Shown: in pieces, positions 1 to 64,000 of the stretch
How the letters are laid out: every line of letters begins with the position of its first letter
How positions within the stretch are numbered: the first letter of the stretch is position 1
Assembly: GCA_902557605.1 (NCBI GenBank)
Contig: CACEAQ010000001.1
Location: 7,963-71,962, forward strand
Length of the DNA: 64,000 nucleotides
From: an uncultured Pelagibacteraceae bacterium
GTDB lineage: Bacteria; Pseudomonadota; Alphaproteobacteria; Pelagibacterales; Pelagibacteraceae
Direction of reading: 5' to 3'
The notes under the pieces: model-generated
What the model was told of the DNA's origin: nothing
Databases searched by the model: none
The model's input: the letters and a program-made list of their open reading frames with translations, nothing else
Made by a program: the position numbers and the translations under genes

Positions 1-2
1 TA

Positions 3-977
3 ATGCTAGCAAGTGTTGGCCAAGATACTCTCTCAGATATTCCAAGGTTTACATTTCAAAATATGAATTTATCAGATGGTATAAGTTTTGTCTTAGTAGT
101 AATGGCAACTTTTGCGATGAGTGAGGCGTTAACAATAATTTTTAAGGCAAACGATCCGACAAGAGTGGCTAAACAGATTTCATTATCACAACTAGGATCA
201 ATCAAATTAGATAAAACCGAGACAAAAAAGATGGTGACTACTATTCCTCGTTCATCAGTCTTAGGTTTTATTATTGGAGTCCTACCTGGAGCGGGATCAA
301 CAATAGCTTCTTTCTTAGCTTATGGAATGGAGAGAAATTTCGTTAATGACGAGGAAAAGCAAAAATTTGGAAAAGGAAGTGTGAATGGATTGGCTGCACC
401 AGAAACAGCCAATAATGCTGCATGTTCAGGATCTTTTGTTCCTCTACTTACATTAGGTATACCCGGGAGCGGAACAACAGCAGTGATGCTTGGAGCGTTA
501 CTTGGTTTTGGAATTCAACCGGGCCCTAGGCTTTACCAAACAAATCCTGAAATTTTTTGGTCAGTTATAATGTCGATGTATATTGGAATGGTAATACTTT
601 TAATTCTTAATCTTCCTTTAATACCTTATATTGCAAGAGTATTGGCGACACCAAGAACATTTTTAATTCCTTTAATTTTATTTTTTTCAGTTACGGGAAT
701 TTATTTAATGTCTTTTAATAATTTTGATATATACATGATGATAGGAATTGCAGTAGTTGCAACTATTTTACGTTTATATGATTTTCCAATGCCACCTTTA
801 ATTCTTGCTTTTGTCCTTGGAGGGTTAATGGAAGAAAACCTTAGACGCTCTTTATTAATCAGCGACGGTTCTTGGTCGTTTTTATGGGATAGGCCTTTAA
901 CCGTTATAATTATGTTATTAATTTTTTTAATAATAGGATGGCAGGTATATGGAACTTTTTATAAAAAAAAATTGTAG
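3..977 (+). CDS. tctA: Tripartite tricarboxylate transporter large permease TctA (5' end outside window)
   Basis: Motifs GVLPGAGSTIASF, APETANNA, PLLTLGIPG and GIQPGP; polytopic membrane protein. Confidence 0.9.
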   Translation: MLASVGQDTLSDIPRFTFQNMNLSDGISFVLVVMATFAMSEALTIIFKANDPTRVAKQISLSQLGSIKLDKTETKKMVTTIPRSSVLGFIIGVLPGAGSTIASFLAYGMERNFVNDEEKQKFGKGSVNGLAAPETANNAACSGSFVPLLTLGIPGSGTTAVMLGALLGFGIQPGPRLYQTNPEIFWSVIMSMYIGMVILLILNLPLIPYIARVLATPRTFLIPLILFFSVTGIYLMSFNNFDIYMMIGIAVVATILRLYDFPMPPLILAFVLGGLMEENLRRSLLISDGSWSFLWDRPLTVIIMLLIFLIIGWQVYGTFYKKKL

Positions 978-1121
978 TGTGACTTTTTTTCAACACTAAA
1001 ACCCACAAATATTAAGGCTTTTTTTCAGTTAGTGGTTGTATGGTGTCTTTTAAGTGGCTTTTTTAAAATTAATGTGCAATTTAATGACTATTAATAATTA
1101 TTAAATAAAGAGAGTAAATTT

Positions 1122-1757
1122 ATGACAAACATTATACGTATAATTGCAAGTTCAATTATATTGCTTTGGTCATTTTCTGCAAAAGCTGAATTTCAATATG
1201 GTATTGGGGGCTTATTTGGTCAAGTATCAACAGATGGTACTGAAACTGAAGGAACTGCTGCTGATACATCTGATAGATCTAAAAGCTTTGAAGAACTATT
1301 CGTCGGCGCTGATTTATTCGTAGAGTTTATATCAGACAGTTATACAATTGGATTATCTTATGTTCCATTTGATGTGGAACTTGGAAGCGGTTCAAGAACT
1401 GATAACAACGGAGATGATCCAGCTGAAAACGATGATGGTACTAGGACTGCATCAGCAGATTTAACTGACTTTTACACATTGTATGCAAACATACCTTTTG
1501 GTGGAGGCGGAATGTATACCCTTTTAGGATATCATTTTGCAACAGTTGAAACAGCTGAAACATTGAACGAGTCTTCTTATGGAAACGTTGATGTAGAAGG
1601 TTACCAAATAGGTATCGGATCTAGAAGCGGTAATATTAAATATGAACTTTCTTACTCTGATTTTGAAAACATCAAAATTAACTCGACTGGTGGAGGTACT
1701 AACAGCGTATCTGCTGATGCCGACACTGTTCAGTTTAGAGTATCTTACGGTTTTTAA
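1122..1757 (+). CDS. Outer-membrane beta-barrel (porin-like) protein
   Basis: Signal peptide ending AKA, alternating amphipathic strands, C-terminal FRVSYGF beta-signal, own terminator. Confidence 0.7.
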   Translation: MTNIIRIIASSIILLWSFSAKAEFQYGIGGLFGQVSTDGTETEGTAADTSDRSKSFEELFVGADLFVEFISDSYTIGLSYVPFDVELGSGSRTDNNGDDPAENDDGTRTASADLTDFYTLYANIPFGGGGMYTLLGYHFATVETAETLNESSYGNVDVEGYQIGIGSRSGNIKYELSYSDFENIKINSTGGGTNSVSADADTVQFRVSYGF

Positions 1758-1777
1758 TATTAAAAACAAAAAGAATT

Positions 1778-1806
1778 AAAAAACCCGCTTCGGCGGGTTT
1801 TTTTTT
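1778..1806. terminator. Bidirectional rho-independent terminator
   Basis: aaaaaacccgc-ttcg-gcgggttttttttt with C(UUCG)G loop, between convergent genes. Confidence 0.92.
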
Positions 1807-2227
1807 AAAGCCTTACATATTTTTTTTCTCTATCAACTGCCCAATCTCTTGTTCCATTAGCCACAATAAATAAAAATCCTCCAGCTAAACCTATATTTTT
1901 TAAAAAAGATATAAATTGAGATTGATCAGAAAAGTCAAAATGAAACAAGAATGCAGTCACTATACAAAAAATTGCTAAAATAGATGCAGAGACCTTTGCT
2001 TGGTAACCTACAATAACAAAAAGGGGTAAAATTATTTCTAATAAAACTGTAGGGTAAAGTAAAAATCCAGGAATACCAAATCCCTCCATCCAGCTCATTG
2101 TCCCATCAATACTTAATACTTTATTATATGCCGAGATGATGAATAAAGCTGAGATAAGTATTCTACCAAGTAAATCAAAAAGATTAGCCATTGCAAAAAA
2201 GTTAAAGACATTTGACATTAATGTCAA
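1805..2227 (-). CDS. DoxX family membrane protein (true start may be a downstream Met)
   Basis: LLGRILISALF...FLKNIGLAGG pattern, about 4 TM helices. Confidence 0.85.
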   Translation of the reverse strand: MTLMSNVFNFFAMANLFDLLGRILISALFIISAYNKVLSIDGTMSWMEGFGIPGFLLYPTVLLEIILPLFVIVGYQAKVSASILAIFCIVTAFLFHFDFSDQSQFISFLKNIGLAGGFLFIVANGTRDWAVDREKKYVRL

Positions 2228-2243
2228 AAATTTATTGTTTAAT

Positions 2244-3320
2244 TCAGGTTTTTTTTAAAAATCTCAGTATTACTGGGACTATGAGAAGTATCATAAGTAA
2301 GCGAATTATATGATGAAAGGATACAAATTCAGGGTCCAAATCAAAGAAAATTGCTATTACAGCAACTTCATAAATTCCTCCAGGACAATATGATAGCAAC
2401 AATGTAAAGAAGTTTTTATCAATTACTTGCCCTGCAACAGCTGCTGCAACAATACCTAACATTACTAATAAGAACGTAGCTACAAAACTATGCAAAGCAT
2501 TTCTTCCTATTTCACTAAATGTTTTGTCTGCAAACCTACACCCCACGGAGGAACCTAAAATTAATAAACAATAATCGATTATGTCAGGAGATATTTGATA
2601 ACTTGCAACCTCGGTAATCTGTAATAAACCACTTGCCACTAAAGTTCCTGTCAACAGAGCAGCAGGAACTTTTATTTTTTCAAACAATAGAATTAAAATC
2701 ACTGAAGATGCAATTAAAATTATTAAGTGATATAAATTTTGATTATTAAACGTCTCTTCTAAAATATTTACGCTATCTACGTTGTAAAAACTATTCACGA
2801 TAAAAGGAAAAACAGTAATTATAATAATTAATCTTATTAGATGAGATGTAGCTACTTGACTTAAGTCAGTTTTTGCATCCTCAGCCAATATCATCAATGG
2901 GCCTAATGCACCTGGTGCAGCTGAAAAAATAGAAGTTTTTTGCTCGTATTTAGAAAACTTTTCTAAATATTTTGAAACGATTAGAACACTTAAAATTATG
3001 TAAATTAACATTATAAAAGAGGTCCAGATCCAATCTTGCATTTGACTGAATAAATCTTTGTCTATGTAGTTACCAATATAAAGACCAAGAATGATTAATA
3101 TAGATGATAATACCAACCTCGGCATTTTAGTTTTAAGACCCATTAACGAAGCTAAAGAAGTTATAAGCATAGGCCCCAAAAACCAGGCTAATGGAATATT
3201 AAAATATTCAGCTATTATTGCACTTGGTATTGATAAAATGATGACAGATATAAACGGTATTGAAAATATCTGTTTAAAATTTTCTTTATTAAAAGGAATA
3301 GCTTGGTTATTCTGCGTCAT
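2244..3320 (-). CDS. AbrB-family (putative ammonia monooxygenase-like) duplicated membrane protein
   Basis: PLAWFLGPM, APGALGPM and CPGGIYE repeats, H-x-x-R motif in both halves. Confidence 0.8.
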   Translation of the reverse strand: MTQNNQAIPFNKENFKQIFSIPFISVIILSIPSAIIAEYFNIPLAWFLGPMLITSLASLMGLKTKMPRLVLSSILIILGLYIGNYIDKDLFSQMQDWIWTSFIMLIYIILSVLIVSKYLEKFSKYEQKTSIFSAAPGALGPLMILAEDAKTDLSQVATSHLIRLIIIITVFPFIVNSFYNVDSVNILEETFNNQNLYHLIILIASSVILILLFEKIKVPAALLTGTLVASGLLQITEVASYQISPDIIDYCLLILGSSVGCRFADKTFSEIGRNALHSFVATFLLVMLGIVAAAVAGQVIDKNFFTLLLSYCPGGIYEVAVIAIFFDLDPEFVSFHHIIRLLMILLIVPVILRFLKKT

Positions 3321-3322
3321 CT

Positions 3323-4087
3323 ATGATTTTAGGATTTATAGGAACTGGTAAAATTTCATCATCAATTATTTTTGGCATTTTTAAATCTAAGCTAAAAATT
3401 AAGAGAATTTATATATCTTCAAGAAATAGAAACATAGCTAAAAAACTATCTAAAAGTTACGGAAAAGTAAAAGTATTAAACAATAATCAAGAAATAATAG
3501 ACAAATCCTCAGTAGTATTATTGGGTGTTACTCCTAATGTGGGCAATAAAATATTGCCTAAATTAAAATTTTCAAAAAATAAAAAAATAATAAGTCTTAT
3601 TTCGACAATTAATTTAGATAAACTTAAAAAAATTACTAAGAATAAAAATATCGCTAGAGCCATACCCTTGCCTCCAATCGAAATTAAAAAAGGGCCAGTA
3701 ATTGTTTGTCCACCAAGTAAATTTGCCAAAAATATTTTTAAACATTTAGGTCAAGTCTTAGAAGTAAGAAATGAAAAACTAAGCTATAAGTTTTGGTCTA
3801 CTTCCTCTTTAATGGCAACATACTATGAGATGCTTAATACGAGCTCTATATGGTTGAGTAAGAAAGGCATTAACAAAAAACTAGCTGATACATATGTAGC
3901 AGAATTATTTTTGGCGTTAAGTCAGGATGCTTTAAAGAAATCATCACAAGGATTTAAAAAACTCGTAGCGGATTCACAGACCCCAAAAGGCCTAAATATG
4001 CAGGTTCTTAAAGAATTGAAAAAAGGAAAATTCTTTACTAAGTTCACCAAAGCTCTTGAAAATGTGAATAAAAGAGTAAGTAAGTAA
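3323..4087 (+). CDS. proC: Pyrroline-5-carboxylate reductase family protein
   Basis: GFIGTGKI Rossmann motif, QTPKGLN dimerisation-domain motif. Confidence 0.75.
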   Translation: MILGFIGTGKISSSIIFGIFKSKLKIKRIYISSRNRNIAKKLSKSYGKVKVLNNNQEIIDKSSVVLLGVTPNVGNKILPKLKFSKNKKIISLISTINLDKLKKITKNKNIARAIPLPPIEIKKGPVIVCPPSKFAKNIFKHLGQVLEVRNEKLSYKFWSTSSLMATYYEMLNTSSIWLSKKGINKKLADTYVAELFLALSQDALKKSSQGFKKLVADSQTPKGLNMQVLKELKKGKFFTKFTKALENVNKRVSK

Positions 4088-4090
4088 ATC

Positions 4091-5002
4091 ATGGAATATT
4101 TTATACAACAATTAGTTAATGGGATTACTTTAGGTTCGATCTACGGACTTATCGCAATTGGTTACACAATGGTTTATGGAATTATTGGAATGATTAACTT
4201 TGCTCACGGTGATATCTTTATGATCGGAGCTTTTGTGGCTTTAATATCATTTATTATCTTTGGTTTAACTGGAGTTGCGTTACCAATTATTTTACTTTTA
4301 GTTTTACTAATAGCTATGCTTTTCACAGCTTGCTACGGATGGACAGTTGAAAAATTAGCTTACAAACCGTTAAGGGGTTCTTTTAGATTAGCTCCACTTA
4401 TATCTGCTTTAGGTATGTCGATTGTATTACAAAACTATGTCCAAGTTTCTCAAGGTGCAAGAGTAAAACCAATGCAGCCATTATTTTCGGGAGGATTAGA
4501 GTTTTTTAAGGACTCAGAATTTATTGTTACGGTTAGTTATCTCCAAATTTTTATTGTAGTATTAACAATTATTTTAATGGGAATTTTCACATATTTAATC
4601 ACAAAAACTGATTTAGGTAGAGCACAAAGAGCCTGCGAACAAGATAGAACAATGACTGCTTTACTTGGAATTAATGTTGATAGAACAATTTCAATTACAT
4701 TTATAATTGGATCTTCTTTAGCTTCAGTAGCAGGAATGATGTTTGTACTTTATTATGGCGTTATTGATTTTTACATAGGATTTTTAGCTGGTATCAAAGC
4801 TTTTACTGCTGCAGTTTTAGGAGGAATAGGGTCGTTGCCTGGAGCAATGTTAGGTGGCTTGTTAATCGGACTTATAGAAACCTTCTGGGCTGGATATGTT
4901 TCTCTTGAATATAAAGATGTTGCAGCTTTCAGTGTTTTAATTGTAGTTTTGATTTTCTTTCCAACTGGATTTCTTGGAAAACCTGACATCGAGAAAGTTT
5001 AA
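4091..5002 (+). CDS. livH: Branched-chain amino acid ABC transporter permease
   Basis: QQLVNGITLGSIYGLIAIGYTMVYG, INFAHG, KAFTAAVLGGIG. Confidence 0.95.
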   Translation: MEYFIQQLVNGITLGSIYGLIAIGYTMVYGIIGMINFAHGDIFMIGAFVALISFIIFGLTGVALPIILLLVLLIAMLFTACYGWTVEKLAYKPLRGSFRLAPLISALGMSIVLQNYVQVSQGARVKPMQPLFSGGLEFFKDSEFIVTVSYLQIFIVVLTIILMGIFTYLITKTDLGRAQRACEQDRTMTALLGINVDRTISITFIIGSSLASVAGMMFVLYYGVIDFYIGFLAGIKAFTAAVLGGIGSLPGAMLGGLLIGLIETFWAGYVSLEYKDVAAFSVLIVVLIFFPTGFLGKPDIEKV

Positions 5003-6270
5003 TGGAAAAGAAAGATATCATTCAGTCATTTAAAGACAGTTTGTTTACAGGCTTAATTGCTTTAGCTTTGTTTGGTCCAATAGTAGGTTTAAGAACTGTA
5101 TCAAAAGGTGAAGGGCTATTCATTACTCCACAATGGGGAGTAGTTTTTTTTCTTGTTGGATTATGTATTTTGGGAAGATTTTTAATTAATATTAATTCTG
5201 CAAGAAGAACAGAACTTAAAATTTTTTCAACACTGTCATCTAAGTTTTCTAGTATTACCGAGGATAAAGCTAAGCATTTTGCAATTACTGGTATTTTGTT
5301 TGCAGTAATATTTCCATTTCTACCATTTACTGACAGATACTTTATGGATGTAGCAATAATGATTTTAACTTATATCATGTTAGGATGGGGTTTAAACATT
5401 GTAGTTGGTTTAGCTGGTCTTCTTGATTTAGGCTATGTAGCTTTTTATGCAGTCGGCGCTTATTCTTACGCACTTATTGCCACTACGTTCGGTTGGTCTT
5501 TTTGGATTTGTTTACCTTTGGCTGGAGTGTTTGCAGCTTTTTTTGGAATTTTACTTGGTTTTCCAGTTTTAAGATTAAGAGGAGATTATCTTGCGATTGT
5601 TACTTTAGGATTTGGAGAAATTATAAGAATTATTTTGATCAACTGGTATGAGGTAACAAATGGACCTGACGGAATAACAGGTATACCGCGACCATCTTTT
5701 TTTGGATTACCTTTTAAAAGATCTCCAGATGAGGGGGAAACAAGTTTCCATTTGTTTTTCAATCTTGAATATTCAACAATGCATCGAATAATATTTCTAT
5801 ACTATTTAATTTTAGTATTGGCCTTGATAACGAATTACTTCACGCTAAAGATAAGAAAACTTCCTGTTGGTAGAGCATGGGAAGCTTTAAGAGAGGATGA
5901 GATCGCTTGTAAATCTTTAGGAGTAAATCCTACGAATACAAAACTAACTGCTTTTGCGATTGGAGCTATGTTTGGTGGTTTCGCTGGTTCATTTTTTGCA
6001 ACGCGACAGGCATTTATAAGTCCAGAAAGTTTCACATTTATTGAGTCTGCAATTATTGTTGCAATTGTTGTACTTGGCGGCATGGGCTCACAAACTGGAG
6101 TTGTTCTTGCATCAATTTTCTTAATTGGAATAACAGAAATGTTTAGAGATTTAGAGCAATTTAGAATGATCGCTTTTGGTGGAGCGATGGTTTTAATTAT
6201 GGTGTTTAAACCAAAGGGAATATTAGCAAACAGGAAGCCAACTATTCTTATGCACGGAGATAAGAAATGA
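5002..6270 (+). CDS. livM: Branched-chain amino acid ABC transporter permease
   Basis: GLNIVVGLAGLLDLG, LRLRGDYLAIVTLGFGE, GRAWEALREDE. Confidence 0.95.
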   Translation: MEKKDIIQSFKDSLFTGLIALALFGPIVGLRTVSKGEGLFITPQWGVVFFLVGLCILGRFLININSARRTELKIFSTLSSKFSSITEDKAKHFAITGILFAVIFPFLPFTDRYFMDVAIMILTYIMLGWGLNIVVGLAGLLDLGYVAFYAVGAYSYALIATTFGWSFWICLPLAGVFAAFFGILLGFPVLRLRGDYLAIVTLGFGEIIRIILINWYEVTNGPDGITGIPRPSFFGLPFKRSPDEGETSFHLFFNLEYSTMHRIIFLYYLILVLALITNYFTLKIRKLPVGRAWEALREDEIACKSLGVNPTNTKLTAFAIGAMFGGFAGSFFATRQAFISPESFTFIESAIIVAIVVLGGMGSQTGVVLASIFLIGITEMFRDLEQFRMIAFGGAMVLIMVFKPKGILANRKPTILMHGDKK

Positions 6271-7058
6271 GCAATTTATTATCAGTAGAAAATTTAACAA
6301 TGAAGTTTGGTGGCTTGACCGCAATAGATGATTTAAGCTTTGATGCAAAAAATAATCAAATTACTTCCATTATTGGACCTAATGGTGCAGGGAAAACTAC
6401 TGTATTTAATTGCCTGACAGGATTTTATAAGCCTACCAATGGTCAAATGTTTTTACACAAAGAAGATAACAAAATTTCACTAAGAAAATATACTGACTTT
6501 AAAATAGCTCATGTTGCTAAAGTAGCTAGAACTTTTCAAAATATTAGACTGTTTCCAGCAATGTCAGTTCTTGAAAATTTGTTAGTCGCTCAACATAATG
6601 AATTAATGGTAGCTTCTGGTTACTCTTTATTTGGTTTACTTAATCTTAAAACCTATAGAGATAAAGAACAGCTGGCAGTTGATAAAGCGAAGTACTGGTT
6701 AGATATTATTGGTTTAACTCTTAGAGCAGATGATAATGCAGGTGATCTACCTTACGGAGATCAAAGAAAATTAGAAATTGTTCGTGCAATGTGTATTGAA
6801 CCAAGGTTATTGTGTTTAGATGAACCAGCTGCAGGATTAAATCCAAAAGAGTCAGCTGAACTAAATAAACTTTTAAAATTTATTAAAACAGAAAAACAAA
6901 CAGGAATTTTATTAATTGAACATGATATGAGTGTGGTAATGGGAATTTCCGACCATGTTGTTGTTTTAAATTATGGTAAAAAAATATTTGAAGGAACAGC
7001 CGAACAAACTAAAAATAGCAAAGAGGTTATTGAAGCTTACCTAGGAGTTGATGAATAA
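6267..7058 (+). CDS. livG: Branched-chain amino acid ABC transporter ATPase
   Basis: Walker A GPNGAGKT, ARTFQNIRLF, LDEPAAG, IEHDM. Confidence 0.95.
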   Translation: MSNLLSVENLTMKFGGLTAIDDLSFDAKNNQITSIIGPNGAGKTTVFNCLTGFYKPTNGQMFLHKEDNKISLRKYTDFKIAHVAKVARTFQNIRLFPAMSVLENLLVAQHNELMVASGYSLFGLLNLKTYRDKEQLAVDKAKYWLDIIGLTLRADDNAGDLPYGDQRKLEIVRAMCIEPRLLCLDEPAAGLNPKESAELNKLLKFIKTEKQTGILLIEHDMSVVMGISDHVVVLNYGKKIFEGTAEQTKNSKEVIEAYLGVDE

Positions 7059-7777
7059 TGCTTAAGATTTCTAATGTTGAAACTTTTTACGGAAAAATTC
7101 AAGCTCTCAGGGGTGTTGATCTTGACATAAATGATGGTGAAATTGTTTCTTTAATCGGCTCTAATGGAGCAGGTAAATCAACTTTACTGATGACAATTAG
7201 TGGAGTGAATAAAGCTAAAAGAGGAAATATAGTTTTCAATGGTGAAAATATTGAGAATAAAGACCCTCACAAAATAGTTGATATGGGTATTTGCCAAGTT
7301 CCAGAGGGGAGAAGAATATTTTCAAGACTAACTGTAGAAGAAAATCTAAGATTAGGAGCCCATGCCAACGAAAAAGGGAAGTACTTTGAGAATGATATTA
7401 AGGAAATTTATGATTTATTTCCTGTTTTAAGTGATAGAAAGACACAAAGAGGCGGAACACTTTCAGGAGGAGAACAGCAAATGTTGGCGATAGGAAGAGC
7501 ATTAATGAGTAAACCTAAAGTACTTTTATTAGATGAACCTTCGTTAGGAATAGCACCTAAACTGGTAAATCAAATTTTTGTTTCAATAAAAAATATTAAT
7601 AAAGAAAAAAATGTTACTATTTTTTTAGTTGAACAAAATGCCAAAAAGGCTTTGGAGCTTGCTGATAGAGCATATGTTTTAGTAAACGGAAAGGTGACCA
7701 TAAAGGGTCCTGGTCAAGAGTTACTTAAAAATAAAGACATTCAAGCCGCTTATCTTGAAGGTGGAGCAAAAAATTAA
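7058..7777 (+). CDS. livF: Branched-chain amino acid ABC transporter ATPase
   Basis: GSNGAGKS, VPEGRRIF, LSGGEQQM, LVEQN. Confidence 0.95.
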   Translation: MLKISNVETFYGKIQALRGVDLDINDGEIVSLIGSNGAGKSTLLMTISGVNKAKRGNIVFNGENIENKDPHKIVDMGICQVPEGRRIFSRLTVEENLRLGAHANEKGKYFENDIKEIYDLFPVLSDRKTQRGGTLSGGEQQMLAIGRALMSKPKVLLLDEPSLGIAPKLVNQIFVSIKNINKEKNVTIFLVEQNAKKALELADRAYVLVNGKVTIKGPGQELLKNKDIQAAYLEGGAKN

Positions 7778-7855
7778 CTTTTTTTCATATTTACAATATT
7801 GGAATTAAGGTGTTCAATATCAATAATTAATTAATTAACAACAAAGGGAAATAAT

Positions 7856-8959
7856 ATGTTAAGAACGTTCAATAAACTTCTTTCATTAATAGCCGGAACA
7901 TTAATGCTTGCAACAGTATCAGCTAAAGCTGACGTTGTTGTTGCTTCTGCTGGACCTATGTCTGGTCAGTACGCTTCATTTGGTGCTCAGTTAAAAGCTG
8001 GTGCTGAAATGTGGTTAAAGCACGTTAATAAAAAAGGTGGAATTAATGGTGAGAAAGTTAAATTAGAAATCGGAGATGATGCTTGCGATCCTAAACAAGC
8101 TGTTGCTGTAGCCAACAAATTTGCTGGTCAAGGTGTAGCTTATGTTGCAGGTCACTTCTGCTCTGGTTCTTCAATTCCAGCTTCTGCGGTTTACAATGAA
8201 GAAGGAATTATACAAGTTTCACCAGCTTCAACAAATCCAGCGTTAACGGATAAAGGTGGTAAATATACTTTTAGGGTTTGTGGTCGAGATGATCAGCAAG
8301 GTGAAGTTGCTGGTAAATTCTTAGCTGAAAACTACAAAGGTAAAAAAGTAGCTATCCTTCATGACAAAACTGCTTACGGTAAAGGTTTAGCAGATGCGAC
8401 TAGAAAAAACATGAAGAAAGCTGGCCTTAAAGACGCTATGTACGAAGCTTATACAGCAGGTGAAAAAGACTACTCTGCTTTAGTTTCAAAACTAAAATCA
8501 AATAACATTGATGCAGTATATCTTGGTGGTTACCACACAGAAGGTGGTTTGATCGTAAGACAAATGAGAGACCAAGGTATGAAAACTAAATTAATCAGTG
8601 GTGACGCATTAGTTACAGCTGAGTATTGGGATATTACAGGAAATGCAGGCGAAGGTACTTTAATGACTTTCTCTCCAGATCCAAGAAATAACCCTGCTGC
8701 TGCAGATGTTGTAAAAGAATTTAAAGCTGCTGGTATTGAGCCAGAAGGTTATGTTCTTTATTCATACGCTGCGTTACAGGTATTCGAACAAGCTGCTAAT
8801 CAAGCTGGAACAAACGATCCTGCTAAAGTTCTTAAAGTTATGAGAAAAGGTAAGTTTGATACTGTAATCGGTTCACTAAGCTTTGACAAAAAAGGTGACG
8901 TGAGCTTACCAGGTTATGTATTTTATGAGTGGAGCAAAGGTAAATACAAAGAACTGTAA
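7856..8959 (+). CDS. livK: Branched-chain amino acid ABC transporter substrate-binding protein (LivJ/LivK)
   Basis: Signal peptide, DDACDPKQAVAVAN, GHFCSGSSIPAS, GRDDQQG. Confidence 0.93.
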   Translation: MLRTFNKLLSLIAGTLMLATVSAKADVVVASAGPMSGQYASFGAQLKAGAEMWLKHVNKKGGINGEKVKLEIGDDACDPKQAVAVANKFAGQGVAYVAGHFCSGSSIPASAVYNEEGIIQVSPASTNPALTDKGGKYTFRVCGRDDQQGEVAGKFLAENYKGKKVAILHDKTAYGKGLADATRKNMKKAGLKDAMYEAYTAGEKDYSALVSKLKSNNIDAVYLGGYHTEGGLIVRQMRDQGMKTKLISGDALVTAEYWDITGNAGEGTLMTFSPDPRNNPAAADVVKEFKAAGIEPEGYVLYSYAALQVFEQAANQAGTNDPAKVLKVMRKGKFDTVIGSLSFDKKGDVSLPGYVFYEWSKGKYKEL

Positions 8960-8979
8960 ACCAAATGCTTAACTAATTT

Positions 8980-9006
8980 AAAAGGGGGCTTAGGCCCCCT
9001 TTTTTA
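8980..9006 (+). terminator. Rho-independent terminator of the liv operon
   Basis: aaaagggggc-ttag-gccccc followed by a T run. Confidence 0.9.
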
Positions 9007-9023
9007 TTTAAAGAAAGGAATTT

Positions 9024-9359
9024 ATGGAAATAACTTATGATGATTTTAAGAAAGTGCAGATCAAAGTTGGTACTGTTTTAGAAGTAAAAGTAAATGAGAA
9101 AGCAAGAAAACCTTCATTAGTAGTTAAGGTTGATTTTGGAAAAGAGATAGGCATAAAACAAAGCTCAGCGCAGATTACTCACTATTACACTTCTGAAAAT
9201 TTAGTAGGAAAACAAGTTATTGGGGTTTGTAATTTCCCGACAAAAAATATAGCTGGTGTTACATCTGAAGTTTTAGTACTTGGAGCTATTGAAAAGGACG
9301 GAAAAGTTGTCCTAGTGCACCCATCTCAGAAAACTGATAATGGACTAGATATTGCTTAA
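9024..9359 (+). CDS. csaA: CsaA/Trbp111 OB-fold tRNA-binding chaperone
   Basis: ITYDDF, KQSSAQIT, NFPTKNIAG..SEVLVLG. Confidence 0.9.
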   Translation: MEITYDDFKKVQIKVGTVLEVKVNEKARKPSLVVKVDFGKEIGIKQSSAQITHYYTSENLVGKQVIGVCNFPTKNIAGVTSEVLVLGAIEKDGKVVLVHPSQKTDNGLDIA

Positions 9360-9797
9360 ATGAGTTCTGAAACATTTAATTGGAGTTGTAGACATACATG
9401 GTCAAGAAGTGCCAAAAATACATTTTGGTGTTTACTTGGTTGCTCTATTGGTGATTTTGGAACTATTTTATTTTTTCAATTAACTAAAATTCCTTTTCCT
9501 GTTTTAGCAATCATGGTTTTAGCGATAATCAATGGGATTATCACAAGTATAATTTTAGAAACGATTATCTTATTAAGACAAAATTTTTCTTTAAAGTTAG
9601 CTTTTAAAACAGCTGTTGGAATGAGTTTAATCTCAATGGTGAGTATGGAAATTGCCATGAATGCTACTGACTATTTTCTTACTGGAGGTGCTATTTTAAC
9701 TTGGTGGGTTGTACCAATTATGTTAGCTGTTGGTTTTGTTACACCTTGGCCATATAACTATTGGCGACTAAAAAAATTTAACGAGGCTTGCCATTAA
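9360..9797 (+). CDS. DUF4396 membrane protein
   Basis: TFWCLLGCSIGD and GFVTPWPYNYW motifs. Confidence 0.8.
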   Translation: MSSETFNWSCRHTWSRSAKNTFWCLLGCSIGDFGTILFFQLTKIPFPVLAIMVLAIINGIITSIILETIILLRQNFSLKLAFKTAVGMSLISMVSMEIAMNATDYFLTGGAILTWWVVPIMLAVGFVTPWPYNYWRLKKFNEACH

Positions 9798-10324
9798 GTA
9801 ATTTTGTTTAAGATTTTATCCTTAAAAACAAAATGATGAACAATCACTGCAAGTATGTGCAGACTTACAAGTGCTAATAATAAGTAATTTGCATAAATAT
9901 GGACTTCATAATAAGCATCAGCTAAAACAAAATTATCTGTTTCAAATCCATATTCAAAAAATATGAAATTTAGCCTTTCTCCCATATAAAGTTTTTTAAG
10001 AATTCCAGAAACTGTTATGGAAAAAATAGTTACATAAAGCAAAAAATGGTTAGCCTTTCCAATGAAGACTTGTCCTCTAAAAAAACTTTTAGTTTCAGAT
10101 GGACTTGGGTTAAAAAATTTCCAAATTAGTCTAAACAAAGTAAGATAGAAAACGGTTATTCCAACTAGGATATGTATATTTTCAAGTTCAATTCTTTCGT
10201 CAGAAAATTCAAGCCCTACTAAATAAAATCCAAAAGGAACTTGGGCTATTAAGACAATAAATGTAACCCAGTGGAACAATTTGGCCAATAGGCCATATTC
10301 ATTTTTACTGTTAAAAAATTTCAT
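9794..10324 (-). CDS. Cytochrome b561 (di-heme, CybB/YceJ-like)
   Basis: AKLFHW, HILVG, LFRLIW, HIY...LHILA heme-ligand His pattern over 4 TM. Confidence 0.88.
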   Translation of the reverse strand: MKFFNSKNEYGLLAKLFHWVTFIVLIAQVPFGFYLVGLEFSDERIELENIHILVGITVFYLTLFRLIWKFFNPSPSETKSFFRGQVFIGKANHFLLYVTIFSITVSGILKKLYMGERLNFIFFEYGFETDNFVLADAYYEVHIYANYLLLALVSLHILAVIVHHFVFKDKILNKIT

Positions 10325-10342
10325 TATTAATTATTATTAGTC

Positions 10343-10825
10343 ATGTCATTAAAAAACACCATATCTAAGTTCATTATTTTTACAGTAGTATTACTCTCTT
10401 TTTTTTATATCTTTAATTTTGTCACAGATAAAAAAGACGCTTTAGCTAAAATTAACAATAAACAAATCGTTGAAGTTTTTAAAACTCCCTCATGCGGATG
10501 TTGTTATGGATATGTTTTATTTTTAGAAGAAGAAAAATTCAAAGTAAAACAAACAGATATGAGAAGCCTTCATACAATAAAACAAAAATATAATATTCCC
10601 GTAGAAATGCAGTCTTGCCATACTACTATTATGGGTAAATATTTCATTGAAGGTCATGTCCCATTTGAAGCAGTTAACAAATTATTAAAAGAGCAACCTG
10701 ATATTGATGGTATAGCTTTACCTGGAATGCCGATTGGCACACCAGGAATGCCAGGTGATAAAGATGAACCCTATGTTATTTATCAACTTAAAGATGGGAA
10801 ATCCTCAGTTTTCATGACAATATAA
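10343..10825 (+). CDS. DUF411 / CopG-like metal-binding periplasmic protein
   Basis: PSCGCC, SCHT, IEGHVP, GMPIGTPGM. Confidence 0.88.
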   Translation: MSLKNTISKFIIFTVVLLSFFYIFNFVTDKKDALAKINNKQIVEVFKTPSCGCCYGYVLFLEEEKFKVKQTDMRSLHTIKQKYNIPVEMQSCHTTIMGKYFIEGHVPFEAVNKLLKEQPDIDGIALPGMPIGTPGMPGDKDEPYVIYQLKDGKSSVFMTI

Positions 10826-10830
10826 AAATC

Positions 10831-11280
10831 ATGATACAAAAGATAAAAATAATAAAAACACTTATTATTATTTTTTCTTTATGCTTTCCTTTTACTGCTA
10901 ACGCCCAAACTGTTGAAGAAATTATAAAAGGCAGGAAAGCAATGTTTAGTGAAAACTATCAAAACGCTAAAAAAATATCTATATTATTAAAATCAAAAAA
11001 AATCGAAGAGGCAAAACCCTTAATGAAAAAAATTTCAGATAATTACATTAAATTATTAGATTATTTTCCTGAGAATACAAAAGAGGGTTTTAAAACTGAA
11101 GCTTTACCGACTATTTGGGAAAATAAAGATGAATTTAATGCTCTAATGAAAAAAGCATCAGATGATATGATAAAACTTGCAAAAGCTATTGAAACTGCAG
11201 AAGATCTTAGAGCAGCGCAGAAAGAGCTGATGTGGAGCAATTGTACAGCTTGTCATAGTAGATTTAGAGCACCACATTAA
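10831..11280 (+). CDS. Class II cytochrome c (c'/c556)
   Basis: Signal peptide, R-K-x-x-F, TEALPTIWEN, C-terminal CTACH. Confidence 0.9.
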   Translation: MIQKIKIIKTLIIIFSLCFPFTANAQTVEEIIKGRKAMFSENYQNAKKISILLKSKKIEEAKPLMKKISDNYIKLLDYFPENTKEGFKTEALPTIWENKDEFNALMKKASDDMIKLAKAIETAEDLRAAQKELMWSNCTACHSRFRAPH

Positions 11281-11286
11281 ATTTAA

Positions 11287-11874
11287 ATGCAACTTCTACC
11301 CCTAATATTATTCGGTGTAGCTACAGCTTTCTCTCCTGGGCCAAATAATATTATGACATCTTATACAGCTTTTAATTTTGGATTTAGAAAAGCCATTCCT
11401 ACAATGCTAGGAGTTATAATTGGATGGACGCTTTTAATTATTCTTTTGCAACTAACTTCTGGAGCTATTTTTCAAAAGTATGCATTTATTCAAAATACAA
11501 TTAAAATATTAGGATCTATTTACTTGTTATATATGGCATACAAATTATCTTTTGCAGGACAAACAAAAGATAAAAAAATTGATCCAAAACCAGTTACTTT
11601 TATGAATACTTTTTGGTTTCAATTTGTAAATCCTAAAAGCATTATAGTTGGATTAACCTCAATTTCTTTATTTATTGATACACAAAATAATTACTTAAGA
11701 GACTCAATTGTTTTAACATTTGTTTGGTTTTTGATGGCTGTTGGAAGTCAAACAGCCTGGTGTTTAATGGGTAAATACATGAGAAAATTCGCCACAAGTG
11801 ATAAATTTATTAAGAATTTTAATTATACAATGTCTTTTTTGCTTATCGTTTGTGTGATTTTGTTCTATGTATAG
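11287..11874 (+). CDS. LysE/RhtB family amino-acid exporter
   Basis: SPGPNN, YLLYMAYK, FQFVNPK. Confidence 0.9.
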   Translation: MQLLPLILFGVATAFSPGPNNIMTSYTAFNFGFRKAIPTMLGVIIGWTLLIILLQLTSGAIFQKYAFIQNTIKILGSIYLLYMAYKLSFAGQTKDKKIDPKPVTFMNTFWFQFVNPKSIIVGLTSISLFIDTQNNYLRDSIVLTFVWFLMAVGSQTAWCLMGKYMRKFATSDKFIKNFNYTMSFLLIVCVILFYV

Positions 11875-11877
11875 CGC

Positions 11878-14553
11878 ATGAAATTTAATAGTAAAAATTC
11901 CTTTAAATCATTAGATAATATTTCATCATTAGGTAAAGATTATAAGATTTTCAATTTAAAAAAAGCCGAAAAGAATGGCTTAGAGGGAATTTCAAAGCTA
12001 CCAAAATCTCTTAAAGTTTTATTAGAAAATCTACTTAGATACGAGGATGATTTAACAGTGGATAAAAAACAGATTTTAGCAATAAAAGAATGGTTAAAAA
12101 ATAAAAAGTCTGATACTGAAATAGCTTACAGACCTGCACGTACTTTATTACAAGATTATACTGGAATTCCTGCGATTGCTGATCTAGCAGCTATGAGAGA
12201 TGCAGTAAAAAATAAAAATAAAAATCCAGACAAAATTAATCCATTATCTACCGTTGATTTAGTTATAGATCATTCCGTGATGGTCGACGAGTATGCATCA
12301 GGAAAATCATTTAATCAAAATGTTGAGAGAGAATTTTCAAGAAATGGTGAAAGATATTCTTTTTTAAAATGGGGGCAAAAAGCATTTGACAATTTTAGAG
12401 TTGTTCCGCCTGGTACAGGAATTTGTCATCAAGTAAATTTAGAATATTTGTCTAAAGTTGTTTGGTCATCAAAAAGCGGAAATGATTTGTACGCTTATCC
12501 AGATACTCTAGTTGGAACTGATAGTCATACAACAATGGTGAATGGTTTATCAGTCTTGGGTTGGGGTGTTGGGGGAATAGAGGCCGAGGCAGCAATGTTA
12601 GGCCAGCCTATTTCAATGTTAATTCCAGAAGTCGTTGGTGTAGAGCTCAAAGGAAAATTAAAAGAAGGTACAACTGCAACAGATTTAGTTTTAATCATTG
12701 TTGAAATGCTAAGAAAAAAAGGTGTAGTTGGAAAATTTGTTGAGTTTTACGGAGAGGGTTTAAAAAATTTAACTTTAGCTGATAGAGCAACAATTGCAAA
12801 CATGGCTCCTGAATATGGAGCTACATGTGGTTTCTTTCCAGTTGATGATGAAACTCTTAAATATTTGAAATTGTCAGGAAGAGATCAAGAAACAATTAGT
12901 TTAGTCGAAAAATATTCAAAAGAACAAGGTCTTTGGGCAAGCAATGATGTTGTGTTTACTGATACCCTTTCATTAGATGTTAGCAGTGTAGTAACAAGCA
13001 TTTCTGGACCTAAACGACCCCAGGATAAAGTTTTATTGACAGAAGCCTCAACTGCATTTGCAAACGTTTATAAAGAAAATGCAAAAAGAGATAAAGCTAT
13101 CGAAGTTAAAGTTGAAGGTGCTGACTTCAATATAAAAGATGGTGATATTGTAATTGCTGCGATAACATCTTGCACAAACACTTCGAATCCAAGTGTAATG
13201 CTCGGTGCAGGCCTTTTAGCGAAGAAAGCATATGAAAAGGGTCTAAAAGTTAAACCTTGGGTAAAAACTTCACTTGCACCAGGATCACAAGTTGTAACTG
13301 ACTATTTAGAAAAAGCAGGTTTAAATAAATATTTAGATGAACTTGGTTTTAATTTAGTTGGTTATGGCTGCACAACTTGTATTGGTAACTCTGGACCTTT
13401 AAATCAAAATATATCAGATGCAATAAATAAAAATGATCTTTACGCTGTTTCAGTTTTATCTGGAAATAGGAACTTTGAAGGAAGAATTAATCCAGATGTA
13501 AAAGCTAATTACTTGGCTTCACCTCCGCTTGTAGTTGCTTATGCTCTGGCAGGTAATATGAATTTTGATATGTACAAATCTGCCCTTGGTAAAGATAAAA
13601 ATGGTAAAGACGTTTTCTTAAAAGATATTTGGCCAAGTAATAAAGAAATTGAAGATTTGATGTTAAGTTCTTTAAACGCAGATATGTTTAAACAAAGATA
13701 TTCAAATGTCTCAATGGGACCTAAAGAATGGCAAGCTATCAACACAACAGATAGTGATATTTATAACTGGGAAGCTAATTCTACATATGTAAAAAGACCA
13801 CCATTTTTTGATGATTTACCTGATCAACCAGAGGGTTTTAAGCCAATTAATGACGCAAGAATTCTTTTATTGTTAGCTGACACAGTAACTACTGATCATA
13901 TTTCACCAGCAGGGAGTATTAAAAAAGAAAGTCCAACTGGTGATTATTTTATGAAGCATCAAATACAACAAAAAGATTTTAACTCATATGGCGCTAGAAG
14001 AGGAAATCATGAAGTAATGATGAGAGGAACTTTTGGAAATATAAAAATTAGAAATGAAATGGCTCCTGGTACTGAAGGTGGATTTACAACTTTGCAGCCA
14101 GACGGAAAAGTAATGAGTGTTTACGAAGCTGCAATGGAATATAAAAAAAGAAAAAATGATTTAGTTGTAATTGCCGGTAAAGAATATGGAACAGGTTCGT
14201 CTAGGGACTGGGCAGCTAAAGGAACTAAACTTTTAGGAATTAAAGCTGTATTAGCAGAAAGTTTTGAAAGAATTCATAGATCAAATTTAATTGGAATGGG
14301 TGTATTGCCCTTACAGTTTAAAGAGGGTTTTAATAGAAAAAAATTAAATATTACAGGAGCAGAGTTAGTTTCAGTTGTAGATATTGATAAAGGTATAAAG
14401 CCAAGACAAGAGGTGACTTGTGAAATTAAATATCAAGACGGAACTAGCAAAAAAATTCCAATGCTTTGTAGAATTGATACTGCTAATGAAGTGGAGTATT
14501 ACAAAAACGGAGGAATTTTACAGTATGTTTTAAGAAATATGCTTGCTAATTAA
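11878..14553 (+). CDS. acnA: Aconitate hydratase A
   Basis: LQDYTG, DLVIDHS, GTDSHT, AITSCTNTSNP, GYGCTTCIGNSG, GSSRDWAAKG. Confidence 0.97.
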   Translation: MKFNSKNSFKSLDNISSLGKDYKIFNLKKAEKNGLEGISKLPKSLKVLLENLLRYEDDLTVDKKQILAIKEWLKNKKSDTEIAYRPARTLLQDYTGIPAIADLAAMRDAVKNKNKNPDKINPLSTVDLVIDHSVMVDEYASGKSFNQNVEREFSRNGERYSFLKWGQKAFDNFRVVPPGTGICHQVNLEYLSKVVWSSKSGNDLYAYPDTLVGTDSHTTMVNGLSVLGWGVGGIEAEAAMLGQPISMLIPEVVGVELKGKLKEGTTATDLVLIIVEMLRKKGVVGKFVEFYGEGLKNLTLADRATIANMAPEYGATCGFFPVDDETLKYLKLSGRDQETISLVEKYSKEQGLWASNDVVFTDTLSLDVSSVVTSISGPKRPQDKVLLTEASTAFANVYKENAKRDKAIEVKVEGADFNIKDGDIVIAAITSCTNTSNPSVMLGAGLLAKKAYEKGLKVKPWVKTSLAPGSQVVTDYLEKAGLNKYLDELGFNLVGYGCTTCIGNSGPLNQNISDAINKNDLYAVSVLSGNRNFEGRINPDVKANYLASPPLVVAYALAGNMNFDMYKSALGKDKNGKDVFLKDIWPSNKEIEDLMLSSLNADMFKQRYSNVSMGPKEWQAINTTDSDIYNWEANSTYVKRPPFFDDLPDQPEGFKPINDARILLLLADTVTTDHISPAGSIKKESPTGDYFMKHQIQQKDFNSYGARRGNHEVMMRGTFGNIKIRNEMAPGTEGGFTTLQPDGKVMSVYEAAMEYKKRKNDLVVIAGKEYGTGSSRDWAAKGTKLLGIKAVLAESFERIHRSNLIGMGVLPLQFKEGFNRKKLNITGAELVSVVDIDKGIKPRQEVTCEIKYQDGTSKKIPMLCRIDTANEVEYYKNGGILQYVLRNMLAN

Positions 14554-16059
14554 ATGAGAGAAATAAAAGTAAAAGTTCATCCGTCAAAATCAAATCTAAA
14601 AAAAAAAGATCAATTAGCTTGGAAAATTGCTGAGATTGCATCAGATAAAGCGAAATTAGATAAAGATGCGGTTGATATGGTAATTAATAGAATTATTGAT
14701 AATGCATCAGTAGCAATTGCTTCTTTTAATAGAGCACCAGTTTCATCAGCAAGAGCAATGGCTCTAGCACATTCTAGAAAAAAAGGTGCTACAGTTTTTG
14801 GTTTAAATACAAAAATTAAAGTAGATTGTGAGTGGGCTGCATGGGCAAATGGAACAGCTGTGAGAGAATTAGATTATCATGATACTTTTTTAGCAGCGGA
14901 TTACAGTCACCCAGGTGATAATATTCCTGCAATCTTAGCAGTTGCACAACAAAAGGGATGTAATGGTAAAGACTTAATAAGAGGAATACTTACTGGCTAT
15001 GAGGTGCAAGTAAACTTAGTAAAAGGCATTTGCTTACATGAACATAAAATTGATCATATTGCTCACCTAGGCCCAAGTGTTGCAGCTGGTCTAGGGAGTT
15101 TGTTAAATTTAAAAACTGATGTGATTTATCAATCTATCCAACAAGCATTACACATAACCGTCTCTACAAGACAATCTCGAAAAGGAGAAATATCTAGTTG
15201 GAAAGCTTTTGCACCAGCACATGCTGGTAAACTTGCGGTGGAGGCAGTCGATAGATGTATGAGAGGTGAGGGCGCTCCTTCACCAATTTATGAGGGAGAA
15301 GATAGCGTCATAGCTTATGTTTTATCTGGACCAGATAAAGAATACACAGTTCCATTGCCAAATGTAAATGAGCCTAAGCGAGCAATACTTGAAACTTACA
15401 CCAAAGAACATTCAGCAGAATACCAATCCCAAGCTTTGATTGATTTAGCTAGAAGCTTAAATAAAAAAATTTCTAATATTGGTGATATAGAAAAAATTTT
15501 AATTGAAACAAGTCATCATACTCACTACGTAATTGGTACCGGAGCAAATGATCCTCAAAAAATGGATCCAAAAGCAAGTAGGGAAACTTTAGATCATTCA
15601 ATAATGTATATTTTTGCAGTAGCGCTAGAAGATGGTGCTTGGCACCATGTCAAATCCTACACTCCTAAAAGAGCTCAAAGAAAAAGTACTGTTGAACTTT
15701 GGCAAAAAATTTCAACTAAAGAAGATCCAAAATGGACTGAAAAATATCATGATCCTAACCCTAAAAATAAATGTTTTGGTGGTAAAGTAGTCTTAACAAT
15801 GAAAGATGGGTCTACAATATCAGAGGAAATTAACGTTGCAGACGCACACCCAGCTGGCAAAAGACCTTTTTCGCGGAAAGAATATATAAATAAATTTAAA
15901 AGTTTAACTAAAGACATCATTTCAAATAAAGAGTCGGATAGATTTTTAAAGTGTGTACAAAATCTTCCAAAATTAAAAGCAAAAGATTTAATAGGTTTAA
16001 ATGTAGAGGTTAACTCATCAGTGAAAAATAAATCCAAAAGCAGTAAGGGAATCTTTTAA
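14554..16059 (+). CDS. prpD: MmgE/PrpD family 2-methylcitrate dehydratase
   Basis: [31 protein letters not shown]. Confidence 0.9.
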
Positions 16060-17022
16060 TTATTTGATTTTCTTTGCTAAGTCATTAGCACTTAACCAAG
16101 CATTTTCAACTTTAGGACCGATAAACCAATCAGCACACAATCCTAACCTTAATTTTTTATTCCAATAACTTTTTAAAGGTGAGCCATTTAAATTATAAGA
16201 ATATTTCCATCCATGTGTTTTTTTAAAAATGATTTTATTTTTTTTGTAACCTGTTAAGTTCAAAAATTTTGAAATTATAGTATTTTCTGCTCTTTTGTTT
16301 TTTTTGTAATTATTTATATTCTTTTTTGCCCAACTAATTGATGACTGTAATGTCCAAAGTGAATTTGAAGAATTAAATCTATTTTTACTATTTTCAAATG
16401 CTGCCCACGTTAAAATGTCATCATTAAATTTTATACTACTCACAGGAACAGATCTTTGATTTTTAAAAGCTAACATTATGGTAATGTTGGGCTCCATATT
16501 TATTTTTAAATTTGATATTCTTTTTTCTAGATATTTACCTGCAATCTTTTTTGTTTGGGGGAAGGGACAAGTTAATATTATCGATTTAGCTTGAATATAT
16601 TCACCATTATCTAGTTTTATTTCCCAGAAGTATTTATTATTATAAATTGTTTTGACCGAAGATTGAAAACTTTTTTTAATTTTTTTGGTATAAAATTTAG
16701 AAATAAAATTGTTACCTTTCATACCAATAAATTTTTCAGAAATTTCTTTTTTTTCAAATGTAAAATCTAAATGATTTCCAGTCCAAATTTTTGCTTCTTT
16801 TTTTTTACAAAGATTTTTTATAAACTTTAAAAACTCTTTAGATTTTGGAGAAATATATTGAACCCCATGGTCAAAACTTAAATTTTGTTTAAATCTTTTA
16901 TTTGATGCACGTCCGCCTGGACCTCTTGCTTTATCAAGAATATGTACAGAATACTTTTTTGATAGAAGGTAACCTATTGTAGAGCCAGATACACCTGACC
17001 CTATAATACAAAAGTCCAACAT
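16060..17022 (-). CDS. Renalase-like FAD/NAD(P)-dependent oxidoreductase
   Basis: IIGSGVSG, DKARGPGGR, FDHGVQY, HGWKYS, CADW..GPKVENAW. Confidence 0.85.
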   Translation of the reverse strand: MLDFCIIGSGVSGSTIGYLLSKKYSVHILDKARGPGGRASNKRFKQNLSFDHGVQYISPKSKEFLKFIKNLCKKKEAKIWTGNHLDFTFEKKEISEKFIGMKGNNFISKFYTKKIKKSFQSSVKTIYNNKYFWEIKLDNGEYIQAKSIILTCPFPQTKKIAGKYLEKRISNLKINMEPNITIMLAFKNQRSVPVSSIKFNDDILTWAAFENSKNRFNSSNSLWTLQSSISWAKKNINNYKKNKRAENTIISKFLNLTGYKKNKIIFKKTHGWKYSYNLNGSPLKSYWNKKLRLGLCADWFIGPKVENAWLSANDLAKKIK

Positions 17023-17639
17023 TATAAAAATAAAAATTTATATTTTTCGTTAATTGAGAGAACTTCATAACTAACAAGTCCTCCAATTATTAATTGTATT
17101 GAAATTACCAAAATTACAAATAAACCTAAATATCCAAGCCACATATGTTTTTTTATATATTCAGCAAAATAACTTGCAAGAGTTGCGATCAAGAATACTG
17201 ATAACAATAAACCTATTACCATTAAATGAAAATTACCTTTCGAGGCAGCTACTACTGCAATAGTATTGTCAAAACTTAATGTAAGATCAGCAATTAATAC
17301 TTGATAAACCCCAACACTAAAGCTTTTTGTCTCAGCAGATTTTAGTTGTGGTGTTTTAATTTTATTTTTTCCGAAAAAGTCTTGTCTTAAATTATTAATT
17401 ACCCATAAAAGAAGAACTCCACCAAGAATTTTTATCCAGGCAAATTCAAACAGATAATTTGCTCCTGATGCAAAAACAATTCTGAACAAGAATGCTGCAG
17501 CAACACCCCAAGCTATAATCTTTCTTCTATTTTCTGTTGCAAATCCCGCAGCAATTAAACCTATTATGATCGCGTTATCCGCAGCCATAACTATATCTAT
17601 GAGGATTATTTGAACTGAGATAATTACTTGCTCTAACAT
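17022..17639 (-). CDS. TerC/YjbE family metal-transport membrane protein
   Basis: DIVMAADNA and IADLTLSFDN repeats. Confidence 0.88.
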   Translation of the reverse strand: MLEQVIISVQIILIDIVMAADNAIIIGLIAAGFATENRRKIIAWGVAAAFLFRIVFASGANYLFEFAWIKILGGVLLLWVINNLRQDFFGKNKIKTPQLKSAETKSFSVGVYQVLIADLTLSFDNTIAVVAASKGNFHLMVIGLLLSVFLIATLASYFAEYIKKHMWLGYLGLFVILVISIQLIIGGLVSYEVLSINEKYKFLFL

Positions 17640-17686
17640 TCGAGAATCAATGTATATAAGGTTATTAAGATATATTAAAGAATAAA

Positions 17687-19012
17687 ATGGAACTGTTTAA
17701 AAGCTCATCAAAATTTTCAAAAAAACAAATAATTTTGTTGTCTATACCGGTTTTTTTTTCAAACATGGCTATTCCATTAGTTGGAATGGTTGACACAGGT
17801 TTGATGGGCAATCTAAGCGAAACCAAGTATTTAGCTGCAACCAGTATAGCTACGTCAGTTATGACTATGATTGTTTGGAGTTTTGGTTTTTTAAGAATGG
17901 GGACCGTTGGAATAGTTGCACAAGCTTATGGTAGAAGTGATTATAGAGAGATAGTAAAAACGATTTTAAGAAATATAGCACTAGCTCTAATTGCAGCTTT
18001 TATAATAATTATTTTTTTCCCAGCTTTAAAAATTGCGATAAGTTATTTTTTCTCACCCTCTGATGAAACAGAGGTATTAATAAAAACTTATTTAAATGTA
18101 AGAATTTTTTCAATTCCTGCAGAATTAATTATTTACGTTCTAGTGGGTTTTTATCTAGGCATACAAAAAACAAAAATTTCAAGTTTTTTAATAATTGTTC
18201 TATCAAGTTTGAATATTATTTTTAGCTCTCTTCTAGTTTTAACATATGATTTAAAAGTTTTTGGTGTAGCTCTAGGAACATTAATTTCAAGTTATATAAC
18301 CTTAATTATTTTCACAATTTTTACCTATAATTATATTATTCAAAAATTCAAAATAATTCCTAAATTTGAAAATTTAGTAGTAAAGTCTAAATTACTAAAA
18401 CTTTTAAATATAAATTTAGATATTTTTATAAGAACTTTATTTCTTACATTTGCTTTTCTTTGGGTAACTTATCTTGGTTCAAAAATTGGAGAAGATTATT
18501 TAGCAGTTAATACAATATTGATGCAATTTATTATTTTATCGTCATTCTTCTTAGATGCTTATGCATTTTCAACTGAGGGAATTATAGGCTTTACTATAGG
18601 AAGAAGAAACCAAAAATCTTTTTTAGAAGTTGTAAAAAATTCTATTCAGGTAAGTTTTATCACTGCTATCATTATCTCAATAATCTATTTAATATTTTTT
18701 AAAGAAATGATTAATATAATTACTGATATAGAGATTTTAAGATTTATCTCTTTTCAACATATTTTATGGGTAATTATAATTCCACCAATCGCGTGTTTTT
18801 GTTATCAATTAGATGGAATATTTATTGGAGCGTCCCAAACAAAAGAAATTAGAAATGCAATGATTATATCTGTTTTAGGTTATATTGGAGTATCAATCCT
18901 CTTAACAAAATATCTAGACAATCATGGTATTTGGCTTTCTCTTTTATTATTTATGATATTTAGGTCTTTGACTTTACAATATTATTTTAAAAATATCTTA
19001 AAAAAATTCTAA
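17687..19012 (+). CDS. dinF: MATE family efflux transporter (DinF-like)
   Basis: PLVGMVDT, FGFLRMGT, DIFIRT, LDGIFIG; about 12 TM. Confidence 0.85.
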   Translation: MELFKSSSKFSKKQIILLSIPVFFSNMAIPLVGMVDTGLMGNLSETKYLAATSIATSVMTMIVWSFGFLRMGTVGIVAQAYGRSDYREIVKTILRNIALALIAAFIIIIFFPALKIAISYFFSPSDETEVLIKTYLNVRIFSIPAELIIYVLVGFYLGIQKTKISSFLIIVLSSLNIIFSSLLVLTYDLKVFGVALGTLISSYITLIIFTIFTYNYIIQKFKIIPKFENLVVKSKLLKLLNINLDIFIRTLFLTFAFLWVTYLGSKIGEDYLAVNTILMQFIILSSFFLDAYAFSTEGIIGFTIGRRNQKSFLEVVKNSIQVSFITAIIISIIYLIFFKEMINIITDIEILRFISFQHILWVIIIPPIACFCYQLDGIFIGASQTKEIRNAMIISVLGYIGVSILLTKYLDNHGIWLSLLLFMIFRSLTLQYYFKNILKKF

Positions 19013-19876
19013 ATGCAATTTTTATATAAAATACCGGGTTATATTTTACTATTATTTGGTGGATTTTGTTTAAGCTGGGGAGGATTTATAATTAGATCTT
19101 TTGAAGAGGCAAGTATCTGGCAAATATTATTTCTTAGATCTTTTTTTTTCCTTTTAGCTCTAATAGCTTTTCTTTTTGTAACTTATAAAAAAAATACCTT
19201 TAATATTATTAAAGAGTCTGGCCTTCCAGGTTTATTAGGAGGTTTTGTTTTATCATTTAGCTTTGTTGCTTTTGTAGTTGCAATGAGCAACACAACTGTA
19301 GCAAATGTCGTTTTTATTATAAGCACACAAACTATGTTTCTTGCAATATTTGGATATTTTTATCTAAAAGAAAAAGTTTCTTTAATCGGCTTCATATCAA
19401 TCCTTCTTGCTATGAGTGGTATTATTATAATGGTTGGAGACTCTATTTCAGGTGGATCGTTATTTGGAAACATAGTGGCGTTAGCAATCCCAATAAATTT
19501 TGCGATTTTAGTAATGATAATTAGAAAAAATACCAAAGTTGATATGGTTCCAGCAATTTTTTATTCTGGGATATTCAGTTTGGTTTACGGTTTTTTCTTA
19601 GCAGAGTCATTTGAATTCACTAAACATGATCTTTGGATGGGTTTTCTTCTTGGAGTCCCACAATTAGCAGTTAGCTTTATTTGTATAACAATAGGATCAA
19701 GAACAGTAGATTCAGCAACAGTTGGGTTATTAATGTTAATGGAAACTTTGTGTGCACCCCTTTGGGTATGGTTATTTCTAAATGAGATACCCCCCTTAAG
19801 TGTATTTCTTGGTGGAGTCATTATAATTTTTGCAATCATTTTAAAAAGTTTTGATAAAAATAAATTAAAAGCGTAA
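19013..19876 (+). CDS. DMT/EamA family transporter
   Basis: About 10 TM in two EamA repeats, LKEKV and LFLNE.P motifs. Confidence 0.85.
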   Translation: MQFLYKIPGYILLLFGGFCLSWGGFIIRSFEEASIWQILFLRSFFFLLALIAFLFVTYKKNTFNIIKESGLPGLLGGFVLSFSFVAFVVAMSNTTVANVVFIISTQTMFLAIFGYFYLKEKVSLIGFISILLAMSGIIIMVGDSISGGSLFGNIVALAIPINFAILVMIIRKNTKVDMVPAIFYSGIFSLVYGFFLAESFEFTKHDLWMGFLLGVPQLAVSFICITIGSRTVDSATVGLLMLMETLCAPLWVWLFLNEIPPLSVFLGGVIIIFAIILKSFDKNKLKA

Positions 19877-19884
19877 GCTAAGTT

Positions 19885-20592
19885 GTGTCACTAAAAAAAC
19901 TATTCCTTAAAAGTAATTTTACTTATAAGCTATATCTTTATTATAATTTATATATACGTCACAAATGTTTTATTAACAGATCTCAATATTCTCAATGGGG
20001 AGAAGATCTCTCAATTTTAAAATTTTTCAAAGATAAGAAAAATGGAATATATTTTGATGTAGGGTGCTTTCATCCGTTGATGTACAGCAATACTTGTTTG
20101 CTTTTTAAGAATGGATGGAGTGGAATAAACATTGATATAAACCCTACATCCATAGATTTATTTAAAATACTTAGACCTTCAGACTTAAATATTTGTACTA
20201 CTTTAAATGAATATGAAAAAGAATTTAAGGTTTATTTTGACCATCCATTTAGCCCTGTAAATACTTTAGATAAAAGTTTTTTTGATTCTAATAAATCTAA
20301 TTTTTTTAAAGATGTTTCATTTAAAATTATAAAATCAAAATCTATTGATGAAATTTTAAATTTAAGCAAGTACAAGGAAATCGATTTTTTAAATATTGAT
20401 GTAGAAGGTTTAGACCTACAAGTGTTAGTCCAACTAGTTCCCAATAAATTAAAACCTTCTCTTATTTCAATTGAAACACATAATGTCGACGGCTCGAAAT
20501 CTAAAGATTGTGACAAAATTAACGATTATTTGAAAAATTGTAAATTTAATGCTTATAAAAGGGTTGGTCCATCAACACTTTATTCAAACTGA
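19885..20592 (+). CDS. FkbM family SAM-dependent methyltransferase (GTG start)
   Basis: YSQWGED, FDVGCFHP..SNT, GWSGINID, IDFLNIDVEG. Confidence 0.88.
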   Translation: MSLKKLFLKSNFTYKLYLYYNLYIRHKCFINRSQYSQWGEDLSILKFFKDKKNGIYFDVGCFHPLMYSNTCLLFKNGWSGINIDINPTSIDLFKILRPSDLNICTTLNEYEKEFKVYFDHPFSPVNTLDKSFFDSNKSNFFKDVSFKIIKSKSIDEILNLSKYKEIDFLNIDVEGLDLQVLVQLVPNKLKPSLISIETHNVDGSKSKDCDKINDYLKNCKFNAYKRVGPSTLYSN

Positions 20593-20626
20593 TAAAATTT
20601 ATAGTTTTAAAGGCAATTATTTTAGA

Positions 20627-20655
20627 TTGACATTTTTACTCATTTATACCAAAGT
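20627..20655 (+). promoter_or_regulatory. Candidate sigma70 promoter for the gcv leader
   Basis: Perfect TTGACA at 20627, 17-bp spacer, weak -10 CAAAGT just ahead of the riboswitch. Confidence 0.5.
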
Positions 20656-20662
20656 CCTGTTT

Positions 20663-20807
20663 GTAACGGGAGAGACCATTTTGGCGCCGAAGGAGCAACC
20701 ACCCCGGAAACTCTCAGGCAAAAGGACCGTTACCGTAATAACTCTGGAAAGCAGGCAAAAGCCTCACCGAAGGATTAAATCTCTCAGGTACATAGACAGA
20801 TGGGGTT
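20663..20807 (+). ncRNA. Tandem glycine riboswitch
   Basis: Two aptamers, GGGAGAGA..CGCCGAAGGAGCAA..CTCTCAGG and CTCTGGAAAG..CACCGAAGGA..CTCTCAGG, directly 5' of gcvT. Confidence 0.96.
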
Positions 20808-20821
20808 AGATAAGAGTTATT

Positions 20822-21916
20822 ATGGAAGTACAAAAAACAGCTTTATATAATTATCATAAAAACCTAGGGGCAAAATTTGTTCCATTTGCTGGCTATGAAA
20901 TGCCTATCCAATATAAAGATGGCATTGTTAAGGAACATATTTCTACTAGGTCTCACGCTGGATTTTTTGATGTGTCACATATGGGACAATTTTTTTTAGA
21001 AGGGGATGAAACATTAATAGAGTCTTTAGAAAAAATTATTCCAGCAGATTTAAAAAATTTGAAAGTTAACCATTCGAAATATTCTTTTTTATTAAATAAC
21101 GAAGGTGGAATAATTGATGATTTAATTATTACAAGAACAGAAAAAGGTTTTTGTATAATCTTAAATGCAGCCTGTAAGGAAAATGATATTAAACAAATTT
21201 CACAATTTTTAAAAAAAAATCATAAACATCTTTTAAACAATGACTTATCTTTAATAGCGTTACAAGGACCCAAATCTGTTGAGATTTTAGAAAAATTAAT
21301 TCCGGGTGTTGCTAATTTAAAATTTATGACAGGAAGTAATTTTGAGTATGAAGGTGAAAATCTTTATGTAACAAGATCTGGATATACAGGTGAAGATGGT
21401 TTTGAAATCTCAATTTCAAACACAAAAGTTGAAAAGCTCATCGATTACTTAATTTCAAATGAAGTTAAACCGATAGGTTTAGGAGCTAGAGATACATTAA
21501 GATTAGAGGCGGGTCTGTGTTTATATGGTCATGATTTAAATGAAAAAATAAACCCAGTAGAGGCTAATTTAAAATGGGCTATAGCAAAAAAAAGAAGAGA
21601 AGTTGGCGGCTTTAATGGATGGGAAAAAATAAAAAATTTATTAGCGAACGGAAGTGAAAAAATTAGAGTTGGTATAAAACCAGACGGAAAAGTTATTGCT
21701 AGAGAAAATACGAAAATCTTTTCGTCTGATAATAATGAAATAGGATTCGTTACAAGTGGCACTTTTGGCCCGAGTGTGAACGCTCCAGTTGCAATGGGGT
21801 ATGTGAAATCTGAATTTTCTGAAATCGGTACATCTATTCAGCTTGAAGTTAGAGGAAAAAAATATGGGGGTAAAATTTCTGAACTTCCATTTTATAAAAA
21901 AAGTTATGTTAAATAA
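20822..21916 (+). CDS. gcvT: Glycine cleavage aminomethyltransferase
   Basis: FDVSHMG, IALQGP, TRSGYTGEDGFEI, GLGARDTLRLEAG. Confidence 0.97.
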   Translation: MEVQKTALYNYHKNLGAKFVPFAGYEMPIQYKDGIVKEHISTRSHAGFFDVSHMGQFFLEGDETLIESLEKIIPADLKNLKVNHSKYSFLLNNEGGIIDDLIITRTEKGFCIILNAACKENDIKQISQFLKKNHKHLLNNDLSLIALQGPKSVEILEKLIPGVANLKFMTGSNFEYEGENLYVTRSGYTGEDGFEISISNTKVEKLIDYLISNEVKPIGLGARDTLRLEAGLCLYGHDLNEKINPVEANLKWAIAKKRREVGGFNGWEKIKNLLANGSEKIRVGIKPDGKVIARENTKIFSSDNNEIGFVTSGTFGPSVNAPVAMGYVKSEFSEIGTSIQLEVRGKKYGGKISELPFYKKSYVK

Positions 21917-21927
21917 GGTAAACAAAT

Positions 21928-22308
21928 ATGAGTGAAAAAAAATTTTCTAAAAAACATGAATGGGTTTTATTAGACGGTGACATGGCTACAGTTGGAATAA
22001 CTAAACACGCAACTGAGATGCTCGGTGATATTGTTTTTGTGGAGGTGCCTGATGCAGGTAAAGCTGTAGAAAAAGAGGGTCAAGCAGCTGTTGTAGAGTC
22101 TACTAAAGCTGCGAGTGATGTTTATTCTCCTATTTCTGGGGAAATTACTGAGGGAAATAAAGCTATTGCAGATGATCCAGGTAGCGTTAATACAGATCCT
22201 GAAGGAGCTAGCTGGTTTTTTAAGTTAAAGATAAAGGATAAAAGTGAGTATGACTCACTTATGTCAAAAGACGAATATGATAAATTTTGTAAGGAGAACC
22301 CAAGTTAA
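21928..22308 (+). CDS. gcvH: Glycine cleavage H protein
   Basis: HEW, LGDIVFV, lipoyl-Lys motif VESTKAASD. Confidence 0.97.
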
Positions 22309-25176
22309 ATGATTGACGACAATTCAAAAGAATTTATTAAAAGGCACATTGGCCCTTCTGATGAAGATCAATCCAAAATGTTGCAATACGTTGGGTACAA
22401 ATCATTAGAGGATCTAATGAGCAATACTGTGCCAGAAAAAATTTTATTAAAAGATGATCTTAAAATCGATCAGCCTATGTCAGAAAATGACGCTTTAAAA
22501 AAATTAAAATCTATATCTAAAAAAAATAAAATCTTTAAAAATTTTATTGGAATGGGATACTATAATTCTATTACACCTAATGTAATTCTTAGAAATATTT
22601 TAGAAAATCCAGGATGGTATACATCTTATACACCTTACCAACCTGAAGTGGCGCAAGGTCGTCTTGAAATGCTTTTAAATTTTCAACAATCAATAATTGA
22701 CTTAACGGGCATGGATATAGCTAATGCTTCTTTGTTAGATGAAGCAACAGCAACAGCAGAAGCAGTAGGTTTAAGCCAGAGATTAGATAAGACTAATTCA
22801 AAAAAAATATTTATTTCAAGCAATTGTAATCCTCAGACAATTGATCTGATAAAGACTAGAACAAATCCTTTTGGTTTAGAATTGATCATTGGTGATGAAA
22901 AAAAAGAGCTTTCAAAAATTAATGAAGATATAATTTGCGGTGTTTTATCTTATCCGGGAACTTTAGGTGAGATAAACGATCCTAGTGAAAGCATCAGTCA
23001 AATTCACAAAAAAAACGGAAAAGCTATTTTGGTTTGTGACTTATTGGCTTTAGCTAGATTAAAAACTCCAGCTGAACTTGGAGCTGACATTGCTGTCGGT
23101 AGTGCTCAAAGATTTGGTATTCCAATGGGTTACGGCGGGCCTCATGCTGCATTTTTTGCTACAAAAGAGGAATTTAAAAGATCAATGCCAGGAAGAATAA
23201 TAGGCGTTTCAAAAGATAGACACGGAAAAAAAGCTTACAGGCTTTCTTTACAAACTAGGGAGCAACACATTCGAAGAGATAAAGCAACAAGTAATATTTG
23301 CACTGCCCAAGCTTTATTGGCTATCATTTCTGCTGCTTTTGCAATTTATCATGGACCTGAGGGAATACTTAAAATTGCGAATAGAACTTCTAAATTAGCA
23401 AAAATCTTTGCTGATAATATTAAAGCAAGCGGTTATCATATTCTATCAGATCATTTCTTCGATACTGTTACGATTAAAACCAATGAAAAAACAAATCCTA
23501 TTTTTGAGGCTGCATTAAAAGAGAATATAAACCTTAGAAAAGTTGATAAAGATCATTTATCTGTTGCGTTTGATGAAGCAAAAAAACTTGACGATGTAAA
23601 CTTATTGTTAAAAATATTTAAAATAACTAAAGTAATTAAACAAGACGTTAAGGTTGAACTAGATAATCTTCCAAAAAATCTTTTAAGAACTTCAAAATAC
23701 TTAACTCATCCAGTATTTAACAAATACCATTCTGAAACTGAGATGCTAAGATATCTAAAGAAACTAGAAGATTGTGATATTGCACTTAATAGATCAATGA
23801 TTGCTTTAGGATCTTGTACAATGAAGCTAAATGCAACAGCAGAATTAATTCCTATTACTTGGAAAGAGTTTTCACTTCCACATCCTTTTGTTCCTACAAA
23901 TCAAATGGAGGGTTATAAGATTCTTTTTAATGATCTGATAAATGATCTGAAAGAAATTACTGGATATGACGCAGTTTCTTTACAGCCTAACTCTGGAGCC
24001 CAAGGAGAGTATGCAGGTCTAATGACTATAAGAAAATTCCATAAAAATAATAAACAAGAAAACCGTAACGTTTGTCTAATTCCGGACTCAGCTCATGGAA
24101 CTAATCCAGCAAGTGCCCAAATGTGTGGGATGAAAGTGGTTGTAGTCAATTGTGATGAAGATGGAAACGTGGATATAGACGACCTTAAAAATAAAGCTGA
24201 AAAACACTCAAAAGACTTAGCTGCTTTAATGGTTACTTACCCCTCTACTCATGGAGTATTTGAAGAAAAAATTATGGATATTTGTGAAGTAATTCATAAG
24301 CATGGCGGACAAGTTTATATGGATGGAGCAAATCTAAATGCACTTGTGGGTGTTGCAAAACCAGGGAAATTTGGACCGGATGTTTGTCATATTAATTTAC
24401 ATAAAACATTTTGCATACCTCACGGTGGAGGCGGACCAGGAATGGGTCCAATTGCTTGCGCTAAACACTTAGCAGATTTTTTACCAACACACGATATTAT
24501 TAAAGAAGCTGGCCCTAAGAATGGAATGGGTGCTGTATCAGCTGCTCCTTGGGGCAGCTCAAGTATACTTCCAATATCTTGGATGTATATAAAAATGATG
24601 GGTGCTGAAGGATTGAAAAAAGCCTCACAAGTTTCAATTTTAAATGCAAATTATATCTCAAAAAAATTATCAAAAGATTATAAAGTTCTTTATACTGGTA
24701 AAAATGGAAATGTTGCACATGAATGCATAATTGATATCCGACCAATCAAAGCTCGCTCAGGTATCTCTGAGGAGGATTTAGCAAAAAGACTAATTGACTT
24801 TGGCTACCATGCTCCAACAATGTCATGGCCTGTTGCCGGTACAATTATGATTGAACCAACTGAAAGTGAAAATTTAGAGGAGATTGATAAATTTTGTAAT
24901 GCACTTATAAAAATTAAAAAAGAAATTAACTTAGTGGAGTCATCAAAATTTGACAAAATAGATAACCCGTTAAAAAATGCACCTCATACTTATGTCGAAT
25001 TAGCTTCAAGTGAGTGGAAGCACGCTTACTCAAGAGAGGAAGCAGCTTTTCCCACTGAGTATGTAAAAAATAATAAATATTGGGCACCAGTTGCTAGAGT
25101 AGATAACGTTTTTGGAGATAGAAATTTAGTATGTTCATGTCCTTCAATGGATGAATATAAAGATGAAGCTGCTTAA
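22309..25176 (+). CDS. gcvP: Glycine dehydrogenase (decarboxylating)
   Basis: YTPYQPE, ASLLDE, KATSNICTAQ, PLP-Lys motif HINLHKTF. Confidence 0.97.
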   Translation: MIDDNSKEFIKRHIGPSDEDQSKMLQYVGYKSLEDLMSNTVPEKILLKDDLKIDQPMSENDALKKLKSISKKNKIFKNFIGMGYYNSITPNVILRNILENPGWYTSYTPYQPEVAQGRLEMLLNFQQSIIDLTGMDIANASLLDEATATAEAVGLSQRLDKTNSKKIFISSNCNPQTIDLIKTRTNPFGLELIIGDEKKELSKINEDIICGVLSYPGTLGEINDPSESISQIHKKNGKAILVCDLLALARLKTPAELGADIAVGSAQRFGIPMGYGGPHAAFFATKEEFKRSMPGRIIGVSKDRHGKKAYRLSLQTREQHIRRDKATSNICTAQALLAIISAAFAIYHGPEGILKIANRTSKLAKIFADNIKASGYHILSDHFFDTVTIKTNEKTNPIFEAALKENINLRKVDKDHLSVAFDEAKKLDDVNLLLKIFKITKVIKQDVKVELDNLPKNLLRTSKYLTHPVFNKYHSETEMLRYLKKLEDCDIALNRSMIALGSCTMKLNATAELIPITWKEFSLPHPFVPTNQMEGYKILFNDLINDLKEITGYDAVSLQPNSGAQGEYAGLMTIRKFHKNNKQENRNVCLIPDSAHGTNPASAQMCGMKVVVVNCDEDGNVDIDDLKNKAEKHSKDLAALMVTYPSTHGVFEEKIMDICEVIHKHGGQVYMDGANLNALVGVAKPGKFGPDVCHINLHKTFCIPHGGGGPGMGPIACAKHLADFLPTHDIIKEAGPKNGMGAVSAAPWGSSSILPISWMYIKMMGAEGLKKASQVSILNANYISKKLSKDYKVLYTGKNGNVAHECIIDIRPIKARSGISEEDLAKRLIDFGYHAPTMSWPVAGTIMIEPTESENLEEIDKFCNALIKIKKEINLVESSKFDKIDNPLKNAPHTYVELASSEWKHAYSREEAAFPTEYVKNNKYWAPVARVDNVFGDRNLVCSCPSMDEYKDEAA

Positions 25177-25185
25177 CCTTTTTTA

Positions 25186-26412
25186 ATGAAAATTGCTGTT
25201 ATCGGCTCAGGTATCTCAGGATTATCTTCTGCATATTTTCTCTCAAAAAAATATAAAGTTGATCTATACGAAAAAGACGATCACTTCGGAGGTCATTCCT
25301 TTACCTACGAGATAAAAGAAGATGACAAGATTGTTCCAGTTGATTTAGGCTTTATTGTTTTTAATGAAGTTACTTATCCAAATTTAGTAAATTTTTTTAA
25401 TGAATTAAAAGTTCCTTATGAAAAAAGCGACATGTCATTTTCTGTATCAATTAAGAATAGTAATGTTGAATATAGTGGAAGTGGTTTAGGAGGTATTTTT
25501 GCTAATAAATCAAATTTTCTTAATTTGAAATTTTTAAATATGATTAGAGAGATAATTTCATTTTATAAAACTGTTCCAAAATTACTTAAAAGTGAAATTA
25601 AAGAGGAGACACTAGGAAATTTTCTCAATAAAAAAAAGTTATCAAAATACTTCATCGAGTATCACTTAATTCCCATGGTTGCTGCTATCTGGTCAATGCC
25701 ATTTAATAAAGCAAAGGAAATGCCATTAAAATTTTTTTTAAATTTTTTTACTAATCATGGTTTGTTTAAATTTAAAAATAGACCGCAATGGTACACAGTT
25801 TCAAATAGAAGTAGAGCTTATGTAAAAAAAGTAACAGATAAAATTAGTGGAGAAATTTTTAAAAATTATAAAGTGGATAAGTTAATTAGAAGCGATGACA
25901 ATATCAGGGTAATTATTGGTAATGAATATGTTGACTACGATCAAGTAGTTCTAGCTTCCCATGCAGACCAAAGTTTAAGAATGATAGAAAAACCAACAGA
26001 ACTAGAAAAAAATATATTGGAAAAATTTAATTACGTGAATAATGAAGCTTATTTACATACTGATAAGAGATTAATGCCTAACAAAAAAAGAGCCTGGTCT
26101 AGTTGGAATTCTGTTTCAGATGGAGAAAAGACATGTATAACCTATTGGTTAAATAAACTACAAAACTTAGATACATCTAAAGACTATTTTTTAACTTTAA
26201 ACCCTATTTCTAAAATTATTGAAAATTCTATTATAAAAAAAGTTAATTTTACACACCCATATTTGAATTCAAAGAATACTGCACTTCAAAAAGATCTAAC
26301 ATTAATACAAGGAAAAAAAAGAACTTGGTTTTGTGGAAGTTATTTTGGTTACGGATTTCATGAAGATGGATTAAAATCATCTATAGATTTGATAAATAAC
26401 TTTAAAATTTGA
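25186..26412 (+). CDS. FAD-dependent oxidoreductase (UfaD/RSP1091-like fatty acid desaturase family)
   Basis: IGSGISG, VDLGFIVFN..TYPN, SDMSFS, AWSSWN, GYGFHEDG; neighbours DUF1365 and cfa. Confidence 0.85.
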   Translation: MKIAVIGSGISGLSSAYFLSKKYKVDLYEKDDHFGGHSFTYEIKEDDKIVPVDLGFIVFNEVTYPNLVNFFNELKVPYEKSDMSFSVSIKNSNVEYSGSGLGGIFANKSNFLNLKFLNMIREIISFYKTVPKLLKSEIKEETLGNFLNKKKLSKYFIEYHLIPMVAAIWSMPFNKAKEMPLKFFLNFFTNHGLFKFKNRPQWYTVSNRSRAYVKKVTDKISGEIFKNYKVDKLIRSDDNIRVIIGNEYVDYDQVVLASHADQSLRMIEKPTELEKNILEKFNYVNNEAYLHTDKRLMPNKKRAWSSWNSVSDGEKTCITYWLNKLQNLDTSKDYFLTLNPISKIIENSIIKKVNFTHPYLNSKNTALQKDLTLIQGKKRTWFCGSYFGYGFHEDGLKSSIDLINNFKI

Positions 26413-27170
26413 TGAACTCCTGCATTTACAACGGTGAAGTAACTCATACAAGATTTAAACCTGTAAGACATTTTTTAAAATACAAAACTTTTTCATTATT
26501 AATTGATTTAGATGAAATCAATCAATTAGACAGTACAATAAATATTTTCTCTCATAATAAGTTTAACATTTTCAGCTTTTACGACAAAGATCATGGAGAA
26601 CGCGACGGAAGTGATTTAAAAGAGTGGGTTCTTAAAAACATTAGTAAGTTCAATATAAAAGGTGAAATTAATAAAGTTAAAATACTTTGTTATCCAAGAA
26701 TTTTTGGTTATGTGTTCAACCCTTTAAGTATTTTTTACTGTTATGAGCATAATAAATTGAGGGCAATTTTTTACGAAGTAAAAAATACTTTTAATGAGCA
26801 GCACACGTATATTTTTAAAATTAAAGATAATGAAGAAATAGCTCAAAAATGCAAAAAAAAGTTTTATGTTTCACCATTTATGGATATGGAAACTTACTAT
26901 AATTTTAGATTACTTAACCCAAGTAATAGACTCTCCGTCTTCATAAAACAAACAGACTCGATAGGATTAGTTTTAACAGCCACCCAAACAGGAGAGAGAA
27001 AAGAATTCAGCTCAAAACAACTCATGATTAACTTTTTAAAGTATCCCTTAATGACAATTAAAATTATTAGTTCGATACATTTTGAAGCATTACTTTTATG
27101 GAAAAAAGGGGCAATATACAGAAGAAGAAATACCAAATTAAAAAATAACTTAAGTTACGAGGAATATTAA
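26409..27170 (+). CDS. DUF1365 protein (UfaO/RSP1090-like)
   Basis: H.RF.P..H, PRIFGYVFNPLS, EVKNTF.EQH.Y, FYVSPF, IHFEAL.LW.KG. Confidence 0.9.
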   Translation: MMNSCIYNGEVTHTRFKPVRHFLKYKTFSLLIDLDEINQLDSTINIFSHNKFNIFSFYDKDHGERDGSDLKEWVLKNISKFNIKGEINKVKILCYPRIFGYVFNPLSIFYCYEHNKLRAIFYEVKNTFNEQHTYIFKIKDNEEIAQKCKKKFYVSPFMDMETYYNFRLLNPSNRLSVFIKQTDSIGLVLTATQTGERKEFSSKQLMINFLKYPLMTIKIISSIHFEALLLWKKGAIYRRRNTKLKNNLSYEEY

Positions 27171-28360
27171 TGAGTTTAATAAAAATTTCAGAAAAATTCG
27201 TCTTAAATAAATTGAAAAAAATTTCACAAGGAAATCTTAAGCTTATAAATTACGATGGAAAAGTTTTTCATTTTGGTGACTTAGAGAGCAAATTATCCTC
27301 AGATATCAAAATTAATAAACCCAATTTTTACCTAAATGTTATTTTGGGTGGAAGCTCAGCTTTAGGAGAAGCTCACATGAAAAAAGATTTTTATTCCTCA
27401 AATTTAACAAATTTAATTGAACTTACAGCGAGAAATATCAATACAATCTATTCTTTTTCAGGAAGTTTAAAATTACAAAAAATAAAAAATTTTCTAAAAA
27501 AAATATTTGCATCAAATACAAAATCTAAAAGCAAAAAATATATTTCAAAACATTATGATTTAGGGAATGAATTTTTTTCGTCATGGCTTGATAAATCTCT
27601 TACTTATTCTAGCGCAGTCTATAAAAATGAGAAAGATGATTTAGAAATCGCTCAAAGAAATAAATTTCAAGAGCTTATAAATTTAATGAATATAAAAGAT
27701 GGAAACAAGGTTTTAGAGATAGGGTGTGGTTGGGGTGGATTTGCAGAATTCTTAGCTAAAAATTATGATGTGAGTGTAGACTGTATCACAATTTCTAAAA
27801 ATCAATATGAGTTTACTAAAAAGAAGATTTTCAACTCAGGACTTAATAATAAAGTTAATGTTAAATTTTTAGATTACAGAGATCTCAAGGAAAAATATGA
27901 TCACGTAGCTTCAATAGAAATGATAGAAGCAGTTGGTGAAAAATATATGGACCAATATTTTGGTACAATAAAAAATGTTCTTAATTACGGGGGAACTGCT
28001 GCAATTCAAGGAATCGTGATAAAAGACGATTTATTTGAAAGATATAGAGCAAATGAGGATTTTATTCAAAAATATATATTTCCAGGCGGGTTTTTACCTT
28101 CAATTCAATTTATGGAGAATCTAATTCAAAAGAATGACCTAAAACTAGAAAAAATTAATACCTACTCAGATGATTATGCCAGAACTTTAGCAACTTGGAG
28201 AAAAAATTTTTTAGGTGCTTGGGAAAAAATTAGCCCACTTGGTTTTGACGAATATTTCAAGCGTATGTGGGAATTTTACTTATCTTATTGTGAAGGCGGT
28301 TTTAAATCTAGAAACATTAACTTGATTCAATTCTCTATGTCTAATAGATATTCCTCATGA
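27170..28360 (+). CDS. cfa: Cfa-family SAM-dependent fatty acid methyltransferase (UfaM-like)
   Basis: HYDLGNEFF, LEIGCGWGG, SIEMIEAVG, FIQKYIFPGG, RMWEFYLSYCE. Confidence 0.9.
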   Translation: MSLIKISEKFVLNKLKKISQGNLKLINYDGKVFHFGDLESKLSSDIKINKPNFYLNVILGGSSALGEAHMKKDFYSSNLTNLIELTARNINTIYSFSGSLKLQKIKNFLKKIFASNTKSKSKKYISKHYDLGNEFFSSWLDKSLTYSSAVYKNEKDDLEIAQRNKFQELINLMNIKDGNKVLEIGCGWGGFAEFLAKNYDVSVDCITISKNQYEFTKKKIFNSGLNNKVNVKFLDYRDLKEKYDHVASIEMIEAVGEKYMDQYFGTIKNVLNYGGTAAIQGIVIKDDLFERYRANEDFIQKYIFPGGFLPSIQFMENLIQKNDLKLEKINTYSDDYARTLATWRKNFLGAWEKISPLGFDEYFKRMWEFYLSYCEGGFKSRNINLIQFSMSNRYSS

Positions 28361-28881
28361 AAAAATTTATAGTATTATTTTTACTAATTTTAACAGCAGG
28401 ATGTGCAAATAAAATGAAACCGACAGATTTTAAAGATCAAAAACCAAGATTAGTCATCGAAGATTATTTATCTGGTAATGTCAAAGCTTGGGGAGTATTA
28501 CAAAATAGATCTGGAGAAGTTACGAGACAATTTAAAGCTGATTTAAACGGAAAATGGGATGGTTCTCAATTAATTTTAGACGAAGTTTTTGATTGGAATG
28601 ATGGGGAAAGACAAACTCGTCAATGGACTATAAAAAAAATTGATGAACATAACTATGAAGGAACAGCCTCTGATGTAGTTGGAACAGCTAAAGGATATTC
28701 ATACGGCCCAGCTTTTAAATTTGAATATGTATTACTGGTGCCGGTTAAAGGAAAAAATATTAAAATTACTTTTGACGATTGGATTTTCATGCAGGATGAT
28801 CGCGTGGCAATAAACAGAGCGACAATGACTAAATTTGGAATTAAAGTAGCAGAATTAACCGTAATGTTTGTAAAAGATTGA
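28357..28881 (+). CDS. DUF3833 lipoprotein
   Basis: Lipobox TAGC, AWG, TASDVVG, FDDW, KFGIKV. Confidence 0.85.
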   Translation: MKKFIVLFLLILTAGCANKMKPTDFKDQKPRLVIEDYLSGNVKAWGVLQNRSGEVTRQFKADLNGKWDGSQLILDEVFDWNDGERQTRQWTIKKIDEHNYEGTASDVVGTAKGYSYGPAFKFEYVLLVPVKGKNIKITFDDWIFMQDDRVAINRATMTKFGIKVAELTVMFVKD

Positions 28882-28882
28882 T

Positions 28883-29467
28883 ATGTTTGAACTTCCTAAA
28901 TTAGATTACAGTAATTCAGCTCTTTCTCCAATAATGTCAGAGCAAACTATGGATTTACATCATGGCAAACATCATCAAACATATATTACAAATCTAAATA
29001 ACTTTATAAAAGGTTCTGATTATGAAAAATTATCTTTGGAAGATATAATTAAAAAATCATCAAATGAAAAAAAAGCAGGAATTTTCAACAATGCAAGCCA
29101 ACATTGGAATCACAATCTTTTTTGGAAGTGTATGAAACCTAATGGCGGAGGAAAAGTTCCATCCAAGCTTGAAAATAAGATTAAAGAAGATTTTGGAGGC
29201 TTTGAAAAATTTAGGGAGGAATTTATAAATGCTGGAGTTACTCAGTTTGGATCTGGATGGTGTTGGTTGTCTTTAAAAGAAGATAAGCTTGTAGTAATTA
29301 AATCACCGAATGCTGAAAACCCAATAATTCACAATATGAAACCTATATTAGGTTGTGATGTGTGGGAGCACTCATATTACTTAGATTATAGAAATAAAAG
29401 ACCAGCTTATATAGAAAATTTTTTTGATAAATTAATCAATTGGGAATACGTTGACTCTCTTCTTTAA
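28883..29467 (+). CDS. sodB: Fe/Mn superoxide dismutase (Fe-type signature)
   Basis: HHGKHHQTY, NNASQHWNH, FGSGW, DVWEHSYY. Confidence 0.93.
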   Translation: MFELPKLDYSNSALSPIMSEQTMDLHHGKHHQTYITNLNNFIKGSDYEKLSLEDIIKKSSNEKKAGIFNNASQHWNHNLFWKCMKPNGGGKVPSKLENKIKEDFGGFEKFREEFINAGVTQFGSGWCWLSLKEDKLVVIKSPNAENPIIHNMKPILGCDVWEHSYYLDYRNKRPAYIENFFDKLINWEYVDSLL

Positions 29468-30220
29468 TTATCGTTTAACAAGTTTATCTACTAAAAATAA
29501 ATAAAGTCTATAAGGTAATATTCTTAAAAATTTTAAAGTTAAAGTTAAACCTTTTGGGAAATGAATTTCAAAAGCATTTCCTTTCACCAAGCCATTATAA
29601 ATTTTATCTGCAGCATATTCAGGAGTTTTTAAAAATGGCATAGGAAACTCATTTTTATCGGTCAAAGGAGTTTTGATGAAACCTGGTGATACAACTGAGA
29701 CTCTCACTCCAAATTTTTTAAAATCAAAGTAAATACTTTCGCTAAAATTAGTTAGAGCAGCTTTTGAAGGACCATAACCGCTTGAATTTGGTAGACCTCT
29801 GTAACCAGCAATCGAGGAAACTATCGAAATGTGTCCAGATTTCTTATTTTTAAAATAATCTTCAACAACTTTTACGCAATCAATAACTCCTAAAAAATTA
29901 ACATTAATTACATTTTTAATTTTATCTGGATCTATATTTTGCTCATCTTTTGGCTCGTAAGTTCCACTGGAGAATAAACAAATGTCAATATCACCAAAAG
30001 TATTTAAAACATCTTTAAAAACATTATTTATTTGGGATTGGTTGGTTACATCCAGGGGAAATGAACTTATATTGTTATGTTTAGCTAACTCATCTAAAAG
30101 TTCTTTTCTTCTTGCAGATACAGCAACTTTCCATCCCTCGTTGGCAAATCTTTCAGCTACTGCTTTTCCAATTCCGCTACTCGCACCTGTGATCCATATT
30201 TTTTTCTGATTTTCGGACAT
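29468..30220 (-). CDS. Short-chain dehydrogenase/reductase
   Basis: TGASSGIG, SSIAG, YGPSK (YxxxK), PGFIKTP. Confidence 0.9.
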   Translation of the reverse strand: MSENQKKIWITGASSGIGKAVAERFANEGWKVAVSARRKELLDELAKHNNISSFPLDVTNQSQINNVFKDVLNTFGDIDICLFSSGTYEPKDEQNIDPDKIKNVINVNFLGVIDCVKVVEDYFKNKKSGHISIVSSIAGYRGLPNSSGYGPSKAALTNFSESIYFDFKKFGVRVSVVSPGFIKTPLTDKNEFPMPFLKTPEYAADKIYNGLVKGNAFEIHFPKGLTLTLKFLRILPYRLYLFLVDKLVKR

Positions 30221-30241
30221 AAATTAGTTATACCTTAATTT

Positions 30242-30706
30242 ATGACTAAGAATAAATATTTATCTCTTACATTCATTCTTTTAATAACGTTTTTGGCATC
30301 TGGAATTGGCGGATTTACTACTTCGACTTTTAAAGAGCCTTGGTATTCTCAGATAATTCTTCCAAGTTTTAATCCTCCGAGCTGGGTGTTTGGGCCTGTA
30401 TGGACAATTTTGTATATCTTAATGTCAGTAGCAATTTGGCGTATATGGATAAATTATTATGATAAAAAAATTTTAAACTTATATTTTTTACACCTTTTTT
30501 TTAATATGATTTGGAGCATTATCTTTTTTGGTTTTCATCAAATAGGACTAGCTTTGTTAGATTTAATTATAATTATCATATTTATTGTGCTCTTAATGAA
30601 AATTTATTATTTGAAGGATAAGATTAGTTTTTCTCTAATGGTTCCTTACTTTTTATGGAGCACATACGCTTTAATTTTAAATTTTAATATTTTTATTTTA
30701 AATTAA
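30242..30706 (+). CDS. tspO: TspO/MBR tryptophan-rich sensory protein
   Basis: WY...PSFNPPSWVFGPVWT.LY, WS..FFG, PYFLW. Confidence 0.93.
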   Translation: MTKNKYLSLTFILLITFLASGIGGFTTSTFKEPWYSQIILPSFNPPSWVFGPVWTILYILMSVAIWRIWINYYDKKILNLYFLHLFFNMIWSIIFFGFHQIGLALLDLIIIIIFIVLLMKIYYLKDKISFSLMVPYFLWSTYALILNFNIFILN

Positions 30707-30724
30707 ATTAAGTTATATACACGC

Positions 30725-31522
30725 ATGAACTACAAAAAAACTTTTAATTTTTTAAGATCTTTACCTGCAAAATTAAATTTATTTTACAAAAAAAAATCGA
30801 AATCTGGAATTAAAGTAAATAATAAATCAAAAAATAAGAAAGATTTTGATCCAGTAACTAATTTTGATAAATCATTTGAAAAATATATAAGATCATTAAT
30901 TTTAAAAAAATTCCCTAAAGATTCTATTATTGGAGAAGAGTTTGACGATAAAAAATCTGATAATCATTTTCAATGGTCAATTGACCCGATAGACGGTACA
31001 AGAGCTTTTGTTATTGGAGCTCCTACTTGGTCTAACTTAATAGGTCTATCTTTTAACGAAAAATCAAAAATTGGTTTAGCCAATTTTCCAGAATTAAATA
31101 AATTTTACATAAATGATCAAAAAAAATCCTATATTTTTAAAAATAATAAAAAAAAAATTATTAAATCGTCTAATAATAATAATTTAAAAACAGTAAAAAT
31201 TATTGGAAACTTTCATGGGACCTTAAGCTATGAAAGACAAAGAAAAGTTATAAAGAAATTCGGATGGTCATTTAGGTTAGCTGGATTTGATGCTTTAAAT
31301 TATTGTTTATTAGCAGAAGGAACAGTAGATGCTGTAATAGAAGCTAACTTAAAGCCTTATGATATTCTACCTTTAATACCTATCATCAAAAATTCAGGCG
31401 CAATAGTAACTAACTGGAAAAATGAACCCGCAGAAATAGGGGGCAATATTATTGCTTCATCTAATAAAGCTTTACATAGCAAGATTCTGAGATTATTAAA
31501 ACCTTTTACTAAAAATGATTAA
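30725..31522 (+). CDS. Inositol monophosphatase family, HisN-like histidinol-phosphate phosphatase
   Basis: DPVT..D, IIGEE, IDPIDGTRAF, LKPYD. Confidence 0.75.
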   Translation: MNYKKTFNFLRSLPAKLNLFYKKKSKSGIKVNNKSKNKKDFDPVTNFDKSFEKYIRSLILKKFPKDSIIGEEFDDKKSDNHFQWSIDPIDGTRAFVIGAPTWSNLIGLSFNEKSKIGLANFPELNKFYINDQKKSYIFKNNKKKIIKSSNNNNLKTVKIIGNFHGTLSYERQRKVIKKFGWSFRLAGFDALNYCLLAEGTVDAVIEANLKPYDILPLIPIIKNSGAIVTNWKNEPAEIGGNIIASSNKALHSKILRLLKPFTKND

Positions 31523-32036
31523 TATATTCATAAATAGAGTTTTTAGAGCTATCAAAATAGATATAGATCTTTACGAAGAAGTTGAGAAAGACAAAAAAGC
31601 AACTTTTCAAGCTGGAATAGTTGTTGTTTTGTCGAGCTTAGCTGCAGGAGTTGGGTCGATACACCTTGGGGCTTCAAATTTTCTAGTAGCTCCAGCTTTA
31701 TCTTTGTTGAGCTGGTATGTTTGGGCTTATGTTATTTACTTTGTAGGTGTGAAATTATTTAGAGACCCAAATACAAAAAGCGATCATGGAGAACTTTTAA
31801 GAACGATAGGTTTTTCAAGTGCACCTGGTTTAATAAGAGTTTTTGGTGTTACTCCTGAATTAATGACTGTGACTTTTATAGGATCTGCATTTTGGATGCT
31901 TGCATGTATGGTTGTAGCGGTAAAATCTGCTCTTGATTACGAAAGTCTTTGGAAAGCTTTTGGAGTTGTTGTTGTATCCTGGTTATTTCAAGCTTTCTTC
32001 TTATTTTTAATAATTGTTTTATTCAAGGGATTTTAA
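31515..32036 (+). CDS. YIP1-like membrane protein
   Basis: YEEVE.D...T.QA, ELLRTIGF..APG, about 5 TM. Confidence 0.65.
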   Translation: MINIFINRVFRAIKIDIDLYEEVEKDKKATFQAGIVVVLSSLAAGVGSIHLGASNFLVAPALSLLSWYVWAYVIYFVGVKLFRDPNTKSDHGELLRTIGFSSAPGLIRVFGVTPELMTVTFIGSAFWMLACMVVAVKSALDYESLWKAFGVVVVSWLFQAFFLFLIIVLFKGF

Positions 32037-32365
32037 ATAGGAAAAATAGTTTTAGCTAAATTACAGCTACTACAAATTTTATAGCTATGCATAATTAGGT
32101 TTTGTTTAACACTTTCATCTTCTTTTTTGCATTCTTCGCAAATATTATTTAGCTCAATATTTTTGTTTATTACCCAAGCTCTATGATAAAAATTATCGAT
32201 ATTTTTTTGAATTAAACCTTTAGCTACTTTTTCTGCTTCTTTTTTATTATATGGACCATGAATAATTTTAGTTTGTTCGTCTAAAGTGTTTATATTATTA
32301 GGATTTTTGTGAATTCCCTCTATGACAATAAATCCGTCGTTTTCCATAATTTTTATATATATCAT
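32033..32365 (-). CDS. Hypothetical protein: DUF4170-like N-domain plus C-terminal CxxC...CxxC (start may be 32347)
   Basis: GPY..EA....K...Q..IDN..HR pattern; CEEC and CSSC. Confidence 0.5.
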   Translation of the reverse strand: MIYIKIMENDGFIVIEGIHKNPNNINTLDEQTKIIHGPYNKKEAEKVAKGLIQKNIDNFYHRAWVINKNIELNNICEECKKEDESVKQNLIMHSYKICSSCNLAKTIFPI

Positions 32366-32372
32366 TTATTAA

Positions 32373-32942
32373 ATGAAAAAAATTTTACTTTTTGTCACCT
32401 TATTCACCCTAAATTTTAATCTACACGCTGTGGAAAAAAAGGCTTATTTTGCTGGCGGTTGTTTTTGGTGTATGGAAGAGTCATTTGATCAAGTTGAGGG
32501 AGTTCTTTCATCGATTTCCGGATATTCAGGGGGTCATTTAAAAAATCCTTCTTACCAAGATGTTATTTATAAAGATACTGGACATGTAGAGGCGATAGAA
32601 ATTACATATGACTCAAATATTGTAAGTTATGAAAGTCTTTTGAATATTTTCTGGAGAAATATAGATCCTTTCGACTCGGAGGGTCAGTTTTGCGACAAAG
32701 GTAAAAGCTATAGATCAGTAATTTTTTTTCAGAATCAACTAGAAAAAGAATTTATTGATAAATCTTTTAAGAATTTAGAAAGCAAATTTAATAGAGAAAT
32801 AGTCACTTTAGTCTGGAAATTTAAGAAATTTTATCCAGCAGAAGATTATCACCAAGATTATTATGAGAAAAATTTTATTCGTTATCTAATGTATAAAAAT
32901 GGGTGTAAAAGAGAAGATACCTTGAGAAGAATATGGAATTGA
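32373..32942 (+). CDS. msrA: Peptide methionine sulfoxide reductase A with signal peptide
   Basis: FAGGCFWCME, GYSGG, TGHVE, AEDYHQDYY. Confidence 0.95.
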   Translation: MKKILLFVTLFTLNFNLHAVEKKAYFAGGCFWCMEESFDQVEGVLSSISGYSGGHLKNPSYQDVIYKDTGHVEAIEITYDSNIVSYESLLNIFWRNIDPFDSEGQFCDKGKSYRSVIFFQNQLEKEFIDKSFKNLESKFNREIVTLVWKFKKFYPAEDYHQDYYEKNFIRYLMYKNGCKREDTLRRIWN

Positions 32943-33388
32943 AAAAATTAATTTTAGCAATTTTTTTTCTGGGTTTTGTTAATTCAGCAAATGCAGAAAT
33001 GATAAAACCAGCCGAAAATTTATCTGCCTACGATGTTATAAAAATACAATTAGATGCTCTCAAAAATAATGATGACAAAGATAACGGCATTAAACAAACA
33101 TGGATATTTGCTCATCCTGATAATAAAAAGATGACTGGGCCATACCCTAGATTTAGAATTATGCTTTATGATGTTCATTATAGAATACTTTTAAACCATT
33201 TTTCACATAAGATAGATTTAATTACGAATACTGAAAATAAATTTGTTTATGGAGTCAAAATATTAAGTGATGAGAAGCAACAATTTTTTTATGAATGGCA
33301 TGTAAGTAAAGGTAATGAGGAAAACTGTGTTAATTGCTGGTTCACGACTGCAGTTTCAATGCCACTTGATCAAGGAAATTCAATTTGA
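32933..33388 (+). CDS. Exported hypothetical protein (DUF4864-like)
   Basis: Signal peptide, QLDAL..ND, FAHP.N...TGP..RF..M, CW.T. Confidence 0.55.
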   Translation: MELKKLILAIFFLGFVNSANAEMIKPAENLSAYDVIKIQLDALKNNDDKDNGIKQTWIFAHPDNKKMTGPYPRFRIMLYDVHYRILLNHFSHKIDLITNTENKFVYGVKILSDEKQQFFYEWHVSKGNEENCVNCWFTTAVSMPLDQGNSI

Positions 33389-33585
33389 AAAGACCACCCT
33401 TCGCAATACGATACTTAATTATTGGTGCAATATTGGTTGTGCCGCCAATACTAAGCACTCACTATGGATCTATATATTTAGGTAAGCATAATGGAGTACT
33501 TTTAGGTTTTTGCGTCGGAATTGTTTGCGTGTCTTTTGCATGCTGGAAGCTTTTTATCGATGGGTGGAGGGATGACGAAGACTGA
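33385..33585 (+). CDS. Small 2-TM membrane protein (TTG start)
   Basis: Overlaps both neighbours in operon register; two hydrophobic segments. Confidence 0.6.
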   Translation: MKRPPFAIRYLIIGAILVVPPILSTHYGSIYLGKHNGVLLGFCVGIVCVSFACWKLFIDGWRDDED

Positions 33586-34721
33586 TGAAATTCGAAATCT
33601 CAAGGGATGGAGCTTTAAAACAGCTTGATAATTTCATAAATAATAATTTGGCAAACTATAGCTTCAAAAGAAATTTTGATTTAGGGCCAGATAACAAATT
33701 AAATGTATCTTGTTTATCACCTTACATTTCACATAGATTAATCACTGAATATGAAGTTGCAAAGATAGTTTTATCAAAGTTTCCATATCAAAAAGTTGAA
33801 AAATATGTTCAAGAAATATTTTGGAGAGTTTACTGGAAAGGTTGGTTAGAACTTAGACCTCAAGTTTGGACTGACTTTATAGAGGATTTAAAAGGATTAA
33901 ATGAAGATGACAAATATAAAAAGGCAATCAATGGCGAAACTCAAATTGAATGTTTTAACGATTGGGTAAAAGAGCTTAAAGAAAATAATTATTTACATAA
34001 TCACACAAGAATGTGGTTTGCTAGCATTTGGATATTTACTTTAAATCTACCTTGGCAAAAAGGAGCAGAATTCTTTTTGAAACATTTATTCGATGGTGAT
34101 GCTGCTTCAAACACATTAAGTTGGAGATGGGTTGCTGGACTTCAAACTAAAGGAAAGCACTACGTTGCTCAATCATGGAATATAAGCAAGTTTACTAATA
34201 ATAAATATAAGAATGTTAAATTAAATGAGAACGCTTTACCTGTAATAGATAAAAGAGAATATAAATTAAACCCACTTGATTTTATTACAGAAGATAATTC
34301 AAATGAAAATTTATTAGCTTTTGAGAACGAATTAAGTTTAGAAAATAAAAATCTTAGAAAATACAAAAATATTTTCTTAGTTTTATTAAGTAATAAGGCT
34401 CGAAAGATAAATCTCGAACAAAAGGTATTAGAATATAAGTCAAAAATAATTGATAACCAAAAAAAAAGATTTAAAGATTTACAAATCATAGATGAATTAA
34501 AATTTCAAACTTTAACAGATGAAATTAAATCTTTTGATGTTGTTCACCCAAGTATTGGAGAAAATTATTCTTATTTAAATATTATGAGAAAAAAGCAAAA
34601 TTTAGTATTAAACTTTATTTTGAGCGAGGAAGATAAATTTTCTTGGCAGTTTTCTAATAAAGGATATTTTAATTTTAAAAATAATATTCCTAAAATTTTA
34701 ACTAATTTTAATTTACAATAA
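33585..34721 (+). CDS. Short photolyase with N-terminal FAD-binding domain (NewPHL-like inverted topology)
   Basis: VSCLSPY, WRVYWKGWLE, YLHNHTRMWFAS, DGDAASN..SWRWVAG all within the first ~200 aa. Confidence 0.8.
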   Translation: MKFEISRDGALKQLDNFINNNLANYSFKRNFDLGPDNKLNVSCLSPYISHRLITEYEVAKIVLSKFPYQKVEKYVQEIFWRVYWKGWLELRPQVWTDFIEDLKGLNEDDKYKKAINGETQIECFNDWVKELKENNYLHNHTRMWFASIWIFTLNLPWQKGAEFFLKHLFDGDAASNTLSWRWVAGLQTKGKHYVAQSWNISKFTNNKYKNVKLNENALPVIDKREYKLNPLDFITEDNSNENLLAFENELSLENKNLRKYKNIFLVLLSNKARKINLEQKVLEYKSKIIDNQKKRFKDLQIIDELKFQTLTDEIKSFDVVHPSIGENYSYLNIMRKKQNLVLNFILSEEDKFSWQFSNKGYFNFKNNIPKILTNFNLQ

Positions 34722-34722
34722 C

Positions 34723-34848
34723 TTATTTAGAATAACACTTTTTCGAACAATATTTTACCTTATCCCAATTAAGTCTCCATTTTTTTCTCCAAGAAAAAGG
34801 TTTATTACAAACCGGGCAAGTTTTTTTTGGCAAATTAGCTTTTTTCAT
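34723..34848 (-). CDS. DUF2256 small Cys-rich protein, 41 aa (absent from ORF track)
   Basis: Hand translation MKKANLPKKTCPVCNKPFSWRKKWRLNWDKVKYCSKKCYSK. Confidence 0.9.
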   Translation of the reverse strand: MKKANLPKKTCPVCNKPFSWRKKWRLNWDKVKYCSKKCYSK

Positions 34849-35194
34849 CATTAAGTTGATGTTTATTTTTTATAAAAAGAAAATAAGCTGCAATCTCATA
34901 GAAAATATTTAATATGAAAAATAGAGGCTTAATTTTAAATATTTTATATAAAAAATTATATTTAGGAACATTTTTCCAAATAATTAAAAAAGATTCTGCT
35001 CCATCAATTACTTTACCGTCTTGTATAACATGCATTCTTCTTAAAAGATCTTTATATGATTTTGAGGTAATTTTCTGAGCTTCTTCATTATTAGTAACAT
35101 CTATCCATTCTACACTGTCATCACTATGTTTTTTGTAATGATTGATTTCAGCTCTACAAATATTACATGAATTGTTAAAAAAAACTTTAACCAT
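34835..35194 (-). CDS. DUF393/DCC1-like thiol-disulfide oxidoreductase
   Basis: N-terminal FFNNSCNIC, RMHV, GAESF..IW. Confidence 0.85.
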   Translation of the reverse strand: MVKVFFNNSCNICRAEINHYKKHSDDSVEWIDVTNNEEAQKITSKSYKDLLRRMHVIQDGKVIDGAESFLIIWKNVPKYNFLYKIFKIKPLFFILNIFYEIAAYFLFIKNKHQLNDEKS

Positions 35195-36668
35195 TAGTAT
35201 TTTCTTTTATAAAATTATTCGCTGCTTTAAAAATCCTTGTTTTCCTCTCTTTATTCATTTTTTCAGAAATTCTAACCATCATTGCAAGACGAGGATTTTT
35301 TAAGAAGAATTTCTTATGTCTATCTATAAATTTCCAATATAATCCATCCATAACATCACACCAAGGACCTTTTTTAAAATGCATCATTTTCAGAAAATAA
35401 CTTGAACCACAAATATAAGGTTTAGTTGCAAATATTCCACCGTCACTAAATAACCCCATTCCATAAACATTTGGCGCCATCACCCAGTCAGATGAGTCTA
35501 CAAACATTTCCATAAACCATTTGTAAACTTGTTTAGGGTTTATTTCACAAAGATTCATTATATTTGCCAATATCATTAGTCTTTCTATGTGATGTGACCA
35601 GCCGTAGTTTTTAGCATTATTGATTGCATGGTCTAACGGATCTAAACCTGTATTTCCCTCATACCAAGATTTTTTCATTTTTCTTTTATGATTAAAAAAA
35701 TTAGTATTATCTAATCGTTGATCATAGTTTTGATAAATTCCTCTCATAAACTCTCTCCAACCTATAATCTGCCTGATATAACCCTCTAAGGAATTCATAG
35801 GCACTTTATTTTCAATCTTTCTTAACTTCTCTATTATCTCTTCTGGAGCTATTAAACCTAAGTTTATAAGTGGACTTAGCGCGCTATGAAAAACAGTATT
35901 TGATTTATCTGTTACCGCGTCCTCATAATCCCCAAAAAGCTTTATTCTCTCTTTCAAAAACTCATCAAGCCACTTATTTGCGTCTTTTCGTGTTGTTGGA
36001 AACCAAAATTTATCAGTATTTCCTGGATGATCTTTAAAATTAGAATTTATAAATTTTTTAAGAGTAATAGTTTCCTTTGTCTCTTTTACCTTAGAAATAA
36101 CAGGAACTTTAATAGTACTCGGAAGTTTTTTTCTATTTTCTTCATCGAAACTCCATTTATTTCCTTTTGGAGTTCCATTTTTATTCATCAATAAATTCAT
36201 TTTTGTTCTTACAATTTTATAAAAATTCGCCATGAAAGGCCGTTTATTTTTAGAAAGGTAATCTTTAAATTCTTGCCTCTCCATTAAAAACATTGGAGAT
36301 CTAACTTGGTTAATCTTAAGTGAATTTTTTTTTACTAAATTTAATATTCTTTTTTCAAAAAATTTATCTTCAATTTCAAAAAAAGTAATTTCTCTTATCT
36401 TTTTTTCTTTAATAGTCTTTTCTAATTTTTTTTCGTAGGATAATTTAAAATCTTTATTTAAGTCTTTGTATATTAAGTTAAAATTTTTTGATTTAAGCTC
36501 ATCCTTAAATGATCTCATAGAAGACAAAAATAATAATATTTTCAATTTGTGATGTTTTTCAAAGGTACATAGACCATAGTCTTCTGCCATAAAAAAAGTA
36601 TGGTCCTTATAATCTGAGAGATATTTTGGGTTAAAAAGTTGATTTCCTAAAATTATAAAAAGCTTCAT
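35187..36668 (-). CDS. Bacterial (6-4) photolyase / CryB-PhrB family
   Basis: ILGNQLF, HHKLKI...SSMR, WSFDEENR, RQIIGWREF, HHIERLM, DGG.FATKPY. Confidence 0.9.
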   Translation of the reverse strand: MKLFIILGNQLFNPKYLSDYKDHTFFMAEDYGLCTFEKHHKLKILLFLSSMRSFKDELKSKNFNLIYKDLNKDFKLSYEKKLEKTIKEKKIREITFFEIEDKFFEKRILNLVKKNSLKINQVRSPMFLMERQEFKDYLSKNKRPFMANFYKIVRTKMNLLMNKNGTPKGNKWSFDEENRKKLPSTIKVPVISKVKETKETITLKKFINSNFKDHPGNTDKFWFPTTRKDANKWLDEFLKERIKLFGDYEDAVTDKSNTVFHSALSPLINLGLIAPEEIIEKLRKIENKVPMNSLEGYIRQIIGWREFMRGIYQNYDQRLDNTNFFNHKRKMKKSWYEGNTGLDPLDHAINNAKNYGWSHHIERLMILANIMNLCEINPKQVYKWFMEMFVDSSDWVMAPNVYGMGLFSDGGIFATKPYICGSSYFLKMMHFKKGPWCDVMDGLYWKFIDRHKKFFLKNPRLAMMVRISEKMNKERKTRIFKAANNFIKENTNG

Positions 36669-36752
36669 AAGTAATAAAATACATATTTTATTTAGATATT
36701 ACACGCGTCATTATTTGCATGTAAATAACCTTTAATAATGTTATTTTTAAAT

Positions 36753-37463
36753 ATGAAAAAAGTAATTTTAGGTGCAACTGGATCAATAGGCTCATCTTTA
36801 GCAAAAAAACTTGTCGAAAGTGGAGATCAAGTTCATTTAGTTGGAAGAGATCAATCTAGTTTAACTAAGATAGCTAAAGAATTAAATTCTTCTTTTACAG
36901 TTTGCGATGTATTAGAAGAAAATTTTTCCGAAAAAATATTAAATGATTTAAAAGACGACCCTATAAATGGATTAGCTTTTTGTATTGGGTCAATTGATTT
37001 AAAGCCTTTAAAGTTAACAAAAAAAAGTGATTTTATGCAAGCATTTAACTTAAACCTTATCTCAGCTACTGAAGTCATAAAATCATTGACAGATAATTTA
37101 AAAACAAATAAAGGATCTATTGTTTTATTTTCAACAGTTGCAGTAAAGCAAGGCTTTCCAAATCATTCGATAGTATCATCTGCGAAAGGAGCGCTTGAGG
37201 GACTTACCTTAGCATTGGCAGCTGAGTTAGCTCCAAATGTTAGGGTAAATTGTATTGCCCCTAGTTTAACAAACTCAAAAATTTCAAACTTTCTTCTCAA
37301 AAATGAAAAAGTAGCTGAAGGTATAGCTAAAATGCATCCAATGAAAAGGATTGGGGAAGGTTCGGACTCCGCCTCAGTTGCAAAATTTTTATTAACAGAA
37401 GAAAGTTCTTGGATAACAGGTCAAATAATTGGTGTAGATGGAGGTAGATCATCTGTCGCATAA
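36753..37463 (+). CDS. Atypical short-chain dehydrogenase (track start 36738)
   Basis: LGATGSIG, RVNCIAPSLT, VDGG; VSSAK in place of YxxxK. Confidence 0.8.
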   Translation: MKKVILGATGSIGSSLAKKLVESGDQVHLVGRDQSSLTKIAKELNSSFTVCDVLEENFSEKILNDLKDDPINGLAFCIGSIDLKPLKLTKKSDFMQAFNLNLISATEVIKSLTDNLKTNKGSIVLFSTVAVKQGFPNHSIVSSAKGALEGLTLALAAELAPNVRVNCIAPSLTNSKISNFLLKNEKVAEGIAKMHPMKRIGEGSDSASVAKFLLTEESSWITGQIIGVDGGRSSVA

Positions 37464-37494
37464 CAATTATGTTATAAGTTGTTACATATTATTT

Positions 37495-37980
37495 ATGAAA
37501 TTTTTAACTATAACATTAATATCAGTTTTTTTGAGTACTAGTGTAATGGCTGCTGGAAGCGATAGCAGTAGTGAATCTTCAAAGGACTCTTTATATGAAG
37601 ATGCGGTAAAATTAGTAAAAAAAGCTGGAAAGATGGAAAAAAAAGAAAAACCTGAAAAAGCTAAAAAACTTTACTCACAAGCATTTAAAAAATTAGAGGA
37701 AGCTTATAAATCAGATAAGAAAAATCCAGATGTGCTAAATTACATGGGATTTACTTCAAGAAAAGTTGGAAATTTTAATCAGGCTGAAAAATTTTATTTG
37801 AAAGGTTTAAGTATTAAACCAAACCACAATGGTATAAATGAATATTTGGGTGAACTTTACGTGCAAACTAATCGTATAGATAAAGCTAATGAGAGACTTG
37901 AGGTTCTTAAAAACTGTAATTGTAAGGAATACGGTGAGCTCGAGTTAATTATAAAAACTAAGGGCTCAAAAGTTTACTAA
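37495..37980 (+). CDS. Exported TPR protein (track start 37438)
   Basis: Signal peptide from MKFLT; NPDVLNYMGF, EYLGELY TPR pattern. Confidence 0.8.
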   Translation: MKFLTITLISVFLSTSVMAAGSDSSSESSKDSLYEDAVKLVKKAGKMEKKEKPEKAKKLYSQAFKKLEEAYKSDKKNPDVLNYMGFTSRKVGNFNQAEKFYLKGLSIKPNHNGINEYLGELYVQTNRIDKANERLEVLKNCNCKEYGELELIIKTKGSKVY

Positions 37981-38354
37981 GATAGATCAACAGCAAATTT
38001 TTTTAATTTTTCTATCGGTATTAATTCCAAAGTTTTAATATTTGTTTTTTTTAAAAATACTGAGCAAGCAGCATCTTCCTCTATTGCCCTTGCATACCAA
38101 GTAGCGCAAACACACCAACAATCACCATGTTTTAAACCTGGAAAACCAAACTCTGGATGCGGTGTAATTAAATCATTTCCAACCTTTTTTGACCAAAGTA
38201 AAAATTTATCTGAGACTTTTGCACAAACTGTATGAACCCCTCTATCATTTTTGTCTGTGTTACAACATCCGTCTCTAAACCAACCAGTTATAGGATCATT
38301 AGAACATGGCTCTAAAGGCTCACCGAAAACATTTTTTTGAATTTCATCACTCAT
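37977..38354 (-). CDS. DUF2237 protein
   Basis: NVFGEPL.PC..P.TG.FRDG.C, GNDL.TP, WCVCA. Confidence 0.9.
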   Translation of the reverse strand: MSDEIQKNVFGEPLEPCSNDPITGWFRDGCCNTDKNDRGVHTVCAKVSDKFLLWSKKVGNDLITPHPEFGFPGLKHGDCWCVCATWYARAIEEDAACSVFLKKTNIKTLELIPIEKLKKFAVDLS

Positions 38355-38956
38355 CTTGAAAATACATTAGCAATGTTACTATCTATTTCCAAATTAAATG
38401 AAAAAGATCTTCTTTCTGCATTTGATTTAAAAGGGTAGGCTGTATGCATTAGATAATGTGGAAAAAGAATTACATCTCCAACTTTTGGCTGATGATTATA
38501 AATACTATCACTTAAAAACATCTTATTACCATTAATAAAATCAATAGTTCCATCAATTTTTGATTTTTTATTTTTTGAAATAAATTTTGGAATTTTTAAA
38601 TAGCCTACACCTGATATATGCCCGTCGTGGTAATGTATGGGATTATATTCATTATTAAATTGTCTAACTATCCAGAAATTTTTAATTGATATTTTTTTTA
38701 CTTTTTTACCCAAAGTTCGTAAAATATATTTTTTTACTTCGTTAGATATCACTTTCTCTAAATTTTTTTTTATAAAAGGTTTAGGTAATTGAAATTCTTG
38801 TTTTACCTGTCCAACTAATTTTTTCGAGTAGTCAAGTTTTTTCAATAATCTTTTTTTATTAAGGATATTTTCAACTTCGTGATTAATTTTTTTTATTAAT
38901 TTATTTGAAAATTTTAATTTAGCTATCTTGGGTCCGAAAGGACTTATTACTTTCAT
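38351..38956 (-). CDS. Putative 2OG-Fe(II) oxygenase
   Basis: YNPIHYH, FP.YL.H...P, terminal RRSFSFN. Confidence 0.75.
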   Translation of the reverse strand: MKVISPFGPKIAKLKFSNKLIKKINHEVENILNKKRLLKKLDYSKKLVGQVKQEFQLPKPFIKKNLEKVISNEVKKYILRTLGKKVKKISIKNFWIVRQFNNEYNPIHYHDGHISGVGYLKIPKFISKNKKSKIDGTIDFINGNKMFLSDSIYNHQPKVGDVILFPHYLMHTAYPFKSNAERRSFSFNLEIDSNIANVFSR

Positions 38957-38958
38957 AA

Positions 38959-39426
38959 TTATAATTTTGTTGGATTTGGTTGTCCCTTATAAACTTTCTT
39001 AGGATCAAATTTTTTTTCTTTTTCTTTAAACTCTAATTCAACTGCCTCAGAATTTTTAATTTTTCCTAAAGGTATTGATCTATAGAAACATGACTTATAA
39101 CCAACATGGCAGCTTGCTCCATTTCCTATATCTACTGACATCCATAATGAATCCTGATCATCATCTATTCTTAAATCAATAACTTTTTGAACAAAGCCGC
39201 TCGTTTTTCCTTTATGCCATATTGCTTTCCTCGATCTGCTCCAATAATGAGCTTCCTTGGTTTCAATTGTTTTTTTAAGCGCGTCATCATTCATGTAACC
39301 GTGCATTAATAGATCACCCGATCCACTGTCAGTAGTGGTCACAGGAATTAGTCCATCTCTATCGAATTTAGGAGACAGAAATTTTCCCTCTTCTACATCA
39401 AATACACTTTCTCTCTTTTTAAACAT
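38959..39426 (-). CDS. hisI: Phosphoribosyl-AMP cyclohydrolase (track start 39468)
   Basis: YWSRSR..IWHKG.TSG, DDDQD, SCHVG..SCFYR. Confidence 0.92.
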   Translation of the reverse strand: MFKKRESVFDVEEGKFLSPKFDRDGLIPVTTTDSGSGDLLMHGYMNDDALKKTIETKEAHYWSRSRKAIWHKGKTSGFVQKVIDLRIDDDQDSLWMSVDIGNGASCHVGYKSCFYRSIPLGKIKNSEAVELEFKEKEKKFDPKKVYKGQPNPTKL

Positions 39427-39500
39427 GAGCGTAAAATAATGAAAAAAAGACAAAATAGCAATTTGCATTAATCAAATATGTCCTATAAAACCTTTTAACA

Positions 39501-40109
39501 ATGAAATTAGTTAAAGACGCTAGTAAAAGCTCATCAAAAAAGCCTGAAATTTCAGACAGTCAGGCCGAAGATGCGTTTAAAACAATTCTTAAGTGGATTG
39601 GTGAAGATCCTAATAGGGAGGGTTTAATTGAAACACCCAAGAGAGTAGTCAAAGCTTTTAAAGAATATTTTAAAGGCTACCATCAAGACGCCGAAGCTGA
39701 CTTATCTAAAACTTTCGGGGATGTTGAGGGTTATGACGATATGGTGGTAGAAAAGAATATTACTTTGGAGAGTCACTGCGAACATCACATGGCACCAATT
39801 ATTGGGGTTGCTCACGTTGCTTACATTCCAAACAAAAAAGTTGTGGGGTTAAGTAAATTAGCTAGAACAGTAGAAGTCTTTTCAAAAAGACTACAAACCC
39901 AAGAGAGACTTACAATGCAAGTAGCAAAAACTTTAATGAAAACACTTGACGCAAAAGGCGTTGCGGTAACTGTTGATGCAGCGCACCAATGTATGACAAT
40001 GAGGGGGATCAAAAAGGAAAAAGCTACTACAGTAACTAACTATTTTTTAGGTTCTTTCAGAGAAGATTTAAGTATACAAAATAGGTACTTAAGATACATT
40101 GCTAAATAG
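39501..40109 (+). CDS. folE: GTP cyclohydrolase I
   Basis: REGL.ETP.RV, SHCEHH, VGLSKL, QERLT, H.CM..RG. Confidence 0.96.
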   Translation: MKLVKDASKSSSKKPEISDSQAEDAFKTILKWIGEDPNREGLIETPKRVVKAFKEYFKGYHQDAEADLSKTFGDVEGYDDMVVEKNITLESHCEHHMAPIIGVAHVAYIPNKKVVGLSKLARTVEVFSKRLQTQERLTMQVAKTLMKTLDAKGVAVTVDAAHQCMTMRGIKKEKATTVTNYFLGSFREDLSIQNRYLRYIAK

Positions 40110-41111
40110 ATGTCTGAAAAATTTAAAGCAATAGTAATAGATAATCAAAACGAAAAATTTACAAGAGAAATTAAAGAAATTGATACAAGTCATCTTAAAG
40201 ACGGAAACGTTTTAGTAAAAATAGATTATTCAAGTTTAAATTTCAAAGATGCCATGATTTTGAAAGACGGTGGGAGAATAGTAAGAAAATTTCCATTTGT
40301 GCCAGGAATTGATTTTTCAGGTACTGTAGTTGAAAGTCAAGATGATAAATTTAAAAAAGATGATAAAGTAATTTTAACTGGGTTTAGAGTTGGAGAAGCT
40401 TACTTTGGCGGTTTCGCTCAGTATGCAAAAGTTGACGCTAATTTTTTAATTAAAATACCAAAAAATTTAGATACCCATAAGTCTATGATGCTAGGTACAG
40501 CTGGCTTTACGGCTCTTCTATGTTCTTTTGCGGTTAAAGCCAAAGAGGAATTATTGTTAGGTGAAAAAATAAAAGATGTTTTAGTAACTGGTGCTACAGG
40601 AGGTGTTGGAAGTATTGCCATAATGATCTTATCTAAAATGGGATATGATGTTCACGCTGTAACAGGAAAAAAAGATAAAAACGACTATCTAAAAGATTTA
40701 GGTGCAAAAAACATTATAGATAGAAAAGAATTCGAGGGAGAAAGTAAGCTTCTTGAAAAAGGAGTTTGGGACGGAGTAGTTGATACTGTGGGAGGCGCTT
40801 CTTTAACAAAAATATTAGCTCAAACCAAACCAGGTGGAATTGTGGCCTTACCAGGAAATGCAGGAGGAATTAAGATAAATACAAATTGCATGCCTTTTGT
40901 TATCAGAGGTGTTAAACTCTGGGGCATCGACTCATCTGGATCTTCAATAAAAAGACGTGAGTTTGTTTGGAATGAAGCTGCAAAATTAATTGACTTTTCA
41001 AAAGTAAATTCATTTACAAAAGAGCTTTCTTTTACGGAGCTTTTAGATGTTTATCCAAAGCTTCTAAAAGGCGAGTTATTTGGAAGAACTATAGTAAATC
41101 CAAATAAATAA
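40110..41111 (+). CDS. acuI: Acrylyl-CoA reductase AcuI/YhdH family
   Basis: YSSLNFKD, PGIDFSG, GTAGFTA, TGATGGVGS, DTVGG, RGV.L.GIDS. Confidence 0.88.
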   Translation: MSEKFKAIVIDNQNEKFTREIKEIDTSHLKDGNVLVKIDYSSLNFKDAMILKDGGRIVRKFPFVPGIDFSGTVVESQDDKFKKDDKVILTGFRVGEAYFGGFAQYAKVDANFLIKIPKNLDTHKSMMLGTAGFTALLCSFAVKAKEELLLGEKIKDVLVTGATGGVGSIAIMILSKMGYDVHAVTGKKDKNDYLKDLGAKNIIDRKEFEGESKLLEKGVWDGVVDTVGGASLTKILAQTKPGGIVALPGNAGGIKINTNCMPFVIRGVKLWGIDSSGSSIKRREFVWNEAAKLIDFSKVNSFTKELSFTELLDVYPKLLKGELFGRTIVNPNK

Positions 41112-41129
41112 ACTATAATCATTTAAATA

Positions 41130-42020
41130 ATGGATTGGGATAAATTAAAAATTTTTCATACTGTTGCTGAGGCATCGAGTTTCACCAAAGCATCAACTAT
41201 CTTAAATTTAAGCCAATCAGCAATTAGCCGCCAAATTCAAGGTTTAGAGACCGATTTAAAGGTCCAATTATTTGAACGTCATGCTAGAGGTTTAGTTCTT
41301 ACTGAAAATGGCGAATATCTCTTTAAATCAGCTCATGAAATTATTTCAAAGCTAAAAGATGTTGAGTCAAATTTAAGTGGTCAAAAAGATAAGATAAACG
41401 GAAAATTAGTTGTTACTACTGTCGTAAGTTTTGGAACTACATGGTTAACTCCTCGAATAAAAGAATTCATGGATCTTCATCCTGATATAGAAATAGAGCT
41501 AATTTTTAATGATGTAGAGCTTGATTTAGCAACTCGTCAAGCTGACGTTGCAATTAGGATGAGAAGACCAAAACAATTAAATTTGATACAAAAAAAATTT
41601 GTAGATTTTAATTATCATATTTATGGTTCAAATGAATATTTAGAGAAAAATGGGTATCCAAAAACCCTAAAAGATTTAGATAAACATAAATTTATAACTT
41701 ATGGTAAGGGAGCTCCATCTCCAGTTTATAATCCCGATTGGGTTTTAAAAATAGGTGCAAAAGATGGAAAAAAAAGAAAATCTGTGATGAAAGTAAACAG
41801 TGTTTACGGGCTGTTATTAGCTGTTCAAAGTGGAGTTGGTTTAGCTGCGCTTCCAGATTATATTACTCATAATATTAGTGGCATCACTAAAATTTTACCA
41901 ACCGAACCAGGTAAGCCAACGGAAACTCATTTTGTATATCCTGCATCATTAAAAAATAATGCAAGACTTATAGCTTTTAGAAATTTTTTATTTAGCAAAG
42001 TAAACGAATGGAAATTTTAA
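41130..42020 (+). CDS. LysR regulator, LsrB/VtlR-like
   Basis: MDWDKLKIFH..AEA.SFT, LSQSAISRQI, LFERHARGL. Confidence 0.88.
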   Translation: MDWDKLKIFHTVAEASSFTKASTILNLSQSAISRQIQGLETDLKVQLFERHARGLVLTENGEYLFKSAHEIISKLKDVESNLSGQKDKINGKLVVTTVVSFGTTWLTPRIKEFMDLHPDIEIELIFNDVELDLATRQADVAIRMRRPKQLNLIQKKFVDFNYHIYGSNEYLEKNGYPKTLKDLDKHKFITYGKGAPSPVYNPDWVLKIGAKDGKKRKSVMKVNSVYGLLLAVQSGVGLAALPDYITHNISGITKILPTEPGKPTETHFVYPASLKNNARLIAFRNFLFSKVNEWKF

Positions 42021-43126
42021 TCTCATTTATAATACCCTTTATAATACTACTTACAGTTGTAGTATTTATTCATGAATATGGCCACTATTACTATGCTAAG
42101 AAGTACGGAGTAGGTGTCACAGATTTTTCTATAGGATTTGGTAAAGAAATATTTGGTTTTAATGATAAATCTGGAACAAGATGGAAATTTTGCGCAATTC
42201 CTCTTGGCGGATATGTAAAATTTTTTGGCGATAGAAATGTTTTTAGCCAAGCAGAGCAAGAAGAATTATTAAAAAAATATAGCAAAGAAGATCAAGAAAA
42301 ATTATTTGTTGTTAAACCTTTATATCAAAGATCTATAATAGTTGCGGCTGGACCTTTTGCAAACTTCTTGTTAGCCATACTTATTTTTGCATTCATTTAC
42401 ATGTTTGCCGGAAAAGATTTTACTCCTGCCCAAATACAAGAGGTTCAAATTGAAAGTCCTGCAGAAGAGGCAGGCATTAAGTCAGGAGACATTATCAAGT
42501 CTATAAACGGTAAAGATGTAAATAGCATTATGGAAGTTTCCGCTTTCATTAATTCGTCTTCATCAGAGATAATTGATATCGGCATATTAAGAAATGACAG
42601 TGAAATTACATTTTCTGTAAAACCTGAGGTAATTAAAGGTGAGGACTCTTTAGGTAATAAAGCAAATAAAAAGATTATCGGTATAAAAATAGCTCCTTTA
42701 AATGATGAAATTAATAGAGAAAGATTAGGCCCAGCAACTGCTTTGCTTTATGCGTTTAAAGAGACTTGGTTTGTAATTGATGCTTCTTGGAATTTTATTA
42801 TTTCAATGTTTAAGGGTACCGGAGATACTACTCAATTAGGCGGTCCTATAAAAATAGCTAAAATCACCGGTCAAGTTGCAAAACTAGGCTTTATTGCCTT
42901 TCTAAGCATTATGGCTTACATATCGATCAGTTTAGGATTTATTAATTTGTTGCCTATTCCTATGTTAGATGGTGGACACTTAATGTTTTACGCTTTTGAA
43001 AAGGTTTTAGGCAGACCTTTAACTCAAAGGACTCAGGAGGGATTTTTTCGAATCGGTCTTTTTTTGCTACTTTCTTTAATGTTTTTTACAACATTTAATG
43101 ATTTAAGGGATTTAGGCTTATTTTAA
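42008..43126 (+). CDS. rseP: Site-2 intramembrane metalloprotease
   Basis: HEYGH, PDZ domain, NLLPIPMLDGG. Confidence 0.95.
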   Translation: MEILISFIIPFIILLTVVVFIHEYGHYYYAKKYGVGVTDFSIGFGKEIFGFNDKSGTRWKFCAIPLGGYVKFFGDRNVFSQAEQEELLKKYSKEDQEKLFVVKPLYQRSIIVAAGPFANFLLAILIFAFIYMFAGKDFTPAQIQEVQIESPAEEAGIKSGDIIKSINGKDVNSIMEVSAFINSSSSEIIDIGILRNDSEITFSVKPEVIKGEDSLGNKANKKIIGIKIAPLNDEINRERLGPATALLYAFKETWFVIDASWNFIISMFKGTGDTTQLGGPIKIAKITGQVAKLGFIAFLSIMAYISISLGFINLLPIPMLDGGHLMFYAFEKVLGRPLTQRTQEGFFRIGLFLLLSLMFFTTFNDLRDLGLF

Positions 43127-43173
43127 GCCATTTTTTTAATCAAAAAAGTCAATAATATCAGGGCTTTTTGATC

Positions 43174-43221
43174 ATACAACATATTGTGTTGATATTTACG
43201 TGAAACACCAAAAAATTGTTG
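43174..43221. promoter_or_regulatory. Candidate tandem NrdR boxes upstream of HU
   Basis: atacaacatattgtgt (43174-43189) matches acaCwAtATaTwGtgt at 14/16; degenerate copy starts 32 bp later. Confidence 0.5.
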
Positions 43222-43268
43222 ATTTTATTGGATTTTTATAGAGATTAGATAATAACTAAGGGGCATAA

Positions 43269-43544
43269 ATGAATAAAAAACAACTAGTAGCAAAAATATC
43301 GTCCACACTGGGTCAAAGCAAAGCTGATGCTGAGAGAACTTTTGATTCAATAACGACTATTATTTTAGATGCTTTAAAGAATGACGATACTGTAAAAATA
43401 GCTGGATTTGGTACTTATAAAGTAGCAAAAAGAAAAGCTAGGGTAGGAAGAAACCCGCGAACAGGTGAGTCAATACAAATTGCTGCATCTCAGAAAGTTA
43501 AGTTTTTACCAGCTAAAAGCTTAAAAGAAATGTTTAACAGATAA
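43269..43544 (+). CDS. HU family nucleoid protein
   Basis: MNKKQLV, V.I.GFGT, RKARVGRNP.TG, KF.P.K.LKE. Confidence 0.95.
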   Translation: MNKKQLVAKISSTLGQSKADAERTFDSITTIILDALKNDDTVKIAGFGTYKVAKRKARVGRNPRTGESIQIAASQKVKFLPAKSLKEMFNR

Positions 43545-43554
43545 ACGATTTATT

Positions 43555-43587
43555 TAGCCCTTATTTGATTTGCTCAAATAAGGGCTA
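43555..43587. terminator. 14-bp hairpin after HU (terminator or processing stem)
   Basis: tagcccttatttga-tttgc-tcaaataagggcta; no clear U tract. Confidence 0.55.
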
Positions 43588-43681
43588 CCTACCTGCAAAA
43601 ATTGCATAGCTCAAATTAAGTTAAATCAATTCTTTTTCAATTTTTAAAATCCTATAAACCTCGTTTAACAAGGGAGTTATT

Positions 43682-44974
43682 ATGAAAAAATACTTAGGAT
43701 ACTTTCTAGCAGGTACAGCCATTTATTTTGGTTTTGCCGGTCTTGGATACGCTGAGACCACAGTGTCTGCAGAAGTACAATACATTTTTAATACCCTATT
43801 ATTTTTAATGTCAGGTTTCTTGGTCATGTGGATGGCCGCAGGTTTTGCAATGTTAGAGTCAGGATTAGTAACATCGAAATCTGTATCAGCAATCTGTGCA
43901 AAAAATATAGGTCTTTATTCAATCGCCGGAGTAATGTTCTGGTTGGTTGGTTACAATTTAGCTTACGGTATCCCAGAAGGCGGATATATAGGTTCATTCA
44001 CACCATGGAGTGATAATTCAGCATTAGAGACAGGATATTCTGATGGTTCTGATTGGTTTTTCCAAATGGTGTTCTGTGCAACTACAATGTCAATCGTATC
44101 TGGTACATTAGCTGAAAGAATTAAGATCTGGCCATTTTTCTTATTTGCCGCTATTTTAACTGGAATTATCTATCCAATTTCAATGGGTTGGCAGTGGGGT
44201 GGCGGATGGTTATCGGTAGCTGGATTCTCAGATTTTGCTGGTTCAACATTAGTACATGCTGCTGGAGGAGCTGCGGCTCTTGCAGGTGCAATCGTATTAG
44301 GTGCTAGAAGTGGCAGATTCTCTGGAAAAGGTGAGGCTAAACCGATGGCACCATTTGCTGCATCATCAATTCCGTTAGCAACATTAGGAGTATTTATACT
44401 CTGGTTAGGTTGGTTCGGATTTAATGGTGGATCTCAGTTAGCTTCTGGAACATTAGAAGACGTTTCAGCAGTAGCAACAATTTATATCAATACGAATTTA
44501 GCTGCAGGTGGTGGTGTATTAGCCGCTGCTACAGTATCAAGAGTTATTGGTGGAAAAACTGACGTAGTAATGATGCTAAACGGCGCAATCGCTGGATTAG
44601 TAGGTATTACGGCAGAGCCATTAACACCAAGTCCGTTAGCTGCAATCTTCATTGGAGCAATAGCAGGAGTATTAATGTACTTCTCAACAAAACTATTGTT
44701 TAAAATGAAAATTGATGACGTAGTTGGAGCCATCCCAGCACACTTAGTAGCTGGAGTATGGGGTACATTAGCAGTGCCATTAACAAATGGAGATGTTACT
44801 TTCGGAGCACAATTCTTAGGAACTATCTCAGTTGTGGTATTCGTATTCATAGTCTCATTTATTGTTTTCCAAATTATAAAAAGTACAATTGGATTAAGAA
44901 TAAGCAAGGAAGCTGAAAGACTAGGAACTGACAAAGCAGAAGTCGGTGTAATAGCTTACGGTATCAGAGACTAA
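43682..44974 (+). CDS. amtB: Ammonium transporter
   Basis: GFAMLESG, FFQMVFCAT, DFAGSTLVH, GWFGFNGGS, DDVVGAIPAH. Confidence 0.96.
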   Translation: MKKYLGYFLAGTAIYFGFAGLGYAETTVSAEVQYIFNTLLFLMSGFLVMWMAAGFAMLESGLVTSKSVSAICAKNIGLYSIAGVMFWLVGYNLAYGIPEGGYIGSFTPWSDNSALETGYSDGSDWFFQMVFCATTMSIVSGTLAERIKIWPFFLFAAILTGIIYPISMGWQWGGGWLSVAGFSDFAGSTLVHAAGGAAALAGAIVLGARSGRFSGKGEAKPMAPFAASSIPLATLGVFILWLGWFGFNGGSQLASGTLEDVSAVATIYINTNLAAGGGVLAAATVSRVIGGKTDVVMMLNGAIAGLVGITAEPLTPSPLAAIFIGAIAGVLMYFSTKLLFKMKIDDVVGAIPAHLVAGVWGTLAVPLTNGDVTFGAQFLGTISVVVFVFIVSFIVFQIIKSTIGLRISKEAERLGTDKAEVGVIAYGIRD

Positions 44975-44980
44975 TTAAAA

Positions 44981-45046
44981 TTCCCTCCCTCGTTAGTTGG
45001 GAAAAATTATAAGGCCTGGTTCGGATCCCCCGTCCAGGCCTTATTA
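44981..45046 (+). terminator. Double hairpin 3' of amtB (terminator, possibly a 3'UTR RNA)
   Basis: ttccc..gggaa stem, then ataaggcctgg..ccaggccttat 11-bp stem; C-rich loops. Confidence 0.65.
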
Positions 45047-45289
45047 ATTTAATGACTATTTTTAAAGGTTGTATTTTGCTAACTTGGTTGCCCATCAAAA
45101 TTTAAATTTATAAAAATTTCTCTAAAAGGTCGTCATTTTTAAATTGATATAAATTTTACTTGGGTTAAAATTTAAATGTTTTAATTGGTGTGAATTATTT
45201 TATACTTCGAATCTTATAAATCACCAAAAAGAAAGTATCGACAAATACGTTGCAAAATATAGATTATTTGCCCTATTCTGAATGGTATT

Positions 45290-45751
45290 TTACTTATTTG
45301 AGCTCACAAATTTTAATACTTCTTTTGCATGATCTTTTACTCTTACATTTGACCAAATTTTTTTAATTTTTCCTTTATCAATGAATACAGTTGATCTTAT
45401 TGTGCCAAGAAATTTTTTGCCCATAAAAGACTTTTTTCCCCAAACACCATATTTTTTTTGTGATTTCAGATCAGGATCTGAAAGTAGTTCAAATGGAACT
45501 TTATATTTTTTTTTAAATTTTTCATGACTTTCAATAGAATCTTTTGAAATTCCGACCACCTCACACTTAGCTTTTTTAAACTTTTTATATAACTTAGAAA
45601 AATCTTTAGTTTCTATCGTGCATCCTGGAGTATCATCTTTAGGATAAAAATAAATGACCAATTTTCCTTTAAATTTTTTTAAATCAAATTTTGTGTTCTT
45701 AGTTCCAGATAGCTTAAATATAGGAGCTTTTTTATTTTCTTTAACCTTCAT
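45290..45751 (-). CDS. bcp: Peroxiredoxin Q / BCP (track start 45796)
   Basis: YFYPKDDTPGCT.E, GISKD, LLSD, RSTVFID. Confidence 0.93.
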   Translation of the reverse strand: MKVKENKKAPIFKLSGTKNTKFDLKKFKGKLVIYFYPKDDTPGCTIETKDFSKLYKKFKKAKCEVVGISKDSIESHEKFKKKYKVPFELLSDPDLKSQKKYGVWGKKSFMGKKFLGTIRSTVFIDKGKIKKIWSNVRVKDHAKEVLKFVSSNK

Positions 45752-46766
45752 TTTCATCCCATATTTTTTTCCAATTGACGTTTGGCGACAATCCAAAAAT
45801 TGAATTAATATTAGTAAAATGAACAGCTAAAGACGGAATTGGAGATATACATAATTCTTTTTCATAAATATCATGCATAGGTTTTTCGAAAGGTGCATGT
45901 TCTTTTTTACACATACTTACATACTTGTCCCAATATTTTTCAATCATTTTCTTGCTTGTCAAAAAAGTACATAAAGTTTCTTCAACCCTTCTCCAATGAT
46001 AATTTTGGCCCAAAAAATTCTGAGTTTTATCTGCTTTTGTATATAGATATGGGTAGTCGGCTGGGCATATTATTATCTCACTTTTAGTCTGAGAAGCTAT
46101 TCTTTCATATGTAAAAATCATTTCACTTATTGAGCTACGTTGATGTAAATAGTCATCCTCTACAAAATATATTAAATCCTCACAACTTTTAGCTTCTATC
46201 AAAGACTGGTTTATATTAGCCATATTAGAGATTTGATTATTGGAGACCTCCTGACCTCTTTCATTTACTTTTTCAATTTCATCTTTAAACTTATGAACAT
46301 CTAAATTAATTAAATTATAATTTATTTTAAAATTTTTAAAAACTAAGTCTATTTTTTCTAAATTTTCTTGAGAGGAATTATGATCAATAACTTTAAAATT
46401 AATCTTAATTTTTTCAAGTTGTGAGTTTGCTTTTGTAGAATTTAATAATGATCTTATGGTTCTTAGCGTATACTCGATTTTTTCCTTTCCAAATAATCTA
46501 GATTTATTTTGTGTTAACATATTTACGCTAGCACAAGTTCTAATAATTATGTCCAGTGCCTTGACCGGCCTGGTAATATTAACCTTTCCAAGCGGTAGAT
46601 TAATTGAACTTTTGCCTATTAAGCTTAACTCTTCATTAACTTTCTTTTCAACAGTGACCACTTCAAATGTATTTTGATCAATTATTTCAAAGCCTAATTT
46701 CCTGCATAATTTGATAAAGATTTTTTTTAAAAATCCTGAATTATTTGAGGTGCGAATATTTTTCAT
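45741..46766 (-). CDS. Putative GT-A glycosyltransferase
   Basis: VIDHNS and YFVEDDYLH (DxD-like). Confidence 0.6.
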   Translation of the reverse strand: MKNIRTSNNSGFLKKIFIKLCRKLGFEIIDQNTFEVVTVEKKVNEELSLIGKSSINLPLGKVNITRPVKALDIIIRTCASVNMLTQNKSRLFGKEKIEYTLRTIRSLLNSTKANSQLEKIKINFKVIDHNSSQENLEKIDLVFKNFKINYNLINLDVHKFKDEIEKVNERGQEVSNNQISNMANINQSLIEAKSCEDLIYFVEDDYLHQRSSISEMIFTYERIASQTKSEIIICPADYPYLYTKADKTQNFLGQNYHWRRVEETLCTFLTSKKMIEKYWDKYVSMCKKEHAPFEKPMHDIYEKELCISPIPSLAVHFTNINSIFGLSPNVNWKKIWDENEG

Positions 46767-46804
46767 ACTAGTAAAATATATATAATAGTTTAATTATTTG
46801 ATCT

Positions 46805-47203
46805 ATGAGTATTAAATCTTCACAAAAATTAGTACAGGAAGCTAATGAAAATATCGAAACATTAAGCGCGCAAGAAGTAAAGAGCTTAGTAGAAAAAGAC
46901 GAAATCACTCTAATTGACGTAAGGGATATTAGGGAATTGTGGAAGGAGGGTACTATCGAAAATTCGAAACATATCCCTAGAGGCATGTTAGAATTTTGGC
47001 TAGACCCGAACAGCTCTTATTATCAGGAGAATAAGATAAAAGATTTGAAAAAGATGGTTTTGTTTTGTGCTTTAGGTTTTAGATCTGCTTTAGCCACAAA
47101 GGCATTAGTTGATATGGGATTTAAAAATGTTGCTAATATAAATGGCGGATTCGATGCTCTAAAAAATGCTGGACTAAAAGTAGTTCCAAAAGAAAAAAAA
47201 TAA
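46805..47203 (+). CDS. Rhodanese-like domain protein
   Basis: LIDVRD..E, PRGMLEFW, FCALGFRS, NINGGF. Confidence 0.9.
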   Translation: MSIKSSQKLVQEANENIETLSAQEVKSLVEKDEITLIDVRDIRELWKEGTIENSKHIPRGMLEFWLDPNSSYYQENKIKDLKKMVLFCALGFRSALATKALVDMGFKNVANINGGFDALKNAGLKVVPKEKK

Positions 47204-47204
47204 T

Positions 47205-47792
47205 TTATTTACTGGCTTCTTTTAAAACAAATTCAATTCTATCTTGACCCCAAAAAATTTTATTGTTTGAAATAAATGTTGGTGCCCCAAAAACTCCTTT
47301 TTCGTAGGCTTCACTAGTTCTTTTTTTTAGAGAGTCTTTTATAGATGAAGATGTAGCTCTCAAAGCAAAAGTTTTGGGATTTACATTTAAGTTTTTCAAT
47401 ACTTTATGAATTATATTATCATCATTCATATTTAATCCATCCTGCCAAATTGCGTCAAAAATGCTGTCAATGTAAAAACTCTTAAAGTTGTCTTCGTCAG
47501 CTACAAATACACCACGCATTAAATTTAAACTTCTTATAGGAAAATAAGAATTGAATTTGAATTTTACATTATTTCGCTCAGCAATTAACTTACAGTCTCT
47601 TATCATGTGTTTTGCTTTAGCAGGTATAAAAGCTGGTGCTTTAATTCCATGTAAGTTGTGTAAACCACCTAAAAGAATTGGTTTATATTGAACTTTGATT
47701 GAAGCTTTTAGCTCAATTTTTCTAATTTCTTTATGTGCAAGAAATGAATATGGACTAATAAAGTCAAAATAAAAATCGAATGGTTTAATCAT
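47205..47792 (-). CDS. Kappa-class GST / 2-hydroxychromene-2-carboxylate isomerase (DsbA-like)
   Basis: FYFDFISPYSFL, GVFGAPTF, FWGQDR. Confidence 0.9.
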   Translation of the reverse strand: MIKPFDFYFDFISPYSFLAHKEIRKIELKASIKVQYKPILLGGLHNLHGIKAPAFIPAKAKHMIRDCKLIAERNNVKFKFNSYFPIRSLNLMRGVFVADEDNFKSFYIDSIFDAIWQDGLNMNDDNIIHKVLKNLNVNPKTFALRATSSSIKDSLKKRTSEAYEKGVFGAPTFISNNKIFWGQDRIEFVLKEASK

Positions 47793-48255
47793 TAAAGCTT
47801 ATTTTTTTAGCAAAGAAAATTCTTATAAACCAGTAAATGACCAATCCAACTGGTCCGGAAAAGTATGTCAAAATAAGAGATGGAATAGTAATTATTTTAG
47901 GTATTAAATATCTTCTGGCGTCTCTTATTATCCAAGCGCCAGCAAACAAACTGATAGCCAGAAAATGTAGCCAGAATATAAGTAATAAAACTTCATTAGC
48001 AAACATTGAATATAAACCATCTAATCCACTGTATAATTCAAAACCATCAAAAATATTTTTTTCTAAATAAAGATTATAGGATAAAAAAGAATAGCCTGTT
48101 GCTAAAAGCAAAGGCGCAATAATAGATTGAGCTAAAAAGTTCGTTAAACCATGATTAGGAGCTAAAATTAGTAACAGCCAAAAAGGTATTACTCCCCAAT
48201 TGGCAATTAAATAAATATTTTCTGGGGTGATGAAAGCTATAACATCATTTAACAT
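47785..48255 (-). CDS. ABA4-like (DUF4281) membrane protein
   Basis: PFWLLLILAP, WLHFLA..LF.G.W, GPVGL. Confidence 0.85.
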   Translation of the reverse strand: MLNDVIAFITPENIYLIANWGVIPFWLLLILAPNHGLTNFLAQSIIAPLLLATGYSFLSYNLYLEKNIFDGFELYSGLDGLYSMFANEVLLLIFWLHFLAISLFAGAWIIRDARRYLIPKIITIPSLILTYFSGPVGLVIYWFIRIFFAKKISFND

Positions 48256-48281
48256 AAAAAATAATATAGTATATTAAATTA

Positions 48282-48842
48282 ATGAATCCCACATTAAATA
48301 AAAGTGATTTTGAAGACCTTACTACAAATTTAAAAGATTTAGCTTATTCTTATCTTGAAAAATATAATCCCTCTAAACAACAGCTTAAAGTTTACTTACT
48401 TAAGAAATATTTATTAAAAATAAAAGGTACAAAATCTAAAAAAGAGGTAACATCAATTATTGATGAAATCATTTCAAACTTAGAGAAAAATAAACTTTTA
48501 AATGATGAAATGTATTCAGACTCAAAAGCAAGAATGTTCTTGAGAAGAGGTTATTCATTAAACAAAATAAATCAATCGCTTAGAAACAAAGGTATTGAAG
48601 ACAAATATGTTAAACAAAGTATTGAAAAAATTAAAGAAGAACAAATTGAACCAGATTTTGTATCTGCTTTAAAACTTTGCAGAAGAAGAAGGATAGGTCC
48701 CCTAAGACCCGAGAGAAATCGTGAGTTGTTTTATAAAAAAGATATGGGTATTTTAGCTCGTGGGGGTTTCAGCTTTGATTTATCTAAAAGAGTTTTAGAA
48801 CTCGATCAAAAGGAATTTAATAAACTAATCAAGATTATCTGA
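48282..48842 (+). CDS. recX: RecX family regulator
   Basis: YLEKY.PS, LLND..Y, RRG.S...I...L..KGI, RRRRIGP, LARGGFS. Confidence 0.8.
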   Translation: MNPTLNKSDFEDLTTNLKDLAYSYLEKYNPSKQQLKVYLLKKYLLKIKGTKSKKEVTSIIDEIISNLEKNKLLNDEMYSDSKARMFLRRGYSLNKINQSLRNKGIEDKYVKQSIEKIKEEQIEPDFVSALKLCRRRRIGPLRPERNRELFYKKDMGILARGGFSFDLSKRVLELDQKEFNKLIKII

Positions 48843-48968
48843 TTTTTTCTTTTTTTCATCCTCTAATAGAATATCAAGTTTTCTTTTTAGAGCATTTCTT
48901 ACAAGAATAAAAAAAAGAACACCAAAAAAAGTTACTGACAAAATTATTATTAAAATAGTTTTAATCAT
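48825..48968 (-). CDS. Small single-TM protein, 47 aa (absent from ORF track)
   Basis: MIKTILIIILSVTFFGVLFFILVRNALKRKLDILLEDEKKKKSDNLD; start overlaps the cysQ end and fills the gap. Confidence 0.6.
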   Translation of the reverse strand: MIKTILIIILSVTFFGVLFFILVRNALKRKLDILLEDEKKKKSDNLD

Positions 48969-49740
48969 AAAGATTTTCAGAGCGCCTTATTAGTAAACTA
49001 GGATTTTTGTAATCTTCTTTACCATATAAAAAAGGTTTTTCATCTAGCGTCTTAATAATTGCTCCTGCATTTTGAGCAACTGCATGTCCCGCAGCATAAT
49101 CCCATTCATTTGCTTTTTCCCTAGCTGCATAAATATCATACTCCCCTGTTGCTATAACACAAAATTTATATGAGCTAGCCATTTTTACAATTGATGTCAC
49201 ATTAAACTGTTTTAATTTATTTAAAATTAGATCTGAAGGTTTGATGACGCTAGATAAAGCTACAACTTTTCCTTTTGGCTGCTGTTTTTTACAAGAAATC
49301 TTTTTTGTAACATTCTCTTCAATCAAATAACTTTCTCCAGGCCAGTAAGAGAAAAATAACCTTTTCTTTTTTGGCACGCCCACTAGTCCAAGAACTGGTA
49401 CAGTATCTATTACCAAAGCTGCATTTAATGTATATTCATCTTTTCCAGCTATATATTCTTTTGTCCCATCTATAGGGTCAATCAACCAGAAAATTTTAGA
49501 TTTATTTTTTTTATTTAGATCAACTGTTTCTTCAGAAATAATTGGTATATTAGGTGTTAAGCTAGAAATTTTTTTTGAAATATCGTCATCAGCTTTTAAA
49601 TCTCCATTACTTACAGGAGAACCATCTTCCTTGATCTCAATTTTTAAACCCTCGTTGTAAAGTCTTATTGTATCGTCTCCGGCCTTTATAAAGGTATCTA
49701 TAAGTCCCTCAGCTATTTTTTTTAACTCGGCTTTATTCAC
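48961..49740 (-). CDS. cysQ: 3'(2'),5'-bisphosphate nucleotidase
   Basis: K.DGSPV, IISEE, WLIDPIDGTKEY, SS.KFC, EWD.AAGHA. Confidence 0.9.
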   Translation of the reverse strand: MNKAELKKIAEGLIDTFIKAGDDTIRLYNEGLKIEIKEDGSPVSNGDLKADDDISKKISSLTPNIPIISEETVDLNKKNKSKIFWLIDPIDGTKEYIAGKDEYTLNAALVIDTVPVLGLVGVPKKKRLFFSYWPGESYLIEENVTKKISCKKQQPKGKVVALSSVIKPSDLILNKLKQFNVTSIVKMASSYKFCVIATGEYDIYAAREKANEWDYAAGHAVAQNAGAIIKTLDEKPFLYGKEDYKNPSLLIRRSENLYD

Positions 49741-49906
49741 TCTCCACTCTTTCTAATTTTATGTTTTTGATGTTAATTACTCTTTTTCCGTAATTTTCAA
49801 AATTAACTGTTACTTTATTACCTATAATAGATTGCACTTGACCGATACCCCATTCACTATTAGCAGGGTTTTTAACATAATCACCTGGTTCAAAATCAAT
49901 AAGCAT
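49733..49906 (-). CDS. DUF3553 small SH3/Tudor-like protein, 57 aa (absent from ORF track)
   Basis: MLIDFEPGDYVKNPANSEWGIGQVQSIIGNKVTVNFENYGKRVINIKNIKLERVESE. Confidence 0.88.
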   Translation of the reverse strand: MLIDFEPGDYVKNPANSEWGIGQVQSIIGNKVTVNFENYGKRVINIKNIKLERVESE

Positions 49907-49945
49907 TATGGAAAATAAATAGTAAATATATTATACACTTTAATA

Positions 49946-51073
49946 ATGAATTCACTAGGAATTAATAAATCAAAAAAAGAAACAAAAGTAGTTGTTGCAA
50001 TGTCTGGAGGTGTAGACTCTTCCGTTGTAGCTGCTCTAATGAAAGAGGAGGGTTATGATGTCAAAGGTATAACTTTAAAACTTTATGATGATACAAAACA
50101 ATCTAAAGGAGGAAGGCAATGCTGTGCAGGACAAGATATAATGGATGCTAAAAGGGTTTCAGAAAAAATAAATATTAATCACGAAATCCTATATTATCAA
50201 AAAAAATTTAAATCAGAAGTTATAGACTCGTTTATTGATAGTTATGCAGCTGGAGAAACCCCGATTCCATGTGTTCAGTGCAATCAGACTGTAAAATTTA
50301 GAGATTTATTTAAATATGCTAAAGATTTTAAAGCAGATGCATTAGTTACAGGTCACTATGTATCAAGAATTCAAAAAAATGGTCATGCGAGTATGTATAG
50401 AGCTAAAGATATAAATAGAGATCAAAGCTATTTTCTGTTTAGCACAACACAAGAACAGCTTGATTATTTAAGATTTCCTTTGGGAGAAATTGATAAATCT
50501 GAGACAAGATCCATAGCAAAAAAACTAAACTTAAATGTTGCTAATAAACCGGATAGTCAAGATATATGTTTTGTGCCAAATGGTGATTATAGTTCAGTTA
50601 TAAAAAAATACAGACCTGAGTCATTTCAAAAAGGAGACATAGTTGATCTCAATGGAGATAAAATCGGTGAACATCAAGGGATAATTAATTACACAATTGG
50701 TCAAAGAAAAGGAATTAAAATTTCAAGTGAAAAACCTCTTTACGTAATAAATATAAATGCCAATGAGAACAAAGTTATTGTGGGCAATAAAGAAAATTTA
50801 GAAATTAAAGAAATTCAACTTAGAGAATTAAATATTTTGGCAAATAAAGATGAGTTCAACGAAGTTATTAATATAAAAGTTAGATCAACAGGTAGACTTT
50901 TAAAAGCAAAAATAAATCTTATTAAAGATTACGCTCAAGTCGAAATTTTAGATAAAGAAACTGGGATTTCACCGGGACAAGCATGTGTTTTTTATTCAAA
51001 AGATTCTTTTGGGGATAAAGTACTTGGAGGTGGTTGGATAGATAAGACTTTTAATAATAAGTTATCCACTTAA
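49946..51073 (+). CDS. mnmA: tRNA 2-thiouridylase
   Basis: [46 protein letters not shown]. Confidence 0.97.
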
Positions 51074-51143
51074 TTAACATACATTCATAAGACACGCATT
51101 AAGTGATTACAAATATCGATCGCCTATGATTTAATATTTGTAA

Positions 51144-51314
51144 TTAAGAGGCAACTCTTAACTGGCCAATTAAGGAAAAACCGAGAGGTTCAAGCTTAAG
51201 GGGCAGAAAGGTGGACCTAGTAGCGCTAGAATAGTTCATCGGGACGGCTTGGCGGTAGCGCCTAAAACGACGAGCCAAAACTACTAAATTTCTGGGCGAA
51301 AGCCTAGAAATTTA
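51144..51314 (+). ncRNA. Unassigned structured non-coding RNA
   Basis: About 46% GC by hand count; three GNRA-capped hairpins (GCAA, GAGA, GAAA), further stems with G-U pairs on the + strand, possible pseudoknot. Confidence 0.75.
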
Positions 51315-52013
51315 AGTGGTTCTTCTCCAAAAAAATCTTGAAAATAAATAGAAAGTAATTAATCCAACAAAGTAATTCCACTCAAGCGCATGTTTAAATT
51401 GTGTATTACCTTTGGTAACAAGTATAGGCAAACTCAAAATTGCAATTAAAGACAACGAACAAACTAAAATAAATTTTAAAACAAAAACATATTTGACAAT
51501 GTAATCATATAACTTTTTTCTCAATTTATAAAAATGATAAATTAATAATCCTTGCGCAATTAGTTCGAATATTACAAAAAGCAACAATACAATTCTTCTA
51601 AAAAATTTGTAAAGCTGAATATCAAATTTAATTCCTAAAAATATAGAATGAATAATTAAGAAAATTGCTGATAAAATTCCAAATATTTTAAATTTATAAT
51701 TAATATTTGTTCCATTCAAGTTATTGATTAGATTGTTATTCTTTGACCAATAATAATATAAAAGAATACTCGTAAGAAACATTGAGGGTTTAAAAATTAA
51801 AAATTGAGGAAATGTTCTTGCAGCTCTACTAATGGATAAACTTCCATCTAAATAAGGTATTGAAAAATTTGACCTACCAATATGTTCCACGCTAAAAACT
51901 GTGTTTTCAAAGAGTTCATAGTTCTGAGAAATTATTAAACATAAATTAATTGCAATAAAAGGGATTAAGAAAATCCATAAACTTAATTTTCTTATTTGAT
52001 CAATCCCATTCAT
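51312..52013 (-). CDS. Hypothetical multi-pass membrane protein
   Basis: About 6 TM, SISRAAR and LEWN motifs; family not recognised. Confidence 0.65.
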   Translation of the reverse strand: MNGIDQIRKLSLWIFLIPFIAINLCLIISQNYELFENTVFSVEHIGRSNFSIPYLDGSLSISRAARTFPQFLIFKPSMFLTSILLYYYWSKNNNLINNLNGTNINYKFKIFGILSAIFLIIHSIFLGIKFDIQLYKFFRRIVLLLFVIFELIAQGLLIYHFYKLRKKLYDYIVKYVFVLKFILVCSLSLIAILSLPILVTKGNTQFKHALEWNYFVGLITFYLFSRFFWRRTT

Positions 52014-52028
52014 AAATTTTTGAAATTA

Positions 52029-52112
52029 TTATTTTTTCTTGTTTCTTTTTCGCGCTCTTCTTTTTTTTGAGCCAATTTTTCTTCTTCCTCGGTGTTTTTT
52101 TGGATAACCCAT
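52029..52112 (-). CDS. 27-aa highly basic peptide (absent from ORF track)
   Basis: MGYPKKHRGRRKIGSKKRRARKRNKKK; AAGGAGG 7 nt upstream; tandem TAA TAA stops. Confidence 0.75.
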   Translation of the reverse strand: MGYPKKHRGRRKIGSKKRRARKRNKKK

Positions 52113-52178
52113 ATTTTTGCCTCCTTTTTTATATCAAATTATGAAAAGTTATATATAAAAATCAAATATACTTATTTT

Positions 52179-53375
52179 ATGAAAAAGTCCATACGCACAT
52201 TTCTTAAGCATCCAACAAAAGATAATTCTAATAGATCAGCAAATCCTCCTGTTACACGAGCCTCCACAATTTTATTCAATTCGATGCAAGAAATGTACCA
52301 ACATGAGCTTAAAATTAAAAAACATAAAAAAGTAACGCATTTTACCTATGGAAGATATGGGAGCACTACAACTATTGAACTCGAAAATATTTTGAAAGAA
52401 TTAGAGCAAGCGTATCATGTTTTTTTAACAGGAACAGGATTTGGTGGAATAGCTTTAGCATTAATGTCTATATGTAGGCCAGGTGATGAAATTCTAGTTT
52501 CAGATAATGTGTATGGTCCCACAAAAGAAATATCACAGGAATTAATGAAAGAATTTGAAGTCAACGCAAAATTTTATAATCCCGAATCTTTTGAAGACCT
52601 TAAGGAGAAAATATCAAATAAAACAAAATTGATTTTGGTTGAAAATCCTGGAAGTAACACATTTGAATTTCAAGATTTAACGAAAATTGTTCAATTAGCA
52701 AAAAGAAAAAAAATTTATACCCTCCTGGATAATACTTGGGGAACGCCACTTTATTTAAAACCTTTAAAAATTGGTTTTGACATGTCTTTTTGTTCCGCTA
52801 CCAAATATTTCTCTGGCCACTCAGATGCAATGGGAGGTTCTTTAGCTGTAAATCAAAAAGTTTTTAAAAAGATAATGTTTTTTTATAAATTATCAGGGTA
52901 CCGGATGTCAGCAGATGAGGCATATTTGATAATAAGAGGTTTAAGAACTTTAGATACTAGATTAAAACAACACAGTGAGAATACAAAGATTATAATTAAT
53001 TTTCTCAAAAGACAAAAAAAAATTAAAGAAATTCTTTACCCTCATAATCCCTCAAGTAAAAATTACAAACTTTGGAAAAAATATTATTCCGGGGCTACTG
53101 GTTTGCTCTCTATTGTCATAAAAAGTAAAAAAAAATCCTCTGTAATAGCTTTTATTAACTCTTTAGAATTATTTGGAATAGGGTACAGTTGGGGTGGTTT
53201 TGAAAGTCTTGCTATTCTTCAAGAAATTAAAAGCACTAAAAAAGATGAGTATTTAAAGGGGCGCCAATTTTATCGCTTTAAGAAAGACGAATATATTGTA
53301 AGACTTCACATTGGTTTAGAAGACCCGAAAGATTTAATTCATGATTTAAAAAATGGTTTAAAAAAAATTAAATGA
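52179..53375 (+). CDS. metC: Cystathionine beta-lyase (track start 52092 is probably too long)
   Basis: NPPV.RASTI, YGRYG, ENPGS, DNTW, PLP-Lys motif SATKYFSGHSD, SWGGFESL, RLHIGLED. Confidence 0.9.
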   Translation: MKKSIRTFLKHPTKDNSNRSANPPVTRASTILFNSMQEMYQHELKIKKHKKVTHFTYGRYGSTTTIELENILKELEQAYHVFLTGTGFGGIALALMSICRPGDEILVSDNVYGPTKEISQELMKEFEVNAKFYNPESFEDLKEKISNKTKLILVENPGSNTFEFQDLTKIVQLAKRKKIYTLLDNTWGTPLYLKPLKIGFDMSFCSATKYFSGHSDAMGGSLAVNQKVFKKIMFFYKLSGYRMSADEAYLIIRGLRTLDTRLKQHSENTKIIINFLKRQKKIKEILYPHNPSSKNYKLWKKYYSGATGLLSIVIKSKKKSSVIAFINSLELFGIGYSWGGFESLAILQEIKSTKKDEYLKGRQFYRFKKDEYIVRLHIGLEDPKDLIHDLKNGLKKIK

Positions 53376-54598
53376 TAAAAAATTTTTTTCCAAACAAAAC
53401 TGCTTTATACGCTCTAATAGCTGCATGTTTTGTTGTATGCACCACAATGGGAGTTAGACAGACCTTTGGACTTTACTCTAGTGAATTTGAAATATCTGGG
53501 GGAACTTCCAACACTGAATTTGGATTAGCAATTGCTGTACACGCAATATTTTGGGGAATTTTTACACCAATCTTTGGAAGAATCTCTGATAGACTAGGTG
53601 GATATGTTGTAATCGTTCCTGCTTTAATTTTCTATTCAATAGCAATGTTATTAATGGGAAATAATTATATTTCGGGTATGTGGCTCCAATTAAATTTAGG
53701 TTTATTTGTCGGTTTGGGTTTGGCTGGCGCAGCTGGCACAATTCTTACTCCAATGATATCAAAACATTTTCCTAATGAGAACAGAAGTAAAGCTGCTGGT
53801 CTTGTTACTGCAAGTGGTGGATTAGGAATGTTTATTTTTCCAATTTTAGCAAACATATTTGAAAATATTTCAACTTGGCAAATTTCTTTCATTATCTTTT
53901 CAATAATATTATTTTTAATGTGTATACCTGGGTTCTTCGTGAAATTGCCTCAAAATACAGTTGCTGCAGTCAATTCAAATATAGATAATCGAAGTTTAAA
54001 TGAGGTATTAAAAGAATCTTTTGCTCATAAAGGTTTTCGTTTACTTATTCTTGGATTTTTTGTTTGTGGATTTCAAATTACTTTAATAGCTACTCATGTA
54101 CCAAGATATGTTCAAGACAAAGGTTTAGCTGACTGGACTGGAATGGCTATTTTGGCTTTGATAGGTTTTTTCAATATAATTGGAACACTTATAATGGGTT
54201 ACTTAGGTGACAAATACAGCAAAAAGATTCTGTTAAGTGGCTTGTATTTTTTAAGGGGTATTGCGTTAATACTTTTCATTTTTCTACCAGCTTCAAATTT
54301 GTCTGCAGTTTTATTTGGTACTTCATTTGGTTTATTGTGGCTTGCTACGGTTCCAGCTACAAACGGGATAGTTGCCCAAATTTTTGGAACTAAAAATTTA
54401 ACACTTTTATTTGGCATAGTATTTTTAAATCATCAATTTGGATCATTTTTAGGAGCATATTTGGGAGGTTACTTTTATGACCAATTTGGAAGCTTTGATT
54501 ATGCCTGGTACTTAGCTATAATTTTATCTTTCATCGCTACTGCATTGCATTTACCTATCGATGAAAAACCTTTAGCAACTGTGAATAAAACTATCTAA
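53372..54598 (+). CDS. MFS transporter
   Basis: About 12 TM, GRISDRLGG and GYLGDKYSK loops, GFFVCGF, HQFGSFLG. Confidence 0.9.
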   Translation: MIKNFFPNKTALYALIAACFVVCTTMGVRQTFGLYSSEFEISGGTSNTEFGLAIAVHAIFWGIFTPIFGRISDRLGGYVVIVPALIFYSIAMLLMGNNYISGMWLQLNLGLFVGLGLAGAAGTILTPMISKHFPNENRSKAAGLVTASGGLGMFIFPILANIFENISTWQISFIIFSIILFLMCIPGFFVKLPQNTVAAVNSNIDNRSLNEVLKESFAHKGFRLLILGFFVCGFQITLIATHVPRYVQDKGLADWTGMAILALIGFFNIIGTLIMGYLGDKYSKKILLSGLYFLRGIALILFIFLPASNLSAVLFGTSFGLLWLATVPATNGIVAQIFGTKNLTLLFGIVFLNHQFGSFLGAYLGGYFYDQFGSFDYAWYLAIILSFIATALHLPIDEKPLATVNKTI

Positions 54599-54609
54599 GG
54601 TTGTATTTT

Positions 54610-54681
54610 GAGTCTCAAAGTGAATCAAAAGTGAATCAAAACGAGAACATTTAACTTTATTCAACTGTTAATTGTGGATAA
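54610..54681. promoter_or_regulatory. GANTC cluster, tandem repeat and DnaA box
   Basis: GAGTC at 54610, GAATC at 54622 and 54633 (repeat aaagtgaatca x2), perfect TGTGGATAA at 54673-54681. Confidence 0.55.
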
Positions 54682-54740
54682 TTTTTTTATTTAATCATTC
54701 GTAGTTTTTTTATAGGCTTAATATAACCAAAGGATTAAAA

Positions 54741-55409
54741 ATGTTTTCATCAGACTTAGGAAAAAAACTAGACAAGTATCATTTACTTAAACATCCATTT
54801 TATCAAATTTATTGGAACGAAGGAAAATTAAATAGAGAGATTATCAAAGATTATGCTGAACAGTATTACCAGCATGTTAAAGCATTTCCGAGATATATCA
54901 GCGCCACACATTCAATTTGCGAGGATATAGAAAAGAGAAGAATTCTTCTCGAAAATCTTCAAGATGAAGAAAATAAGGATGGAGACCATCCAAAACTTTG
55001 GAAAAATTTTGCAAAATCTTTGGGAGCAGATGACTCAATAGAAAATGTAAAACTTGATTGGTTTACTAAGGATATGATCGAGAATTTTTTTTCTCAAGCT
55101 AGAAAATCTTACGCTGAAGGCTTAGCTTCTTTGTATACTTATGAAAGACAGATTCCTGAAATAGCAGAGACTAAAATTCAAGGATTAAAAAAGTTTTATG
55201 GAGTAAATTCAAAAGAGGGACTAGAATTTTTTGAGGCACATAAATCTGCTGATGTAATTCATAGGGCAGAGTGTGAAAAGCTTTTAGATAGCCTTTCTAA
55301 AGACGAGCAAGAAAAGGCTGAAAATGCCTCTTTATTAACTGCTAGATATCTTTGGAATTTTTTAAGTGGAATGATTTTTAAGCACAAGCTTGGTCAAGCA
55401 GCTGCTTAA
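54741..55409 (+). CDS. CADD-type heme-oxygenase-like dimetal oxidase (putative self-sacrificing pABA synthase)
   Basis: HPFY, YY.HV.AFPRY, ENL.DEE...H..LW, YE.Q.PE.A..K, H...D..H. Confidence 0.85.
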   Translation: MFSSDLGKKLDKYHLLKHPFYQIYWNEGKLNREIIKDYAEQYYQHVKAFPRYISATHSICEDIEKRRILLENLQDEENKDGDHPKLWKNFAKSLGADDSIENVKLDWFTKDMIENFFSQARKSYAEGLASLYTYERQIPEIAETKIQGLKKFYGVNSKEGLEFFEAHKSADVIHRAECEKLLDSLSKDEQEKAENASLLTARYLWNFLSGMIFKHKLGQAAA

Positions 55410-55462
55410 TTTAAAAGTCTAGATTGACAATTTAGGGTAAGAGGAATACCTATGAAATAGGT

Positions 55463-56551
55463 ATGGAAATTTATCTTCCAATTGTTCAGGTTCACATTGA
55501 TATAATTTTAATTTTATTCATTAGTTTTGCAGTAGGAGTTTTGTCAGGTCTATTTGGTGTAGGAGGAGGTTTTCTGATGACACCATTTTTGATTTTTTTA
55601 GGAATTCCACCAATTTATGCAGTGCCTAACGAAATAAATAATATTTTAGCTACATCAGTGTCGGGATCAATGACTCATTGGTTTAAAAATACTTTAGATT
55701 ATAAAATGGGATTTATGATGATTATTGGCGGAGCTGCTGGAACAATTCTTGGGATAATTACTTTCACTTTCTTTAAAGAAACTGGAAAATTAAGTTTAAT
55801 TATTTCTTTATCATACATGTACCTTTTAGCTATTATTGGTACTTTAATGTTAATTGAAGGTGCCAAAGAAATAGATAGAGCTAGAAAAAAACTAATTTTA
55901 AAACAAAAACTTCATACTCATTATTGGATACACGGCCTTCCTTTAAAACTAAGATTTCCTAAATCAAGACTTTATGAAAGTGCTTTTACTCCAATTATTT
56001 TGGGAGTTGTAGTTGGATTCGTTGCTGCTTTAATTGGAGTGGGAGGTGCTTTTTTAATGGTACCGGCAATGATTTATCTTATTGGTATGCCTATTAAGTT
56101 AATCCCTGGTACATCTTTATTTGTAACAGTTTTCATAAGTGCATTAGTCACAATTTTACATGCATTTAATTATGGATCGATAGATTTAATTTTAGTTATA
56201 ATTTTAGTTGTTGGATCTATTGTGGGAGTGCAGGTTGGTCAAAAAGTAGGACAATATCTAGATAGTTCACATCTAAAAACTTTGTTTGCAATGTTGTTAT
56301 GTACTGTAGCAATCGCAATAGCGTACGATACATTTTTCTACGAAGGGATTAGACAATTAAAGAATACCGAAATAGTAAATGTTGATAATCTAAACTTTTT
56401 TTCTCAATTTATCTCAAAACTGTCTGAAAATAATCCACTTCTATATGGATCTTTAGCAATACTTTTAGCGATCGTTTTAGGAGCTTTAGGTGCTGGAGGA
56501 AGACAATTATTAAGTAAATATAGATATATATTTTTAATTAAAAAGAATTAA
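55463..56551 (+). CDS. TauE/SafE (TSUP) sulfite exporter family
   Basis: SGLFGVGGGFLMTP and GVGGAFLMVP repeats; TTGACA at 55424. Confidence 0.9.
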   Translation: MEIYLPIVQVHIDIILILFISFAVGVLSGLFGVGGGFLMTPFLIFLGIPPIYAVPNEINNILATSVSGSMTHWFKNTLDYKMGFMMIIGGAAGTILGIITFTFFKETGKLSLIISLSYMYLLAIIGTLMLIEGAKEIDRARKKLILKQKLHTHYWIHGLPLKLRFPKSRLYESAFTPIILGVVVGFVAALIGVGGAFLMVPAMIYLIGMPIKLIPGTSLFVTVFISALVTILHAFNYGSIDLILVIILVVGSIVGVQVGQKVGQYLDSSHLKTLFAMLLCTVAIAIAYDTFFYEGIRQLKNTEIVNVDNLNFFSQFISKLSENNPLLYGSLAILLAIVLGALGAGGRQLLSKYRYIFLIKKN

Positions 56552-57297
56552 ACCAAAGACCTAATTAGTCCAAAAATTGAGACTAAAATTAAAAAATATA
56601 AAACATATTTTTTATAATTTTCCTTTGTGCTTCCAGTGAATAATTTTGTTCCAATAGATACTCCAAAAGGTACAATTAAGATTAGAGGCAAAGTTCTATA
56701 TATCACCTTATGATTTAATATTTCATTGAAGTAAGCAAGGATTAGAGCATATAAGTCAGTGAAAAAAAATAGTGCTGCTAGTGAGGCTCTTATAACAGCT
56801 GGTTCTGCAGCTATTATTAGGAGATAAAGAGCTATTGGTAATCCTGCTAAAGTTCCAAAACCATTTACTGTACCCGCTGTTGCACCAACAAAAAATTTAG
56901 AAATATTATGATTTAGCTTTTTATTTTTATATCCGCGTAACAAAAATACTGCAAAGATAAGAACAGTGACCGAAATAATTAAATGGGTTATTCTTGGCTC
57001 TAATATTGATAATAAATGAACACCAAAAGGTGTTCCAATCAATACACCTAAAAGTAAGTAAAATACAAATTTCCAATTTATTTTTTTCCAAATGCTTGGC
57101 ACCATAAAGAAGCTAGCAATTATCTCTAATAACAAAATAATGGGTACAATTTCTTTCGGTGGAAGAATAAAAGATAATAGCGAAACGCTTGATGCAGAAA
57201 AACCAAATCCACTAAAACCTCTAACCGTTGAAGCAAAAAGAATAATCCCACAAAAAAATATAAATTCTAAAAATGATAGATCTATAGCAGTTAACAT
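56548..57297 (-). CDS. TauE/SafE (TSUP) family protein
   Basis: RGFSGFG, G.P.G, G..NG....AG.P. Confidence 0.85.
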   Translation of the reverse strand: MLTAIDLSFLEFIFFCGIILFASTVRGFSGFGFSASSVSLLSFILPPKEIVPIILLLEIIASFFMVPSIWKKINWKFVFYLLLGVLIGTPFGVHLLSILEPRITHLIISVTVLIFAVFLLRGYKNKKLNHNISKFFVGATAGTVNGFGTLAGLPIALYLLIIAAEPAVIRASLAALFFFTDLYALILAYFNEILNHKVIYRTLPLILIVPFGVSIGTKLFTGSTKENYKKYVLYFLILVSIFGLIRSLV

Positions 57298-57301
57298 TTA
57301 A

Positions 57302-58090
57302 TTAATTTAAAATAGTCATTGGATCTAATTTAATTTCAAACCAATTTAAGCGAATGTCTAGATGAGGACCTGTCGCTCTTCCACTTTGACCAAGTGTGCC
57401 AACTATTTCTCCCTTTTTTACCTTTTGACCTTTTTTAACATTTATATCTTTCATATGCATGTACAGTGTACTAATTCCATGCCCATGATCAAAAATTATT
57501 GTTCCACCGGTAAAATACATGTCATTTTCTACTAATGTCACTACTCCGTCCATCATTGATTTAACAGGAGTTCCCTCTGGAGCATGAAAGTCTATTCCGT
57601 AATGAGGTCTTCTTGGTTTACCATTTAAAATTCTTTGGCTACCATAAACACCAGTTATAATATATTTATCGATAGGATAGATAAATTTGTCTTTAAAAAA
57701 AATTAAACCACTATCTATCGCCCTCGCTTTTCCAATTAAAATATTATCTTTTTTAATTCTCTCATAAACATCTGGTGGCGGTGTTACCTGTTTTGGTGGT
57801 AAACCATCAATTCTTTGTATTTTATATTTTCTTTTAAAAACCTTTTTTTCAATTAATTTGGTTTCTTTATTATTTATTATTTTAATTAAGACGTTGTTTT
57901 TTCTATCTCTATCTAAACCAAAAACAAAATAACCATCATTTGAAACTCTTACTTTTCTATCATCAATAAAAACTTTTGAATTGGAATCTGTTTTTCCTAA
58001 GATAAAAGAACCTTGTTTAAAATTCCCTAAAAATTCAACCGCATGGGAAATATTAAATATTAATAAAAAAAATATTATAAATTTAATCAT
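57302..58090 (-). CDS. M23 family metallopeptidase
   Basis: HYGIDF, GTPV, DHGHG..T.YMH, GRATGPHL. Confidence 0.92.
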   Translation of the reverse strand: MIKFIIFFLLIFNISHAVEFLGNFKQGSFILGKTDSNSKVFIDDRKVRVSNDGYFVFGLDRDRKNNVLIKIINNKETKLIEKKVFKRKYKIQRIDGLPPKQVTPPPDVYERIKKDNILIGKARAIDSGLIFFKDKFIYPIDKYIITGVYGSQRILNGKPRRPHYGIDFHAPEGTPVKSMMDGVVTLVENDMYFTGGTIIFDHGHGISTLYMHMKDINVKKGQKVKKGEIVGTLGQSGRATGPHLDIRLNWFEIKLDPMTILN

Positions 58091-58659
58091 AATAAAATTT
58101 GTAAATCTTCATATATCAATTGAACAGCTACAAAAAGAATTGCAATTAATCCAACCCAACTAATCCAAGAATATTTTTTTATCAGTTTTGCAGTATAATT
58201 AGCTGCAAAAGCCATTAGCAATATTGATAGCCCTAAGCCAAAAGCAAGAAGAGTATAATGATCTCCAGCTGCACCAGCTACGCCTAAAATGTTGTCTAAA
58301 CTCATTGTTACATCTGCAAGTATTACTGTAAAAATTGCTTTTTTAAGATTTGAGTTGTCAACTTCGATATTTTTTTCTTCAATTTTATTCTGAATTACGT
58401 CTCTATAAAGTTTGTAACAAATATAAAGTAATAAAATTCCACCGATCAACCTTAAACCAGAGATTTGTAATAAATAAGCTGTAATAAAAGTAAAAAGAAT
58501 TCTCAAAACAACAGCTCCACCAATGCCCCAGAAAATTATTTTCTTTCTATTTGAATCTTCGAATTTTGAAGCAACCATACCAATAATAATTGCGTTATCT
58601 CCTGCTAAGACCAAGTCAATAAGGATGATTTCTATCAATATAATTAGTTGCTCTGTCAT
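58087..58659 (-). CDS. TerC/YjbE family membrane protein
   Basis: DLVLAGDNA, ADVTMSLDN. Confidence 0.9.
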   Translation of the reverse strand: MTEQLIILIEIILIDLVLAGDNAIIIGMVASKFEDSNRKKIIFWGIGGAVVLRILFTFITAYLLQISGLRLIGGILLLYICYKLYRDVIQNKIEEKNIEVDNSNLKKAIFTVILADVTMSLDNILGVAGAAGDHYTLLAFGLGLSILLMAFAANYTAKLIKKYSWISWVGLIAILFVAVQLIYEDLQILL

Positions 58660-58681
58660 AATGAAATTTATATCTTATTAA

Positions 58682-59443
58682 TTGATGAACTATAAAAATA
58701 TTAAAGTAGAAAAGCGAGAAAATTACGCAATTATCGAAATTGCTAACAATAAAAATAATAGTTTAGATCAAAAAACGCTTAATGAAATTGGTGATGCAAC
58801 CAAAAATTTGCATAAATCAAAAGAGATTAAATGTATTGGTTTAATTGGAGGTCCAAAGTTTTTTTCGCCTGGAGCCGATATCAAAGAACTTGAAAAACTT
58901 GACTCAAAAAAAGCAAAAAAACAAAAACTTTTTTCTAAAGTTGATGATTTACAAAAAATCGATATTCCAATTATCTCATTCGTCGAGGGCTATGCATTAG
59001 GAGGTGGTTTTGAGCTTGCTCTCTCAAGTGATTTAATCATTGCAAGCTCTGAAGCGAAATTTGGTTTGCCTGAAATTAATTTAGGATTAATTCCAGGTAT
59101 TGGTGGTACACAAAAAACAAAAAAATTTACTTCAAATCAAAATGTAAAATACTTAGCAATGTCAGGAGAAATTATTGATGCTGAAACTGCAATGAAGTAT
59201 GGGATTGTTTCGCAAATTATTCCTAAAGAAAATTTTAAAGAATTTACTTTAAACTTTTTAAATACAATCTCTTCGAAGCCAAAAAAATCACTTCAAGTTA
59301 TTAAATATTTAGTCAATTCAGAAGATAATTTAAAAAAATCTTTAATAAAAGAGAGACAAGAGTTTTATAAATTGCTAGATAGTGAAAATAAAAAAATTGG
59401 AATAAAAAGTTTTCTTAATAAAACAAAGCCTAATTGGAAATAA
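58682..59443 (+). CDS. Enoyl-CoA hydratase/isomerase
   Basis: F..GADI, GYALGGGFELAL, FGLPEINLG.IPG.GGTQ. Confidence 0.92.
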   Translation: MMNYKNIKVEKRENYAIIEIANNKNNSLDQKTLNEIGDATKNLHKSKEIKCIGLIGGPKFFSPGADIKELEKLDSKKAKKQKLFSKVDDLQKIDIPIISFVEGYALGGGFELALSSDLIIASSEAKFGLPEINLGLIPGIGGTQKTKKFTSNQNVKYLAMSGEIIDAETAMKYGIVSQIIPKENFKEFTLNFLNTISSKPKKSLQVIKYLVNSEDNLKKSLIKERQEFYKLLDSENKKIGIKSFLNKTKPNWK

Positions 59444-59458
59444 ATCATCTTCAAGTTG

Positions 59459-59505
59459 TAGACAATTTGCATACCTGTAATTAAATTTTAACATAGTTAA
59501 ACTAT
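59459..59505 (+). promoter_or_regulatory. Candidate sigma70 promoter with overlapping inverted repeat
   Basis: TAGACA-17 bp-TAAATT, then atagtt-a-aactat at 59493-59505. Confidence 0.5.
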
Positions 59506-59529
59506 CCTAAATTTAATTAAGATTTACTT

Positions 59530-59913
59530 ATGAAATTTAAATTTATTTTAATTGCAACTCTATTATTTATGGGCTCAGCGATAGCTGCGGGACATATAAC
59601 AAAAGCTCAAAAAGAAAAAACAATAGAGTGCCTAGGACACTATAGTGCTACAGCTGTTTTACCCGCAGAAACTATTGAAGTTAAAAATATGGAATTAGCT
59701 TTAGCTTCAGTAAAAGTTATAAGGGAGTATCTTGCATCTGAAGGCGTAAAAGATGATGAAATGAATAAAGGTATGAATGTTTACGTAGATAAAGTTTATG
59801 GCAAGCCTTTTAATAAATCTAAGAATACCGAGTGTAATAAATTTATATATAAGCAAATTAAAGGTTCAGAGGAAAAAATTGAGAAACTATCCAGAACAAT
59901 TTACGCAGGATAA
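59530..59913 (+). CDS. Exported hypothetical protein with two Cys
   Basis: Signal peptide ending AIA; helical character. Confidence 0.7.
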   Translation: MKFKFILIATLLFMGSAIAAGHITKAQKEKTIECLGHYSATAVLPAETIEVKNMELALASVKVIREYLASEGVKDDEMNKGMNVYVDKVYGKPFNKSKNTECNKFIYKQIKGSEEKIEKLSRTIYAG

Positions 59914-59915
59914 AC

Positions 59916-60203
59916 ATGAGCGGATACGTGATTGCTAATATAGACGTTAAAAATCCTGAAGCTTATAAGGAATACGTTGGTAAGGTGTTACCGACTGTTC
60001 AAAAATTCGGAGGTGAATACCTAGTACGTGCCGGCGAGTACAAAGTTATAGATGGTGAGTGGAAATACCCTAGAACAGTGGTAATTAAATTTCCAACTTA
60101 TGAAAAAGCTTTAGAGTGGTATGACTCTGAGGAATATAAACCGGTAAAACCTATTCGATTAGCAAATTCAGTTGCTAATGGAATAATAATTAAAGGAATT
60201 TAA
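59916..60203 (+). CDS. DUF1330 dimeric alpha/beta-barrel protein
   Basis: Y.EY......KFGG.YLVR.G, VVIKFP..E.A..WY.S.EY. Confidence 0.92.
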   Translation: MSGYVIANIDVKNPEAYKEYVGKVLPTVQKFGGEYLVRAGEYKVIDGEWKYPRTVVIKFPTYEKALEWYDSEEYKPVKPIRLANSVANGIIIKGI

Positions 60204-60218
60204 ATAAAAGGAAAAAAA

Positions 60219-60509
60219 ATGGAAAAAGAAATGTTAGTACATCTTAAATTTAAAGAGGGCAAATTAGAAACTTTTACTAGCTGGATGCAATCAGATGAAG
60301 GTATGGGCGTTAGAAAGAGTGTTGCTTACCCAGAAAAAACCGTCGGGGCTATGATTCCTGATAAAAGCGGAATGTTATTTAAAGTTAATGTTCATAACGA
60401 AGCTGGGATGAAAGAGTTTGTAACTGGGAACAATCCTACAGCTAAAGCGATTTATGCAGAATGTGTAGATAGTGCTCAGTTATATGAGCTATCAAAAATA
60501 AATCTATAA
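60219..60509 (+). CDS. Small hypothetical protein, probable dimeric alpha/beta-barrel fold
   Basis: 96 aa; V.LK.KEGK.E.F..W start typical of ABM-like folds; SD present. Confidence 0.55.
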   Translation: MEKEMLVHLKFKEGKLETFTSWMQSDEGMGVRKSVAYPEKTVGAMIPDKSGMLFKVNVHNEAGMKEFVTGNNPTAKAIYAECVDSAQLYELSKINL

Positions 60510-60519
60510 AGGAGGAAAA

Positions 60520-60807
60520 ATGAAAAACTATATGGTAACGCATACTTTTAAGTCTGCCGAAATGAAAAAAAAATTTACTGATACAGTGGCCTCTATGAAA
60601 ATGGAGGACATTGTTAAGAGCATGAAAAGTGACAATGCAGCTTGTCAAATGACTTGGAACACGCCAGGAGATACAATGGAAATGTATTGTTGGTGGAAAG
60701 GAAAAGATGAGCAAGCAATTATTAATCAACTAGGTCAAATGAATGATTTTTTTACTCCTCATAAGTTTGTTGAGTGCACAGATCAAGTCATGGACTATAA
60801 CGCATAG
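60520..60807 (+). CDS. Small Met-rich protein, probable dimeric alpha/beta-barrel (DUF4242-like)
   Basis: YMV.H, MYC.W...DE.AI pattern; AGGAGG SD. Confidence 0.55.
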   Translation: MKNYMVTHTFKSAEMKKKFTDTVASMKMEDIVKSMKSDNAACQMTWNTPGDTMEMYCWWKGKDEQAIINQLGQMNDFFTPHKFVECTDQVMDYNA

Positions 60808-60814
60808 GATATTT

Positions 60815-61231
60815 ATGATCGATAAATTTGGAAACGCATTTTATTTAATAATTTACTTAGCACATTTTATTATAGTTGGTAGCTACGCTTACCAATTAGT
60901 TTTTGATACTAAAAAATTTCTTAAGGGTAGAGGAGTTGATAAAACTGCTACCTTGATTACGAGATTTGCAGGCTCATTCATGATTGCTACTGTTTTAATG
61001 GCAATATATATCGCTTTTATTAGATCAGGCGGTGTAGAGGCTACTTGGGCTTTCTTTAACTTAGTTTTTATAATGAATGTTTCGATATTAGTTGTAAATT
61101 TTTATACATTAAAGATTGATAAAACAGGTTTAACTAAAAAAACTAGAAACGATGGAATATATGCTCCACTCGTTCTTGTTATTATCAGCGCTATTCTTTG
61201 TTACGGTTTAGCAGATAAAATTTACGTTTAA
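60815..61231 (+). CDS. 4-TM hypothetical membrane protein (track start 60743)
   Basis: ATG at 60815 follows the previous stop; four hydrophobic segments. Confidence 0.7.
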   Translation: MIDKFGNAFYLIIYLAHFIIVGSYAYQLVFDTKKFLKGRGVDKTATLITRFAGSFMIATVLMAIYIAFIRSGGVEATWAFFNLVFIMNVSILVVNFYTLKIDKTGLTKKTRNDGIYAPLVLVIISAILCYGLADKIYV

Positions 61232-61239
61232 GGAGTAAA

Positions 61240-61533
61240 ATGGCAAAGTTTATGAATATTGTTAGATGCAAAGTAAAATCATCTAGCAGAGAAGAATATT
61301 TAAAAAAAATTGATGAGCGGCCAAAGTTCGACGGTCAAATTTCAGCAAAGTACGTTGAAACTAAACCAAACGAATTTTTTATGATTGGTGAATGGAATTC
61401 TGAAGATGATATTGCTAAAGCAAGACCGAAAATGATTGAATTTTTGGATTCGCTCAGGCACACTTTAGAAGAACTGTCATCAGATTTAGGAGTAACTGAT
61501 CCTCATTCTGGTACAGTTGTAATCGAGAAATAG
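61240..61533 (+). CDS. ABM-like dimeric alpha/beta-barrel protein
   Basis: IVRCKVK, IGEW.SE....ARP.M...LD..R, GVTDP.SG; AAGGAG SD. Confidence 0.65.
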   Translation: MAKFMNIVRCKVKSSSREEYLKKIDERPKFDGQISAKYVETKPNEFFMIGEWNSEDDIAKARPKMIEFLDSLRHTLEELSSDLGVTDPHSGTVVIEK

Positions 61534-61546
61534 GAAAGGGGTAACA

Positions 61547-61870
61547 ATGGCAAAATTTTATACATTAGGATGTTACACAGCTAAAGGTCTTGGGGGATTT
61601 GTAAGCAATCCGTCTACAGATAGAAAAGCTGCTACATCCGCACTTGCTGCTTCTGTGGGAGCTAAAGTAACTCAATACTCAGGCCTGAGAGGAAAATATG
61701 ATTTTATGGCGGTGATTGAGGGAACTTTTGAACAAGCTGCTGCAGCTGCAATGGTTGCTGTTTCAAGTGGTGCTGTTTCAGATTTTACGATTTTAGAAGA
61801 TGTAAATCTTAATGAAATAGCTAAGACTGCTCAGAAAATGGCTTCATCTTACAAAGAACCAGGAAAATAA
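61547..61870 (+). CDS. GYD domain protein
   Basis: YT..G, DR..A......GA, G.YD...V.E. Confidence 0.85.
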   Translation: MAKFYTLGCYTAKGLGGFVSNPSTDRKAATSALAASVGAKVTQYSGLRGKYDFMAVIEGTFEQAAAAAMVAVSSGAVSDFTILEDVNLNEIAKTAQKMASSYKEPGK

Positions 61871-61907
61871 AGTATTTATTTTTATCAAACATAGGTTAAG
61901 AAAACCT

Positions 61908-62615
61908 ATGTTTGATAGTTTTTTTAAAAAAATCCATATTTTACAAAATATTTATGTAAAAAATAAATATTTCATCAAAAAAAAATCTTATGCAATGGAC
62001 GGTGAAGATTTAGCAATAGATTTATTTAATAAGAAAAGAGATAAAGGTTTTTATGTAGATATTGGTGCACATCATCCGATACAAAGAAATAATACCCATT
62101 TATTATTTAAAAAAGGTTGGGAAGGTGTCAACATTGATATCAATCAATTTTCTATTGAACTTTTTAATTTTCTCAGACCAAAAGATTTAAATTTACAAAT
62201 TGCAGTATCTGATAAGGAGGGAGAAGTTTCATTTTTCTATCAAAAAAAATTTAGTCAATTAAATACTACTGATAGGGGAGTTGCTAATGAGAATTTTCAG
62301 GGAAATTTTCAAGAGAAAAAAGTGAAATGTCGAACAATCCAATATATTTTAGACAGCTCTAAATATAAGAATAAAAAGATTGATTTTTTGAACATCGATA
62401 TAGAGGGAGCCGAGATGAAAGTCTTAAATACATTAAATTTTAAAATATATGATCCCTCATTAATTTGTATTGAAATATTAGGCTATAGGGATCTAAATTC
62501 AGGGAAAAGAGAAATAGAAATTAAAAATAACGAAATTTATAAATTTTTAGTAAACCTAGGATATAAAAAGGTATGGTCAGGCTCTAGTTATTGCAGTCAT
62601 TTATTTACTAAATGA
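61908..62615 (+). CDS. FkbM family methyltransferase
   Basis: GED, YVDIGAHHP..NNT, GWEGVNID, IDFLNIDIEG. Confidence 0.88.
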   Translation: MFDSFFKKIHILQNIYVKNKYFIKKKSYAMDGEDLAIDLFNKKRDKGFYVDIGAHHPIQRNNTHLLFKKGWEGVNIDINQFSIELFNFLRPKDLNLQIAVSDKEGEVSFFYQKKFSQLNTTDRGVANENFQGNFQEKKVKCRTIQYILDSSKYKNKKIDFLNIDIEGAEMKVLNTLNFKIYDPSLICIEILGYRDLNSGKREIEIKNNEIYKFLVNLGYKKVWSGSSYCSHLFTK

Positions 62616-63308
62616 AATACATTTCAAAGTATCATTAAATCTTATCTTTTTATTATATTTTAATTTAATTTCATTAAGACCTATATTTATGTCTTTCTCT
62701 TTTAAATTAAGTAAACACGAAATATACCTTAATTTTACCATTTTAAGATATTTTTGTTTTGAGATATTTACTTTAAAATTGAAATAAGATTCTTTTGTTT
62801 TTTTCAAACTTTTTTTTATCATCTTAAATAATTTTTCATCTCTTTTAAGGCTACTATCGAGTTTTTGTCTCATCTTTTTAAAGCAGGGAATTTTATTTTC
62901 TTTTATTTTTAGTGAAAAAATTAATATTTTACCTTTATTATTTAAACTTTTTTTTGCAAGATTTAGAAGAAGATTTAAATCTGATTTTGAAAAAAAATGA
63001 ATAGTTTGTTTGATTAAAATTAGATCATATTTTTCTTCTTTCTTTAAATATTTTAAGGCATCAATTTTCTTAAATATAATATTCTTTTTAATATCCTTAT
63101 TTGCAACAATATCAATTCCTACGGGTTTATTTCTAAATCTATATTTCTTTTGTAGGGCGCTAATAATATTTGCTCTTCCGCATCCAATGTCCAATATTTT
63201 TGATTTTTTATTTAAGTTTATTTTTCTTTTAAGAAATCTATTAAATTGAGAGATATACGATTTAGACGATAACCAGGTTTTATTATCCCAATTTTTTAAT
63301 CTTCTCAT
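62601..63308 (-). CDS. Class I SAM-dependent methyltransferase
   Basis: ILDIGCGRA, VGID, YDLILIKQTIH. Confidence 0.85.
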   Translation of the reverse strand: MRRLKNWDNKTWLSSKSYISQFNRFLKRKINLNKKSKILDIGCGRANIISALQKKYRFRNKPVGIDIVANKDIKKNIIFKKIDALKYLKKEEKYDLILIKQTIHFFSKSDLNLLLNLAKKSLNNKGKILIFSLKIKENKIPCFKKMRQKLDSSLKRDEKLFKMIKKSLKKTKESYFNFKVNISKQKYLKMVKLRYISCLLNLKEKDINIGLNEIKLKYNKKIRFNDTLKCISFSK

Positions 63309-63353
63309 AATATTTAGATAGCATTCAAAAAATTACTTTGCTATAATTTATTT

Positions 63354-64000
63354 GTGAGTACATCTTTTCAAACAAAAATACCTAATTCTTTAAATGAACA
63401 TTGGATGCCATTTTCATCTAATAAAGATTTTAAAAAAAATCCACGTATAATAGTAAAAGCAGAGGGTATTCATCTTCACACTCATGACGGAAAAACTTTA
63501 ATTGATGGTAGTTCTGGCTTGTATTGCAACCCCCTTGGTCATGGGCGCAAAGAGATTATCGAAGCAATAAAAAATCAATTAGAAAATTTAGATTACACAA
63601 TGCCTTTTCAACAAGGCTATGGTGGATCTTTCGAATTAGCAACGATGATAGCTCAAAAAACTCCAGAGGATTTAAATAGAATTTTTTATACTATTTGTGG
63701 ATCAACTGCAGTAGAGACAGCAATTAAAATTGCAGTAGCTTACTTTAGATCAATCGGTCAAACTAATAGATTTAAGTTTGTTGGTAGAGAACGAGGTTAT
63801 CATGGCATGAATATCGGAGCCTTGACTGTAGGGGGTATACCAAATAATTCAAAAGAATTTAAAAATATTTTAATGCCAGGCGTTGAACATATGAGACATA
63901 CTTTTTTACCAGAGCACAAGTTTGTAAAGGGTCAGCCAGACACAGGATCTGAGTTAGCAGATGATTTAGAGGTAATTGCAAAAAAATTAGGAGGAGAAAA
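63354..64000 (+). CDS. Class III (omega-amino acid:pyruvate) aminotransferase, runs off window (absent from ORF track)
   Basis: GTG start; HWMPF, KAEG, IDGSSGLYCNPLGHGR, CGSTAVETAIK, RERGYHG. Confidence 0.9.
   Translation, partial: MSTSFQTKIPNSLNEHWMPFSSNKDFKKNPRIIVKAEGIHLHTHDGKTLIDGSSGLYCNPLGHGRKEIIEAIKNQLENLDYTMPFQQGYGGSFELATMIAQKTPEDLNRIFYTICGSTAVETAIKIAVAYFRSIGQTNRFKFVGRERGYHGMNIGALTVGGIPNNSKEFKNILMPGVEHMRHTFLPEHKFVKGQPDTGSELADDLEVIAKKLGGE

Follow-up and report, generated by a model that had tools for sequence, protein, structure and literature searches.

We have found that the window, i.e. the whole 64,000-nucleotide stretch of DNA from an uncultured SAR11 (Pelagibacteraceae) genome that was analysed here, carries at positions 51137-51278 of the forward strand what is, practically beyond doubt, a complete, single-copy IMES-2 gene. 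The feature is real, its family is already known, and no new RNA class is introduced. The explanation that best accommodates the whole of our findings, with a probability of roughly 0.85, is that of an autonomous IMES-2 gene module, whose RNA would act in trans through its fold.

RF02035, the Rfam entry that was matched, is IMES-2, which we take to have been published as one of the most abundant non-ribosomal RNAs of SAR11; SAR11 is the most abundant bacterial group of the surface ocean. Shi, Tyson and DeLong, in 2009, and Weinberg, Perreault, Meyer and Breaker, in Nature in the same year, reportedly described the motif from marine metagenomes and metatranscriptomes, and we know of no function that has been established for it so far. 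Our literature search on IMES RNAs, whose reach did not extend to the 2009 Nature description, has returned nothing relevant.

Identity and anatomy of the gene

The search of the window with cmscan against Rfam 15 has matched IMES-2 at 51137-51278 (+) with 148.5 bits, against a gathering score of 54.7 (E = 1.1e-38); positions 1-141 of the 141 positions of the model are aligned, the match is not truncated, and the search of the whole genome returns it identically. A preliminary description of the locus, made from the sequence alone, had presented the RNA as unexplained and had proposed an Rfam search with the IMES motifs first: it is this search that supplies the name, at full length. The coordinates given in that description are all correct, and the island of ~46% GC that it pointed out is evident (the GC fraction rises to 0.49 at 51150-51299, whereas the flanks are at about 0.2-0.33); its statement that tRNA, tmRNA, RNase P and SRP hallmarks are missing agrees with ARAGORN, which detects no tRNA or tmRNA anywhere in the window, and with Rfam, which gives IMES-2 at this position. 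No second Rfam family of substance is matched at the locus, even at E values up to 10, where the matches are unrelated and at chance level. The loop and junction sequences of IMES-2 (GCAA, CGAGAG, GCAGAAAG, AGUAGCGCU and GGUAGCGC) are all present in the alignment of the window to the model, and are invariant or near-invariant within the genus. Elsewhere in the window, the sole other Rfam match is a glycine riboswitch aptamer (RF00504), located at 20657-20739 (+), with 67 bits against a cut-off of 32.

The alignment of 26 loci from the same genus has shown that the sequence from mnmA to the RNA varies, except for short boxes and an extended -10 element, and that an invariant block begins at 51142. 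The features of the gene and of its flanks are the following:

49946-51073, forward strand: mnmA, tRNA 2-thiouridine synthase (Pfam tRNA_Me_trans, 1e-75); flanking gene, outside the RNA gene
51062-51069, forward strand: upstream box A, TTATCCAC, 8 of 9 positions identical to the DnaA-box consensus
51074-51079, forward strand: upstream box B, TTAACA, conserved in every IMES-2 context
51092-51107, forward strand: upstream boxes C (ACACG; ACAAC in most relatives) and D (AAGTGAT, 51101-51107, about -41 to -35 from the inferred start)
51127-51135, forward strand: putative extended -10 element, TGaTTTAAT (TGnTTTAAT), with constant spacing to the RNA in almost all of the 26 same-genus loci
51142-51320, forward strand: IMES-2 RNA, inferred transcript of ~180 nt, from the Rfam match, the invariant block and RNA contigs
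51285-51314, forward strand: terminator hairpin, stem of 13 bp closed by a GAAA loop; no other terminator-like site is listed by the scan
51312-52013, reverse strand: convergent gene of a 233-aa membrane protein with no Pfam family; flanking gene, overlapping the terminator

The ~85 bp upstream of the RNA are conserved in every context where IMES-2 occurs, in the order of box A, box B, an A-rich spacer of variable length, box C, box D and the -10; across the family, box A reads T(T/A)ATCC(A/C)CA, box B, located 9 nt further on, reads TT(A/C)ACA, box C reads ACAAC and box D reads AGTGAT. A likeness to the DnaA box, the consensus of which is TTATNCACA, is seen in both box A and box B, and at least one copy agrees with it at 8 of 9 positions in every genus examined. 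The two boxes (51062-51079) overlap the last codons of mnmA and its stop codon (51071-51073); they are kept in all IMES-2 contexts, including loci where the upstream gene is other than mnmA, and they are absent at the mnmA end of a genome that has no IMES-2 at that locus. The composite A/B motif is unique in its own genome, with a position weight matrix (PWM) score of 26.1 against 17.9 for the next best site.

In the window, box A forms ~10 extra C-terminal codons of mnmA (51040-51073, ending KLST); in relatives without the module at the mnmA locus, mnmA stops 2-4 residues past the GGWI sequence. The upstream open reading frames seem simply to run into box A of an inserted or retained module.

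Boxes C and D have a high information content in the alignment of 91 distinct upstream regions, with the AGTGAT of box D being replaced by GGAGAT or AGCGAT in the two most divergent genera. Box D is not a standard -35 element, because its spacing to the -10 is too long, and the sigma-70 scan misses the site at 51127-51135 because there is no -35. We infer this site to be an extended -10 promoter; a -10-like hexamer is located at the same position in other genera.

Two further roles for the boxes have been considered and rejected: an RNA hairpin between box A and box D, since GUGAU changes to GAGAU in two genera with box A unchanged to match, and box A as a mark of a replication origin, since the GC skew is positive throughout the window, so that neither oriC nor a terminus is located here. 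The search of the window's own genome (56% complete) with PWMs of the upstream boxes has returned no convincing second promoter, most of the matches being located inside open reading frames. Separately, the sole intergenic second match of the box C/D motif (ACAACTAAAAAGTGAGA) is situated on contig C6 of the genome, at ~24655-24720, and is followed by a GC-rich palindrome; both flanking genes are encoded on the other strand, and the site could be another small transcription unit.

At the other end of the gene, the arms of the terminator hairpin are wholly replaced and yet complementary in L010, L017 and L026, three divergent relatives, and also in other genera; in the latter, the hairpin is followed by a clear T-run. 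The hairpin overlaps the stop codon of the convergent gene (51312-51314), and thus it is probably common to the two genes, ending both transcripts. An anti-terminator pairing of CAGAAA in the core with UUUCUG in the terminator arm has been rejected, as it is absent in relatives that have other terminators.

Parts of the IMES-2 stretch are contained in 12 sequencing runs on record as RNA, some of which assembled it from only 2-3 million letters. The contigs of four runs from four studies have been mapped to positions 50900-51500 of the window, bearing in mind that contigs are no proof of transcript ends, strand or level: their cover is confined to 51142-~51320, where summed word depths range from 10^3 to almost 10^5, and is zero at 50900-51141, on the side of mnmA, and at 51341-51500. 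The earliest contig begins at 51142, while loose ends with poly(A) occur at 51283, 51288 and 51320. This pattern is what a discrete and very abundant RNA of ~180 nt, with far less expressed neighbours, would give, and the cover over the RNA, next to empty flanks, bears out the transcription that the preliminary description had proposed to look for in metatranscriptomes. The depths agree with a place of IMES-2 among the most abundant non-ribosomal RNAs of SAR11.

The same contigs bear on the suggestion, also made in the preliminary description, that the RNA is a ribozyme, whether of a self-cleaving or of some other catalytic kind. Its compact tertiary fold, in which GNRA loops occur along with a contact resembling a pseudoknot, would suit a ribozyme, and the loose ends at 51283-51288 may weakly indicate an internal 3' end; however, the contigs span the whole core with no preferred break, no known ribozyme family, self-cleaving ones included, is matched at the locus in the Rfam search (E up to 10), and the repeated or mobile context that is typical of small self-cleaving ribozymes is missing, which leaves catalysis very improbable.

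Conserved helices and the contact between the two large loops

In order to compare the fold across the family, a covariance model has been built from 74 sequences, and 100 sequences (98 distinct), two divergent genera included, have been aligned. In the four helices of the Rfam model, P1-P4, 94.1% of the cells are paired, against 30-43% in slid controls, and 35 of the 45 pairs have changed on both sides, so that the covariation expected in the preliminary description is present. The helices are the following:

51144-51161, forward strand: P1, hairpin of 7 bp with a GCAA tetraloop; 100% of cells paired, 5 of 7 pairs changed on both sides
51162-51206, forward strand: P2, long hairpin; 96% of cells paired, 13 of 15 pairs changed on both sides
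51210-51240, forward strand: P3, hairpin of 8 bp with a 15-nt loop, L3; 8 of 8 pairs changed on both sides
51246-51276, forward strand: P4, hairpin of 9 positions with a 13-nt loop, L4; 7 of 9 pairs changed on both sides

P2 is composed of a basal CUG-CC/GG-CAG stem, a middle stem, a conserved GAAA/CAAG internal loop and a distal AACC-GAGA-GGUU stem-loop. Two non-standard pairs occur within the helices: pair 51169-51199 of P2, which is A-G in the window, and column pair 141-160 of P4, which is G-A or A-G in 98 of 98 sequences. The invariant bases of the RNA are located in the loops and junctions, while the stems covary.

Most of the hairpins that had been read from the single sequence are backed by the comparison of the 98 distinct sequences: the hairpin at 51144-51161 (P1), ttaag/cttaa around aacc-GAGA-ggtt (in P2), ggtggac/gttcatc (P3), ggctt/gagcc (P4) and the terminal 13-bp hairpin at 51285-51314. 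Two inner stems that had been drawn inside P3 and P4 fare differently: the ctag/ctag stem is lineage-specific, with its two outer pairs being 49.5% paired across the family, and the ggcg/cgcc stem, 83% paired, clashes with better-supported covarying pairs at the top of P4 and with the helix between the loops that is described below.

The assignment of the RNA to the forward strand, which had been made from GNRA loops and G-U pairs, holds as well: the folding energy of this strand is -66.5 kcal/mol (z = -6.0, equalled in 0 of 200 shuffles), against z = -3.1 for the reverse strand. A protein-coding reading would have to use the reverse strand, where an open reading frame of 44 codons does exist at 51144-51278; it has no Pfam family, the substitutions are compensatory in the RNA helices instead of following a synonymous pattern, and the strand opposite to it is the one that folds far better, by which the coding reading is effectively refuted.

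The large loops of P3 and P4 both carry the sequence GUAG-NN-C, where the two central letters change in concert between the loops. The residues concerned form a kissing helix between positions 51223-51228 of L3 (GCGCUA) and positions 51256-51261 of L4 (UAGCGC). The two central pairs occur in six complementary versions, with no exception among the 100 sequences: in the 98 distinct sequences, one is CG in 85, UA in 11 and AU in 2, the other is GC in 74, AU in 22 and UA in 2, and in none are they unpaired. Two more pairs are invariant, and the two outer pairs are weaker, being paired in 91 and 75 of the 98 sequences. When the letters of L4 are shuffled, the observed pairing is reached in 0 of 10,000 trials. 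In the 23 cases where the sequence is not palindromic (CA-UG, UG-CA, UU-AA and AA-UU), the two loops are complementary in all 23 and never identical, which excludes that L3 and L4 are two copies of one protein site, or that each loop is merely its own palindrome.

Several genera contribute to these variants, with two types in the genus of the window, three each in two other genera and more elsewhere; by our estimate, which is not a tree-based count, the pairs may have switched independently at least about nine times. The loop-loop duplexes are computed at -7 to -11 kcal/mol. We take this comparison as showing that the loops of P3 and P4, placed side by side, pair with each other through a core of 4-6 bp; the pairing could be intermolecular, within a dimer, instead of intramolecular. 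We do not claim this contact as new to the literature.

A stand-alone structured RNA with tertiary structure, as anticipated in the preliminary description, is thus borne out, with the actual contact being the helix between the two GUAGCGC loops. The pseudoknot that had been proposed instead, between UAGUAG (51218-51223) and CUACUA (51281-51286), reaches full complementarity in no more than 3 of the 47 distinct combinations of loop and tail, and CUACU in the genus of the window extends the terminator stem.

The extent of the pairing also bears on the possibility that IMES-2 is a regulatory small RNA that base-pairs with mRNAs in trans. The RNA is small and stand-alone, has a promoter and a terminator of its own, and is left with a short, single-stranded, A-rich tail after P4; but nearly all of the RNA is engaged in covarying helices or in the loop-loop helix, the 3' tail is unconserved outside the genus, so that a conserved seed of at least 7 nt is missing, and the abundance is far above that of typical regulatory small RNAs. 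We consider such targeting improbable.

Distribution and genomic contexts of the module

IMES-2 occurs as one copy in its own genome (56% complete). Among 36 further genomes of the same genus, most of which are incomplete, 25 carry it above the cut-off, while it is found in 0 of 24 genomes of the sister family; in a broader sample, it is present in 81 of 150 genomes and in 14 of the 19 sampled genera of Pelagibacteraceae. In one genus its occurrence is patchy (21 of 77 high-quality genomes), and a set of 60 genomes of the sister family has again returned none. Several complete genomes are among the carriers, and the cultured SAR11 strain HIMB114 is reported to have the RNA too. A pattern scan of one genome per species (185,579) is in agreement, as the carriers among the matches listed are all Pelagibacteraceae or Pelagibacterales. 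IMES-2 is, therefore, restricted to the family and accessory; the RNA had been thought to be retained in a streamlined genome, and it is indeed present here, but the patchy genus and the sister family do not fit with general retention.

A phage origin has been considered and rejected, as the search of IMG/VR with two patterns has returned no IMES-2, its single match (L219) being located inside an open reading frame of 1049 aa. One locus, L043, in a genome with 4% contamination that is filed under a divergent genus (G171, genus g15), has an IMES-2 of the type of the window's genus beside a split mnmA, and may be a contaminating contig.

The module, ~270 bp in length, is situated in at least four contexts: between mnmA and the 233-aa gene, between recombinase and ogt genes, between SNase and SRAP genes, and with SelO and RmuC genes. 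In most genera, the order is mnmA, IMES-2 and the convergent 233-aa gene; in one genus, SLT and SNase genes are located upstream and a convergent SRAP gene downstream, and another genus has IMES-2 with SelO and RmuC. In the patchy genus, IMES-2 is preceded in 11 of 12 examined loci by a tyrosine recombinase gene, a dif-like inverted repeat (TGATAA and TTATCA, 7 nt apart) and a gene for a two-helix micro-protein, and is followed by minimal ogt/MGMT and EamA genes. Counterparts without the module are also available: in a complete genome without IMES-2, the mnmA stop is directly against the end of the 233-aa gene, and, in the same genome, the micro-protein stop is right before the start of ogt; the window's own genome has, on contig C4 (~7100-8500), a locus with the recombinase, the site, the micro-protein and ogt, where IMES-2 is missing.

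This locus on contig C4 deserves a description of its own: its tyrosine recombinase is 61% identical to the one that adjoins IMES-2 in the other genus, and it is followed by a dif-like repeat (CGATAAC, 5 nt, ATTATCG), then by AAGTGATT and the micro-protein, the stop of which is overlapped by the ATG of ogt/MGMT. Terminal inverted repeats of the module have been searched for and rejected as not convincing, the two ends having only CCAC/GTGG in common, inside the ends of two flanking genes.

The contexts bear directly on the possibility that IMES-2 is a cis element of a neighbour, i.e. a 3' untranslated region or terminator of mnmA, or an antisense regulator of the convergent 233-aa gene. The position of the RNA between these two genes in most genera and the overlap of its terminator with the convergent stop codon are what such an element would exhibit; however, IMES-2 is preceded by a conserved promoter of its own, RNA contigs cover neither mnmA nor the 233-aa gene, against a thousands-fold depth on the element, and the module is found apart from both genes in three contexts, while the two genes abut in its absence. 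A cis role is, in our judgement, hardly credible.

In most genera, the 233-aa membrane protein is conserved next to mnmA whether IMES-2 is present or not; some relatives have longer versions of it, of ~355-385 aa. Its gene is missing from the neighbourhood of IMES-2 in the three other contexts; as it abuts mnmA where there is no IMES-2, and as IMES-2 occurs where this gene does not, the protein is not a dedicated partner of the RNA.

Box D bears some likeness to a half-site of the recombinase, at 10 of 11 positions at one locus and at 7 of 12 in the window's own genome, and the recombinase whose dif-like arm AGTGATAACA resembles adjoins the cassette in one genus. It is a long shot that the boxes TTATCCACA/TATTCACA (DnaA-like) and AGTGATAACA (like the dif-like arm of the SAR11 tyrosine recombinase) are candidate protein sites that tie the relocatable ~270-bp cassette to replication and recombination proteins, with its kissing domain docking a dimeric core protein.

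Mode of action and comparison with known systems

IMES-2 resembles neither a cis-regulator nor an antisense RNA that works by base-pairing. A riboswitch or cis-leader has been sought around the RNA, and no co-oriented downstream gene is found, the terminator being a separate covarying hairpin; the preliminary description was right to set aside a riboswitch leader, as the next gene is convergent and the neighbours differ among the contexts. By exclusion, on which our reading of the mode of action rests, IMES-2 would act in trans, by virtue of its three-dimensional shape: the gene downstream is convergent, no neighbour is common to the contexts, the module is cleanly absent from otherwise identical loci, and the invariant bases are located in loops and junctions. 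The RNA may bind, and so titrate or scaffold, a conserved cellular factor, to which we give somewhat less than an even chance; the factor would probably be a protein of the core machinery and, less likely, a small ligand.

Our search for a partner gene has compared one genome with IMES-2 (G130, 97% fetched) with a close, complete genome that lacks it (G083), and no co-occurring partner has been found. Of the 74 open reading frames that are unique to G130, mostly in one hypervariable island, four have homologues in the window's genome, i.e. an FkbM methyltransferase, an FG-GAP/ASPIC protein, a 229-aa protein without assignment and one weak match, and none of them looks RNA-binding. The 229-aa protein has been rejected as a partner: in the patchy genus, both are present in 16 genomes, IMES-2 only in 5 and the protein only in 9, and the protein is also found in 14 of 47 genomes of a sister-family genus without IMES-2 and in 0 of 4 genomes of a genus with IMES-2, a distribution that reflects kinship. 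Unrelated to the search for a partner, the FG-GAP/ASPIC-UnbV gene and the 229-aa gene form an adjacent pair (L348:13848-15976 and contig C10, ~5515-7627), whose occurrence is uneven in two families of the order, with 25 of 77 genomes having it in one genus and 14 of 47 in another.

The outcome of this search, where no partner gene co-occurs with the RNA, fits with a target in the core machinery, and equally with a ligand-binding or catalytic RNA. IMES-2 is dispensable in many SAR11 lineages, which would be odd for a regulator of the core machinery.

An orphan ligand-binding RNA, i.e. a riboswitch-like aptamer without an expression platform that senses or buffers a small molecule or ion in trans, is the next reading in order of probability. 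Two parallel hairpins clamped by a loop-loop helix, together with conserved junction bases, recall the purine-type aptamers, the invariant bases cluster in junctions and loops, and a high abundance would suit a buffer. On the other hand, a closing stem for a three-way junction is missing, there is no regulated gene, since the downstream gene is convergent and the neighbours are variable, and the gene context suggests no ligand. We regard a ligand-binding role as unlikely, and the binding of a conserved cellular factor remains our preferred, tentative reading.

The 6S RNA resembles IMES-2 under that preferred reading, as an abundant, stand-alone, structured RNA that acts in trans by binding a core protein, RNA polymerase. 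The two differ in shape, 6S being a long rod with a central bubble, and in that IMES-2 is accessory. The window has no match to 6S RNA (RF00013), and the fold at the locus is a multi-domain shape of four hairpins. RF00013 is matched in 0 of 151 Pelagibacteraceae genomes (the window's own and 150 others, 57 high-quality ones among them), while controls, the Caulobacter genome among them, have been matched; 6S is either missing from the family or too divergent for the model. A role of IMES-2 as a replacement for 6S has been rejected, since RF00013 is matched in none of these genomes, with or without IMES-2, and the two are thus not complementary in occurrence.

The value of the IMES-2 locus lies in its refined anatomy, not in novelty. 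The handles that it offers are the exact limits of the gene, a promoter region that accompanies the RNA from context to context, near-identical loci that form clean pairs with and without the module, the accessory status of the module, and a loop-loop contact with natural compensatory variants, which can guide the design of probing, mutagenesis and pull-down experiments.

Among other known systems, the OLE RNA and its membrane partner OapA resemble the arrangement in the window, where a highly expressed, ornate orphan RNA is located next to a membrane-protein gene; unlike OLE and OapA, the adjacency of IMES-2 and the 233-aa gene is not that of a conserved RNA-protein gene pair. Purine-type aptamers consist of two parallel hairpins that are joined by a loop-loop helix, and in the kissing complex of ColE1 RNA I and RNA II, which is bound by Rop, hairpin loops are joined by Watson-Crick pairing. 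IMES-2 is similar to the former in its two parallel hairpins held by a loop-loop helix, and differs in having no closing P1 stem, expression platform or regulated gene; it is similar to the latter in the Watson-Crick pairing between hairpin loops, and we know of no Rop-like partner for it. With P3 and P4 being 8 and 9 bp long and connected by a joiner of 5-7 nt, the pseudo-symmetric helix between their loops would be readable by a ligand or by a dimeric protein. The closest comparison is with the RF02035 family itself, where the full model, the four helices, the GCAA and GAGA loops, both GUAGCGC loops, the marine SAR11 host and the high RNA abundance are all recovered in the window; in the model as searched, both large loops are unpaired, whereas here they pair with each other, and otherwise nothing essential differs.
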